Below, piece by piece: positions 1 through 5,477 of a DNA stretch of 5,477 bases. Positions within the stretch are counted from its first letter, which is position 1; each line of letters opens with the position of its first letter. This DNA is from a virus. The notes below the pieces were generated by a model. The model did not search any database and was not told where the DNA came from. It was given only the letters and a program-made list of their open reading frames with translations. The DNA is taken from positions 1-5,477 of IMG/VR virus record IMGVR_UViG_3300045988_000249; one strand, 5' to 3'. A program made the translations under genes and the position numbers.

Positions 1-55
1 CTGAAGCAGGAAGAAAAAAAGAAAGAGGTGAGCGAAAATAAACCGGAACGATGAA
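1..55. repeat. Terminal redundancy, left copy (assembly/linearisation artefact of a circular genome). It carries the last 17 codons plus stop of the 5090-5476 ORF.
   Basis: CTGAAGCAGGAAGAAAAAAAGAAAGAGGTGAGCGAAAATAAACCGGAACGATGAA is identical base for base to 5423-5477. Positions 1-54 translate to LKQEEKKKEVSENKPER*. Confidence 0.97.
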
Positions 56-79
56 ACACATTTCGCGCAAGTACCGCGA

Positions 80-1729
80 ATGCAAAGACCTCGCTCGAAA
101 TTCGACCGCGGACACCAGCTGCTGACGACCATCAACGAGGGCGAGCTAGTGCCTATCTATATGGACGAAGTGCTCCCGGGTGATACGGCAAGAATCCAGT
201 TAAACGGCCTTATTCGCATGAGTACGCCTATCTATCCCATCATGGATAACTGCTACATGGACACATACTTTTTCTTTGTGCCGTTACGTCTCTTGTGGGA
301 GCACTTTGAAAATATGTTCGGCGAGAACGACACAAATTACTGGGCAGAAAAAACAGAGTATTCTACTCCGACCTGCTCAATCGGCGGCACAAGCGGACTC
401 GCAAACGGCAGCATTGGCGACTACCTCGGATTACCGACCGAAGTAACCAACACACTGAAGGTGAACGCACTCCCGGCGCGAGCCTATGCGATGGTCTACA
501 ACGAGTGGTTTCGAGATGAAAATCTCGAAGCGCCGTTAATGCTGGGCTACAAAAAGTCGGATGACGGCGGGACGAACGCAGACGCCGGCAAAGAGACGTC
601 AAACGCAAACGCAATCGACAAAACGATCAACACCAACGAAGCAACGCTGTACGCGATGAAACCGGCGAAGGCAGGCAAATTTCACGACTACTTCACGAGC
701 TGTCTGCCTTCGCCTCTGAAAAATCAAGAGCCGGTCAACATAGGAATCACAGGAACAGCACCAGTCAAGGGCTACGACGCCAAAGGAACAAATCTAGCAA
801 ACTACGACTTAACCTTAGGATACTACTTACACAACGGCTCTTCTCAAGAACCGTCAATGAGCAACGACCAAAGCAACGACAAAAATGCAATACGAGTAGC
901 GGGAAGAAACGGCGACAGCGAAACGGAGGGAGCATACTACTATTTACAAGCAGACCTCTCCGAAGTAAATGCTATCAGCATCAACGACCTGAGGCAAGTA
1001 ATCGCACTACAGCACATATTCGAGGCCGATGCCAAAAATGGCACGCGCTACCGCGAATTCTTGAGCGGTACGTGGGGGGTGACGAGTCCTGACAGCCGTC
1101 TCCAGATCCCAGAATACATCGGTGGCCAGAGAATCGCTATCAATGTCAATCAGGTCATCCAGACCAGCCAGACGGACACACAGACCGGTCAGGCACTGGG
1201 CAATACGGCAGCATACAGTCTGACGACCTGTAGCAAAAAAATAGTGGACTACGCAGCGACTGAGTACGGATATATCATCGGTCTGGCAGTAGTACGAGTA
1301 GACCACAGCTACCAGCAGGGACTTGCAACCAAGTGGACACGCGGCGGCAGGTTCACGTACTACGACCCGCGACTCGCAGCACTGGGCGAACAGCCGGTAT
1401 ATAACCGCGAAATTTACGCGCAGGGCACAGAGAAAGACGGAGAGATATTCGGCTACCAAGAGTGCTGGGCCGACTACAGATATAAACCGTCTTACGTGAC
1501 CGGCGAAATGCGCTCAAACAGCAAAGCATCTCTGGATGCATGGCACTACGCGGACGACTACGACCAACTTCCGACACTGTCGGCAGAGTGGATTCAGGAA
1601 GGACGAGAAAACATTGACCGCACAATCGCGGTGACAGTAAGTCACCAGTTCCTTTGTGACTTCTGGTTTGAAGAAGAGTGGTGCCGAGAAATGCCTATCT
1701 ACAGCATTCCGGGAATCGAAAGAATTTAA
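80..1729 (+). CDS. VP1: Major capsid protein VP1 (Microviridae F/VP1 family). The 5' end is probably longer than the ATG80 call (see findings).
   Basis: 549-aa ORF. The N-terminal block RSKFDRGH..TT..GELVPIYMDEVLPGDT and the YFFFVPLRLLW motif are hallmark gokushovirus VP1 / phiX F-family motifs. Size is typical. There is no SD before ATG80. Confidence 0.95.
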   Translation: MQRPRSKFDRGHQLLTTINEGELVPIYMDEVLPGDTARIQLNGLIRMSTPIYPIMDNCYMDTYFFFVPLRLLWEHFENMFGENDTNYWAEKTEYSTPTCSIGGTSGLANGSIGDYLGLPTEVTNTLKVNALPARAYAMVYNEWFRDENLEAPLMLGYKKSDDGGTNADAGKETSNANAIDKTINTNEATLYAMKPAKAGKFHDYFTSCLPSPLKNQEPVNIGITGTAPVKGYDAKGTNLANYDLTLGYYLHNGSSQEPSMSNDQSNDKNAIRVAGRNGDSETEGAYYYLQADLSEVNAISINDLRQVIALQHIFEADAKNGTRYREFLSGTWGVTSPDSRLQIPEYIGGQRIAINVNQVIQTSQTDTQTGQALGNTAAYSLTTCSKKIVDYAATEYGYIIGLAVVRVDHSYQQGLATKWTRGGRFTYYDPRLAALGEQPVYNREIYAQGTEKDGEIFGYQECWADYRYKPSYVTGEMRSNSKASLDAWHYADDYDQLPTLSAEWIQEGRENIDRTIAVTVSHQFLCDFWFEEEWCREMPIYSIPGIERI

Positions 1730-1749
1730 GAGAGGACAAGAGAGGAGGA

Positions 1750-1775
1750 AGCCGGGCAAAGACCCGGCTATTTTT
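1750..1775 (+). terminator. Rho-independent terminator-like hairpin after VP1
   Basis: A 7-bp GC-rich stem AGCCGGG (1750-1756) / CCCGGCT (1763-1769) has the 6-nt loop CAAAGA and is followed by A-TTTTT (1770-1775). It lies 21 nt after the VP1 stop. Confidence 0.65.
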
Positions 1776-1777
1776 AA

Positions 1778-2635
1778 ATGAGTCTTTTATCATGGATGCC
1801 TTTTGTGATGCAGGGACTTAGTCTGCTGAGCAATGTCATCACAGGTTCAAACAGCTCAAGCGCAACAAGCAGTAACTTCGGCGGGCAGGAGTTCAGCAGC
1901 GGAAACGAAACAACAGCAGGAAGCCTAAGTGCTCCACAGCAAATCGGCTCAACACAAATCGGCACACCGACAGGCTTTGGGACATACAGCAATCAGGGAA
2001 GCGTGACCAATGCGAACATGATGAGCTTTATGAGTTCAATACTCAGCAACTTGGCGAACGCAGGAAGCCAAGCAAGCGCAAAAAAATACAACAGCGCAGA
2101 AGCGGCAGCAGAGCGAGCTTTTGAAAAGGAAATGCGAGGCACAGCATATCAGGACACCGTGAAAGACATGATTGCAGCGGGCATCAATCCGATACTGGCG
2201 GCGAACAACGGAGCAACGGCGACACCATCGGGGGCATCAGCAAGCATAGGAACACAGCGGTATAACCAGCAGAGCGCACAAGCGGCATCTGTCGCAGCGA
2301 TGTACGAATACGGCAACAACAGCGCAGAAATAGCGGACAAATACTTAGAGCTGGCGAAAAAGGCCACGAGTGCAAAGCAGTACCACTCGGCAAAAAGCTG
2401 GAATGAGGCAGCGACGACCCTTGCACAATCAAGCGCAAAGCAAGTAGCAGAGTACAGCTACATGGCAAATAAACTCGCGGACGACCTCCTAAACGCAGGA
2501 AAAGACCTCGGCAACGACGTGAGAAAAACTGTTGACGAAGGAGCGAGAAAGTGGAGCGGACACCTGAAGAATGTTCCACTAATGCCAAACGCAGCACCAA
2601 ACTTAAACCCAATGAAAGAGTATACAGGCGATTAA
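1778..2635 (+). CDS. VP2: Minor capsid / DNA pilot protein VP2
   Basis: 285-aa ORF directly after VP1. It has a hydrophobic N-terminus and a Ser/Gly/Ala/Gln-rich low-complexity body. The motif TAYQDTVKDMIAAGINPILA (nt 2141-2200) matches the (S)TAYQR..DMK.AGLNPMLA box I recall in Microviridae VP2/H-like proteins. Confidence 0.85.
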   Translation: MSLLSWMPFVMQGLSLLSNVITGSNSSSATSSNFGGQEFSSGNETTAGSLSAPQQIGSTQIGTPTGFGTYSNQGSVTNANMMSFMSSILSNLANAGSQASAKKYNSAEAAAERAFEKEMRGTAYQDTVKDMIAAGINPILAANNGATATPSGASASIGTQRYNQQSAQAASVAAMYEYGNNSAEIADKYLELAKKATSAKQYHSAKSWNEAATTLAQSSAKQVAEYSYMANKLADDLLNAGKDLGNDVRKTVDEGARKWSGHLKNVPLMPNAAPNLNPMKEYTGD

Positions 2636-2641
2636 ACAAAT

Positions 2642-2674
2642 TGTGGAAAACTTTAGTTTTCAACATTTTCCACA
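2642..2674. repeat. Inverted repeat / hairpin at the start of the VP2-VP4 intergenic region
   Basis: TGTGGAAAA (2642-2650) is the exact reverse complement of TTTTCCACA (2666-2674), giving a 9-bp stem. The 15-nt loop contains one GTTTTCAACA unit. Confidence 0.8.
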
Positions 2675-2820
2675 GAGTTCTCAACAGGAAAAACAACCAT
2701 AGCTGAGGACAAAAACAAGTTTTCAACATTTCAACAAGTTTTCAACAAAAGTTTCAACAAGAAAAGGGGCGATAATTATGCGTATCAAAGCTATAAATTA
2801 GTGTTTTCAACAGTTTCCAC
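2656..2820 (+). repeat. Iteron-like direct repeat array, core GTTTTCAACA
   Basis: Perfect 10-mers start at 2656, 2719, 2738 and 2803. Degenerate copies are GTTCTCAACA at 2677, TTTCAACA at 2729 and GTTTCAACA at 2751. The 18-mer GTTTTCAACA[T/G]TTTCCAC occurs at 2656-2673 and 2803-2820 (17/18 identical). I did not see the core elsewhere in the window. Confidence 0.9.
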
Positions 2821-2821
2821 G

Positions 2822-2840
2822 CTACTACTACTACTACTAC
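2822..2840. repeat. Trinucleotide microsatellite (CTA)6
   Basis: CTACTACTACTACTACTAC is six perfect CTA units plus C, in non-coding DNA between the last iteron and the AT-rich box. Confidence 0.95.
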
Positions 2841-2859
2841 AACAAGTTATATAATAAAG
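2840..2859 (+). promoter_or_regulatory. AT-rich box CAACAAGTTATATAATAAAG: candidate Rep nick site / origin core, or a -10 element (TATAAT 2850-2855)
   Basis: It loosely resembles the phiX174 origin core CAACTTGATATTAATAAC (recalled from memory), sharing CAAC..G..ATAT.AATAA. It contains a perfect TATAAT but has no recognisable -35 at 17 nt. Confidence 0.25.
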
Positions 2860-2939
2860 CGAGCAGAGCAAAACAAAACTAAGGTAAACAGCATCTACGC
2901 GCGCGCACACGCAGCATAAAGAGAAAGGAAGTGTCAACT

Positions 2940-2968
2940 GGCCCAAGATAGACAAGTAGGCTTGGGCC
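2940..2968 (+). promoter_or_regulatory. Hairpin immediately upstream of the VP4 start codon
   Basis: GGCCCAAG (2940-2947) pairs with CTTGGGCC (2961-2968), an 8-bp stem with a 13-nt loop. It ends 7 nt before ATG2976. No SD lies between the hairpin and the ATG. Confidence 0.6.
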
Positions 2969-2975
2969 AGATAAT

Positions 2976-3980
2976 ATGCCATGTACAAATCCAAATGTTT
3001 TTCAGATAAACACGACCAGACCGAAAATGTGGGGAAGTTTAAAAAACCTCAAACGCCAAGATCTAGAAGACACCATCATGGACGGCGTCAAAAAAGGAAA
3101 CCTCGCGCTATTACCCTGTGGACAGTGTGAGTATTGCAGAAAGCAAACAGCCGAACAATGGGCCACAAGAATTGAGCTTGAAGCAAAAAACTGGGAAGAC
3201 GTGATCTTTGTGACAATGACCTATGACGAGGAACACATACCTTATGGAGAAATCCTGAAAGGCTGCCAAAGTATCCAGTCTCAGACGGTAAGTAAAAGAG
3301 ACGTACAACTTTTTATAAAGCGTCTGAGAAAGGCATACAAGAAGCCGATAAAGTACTTCATAGCGGGCGAATACGGAGACAGAACAAAACGACCGCATTA
3401 TCACGGCATTTTTTTCGGATTAAAACCGGAGGATGGACAGTGGTACAAAAACCAGAAAGGCAACTCATACTTCAAAAGCCAGTGGTTAACAAACCTCTGG
3501 GGAAAAGGCTTTGTAGACTTCTCACCAGCGGAACCGGGTTCATACGCGTATGTGGCGCAATACGTCAACAAAAAGGCAATCGGCGCAGAACAGAGCGCAA
3601 AGTACTGGATGCAAGGCAGAGAGCCAGAATTTAGGATCATGTCCAAAGGCATCGGGGAAAAGTATCTTAAAGAGCACATGAACGAAATCCTAAAGACGGA
3701 CAGCATAACATGCGCCGGAGGGCGGCAGAAAAGACCGCCAAGGTACTTTGATAAGCTACTCGATAAGGATACCAGCCAAGACGCTGAGAGCTACTTCAAG
3801 GCCCATTCTGACGAGCTGAGAGAGGTACGAGCCAAGCGAAGGAGAAACGCGCTGCTAAGCCTCGCAAACATTGAGCAAAACACGAGCGTACCTTATTCAA
3901 CGTACCTCGAAATCCAGAAGGAGAAGAACAAACAGAAACAGAAGTGGCGTGAGCCAATAAAGGACCAATCCGGAATCTAG
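2976..3980 (+). CDS. VP4: Replication initiation protein VP4 (HUH rolling-circle endonuclease, phiX gpA family)
   Basis: 334-aa ORF. The N-terminus is MPCTNP...PCGQCEYCR, a Cys cluster typical of gokushovirus VP4. Motif 1 is FVTMTYDEE. The HUH motif is PHYHGIFFG (HYH = nt 3396-3404). The double-tyrosine motif is YVAQYVNKK (nt 3549-3575), compared with YVAKYVNK as I recall it from phiX174 gpA. Confidence 0.94.
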   Translation: MPCTNPNVFQINTTRPKMWGSLKNLKRQDLEDTIMDGVKKGNLALLPCGQCEYCRKQTAEQWATRIELEAKNWEDVIFVTMTYDEEHIPYGEILKGCQSIQSQTVSKRDVQLFIKRLRKAYKKPIKYFIAGEYGDRTKRPHYHGIFFGLKPEDGQWYKNQKGNSYFKSQWLTNLWGKGFVDFSPAEPGSYAYVAQYVNKKAIGAEQSAKYWMQGREPEFRIMSKGIGEKYLKEHMNEILKTDSITCAGGRQKRPPRYFDKLLDKDTSQDAESYFKAHSDELREVRAKRRRNALLSLANIEQNTSVPYSTYLEIQKEKNKQKQKWREPIKDQSGI

Positions 3981-3992
3981 CCTAAACATCAC

Positions 3993-4034
3993 GCCGTCCT
4001 CTCTTCGTCGGCTCACCAGAGCCGAACGGACGGC
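3993..4034 (+). terminator. Compound GC-rich hairpin after VP4 (possible terminator or ssDNA structural/origin element)
   Basis: The outer stem is GCCGTCC (3993-3999) / GGACGGC (4028-4034). The inner stem is TCGGCTC (4008-4014) / GAGCCGA (4019-4025) with the loop ACCA. No T-run follows, so it is not a canonical intrinsic terminator. Confidence 0.45.
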
Positions 4035-4095
4035 CCTAAATGTAAATGCAAGATTTATCTAATCTAAACTTTTTTACAAAAAACCTTGACTTCTT

Positions 4096-4119
4096 CAATA
4101 AAATTATCAATAAAATTAT
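4096..4119. repeat. Perfect tandem duplication of the 12-mer CAATAAAATTAT
   Basis: 4096-4107 equals 4108-4119. It lies in the AT-rich intergenic region just downstream of a TTGACT hexamer (4086-4091). Nearby are TAAATG x2 (4037-4048) and T6-AC-A6 (4070-4083). Confidence 0.9.
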
Positions 4120-4135
4120 GTACACCTTTACAGAA

Positions 4136-4164
4136 TTGACAGCCGGGAATTTGTCTGATAAAAT
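4136..4164 (+). promoter_or_regulatory. Near-consensus sigma70-type promoter with an extended -10
   Basis: TTGACA (4136-4141), a 17-nt spacer ending in TGA (TG at 4156-4157), then TAAAAT (4159-4164). The upstream region is AT-rich. It lies about 30 nt upstream of ATG4194 and is followed by a strong SD. Confidence 0.65.
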
Positions 4165-4193
4165 AAAAACAAAGAATGAAAGGAGGTAACACA

Positions 4194-4310
4194 ATGGCAC
4201 ATCGTAGCGGCGCAGGCCGTGGCGACCAGCGGCGTTTTACGCAGACCGCAAAGCGAACGAAAAACATCAACGTGCGTCCAAAGGTCAGCCGAGGCGGCGT
4301 TCGACTGTAA
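4194..4310 (+). CDS. Small arginine/lysine-rich DNA-binding (packaging) protein, phiX J / gokushovirus ORF8-like. It is not in the supplied ORF track.
   Basis: ATG4194 is preceded by GAAAGGAGGT (4178-4187) at 6-nt spacing. It encodes 38 aa, MAHRSGAGRGDQRRFTQTAKRTKNINVRPKVSRGGVRL*, with about 10 Arg/Lys, 1 His and 1 acidic residue. The C-terminal RGGxRL/F tail resembles ORF8-type proteins as I recall them. Confidence 0.65.
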   Translation: MAHRSGAGRGDQRRFTQTAKRTKNINVRPKVSRGGVRL

Positions 4311-4344
4311 TGCAGCACACAGAACAAAGAAAGGAGGTGAACCG

Positions 4345-4455
4345 ATGGACTTTAAGGAGACCATGGGCATCCTGATGAAAATCCTGGACATGGTAGACAA
4401 GATTTACCATGCAGTCGTGAAGAACGCAGAAGAAGAAGACGAAAGAGAGGAATAA
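4345..4455 (+). CDS. 36-aa hypothetical peptide: amphipathic helix plus acidic tail. It is the likely real gene inside the 78-aa track ORF.
   Basis: ATG4345 is preceded by GAAAGGAGGT (4329-4338) at 6-nt spacing, the same 10-mer and spacing as for ATG4194. The product is MDFKETMGILMKILDMVDKIYHAVVKNAEEEDEREE*. Its stop TAA (4453-4455) lies 2 nt before the GTG of the peptidase gene. Confidence 0.5.
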   Translation: MDFKETMGILMKILDMVDKIYHAVVKNAEEEDEREE

Positions 4456-4457
4456 AG

Positions 4458-4856
4458 GTGCTGCATGAATACAGCCTATTTAATCAGGGCACCCACCGTG
4501 TAAGCCCACATTTCAAAATCAGTGAATTTGCACAAAAAGATGGAAGGTGTGACAAAATACTCATCGACTCAGAACTAGTAGAAGTGCTGGAAGATGTAAG
4601 GACACACTTTAACGCACCTGTGATAATCAACAGTGGCTACAGAACACCGGAATACAACAAAAAAATCGGCGGTACAAAAAACTCGCAGCACACAAAAGGC
4701 ACGGCGGCTGACATTCGAGTAAAAGGAGTCCCGGCTAGTAAGGTGCAGCAGTACCTAAAAAATAAGTACCAGGACAAATACGGAATCGGAAGCTACCGAA
4801 AATTTACGCATATAGACACACGAAAAAAAAGGGCAAGGTGGAAAAATGAAACTTAA
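4458..4856 (+). CDS. Zinc metallopeptidase, Peptidase_M15 (M15_3-like) family; putative peptidoglycan hydrolase / endolysin
   Basis: 132-aa ORF with a GTG start and GAGAGGA upstream. It carries the motifs SGYRTPEYNKKIGG and SQHTKGTAADI (H78 = nt 4689-4691, D85 = nt 4710-4712). It also has GIGSY..FTHIDTR (H118 = nt 4809-4811), which completes the H-x6-D...H zinc triad of the VanY/M15 fold. There is no N-terminal signal peptide or TM segment. Confidence 0.88.
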   Translation: MLHEYSLFNQGTHRVSPHFKISEFAQKDGRCDKILIDSELVEVLEDVRTHFNAPVIINSGYRTPEYNKKIGGTKNSQHTKGTAADIRVKGVPASKVQQYLKNKYQDKYGIGSYRKFTHIDTRKKRARWKNET

Positions 4857-5103
4857 ATTCTACAGTTTTCACGACAGTGTAACAAATGGCTACAGCAATC
4901 CATTCCTCCAGCAGAACCGAGCAGTGGCAATCCGCACAGCAAAGTGGAAAGCAGACGAGTCCAAAACACAGGAAATCGAAGACATCTCTCTGGTGGAGAT
5001 GGGAGACTTCGACACCGAAACCGGCGAGATGTACGGAGCAAGTCCGAAGCATCTGTGCAAGCTGACGGACCTGAAAAAGGAGTTTAACAATGAAAGATCC
5101 TAA
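4846..5103 (+). CDS. VP5: Gokushovirus ORF5/VP5-like non-structural protein
   Basis: 85 aa. ATG4846 follows AAGGTGG (4835-4841) and the ORF overlaps the peptidase 3' end by 11 nt. The pattern FYSFHD.......NPFLQQN.AVAIRT.........ISLVEMGDFDTETGE fits the F.V.D...PF....A.R.F....L..G.FD..TG pattern I recall for chlamydiamicrovirus/gokushovirus ORF5. Confidence 0.65.
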   Translation: MKLKFYSFHDSVTNGYSNPFLQQNRAVAIRTAKWKADESKTQEIEDISLVEMGDFDTETGEMYGASPKHLCKLTDLKKEFNNERS

Positions 5104-5476
5104 CGTAAGGTTTTTCGGAATGCCGACCGAGAGGATGCCAAGTAAGGCAGGCTCAGAGATGGCACCAACGTGGAAAGCGGTGAAGCGAGCAAACGGAACA
5201 ACCGAGTACATCGAACAGCCGCCCGAAAACGTATACGAGAAAATCCAACGGGCCGGTGAGGGCTACGACCTCGCAAGCGCGATTGCGCGGCTAGAAGCAG
5301 GAGACGTGAGTATCAAAGCAAAGAGCATGGTATACACCGAGGGCACGCCACTGGAAAACATGCCCAAAGACGTGGTCACGATTCACGAGAAAGCACAGGC
5401 GGCAGCGGAAACGCTGGAACAGCTGAAGCAGGAAGAAAAAAAGAAAGAGGTGAGCGAAAATAAACCGGAACGATGA
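5090..5476 (+). CDS. Putative internal scaffolding protein (VP3-like)
   Basis: 128 aa. ATG5090 follows AAGGAG (5077-5082) at 7-nt spacing and the ORF overlaps the VP5-like ORF by 14 nt. Its position immediately upstream of VP1 across the circular junction, its size and its charged helical C-terminus are consistent with VP3. Motif similarity to classical VP3 is weak. The stop lies in an ATGA overlap (equivalent to nt 51-54). Confidence 0.45.
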   Translation: MKDPNVRFFGMPTERMPSKAGSEMAPTWKAVKRANGTTEYIEQPPENVYEKIQRAGEGYDLASAIARLEAGDVSIKAKSMVYTEGTPLENMPKDVVTIHEKAQAAAETLEQLKQEEKKKEVSENKPER

Positions 5477-5477
5477 A
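5423..5477. repeat. Terminal redundancy, right copy
   Basis: Identical to 1-55. Confidence 0.97.

Follow-up and report, generated by a model that had tools for sequence, protein, structure and literature searches.

The window analysed here, by which we mean the whole stretch of 5,477 nucleotides, represents a circular gokushovirus genome of 5422 nt whose ends share a 55-nt terminal overlap. VP2 ends at 2635 and VP4, which matches Pfam REP_ORF2-G2P (1.8e-19), starts at 2976; these limits leave a gap of 340 nt that is non-coding, as an earlier preliminary description of this DNA had stated. When we looked for a small ORF across the repeat module in this gap, we found none on the plus strand, and the one on the minus strand (2791-2994) was rejected because it spans variable sequence. 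A scan of the whole window against Rfam, with E values up to 1, gave no match, and the module is thus not a known RNA. The features of the gap are as follows.

2642 to 2686, plus strand: predicted DnaA-box cluster I, with three direct boxes, TTTTCAACA (2657-2665), TTTTCCACA (2666-2674) and TTCTCAACA (2678-2686), preceded by an inverted one, TTTTCCACA (2642-2650, minus strand)
2720 to 2759, plus strand: predicted DnaA-box cluster II, with four direct boxes, TTTTCAACA (2720-2728), ATTTCAACA (2728-2736), TTTTCAACA (2739-2747) and GTTTCAACA (2751-2759)
2760 to 2803, plus strand: AT-rich sequence separating cluster II from the proposed unwinding unit, containing GCG-TATCAA-(A/C)GC
2804 to 2821, plus strand: tandem predicted DnaA boxes of the basal unwinding system type, TTTTCAACA then GTTTCCACG
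2822 to 2839, plus strand: (CTA)6, whose complement on the minus strand reads as six perfect DnaA-trios (3'-GAT-5')
2840 to 2858, plus strand: CAACAAGTTATATAATAAA, a proposed duplex unwinding element, with the conserved CAACAAGT(T/A)A followed by AT-rich sequence
2896 to 2915, no strand assigned: alternating purine-pyrimidine (CG/CA)n tract, 25% A+T
2931 to 2970, plus strand: GTGTCAAC and a 10-bp stem-loop (stem 2938-2947/2961-2970, loop ATAGACAAGTAGG)

The repeat GTTTTCAACA occurs in four perfect copies, starting at 2656, 2719, 2738 and 2803, and in two copies with one mismatch, at 2677 on the plus strand and at 2642 on the minus strand. All six lie within 2642-2812, against a genome-wide expectation of 0.41, and none of 200 shuffled sequences reached six copies. 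Shorter copies, TTTCAACA, are found at 2729 and 2752. The core TTC[AC]AC[AG] is present eight times on the plus strand in 2659-2815 and once elsewhere on that strand, while the maximum per 200-nt window in 2000 shuffles was three. Start-to-start spacings within the clusters are 8, 9, 11 and 12 nt (8, 11 and 12 nt in cluster II), and the 18-mers at 2656 and 2803, which had been described as nearly identical, share 94% identity. The perfect and degenerate copies, the (CTA)6 run and the left hairpin were all found at the places claimed for them and far above chance, and the idea of an organised, origin-like array of direct repeats, predicted to bind a protein, was borne out. Read against bacterial DnaA boxes, the array resolves into three clusters with a total of ten predicted boxes, of the variant TTTTC(A/C)ACA known from Clostridia. 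Cluster II is the most widely conserved part between phage clades. In the spacer that follows, the element GCG-TATCAA-(A/C)GC becomes ACG...CGT in other clades, and a fold computation over 2760-2803 gave no stable structure (z 0.63).

The 3' end of the array, with the layout TTTTCAACA-GTTTCCACG-(CTA)6-AT-rich, follows the order of the bacterial basal unwinding system (BUS). The BUS, which was worked out in Bacillus subtilis and is predicted for about 85% of origins in bacteria, comprises tandem DnaA boxes, DnaA-trios and an AT-rich element (PMC8287927, PMC6669920, PMC10721633). By its published rules, a DnaA box departs from TTATCCACA, or from the box of the species concerned, at no more than two positions, a tandem second box at no more than four, with the upstream box nearer the consensus, and a spacer of 0-16 nt runs from the first located box to the first of at least three trios, which have a central A, are read 3'-GAT-5' and lie on the correct side and the correct strand relative to the box (PMC8287927). 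In the window, TTTTCAACA at 2804-2812 has two mismatches to TTATCCACA, and GTTTCCACG, which abuts it at 2813-2821, has three, a tandem form that is also present in the origin of Intestinibacillus L155. The spacer before the first trio is 9 nt, namely the proximal box itself, and the six trios are perfect and oriented as in the bacterial loci and in C. difficile, for which the literature gives the trio CACCTACTACTATTACTACTA. The box TTTTCCACA (2666-2674, and 2642-2650 on the minus strand) has a single mismatch to TTATCCACA and fits TTWTNCACA exactly. The difference of TTTTCAACA from TTATCCACA at position 6 falls on what we take to be a base contacted by E. coli DnaA.

The (CTA)6 run is the only one of its kind in the genome, and in a comparison with the literature its plus strand corresponds to the TnnT repeats of the DnaD recognition element. 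Positions 2836-2855 are 80% A+T; the AT-rich stretch measures about 20 nt in the window and is longer in other clades. In those other phage clades the box is followed by GCCC or TCC and then by the trios, that is, by a GC cluster of 3-4 nt, and the junction of box and trios is the best conserved part of the phage modules. The start of the AT-rich stretch, CAACAAGT, is kept in phages as well, which hints at an additional reader specific for this sequence.

Similarity to bacterial chromosomes extends beyond this layout. In their chromosomal origins, gut and rumen Clostridia (Ruminococcus, Oscillospiraceae, Intestinibacillus) use TTTTC(A/C)ACA, the repeat unit of the window, as a DnaA-box variant. 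Over 41 nt, positions 2804-2844 match the dnaA-dnaN origin of Intestinibacillus L155 at 92.7% identity; positions 2656-2686 match, at 96.8% over 31 nt, a triple box that immediately precedes dnaA in the Oscillospiraceae MAG L232. A bacterial scan with the pattern TTTTCMAC-N(1-12)-CTACTACTAC listed at least 120 loci, a host sample that is biased because the pattern was taken from the phage's own motif. Among the matches listed, at least 73 have dnaA and/or dnaN no more than a few hundred nt away; 72 of 73 such loci listed have the order dnaA, boxes, CTA trios, AT-rich stretch and dnaN on the match strand (L251 is the exception), and the box-to-trio orientation of the window is that of these 73. 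In Ruminococcus sp. L248, whose dnaA and dnaN were confirmed by Pfam, the spacer between the two genes carries 13 T(T)TCAACA and three TTTTCCACA boxes and ends in TTTTCCACAGCCCCTACTACTAC, identical to the consensus of the phage clade in which the module is inverted. The box TTTTCAACA is the trio-proximal box in several Clostridia (L162, L200, L204, L207, L238, L244 and L258), and Ruminococcus L163 has CTACTACTACAACAATAAATATATA where the window has CAACAAGTTATATAATAAA. The canonical TTATCCAC joined to the trio string gave 51 matches in IMG/VR, with no microvirus among them.

Such a strong likeness could also arise if the module were recently captured host DNA, or an assembly chimera, without function. 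We consider this barely credible, since the module sits at a fixed place in more than 200 contigs that are independent of one another, as well as in GenBank genomes that come from several studies, and is kept across clades at about 40% VP1 identity in a genome of 5.4 kb. A recent wholesale capture of an origin was likewise not supported, as the similarity to host origins is confined to pieces of 31-68 nt.

More than 200 gokushovirus genomes carry the module, which is about 230 nt long; their VP1 and VP4 share only 31-48% identity with those of the window. Carriers in the window's clade have it on the gene strand, upstream of VP4; most others have it downstream of VP4 and inverted. Among 127 carriers, 27 have it upstream on the same strand, 95 downstream and inverted, and 5 downstream on the same strand; in a second set it is inverted and 3' of VP4 in 58 of 80. 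In the 127 phage genomes, 841 of 874 TTCAACA heptamers precede the trio motif by no more than 300 nt, all in a single orientation. We did not find the module in the VP1 sister clade (34 genomes), nor in phiMH2K, Chp2 and SpV4, and a search of the sister clade for other repeat arrays returned only long poly-T tracts.

These observations bear on the proposal that the repeats are iterons bound by Rep (VP4) at the plus-strand origin, where the nick could be placed in CAACAAG/TTA. The direct repeats of the window do adjoin the rep gene, and the CAACAAGT(T/A)A that phages keep after the trios loosely resembles the phiX174 origin core, which we take to be CAACTTGATATT. However, the heptamer stays the same across VP4 proteins that are 31-100% identical to the window's, with no co-variation between repeat and Rep even where VP4 is only 31-43% identical; the sister clade and the three cultured gokushoviruses have VP4, an orthologous one, but no array, an outcome that the preliminary description itself had named as counting against its reading; and most carriers have the module inverted relative to the genes and 3' of VP4, with no change in strand composition. 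The inversion and relocation of the module and its absence from the sister clade thus argue against VP4 iterons, as does the agreement of repeat unit and layout with host origins, and the strand-locked stem-loop described below is on offer as another Rep target. We therefore regard iterons bound by VP4 as quite unlikely. Of the roles suggested in the preliminary description, that of a primosome loading or host-factor site comes near our own reading. Its remark that such repeats are not a described feature of Microviridae origins holds, in that we found no description of them in the literature, where a search for Microviridae or gokushoviruses with a DnaA box or oriC returned nothing relevant.

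We also considered that the module might set which strand is packaged. Coding-strand composition at four-fold sites does not differ between the forward and inverted classes (A 0.40, C 0.21-0.22, G 0.25, T 0.13-0.14), although this is a weak test of polarity because codon usage could dominate, and the stem-loop stays on the gene strand; a polarity flip was rejected. A module that occurs in either orientation and in two intergenic regions, with unchanged composition, fits a function on duplex DNA.

The left hairpin (2642-2650/2666-2674) has nine perfect pairs (dG -6.6 kcal/mol, z -2.4) and consists of two TTTTCCACA boxes pairing with each other. It is present as described, but of 27 clade-A genomes just 2 have perfect arms, covariation and compensatory change are absent, and the inverted-module clade lacks the hairpin; we rejected it as a structure. 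The AT palindrome ATAATTAT (2772-2779) is likewise present in the window but not conserved in relatives, and was rejected as a functional element. The hairpin is central to another explanation, a complementary-strand origin on the packaged single strand in which 2642-2674 would act as an R6K-like A-site, displaying a DnaA box in double-stranded form, and (CTA)6 as a set of starts for a primase of the Firmicute type. Its stem is indeed exactly TTTTCCACA, and (CTA)6 offers the 5'-CTA at which the C. difficile helicase stimulates primase (PMC7561715). Apart from the poor conservation of the hairpin, this explanation is at odds with the rarity of inverted boxes in the inverted-module clade (0.09 per genome), where moreover the gene strand would read TAG instead of CTA and strand composition shows no flip, and we judge it very unlikely.

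More serious is the possibility that the module is bound by DnaA, or by some other host factor, but does not fire replication; it would then be a sink that blocks host initiation once the replicative form has reached many copies, or a DnaA-sensing switch for phage transcription. Cloned DnaA-box regions of Bacillus (incA/B/C) inhibit initiation through titration, the boxes, ten per genome, match those of host origins, and the window's module lies upstream of VP4. Titration or transcription control, whose sequence signature of DnaA binding would be identical to that of an origin, would require the boxes alone, whereas in all clades conservation is strongest in the trios, in the AT-rich stretch and in the GC cluster or direct box-trio junction. 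Most carriers, besides, have the inverted module 3' of VP4, and a promoter scan gave no convincing promoter in or beside the module. The TATAAT box noted earlier is present at 2850-2855, but it has no -35 partner and is not conserved in relatives, and its promoter reading was rejected; the sole good sigma-70-like promoter of the scan lies at 4136-4164, in the other intergenic region. We hold a mere sink or switch to be unlikely.

The boxes could instead serve another host regulator such as Spo0A, tying phage development to the state of the host in the manner of phi29. A single base separates the 0A box, TGTCGAA, from TGTTGAA, which is TTCAACA read on the other strand; the Bacillus origin has Spo0A boxes that overlap its DnaA boxes, and many Oscillospirales form spores. 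The CGAA core conserved in 0A boxes is, however, lacking here, trios play no part in Spo0A binding, and TTTTCAACA is trio-proximal in several chromosomal origins, the position where DnaA must nucleate. A Spo0A site thus appears highly improbable.

In clades A and B, the proposed unwinding element and the stem-loop are separated by the (CG/CA)n tract, which is longer in relatives. Inspection by eye gave no convincing resemblance to a dif/Xer attachment site. The stem-loop, which the preliminary description did not mention, has ten perfect pairs at 2938-2970 (dG -11.3, z -4.3) and is stronger than the left hairpin. It is found on the gene strand 854 times against 6 across all clades, and compensatory changes affect four of its ten stem pairs; an alignment of relatives shows a C-G to G-C swap. 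Although it adjoins the DnaA-type module, it forms an element of its own, locked to one strand, and makes the better candidate for a strand-specific origin, either the VP4 nick site or a complementary-strand origin. The phiX174 gpA origin core CAACTTGATATTAA was also sought in the window; the best match, CAACTTTTTATAAA at 3306, has 3 of 14 mismatches and is at chance level (about 0.2 expected per strand).

Taken together, the box variant, the trios and the origin matches point to host DnaA, not the phage Rep, as the predicted binding partner. We think it probable, if by no means certain, that in this array the phage carries a copy or mimic of a host chromosomal origin, at which host DnaA binds and opens the duplex form. 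In such a scheme, DnaA-ATP of the host would occupy the boxes on the double-stranded replicative form, and a DnaA oligomer starting at the boxes nearest the trios would spread along the strand that bears the trios, opening the duplex at about 2822-2858, where helicase-loading host proteins (DnaD, DnaB and DnaI in Firmicutes) could then enter. The phage might gain a start or boost of duplex replication independent of VP4 and of orientation, or maintenance of the duplex; as a side effect, host DnaA may be titrated by the many module copies. Against a DnaA origin one can set the sister clade, which manages without the module, the difference of TTTTCAACA from TTATCCACA at position 6, and the short AT-rich stretch of about 20 nt with its conserved CAACAAGT. 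To our knowledge, cultured microviruses such as phiX174 need no DnaA.

A further and more tentative suggestion, which we find possible but doubtful, is that these phages have two systems, rolling-circle replication with VP4 and the strand-locked stem-loop, and a complete host-type DnaA origin with which the duplex would replicate or persist like a minichromosome in Oscillospirales, the module being exchanged between lineages and tuned to the origin variant of each host. This would imply a plasmid-like carrier state in a phage family without integrases.

If the array does act as a DnaA origin, this would be the first microvirus with a full chromosomal-origin unwinding unit, and abundant human-gut phages would depend on, or interfere with, host DnaA. 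The replication control region would split into a host-type duplex origin and a strand-locked stem-loop, the likelier Rep or minus-strand origin, and the long-open question of where gokushovirus origins lie becomes directly testable. The module also suggests a persistence route for a lytic-looking ssDNA phage in slow-growing gut bacteria. On sequence grounds, it predicts Oscillospirales or Ruminococcus-type Clostridia as hosts of clades known from metagenomes only, and its natural, compact variants of about 230 nt are material for DnaA-trio work in Clostridia.

The origins of phiX174 and G4, from the same virus family, consist of a 30-bp gpA site inside gene A and of PriA- or primase-dependent minus-strand sites. 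They have neither a role for DnaA nor a repeat array, unlike the window, where the stem-loop at 2931-2970 may fill the strand-specific role. The left hairpin, with a DnaA box as its stem, recalls the A-site of the ABC primosome in R6K and pBR322, but this resemblance is probably incidental, given that the hairpin is not conserved as a structure. Iteron plasmids with DnaA boxes (pSC101, P1 oriR, F, RK2 and R6K) borrow host DnaA through these boxes, and as in the phage the boxes lie beside an AT-rich region and the site of the replicon's own initiator. In those plasmids, however, the repeats co-vary with the plasmid Rep that binds them, and only a few DnaA boxes occur, whereas in the phage the repeats themselves are the predicted DnaA boxes, complete trios are present, and the Rep, a predicted HUH nickase, gives no sign of binding the repeats.

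The closest parallel is the BUS of bacterial oriC. The phage module differs from it in lying in a 5.4-kb ssDNA rolling-circle phage and not between dnaA and dnaN, in its short proposed unwinding stretch that opens with the phage-conserved CAACAAGT, and in the (CG/CA)n tract and phage-specific stem-loop that follow. It shares with the oriC BUS the box pair and its spacing, the box-to-trio orientation, the perfect 3'-GAT-5' trios and the AT-rich stretch after them, as well as upstream clusters of boxes in the same orientation at 8-12-nt spacing and a string nearly identical to that of Clostridial origins.

The window spans the full circular genome of a gokushovirus (5422 nt plus a terminal overlap of 55 nt), whose nearest GenBank record is the human gut gokushovirus KX513864 (86.5% identity). 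Every gene, VP5 and VP3 included, is carried by the plus strand, and the repeat array is located in the 340-nt gap between VP2 and VP4.

80-1729, plus strand, VP1 (Pfam Phage_F)
1778-2635, plus strand, VP2
2976-3980, plus strand, VP4 (REP_ORF2-G2P)
4194-4310, plus strand, basic protein of 38 aa
4458-4856, plus strand, peptidase M15

The VP1-VP2 gap holds a terminator-like hairpin at 1750-1776 (GCCGGGC-AAAGAC-CCGGC then TATTTTT; dG -8.5, z -4.3). A second intergenic region (3981-4193) contains a strong hairpin at 3993-4034 (dG -14.4, z -4.6) and the sigma-70-like promoter rated best in the region that was scanned (TTGACA-17-TAAAAT with TG, 4136-4164), directly upstream of the gene for the 38-aa basic, J-like protein.

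All the sequence features of the array listed in the preliminary description were found in the window. GTTTTCAACA occurs in four perfect and two one-mismatch copies confined to 2642-2812, while 0.41 copies are expected genome-wide and none of 200 shuffles reached six. Of the plus-strand copies of the core TTC[AC]AC[AG], eight lie between 2659 and 2815 and one outside this interval, against a maximum of three per 200 nt in shuffles; repeats within clusters are spaced by 8, 9, 11 or 12 nt, and (CTA)6 at 2822-2839 is the sole such run in the genome. Two of the listed features need rereading. The TATAAT is present, inside the proposed unwinding stretch, but is unsupported as a promoter; the 9-bp hairpin (2642-2674) was confirmed, though with low stability (dG -6.6, z -2.4), but just 2 of the 27 genomes in the window's clade have it with perfect pairing, so that a pair of convergent DnaA boxes is the better description of it. 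A stronger 10-bp hairpin (2938-2970; dG -11.3, z -4.3) was absent from that list.

Across genomes, the module consensus consists of a cluster of TTTCAACA units, the last being TTTTCCACA, a spacer, a second cluster of four units, an AT-rich spacer, the string GTTTTCAAC-TTTTCCACAG-CCC-CTACTACTACGACTAC-AACAAGTTA-AT-rich, and a (CG/CA)n tract. TTTTCCACA matches the DnaA-box consensus TTWTNCACA, and the module has the order (box-box, GC cluster, (CTA)n, AT-rich) that characterises the basal unwinding system (BUS) at chromosomal origins of bacteria. There, from two occupied boxes, DnaA loads an ATP-dependent oligomer on the 3'-GAT-5' trios, which opens the duplex (PMC8287927, PMC6669920, PMC10721633); in C. 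difficile the trio, given as 5'-CACCTACTACTATTACTACTATGA-3', precedes the unwinding element (PMC7561715), and the Firmicutes DnaD recognition element is the strand opposite the trios, with TnnT repeats (PMC10201434). Because the window's boxes, spacer and trios follow the published BUS rules, we consider it highly probable that the repeats are Clostridial-type DnaA boxes, that (CTA)6 constitutes an array of DnaA-trios and that Oscillospirales are the likely hosts, the host call resting on origin similarity only. Recognition by some other regulator, e.g. Spo0A, seems very improbable. The window's AT-rich stretch is short (~20 nt, 80% A+T). Between it and the stem-loop further downstream, the alternating purine-pyrimidine (CG/CA)n tract (2896-2915) is conserved, being longer in L006-L016 (close phage relatives) and in inverted-module genomes; it could be a Z-DNA former or an unwinding barrier. 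Six close relatives (L002, L006, L009, L012, L014 and L016) have a ~200-nt insertion between the AT-rich stretch and this tract, with strong GC hairpins (GGGGCCGTCAAAC..GTTGACGGCCCC; CCCCTAGCGCGGGG), of which the CCCCTAGCGCGGGG hairpin recalls the TAGCG loop known from ssoA origins of plasmids.

A single genome of each bacterial species was scanned for TTTTCMAC-N(1-12)-CTACTACTAC, a scan seeded by the phage motif, and at least 120 loci were obtained; among the matches listed, 73 lay no more than a few hundred nt from a dnaA homologue, a dnaN homologue or both, and 72 of these 73 showed the order dnaA, boxes, trios, AT-rich, dnaN on the strand of the match (the exception being L251). Many listed loci carry ...TTATCCAC-TTTTCCACAG-CCC-CTACTACTAC-AT-rich, which is the phage consensus string, and the trio-proximal box TTTTCAACA occurs in several Clostridia (Eubacteriales, Acutalibacteraceae, Christensenella and unclassified Clostridia MAGs). 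In the Ruminococcus MAG L248, the spacer between Pfam-confirmed dnaA and dnaN genes has 13 T(T)TCAACA and three TTTTCCACA boxes on one strand and five inverted, spaced by 9-14 nt, with the terminal string TTTTCCACAGCCCCTACTACTACTACTAAAATAAATATAC. The window variant, TTTTCAACA-GTTTCCACG-(CTA)6, is without the GC cluster, and an Intestinibacillus dnaA-dnaN origin (TTTTCCACAGTTTCCACA-(CTA)6) is 92.7% identical to it over 41 nt; a triple box directly upstream of dnaA in an Oscillospiraceae MAG shares 96.8% identity, over 31 nt, with window 2656-2686 (box, box, GAG, box). The canonical TTATCCAC plus trio string was found in IMG/VR on 51 contigs, none of them a microvirus. Six IMG/VR contigs (L396, L406 and L432, of 95-160 kb, and L405, L425 and L442) carry canonical origin-type TTATCCACA-TTATCCACAG-CCCC-CTACTACTAC plus AT-rich strings with up to nine boxes nearby; on such large contigs these could mark origins of phages or phage-plasmids, or stem from host DNA placed in viral bins.

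The array proved to be a portable module of wide distribution. A blastn query with its surrounding 400 nt gave 31 weak matches in GenBank (67-90% identity, mostly limited to window 2721-2861), which are gokushoviruses apart from two Listeria phage records among the 31; in annotated records the matching piece lies downstream of VP4, on the gene strand in KT264800 and inverted in KT264798 and MG945781. Scanning IMG/VR with CTACTACNNCTACAACAAGTTA yielded at least 127 microvirus genomes with the motif, including the window and related loci. These contain 874 TTCAACA heptamers, 841 of which fall in the 300 nt preceding CTACTACNNCTACAACAAGTTA, in one orientation throughout. The module precedes VP4, in the direction of the genes, in at least 27 genomes (VP4 78-100% identical to the window's), follows VP4 in inverted orientation in at least 95 (VP4 31-43%, VP1 36-49%), and follows it with gene-strand orientation in at least five. 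Samples drawn by VP1 similarity, and hence blind to the module, agree with the motif-based sample: at 72-83% VP1 identity nearly all genomes have the forward module (the few exceptions being short or truncated contigs), at 50-55% all 33 new genomes lack the repeats and the CTA/TAG run and have poly-T tracts only, and around an inverted-module virus 58 of 80 have the inverted module and 22 none. The module-less sister clade (L300-L334) has long non-coding poly-T runs in place of the array and no CAAGTA-loop hairpin. UPGMA clustering of 209 VP1 proteins, which is not a phylogeny, joins the window's clade with the module-less clade before the inverted-module clades.

VP4 binding had been proposed for the repeats at first sight, but this reading fared poorly. 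The repeat stays constant across relatives while VP4 varies, the module switches side and strand relative to VP4, and the array is absent from the sister clade and from cultured gokushoviruses; phiMH2K (Bdellovibrio phage), Chp2 (Chlamydia phage) and SpV4 (Spiroplasma phage) lack the repeat unit. A better candidate Rep target is also available, and we regard VP4 iterons as improbable. This target is the element at 2931-2970, GTGTCAAC followed by a 10-bp stem-loop with the conserved loop ATAGACAAGTAGG, whose equivalent in inverted-module clades is GTGTCAC, a stem and the loop TATCAAGTA, giving the general form GTGTCA(A)C then stem-loop. It is carried by 58 of 59 forward-module and 90 of 113 inverted-module genomes, invariably on the strand of the genes, also when the module is inverted (854 hairpin windows versus 6), and 4 of its 10 stem pairs show compensatory changes. 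In the two main classes it sits between VP4 and the module's unwinding side; in a rare third class the module alone is flipped. We see it as a candidate for either the VP4 nick site or the minus-strand origin. In the distant-clade loop, the complementary sequence TACTTGATA has ACTTGATA in common with the phiX174 cleavage site. Inside VP4, CAACTTTTTATAAA (3306-3319, plus strand) agrees with the origin core of phiX174 in 11 of its 14 positions, with ~0.2 such matches expected by chance.

In the VP1 genes of 226 related genomes, module-bearers are strongly A-rich and T-poor at four-fold sites of the coding strand (A ~0.40, T ~0.13), the opposite of the T-rich phiX174 plus strand. This composition, in which mutational and codon-usage effects are inseparable here, is equal for both module orientations and thus gives no hint that the choice of packaged strand depends on the module.

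As to function, host DnaA would bind the module and open the duplex replicative form, where host helicase loaders would then enter. We favour such opening and loader entry as the probable role because of the module's orientation independence, the conservation both of the trios and of their junction with the boxes, and the AT-rich stretch alongside. DnaA binding without origin firing, the module acting as a DnaA sink or a transcription switch, appears unlikely, and a minus origin on the single strand, using the box hairpin and CTA primase sites, quite improbable; that the module is junk or an artefact is hardly credible.

Full-text literature searches found no paper linking Microviridae or gokushoviruses to DnaA boxes or oriC, and the element is unmentioned in the microvirus genome surveys checked. 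The BUS is already known as a kind of element; what is new here, as far as we can tell, is a putative BUS that forms a conserved and mobile module within a family of ssDNA phages replicating by rolling circle.

Follow-up and report, generated by a model that had tools for sequence, protein, structure and literature searches.

The gokushovirus genome analysed here carries an M15 zinc peptidase gene whose product is probably an endolysin-type lysis effector, acquired from the lysis cassette of a tailed phage or prophage but unaccompanied by its holin and spanin, with the 36-amino acid ORF directly upstream being a separate native gene. Gokushoviruses are among the most abundant human-gut phages. 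The genome adds no new enzyme; the surrounding comparison turns the question of how they lyse their hosts into three statements that can be tested. First, a large clade without any encoded membrane protein has a signal-less M15 endolysin as a fixed component. Second, a short transmembrane (TM) protein takes its place in sister genomes. Third, the M15 and TM-protein genomes share a tiny helix protein that is unannotated and extremely widespread. These questions are accessible to experiment, as isolated M15-bearing microviruses exist (phiHBP1 and Ebor). Synthetic gokushovirus genomes have already been resurrected.

Genome organization

The window, by which we mean the whole 5,477-nt stretch of DNA analysed, is a complete gokushovirus genome with every gene on the + strand. 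It has the features of Gokushovirinae (VP1, VP2, VP3, VP4, and VP5 on one strand of a circular genome type of ~4.5–6 kb), and the records closest to it are classified as Gokushovirinae. The closest GenBank record, KX513864 (‘Human gokushovirus’), is 86.5% identical across 91% of the window, and KT264784 is 78% identical to it. The genes for the VP1 major capsid protein (positions 80–1729), the VP2 DNA pilot protein (1778–2635), and the VP4 replication initiator (2976–3980) are followed by an accessory region bounded by VP4 and VP5. VP5 (Phage_ORF5; 4846–5103) starts 11 nt inside the end of the peptidase gene. The VP3 internal scaffolding protein (5090–5476) has a weak Chlamy_scaf match, and relatives have ‘VP3’ or ‘internal scaffolding’ annotated in the equivalent place. 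A VP1 scan of 185,579 genomes for prophages that might point to a host returned a single match, a free 5.7-kb contig binned with a Bacteroides MAG, which is not host evidence.

The first accessory gene (4194–4310) encodes a J/VP8-like, Arg-rich DNA-binding peptide (MAHRSGAGRG...SRGGVRL; PHROG 10695) with a net charge of +10. The longest ORF in this frame begins at 4176, and the ATG at 4194 is conserved as the start in relatives L001 and L002. J homologues in Dulem viruses are annotated ‘DNA binding protein’. We presume that the J-like peptide (…RGGVRL) resembles Chlamydia-phage-derived peptides; a review of ‘amurin peptides’ does not name the phage source of its peptides. The ribosome-binding context of J is similar to that of the 36-amino acid ORF. 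An ORF of 47 amino acids at 4046–4189 was rejected as a gene: the spacer in which it lies is ~100 nt shorter in KX513864 (113 versus 213 nt), and it overlaps a promoter-like site.

That site (4136–4164), located before J, matches the sigma-70 consensus in 11 of 12 positions (TTGACA-17-TAAAAT, with an extended TG) and is a putative promoter. Among the relatives, 59 of 106 have a TTGA[CT]A-N16-18-TAnnAT site ahead of their first accessory gene. By pattern match, a terminator-like hairpin followed by a T-run lies right after VP1 (1750–1769). Together, the promoter-like site before J and the hairpin after VP1 suggest that J, the small ORF, the M15 gene, VP5, VP3, and VP1, the last as the final gene of the unit, form a single late transcript.

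An M15 zinc peptidase related to endolysins

The peptidase frame begins with a GTG at 4458, 2 nt past the stop of the small ORF, and ends at 4856. This start is supported by the relatives, since an ATG occupies the equivalent position in them. The encoded 132-amino acid protein matches the Pfam family PF08291 (Peptidase_M15_3) over profile positions 2–108 of 108 (E = 7e-30; 103.7 bits, with a cut-off of 23.2) and PHROG 894, ‘endolysin’ (1e-46). Residues H78 (codon 4689–4691), D85 (4710–4712), H118 (4809–4811), and D120 (4815–4817) are invariant in a 45-sequence homologue alignment, and likewise in nine divergent microvirus M15 proteins. In an alignment with the zinc DD-peptidase 1LBU, H78 and D85 coincide with its H-x6-D. 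A sequence-only reading of this DNA had proposed an M15 zinc peptidase with the triad H78/D85/H118 and had placed ORFs at 4345 and 4458–4856; the profile match and the aligned zinc ligands agree with the former, and both ORFs were found where it put them.

AlphaFold2 models the peptidase with a pLDDT of 92, and the fold begins at residue 2. Foldseek ranks the LAS-fold peptidases 1LBU, VanY, Ply500, ChiX, and LdcB as the best PDB matches of the model (probability 0.87–1.0, with modest E-values of ~2e-3 and TM of ~0.5). As judged from profile, alignment, and model, 4458–4856 encodes an intact M15 zinc peptidase of the LAS or Hedgehog/DD-peptidase fold (clan MD), and peptidase activity is predicted for it.

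At ~50–57% identity, the peptidase has homologues in the endolysins of phiR1-37 and of K1-5/SP6-like podophages. Among cellular or prophage proteins, the closest to it are one from an Oscillibacter MAG (61% identical) and endolysins of ~200 amino acids with C-terminal extensions. In K1-5 and in Klebsiella phage Koku, an annotated holin and an Rz-like spanin come next after the homologous endolysin. Among microviruses, M15 occurs in every genome whose VP1 is at least 62% identical to that of the window (~80 genomes). Within this clade it occupies two insertion sites, and the M15 lineages are just 40–45% identical to each other. Two sites and divergent lineages point to repeated acquisition or replacement, which implies selection for function.

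A microvirus-only family of single-helix proteins

The small ORF runs from the ATG at 4345 to a TAA at 4453–4455 and reads MDFKETMGILMKILDMVDKIYHAVVKNAEEEDEREE. It is preceded, 4 nt ahead of the ATG, by the Shine-Dalgarno site GGAGGTGA (4333–4340), so that the good ribosome-binding site and the stop 2 nt ahead of the peptidase GTG that had been described for it are both there. Relatives show the same Shine-Dalgarno context, even where the start is a CTG.

A tblastn search with the small ORF against a phage collection gave 15 weak matches, all of them in Microviridae and all on the coding strand. With a family HMM, the small gene was found in 104 of the 113 microvirus genomes surveyed from GenBank and IMG/VR, as 78 distinct sequences. 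Residues D18, I20, Y21, and H22 never vary, and I13, L14, and A23 hardly do. The ratio pN/pS across 86 unique core sequences is 0.36 in frame, as against 1.2 and 1.8 off frame. The core of the small ORF is far more conserved than VP1. We define the family, which had no name, as ‘D-x-I-Y-H-A’: proteins of 30–45 amino acids that form a single helix, are encoded between VP4 and VP5, and have the core [KR]-I-L-x-x-[LV]-D-x-I-Y-H-A. The window ORF, with the core KIL..LDKIYHA followed by a variable acidic tail, belongs to it.

In a collection of 5.8 billion proteins, the family comprises at least 1,799 clusters. The best 120 of these 1,799 have lengths of 34–59 amino acids, and nearly all are on contigs of ~6 kb or shorter, with two reaching 10–11 kb; any names among the 120 read ‘hypothetical protein [Microviridae sp.]’, and Pfam domains are absent from all of them. 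When 1.84 billion representatives were searched with a profile, 65 family members came up, none longer than 136 amino acids, and no multidomain relative. Nothing credible was found for the small ORF in Pfam or PHROGs. The 36-amino acid ORF is thus a real gene of a previously uncharacterised, unannotated, microvirus-only family.

AlphaFold2 predicts one continuous helix for the small protein (residues 3–35; pLDDT 89). The predicted helix is amphipathic (muH 0.60; mean hydrophobicity 0.28), as had been expected from the sequence.

Gene orders and the junction with the peptidase gene

Four gene orders, A to D, occur between VP4 and VP5 among the relatives. Order A is J – small – M15, found in the window and ~33 others, whose M15 proteins are 69–87% identical to that of the window. 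Order B is M15 – J – small, followed by VP5, and occurs in ~45 genomes with VP1 72–88% identical to that of the window. Its M15 is of a different lineage (~40–45% identical to the window’s), is at the other site, and is separated from the small ORF by J. Order C, M15 – small – X75 – J, belongs to a distant clade. Order D, small – X75 – J – short TM ORF, has no M15 and occurs in ~20 genomes; small – J variants exist too. All genomes of the clade have a member of the small-peptide family, and so do more than 20 genomes that lack M15. Conversely, the M15-bearing Dulem viruses 189 and 195 have no small ORF and have a TM ORF after VP2, and no small ORF was found in ~55 tailed-phage contigs with a homologous endolysin. 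The subtypes of the small ORF, ‘MDFKET…’ and ‘MALIKVKD…’, occur in shuffled combinations with the M15 lineages. All four combinations of presence and absence of the small ORF and M15 occur. The small gene belongs to the native backbone of the lineage rather than having come in with the enzyme, and it is not a dedicated partner of M15.

At the junction itself, the gap between the stop of the small ORF and the start of the peptidase gene is 1–2 nt in 25 of 28 order A genomes (GAGGAGGAGTAAGATG-type junctions). In this order the terminal GAG/GAA codons of the small-ORF tail form a GAGGAG Shine-Dalgarno site for the peptidase; in the window, the purine-rich site is GAGAGGA (4445–4451), made of Glu and Arg codons. 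The poly-acidic tail had been singled out earlier as a feature of the peptide. We found instead that its length and composition are variable, that it is barely acidic in orders B to D, and that its make-up mostly reflects the GAG/GAA-rich site where ribosomes bind for the next gene. The small ORF of order B ends 10–12 nt before VP5 instead of before the peptidase. Tight gene spacing is general in these genomes. The coupling of the small ORF and M15 is real, yet it comes from how tightly these genomes are packed and is not particular to this pair. We also considered a fusion of the two by frameshift or read-through. This was rejected because the frame relation is not conserved between relatives (some have a gap of 2 nt, others of 1 nt); no slippery site was found.

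The sequence-only reading had put forward the 36-amino acid peptide as a candidate partner of the peptidase. As a dedicated, co-translated helper, it might be a chaperone or export aid, an inhibitor, or a membrane-perturbing partner. Such a role would suit its place directly upstream of the peptidase with the narrow gap of order A, and it adjoins M15 on the other side in order C. It is also the only window protein without an assigned role and is amphipathic, and the invariant D and H, spaced i/i+4 in the predicted helix, could in principle bind a metal. The distribution of the gene argues otherwise: the same core is conserved in genomes that have no M15, J intervenes between the two genes in order B, the small ORF is missing from the M15-bearing Dulem viruses and from the tailed-phage contigs with the homologous endolysin, subtypes and M15 lineages are shuffled, and close spacing is the rule in these genomes. 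We consider a dedicated helper improbable. Of the earlier proposal, conservation of the small ORF and its adjacency to M15 in order A stand, and co-occurrence specific to M15 does not.

The nearest precedent for such a helper is Gp1 of mycobacteriophage Ms6, which supports chaperone-assisted, holin-independent export of the endolysin LysA. The likeness lies in a small ORF that is directly upstream of, and coupled to, an endolysin without a signal sequence, and in order A both position and coupling are found. The window’s small ORF differs from Ms6 Gp1 in that it is not specific to endolysin genomes, is much smaller (36 amino acids, one helix), and has no detectable similarity to it.

Export signals and membrane proteins

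The N-terminus of the peptidase (MLHEYSLFNQGTHRV) is polar, with no hydrophobic signal or SAR segment. Because the model is folded from residue 2 (strand 2–6, pLDDT >95), there is no room for one. A hydropathy scan of the three + frames of the window, independent of start codons, revealed no credible transmembrane ORF. It returned only two fragments, both too short to matter. The first, a 19-amino acid stop-to-stop fragment (250–306), lies inside VP1 and is conserved no further than VP1 itself. The second is an L-rich stretch in the VP2–VP4 spacer (2789–2851) that comes from a (CTA)5 repeat and contains at most a 16-amino acid GTG ORF with no Shine-Dalgarno site. Hydrophobic ORFs on the minus strand (e.g., 2791–2994 and 4804–5211) were rejected as well, their length not being conserved in L001 or L002. 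The sole markedly hydrophobic stretch encoded on the + strand is the uncharged N-terminus of VP2 (MSLLSWMPFVMQGLSLLSNVITG).

No holin was found in the + frames of the window or in the accessory regions of 75 related M15-bearing genomes. Screened by hydropathy, no window ORF has the hydrophobic signal or TM stretch of a spanin. In every relative with gene order A, too, no credible TM ORF was found. These results bear out three earlier observations made on the bare sequence: that the peptidase has no signal peptide or SAR-like N-terminus, that no holin-like ORF exists on the + strand, and that the VP2 N-terminus is the only markedly hydrophobic stretch. An endolysin without an encoded export route is mechanistically incomplete. 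In the literature we found no account of how M15 enzymes of microviruses are exported or reach the wall.

Alternation of M15 with a short transmembrane ORF

We compared the accessory regions of 98 genomes in which the small ORF is present and VP4 and VP5 are both mappable. Of these, 75 have M15 only, 19 have a TM ORF only, two have both, and two have neither. The usual TM ORF encodes 30–39 amino acids, has a GTG start that overlaps the stop codon of J, and ends in …IDIIK-x-W at its C-terminus. It is located between J and VP5 in the M15-less sister genomes. A holin–endolysin pair would predict co-occurrence, and the alternation suggests instead two self-sufficient lysis modules, M15 and the short TM protein, of which one replaced the other, in either direction. 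We do not take the anti-correlation as statistical proof: the VP1 tree shows few independent contrasts, and the pattern could be lineage history.

This alternation also bears on whether M15 needs export at all. The peptidase might be a single-gene enzymatic lysis protein that cleaves the stem peptides of cytoplasmic wall precursors (UDP-MurNAc-pentapeptide and lipid I/II) and so starves wall synthesis, as phiX174 E does via MraY. The 75 genomes with M15 and no membrane protein, and the exchange of M15 for a TM ORF, are what self-sufficient lysis genes would be expected to show, and the nearest structures include VanY-type enzymes, which act on precursor pentapeptides. In the holin–endolysin model, however, the endolysin accumulates in the cytoplasm until the holin fires. 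The tailed-phage homologues, ~50% identical, sit in holin–spanin cassettes and are presumably harmless in the cytoplasm up to that moment, and the scarcity of independent contrasts weighs here too. We regard an M15 that acts without export as unlikely.

A different possibility is that the D-x-I-Y-H helix is a general late-stage factor that works beside either effector, M15 or the TM protein, for example as a surface-active membrane protein, as a lysis-timing protein, or as an inhibitor of a conserved host target. In keeping with this, the small helix is universal in the clade with a core far better conserved than VP1, its amphipathicity is within the range of surface-active helices, its gene belongs to the predicted late transcription unit, and the two genomes with neither M15 nor a TM ORF retain it. 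Against it, the net charge is negative or neutral, unlike that of known membrane-lytic peptides, there is no homology to characterised proteins, and a role in assembly or packaging, beside J, would fit the data just as well. We give this possibility a small chance.

Proposed mechanism

We favor the reading in which M15 is an endolysin-type effector. A gokushovirus lineage would have taken M15 from a tailed-phage or prophage lysis cassette and left the holin and spanin behind. The enzyme would be a late product, made from the predicted transcript that also carries J, VP5, VP3, and the capsid gene, and would be the most likely lysis effector. The small ORF would adjoin the peptidase only because this copy of M15 inserted between the small ORF and VP5, and its acidic tail doubles as the place where ribosomes bind for the next gene. 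As to how M15 passes the membrane, we rank first non-specific late membrane damage by another viral product or by the host; candidates would be the VP2 N-terminus, the cationic J peptide, and the small helix, or host factors. Ranked second is action of M15 on cytoplasmic wall precursors.

There is a slender chance that something less conventional is at work, either in that the D-x-I-Y-H helix is a new non-TM late factor that permeabilises the membrane or times its permeabilisation, or in that M15 is a self-sufficient ‘enzymatic amurin’ whose targets would be wall precursors in the cytoplasm. If the helix does permeabilise the membrane, the signal-less M15 or the short TM protein of the sister genomes could act without a holin.

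Among the mechanisms, a role of M15 at entry is the least supported. The enzyme would then be virion-associated and would locally open the wall for DNA delivery. Export from the cytoplasm would not be required, and there is a parallel in microvirus Ebor, whose Gp7 degrades peptidoglycan in vitro in zymograms and is present in virions in trace amounts (PMC11980548). The M15 protein of the window, however, is a free 132-amino acid globular enzyme with no structural domain and no capsid or pilot protein fused to it, its closest relatives are endolysins in lysis cassettes, and related genomes that lack M15 have a TM ORF instead, which fits lysis better than entry. We therefore consider entry very unlikely.

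Comparison with known systems

The M15 enzyme is not new to Microviridae, as the sequence-only reading had supposed. Roux 2012 (PMC3394797) describes M15_3 genes in 11 human-associated Microviridae, argues for their horizontal transfer from (pro)phage lysis cassettes, and proposes an endolysin role; ORFs of unknown function adjoin five of the 11 genes. The annotation of KX513864 already includes ‘peptidase M15’. The M15 genes of Roux 2012, KX513864, and KT264784 share with that of the window the enzyme family, the virus subfamily, the proposed endolysin role, and the horizontal origin. Nothing essential differs, and those records leave the small ORF unannotated. Neither the exchange of M15 for a TM ORF nor the existence of two insertion sites is described in the sections of Roux 2012 considered here.

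M15 peptidases are also common in marine Occultatumvirinae, and the isolated B. fragilis microvirus phiHBP1 encodes an M15A peptidase (PMC13064476). Ebor and phiHBP1 resemble the window virus as isolated microviruses with a gene for a peptidoglycan hydrolase. They belong to other subfamilies or lineages, and Ebor also has a predicted membrane protein, Gp1.

The K1-5/SP6-like podophages (Vectrevirus and Ulipvirus) have an endolysin that is ~50% identical to the peptidase, of equal length, and likewise without extra domains. They differ in encoding an adjacent holin and Rz-like spanin, whereas the window has neither.

The E protein of phiX174 is a membrane protein that blocks MraY and has no muralytic activity. 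With phiX174 and the ‘amurins’, the window virus has in common that a small-genome ssDNA phage would lyse its host without a holin–endolysin–spanin set. The difference is in the effector: E is a non-muralytic inhibitor in the membrane, whereas here a soluble hydrolase is the predicted effector. In the relatives that lack M15, the short TM protein could be of the E type.

Initiation of the small D-x-I-Y-H gene

In about 20 relatives of the window virus that lack the M15 peptidase gene, the small D-x-I-Y-H ORF, which encodes a 36-amino acid single-helix protein in the window (4345–4455), has no ATG, GTG, or TTG start. A conserved CTG begins the ORF in these genomes (LT[FIL][KQ]EI…), located 3' of the same GAGGTGA Shine-Dalgarno site (L008, 4336–4443; L010, 1830–1934; and also L042–L060). 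This CTG seems to be a non-canonical initiation codon that has been conserved.

Short hydrophobic ORFs of M15-less relatives

The M15-less relatives have a single-pass transmembrane ORF of 30–39 amino acids between J and VP5, whose GTG start overlaps the J stop codon and whose product ends in the motif …IDIIK-x-W. Examples are located in L007 (1841–1933), L008 (4769–4885), L010 (2265–2363), and L011 (5057–5176), and there are others as well. This ORF is a candidate for the lysis protein of genomes lacking M15; the two genes occur together only in L011 and L039. A second hydrophobic ORF, 27 amino acids in length (MLNTMNFYPWNDIFW-ILMLILLWITC), is conserved in the spacer 3' of VP4 in M15-less genomes (L008, 3804–3887; L042, 371–454; L055, 3669–3752; and L058, 5206–5289). 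It may encode a protein, or it may be a conserved DNA element that is read here as protein.

Additional ORF and M15 extensions in relatives

In the distant clade, in which the gene order is M15, small ORF, X75, and J, the X75 ORF located between the small ORF and J is conserved and encodes ~75 amino acids (…KTWNVRDQ…KSFAN-IE-E…RR). It is found in L009 (2320–2550), L012 (2587–2811), L014 (2445–2669), and many IMG/VR loci. Within the window's own clade this ORF is sporadic (e.g., L069 and L077), and the window itself lacks it.

Relatives of M15 that are 53–56% identical to the window enzyme have a C-terminal extension of ~70 amino acids, resembling a cell-wall-binding module. These are P0110, P0112, P0115, P0118, and P0120; the last of these is 197 amino acids in length and is encoded on a 5,592-nt contig. 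At least one extended relative occurs on a contig of microvirus size.

Noncoding region, expression signals, and host

The spacer between VP2 and VP4 of the window (2636–2975) is noncoding and highly structured. It contains at least six GTTTTCAACA-type iterons (2656–2820), a (CTA)5 run (2823–2837), a GC-rich palindrome (2891–2912), and, directly 5' of the VP4 start, a perfect 10-bp hairpin (2938–2947 and 2961–2970). The spacer may serve as an origin or have a regulatory function.

A strong σ70-like promoter with an extended −10 element is predicted upstream of J (4136–4164), a terminator-like hairpin follows VP1 (1750–1769), and every gene of the window has a GGAGG-type Shine-Dalgarno site. 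Expression signals of this kind are more in keeping with a host among the Firmicutes or Proteobacteria than with one among the Bacteroidota. Among cellular proteins, the closest homologue of the window M15 comes from an Oscillibacter metagenome-assembled genome (P0109). A complete relative of the window virus (L118, CAVKUS010000079.1, 5,739 nt; VP1 77% identical) was deposited as a contig of the metagenome-assembled genome 'Bacteroides sp. CAG:545.' As this contig is free and microvirus-sized, its placement there is probably a binning artefact rather than a sign of integration.

J-like peptide

The J-like peptide of the window (4194–4310) has a net charge of +10 and a C-terminus of …SRGGVRL. 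It may resemble the cationic 'amurin' peptides derived from Chlamydia phages, which are reported to permeabilise outer membranes.
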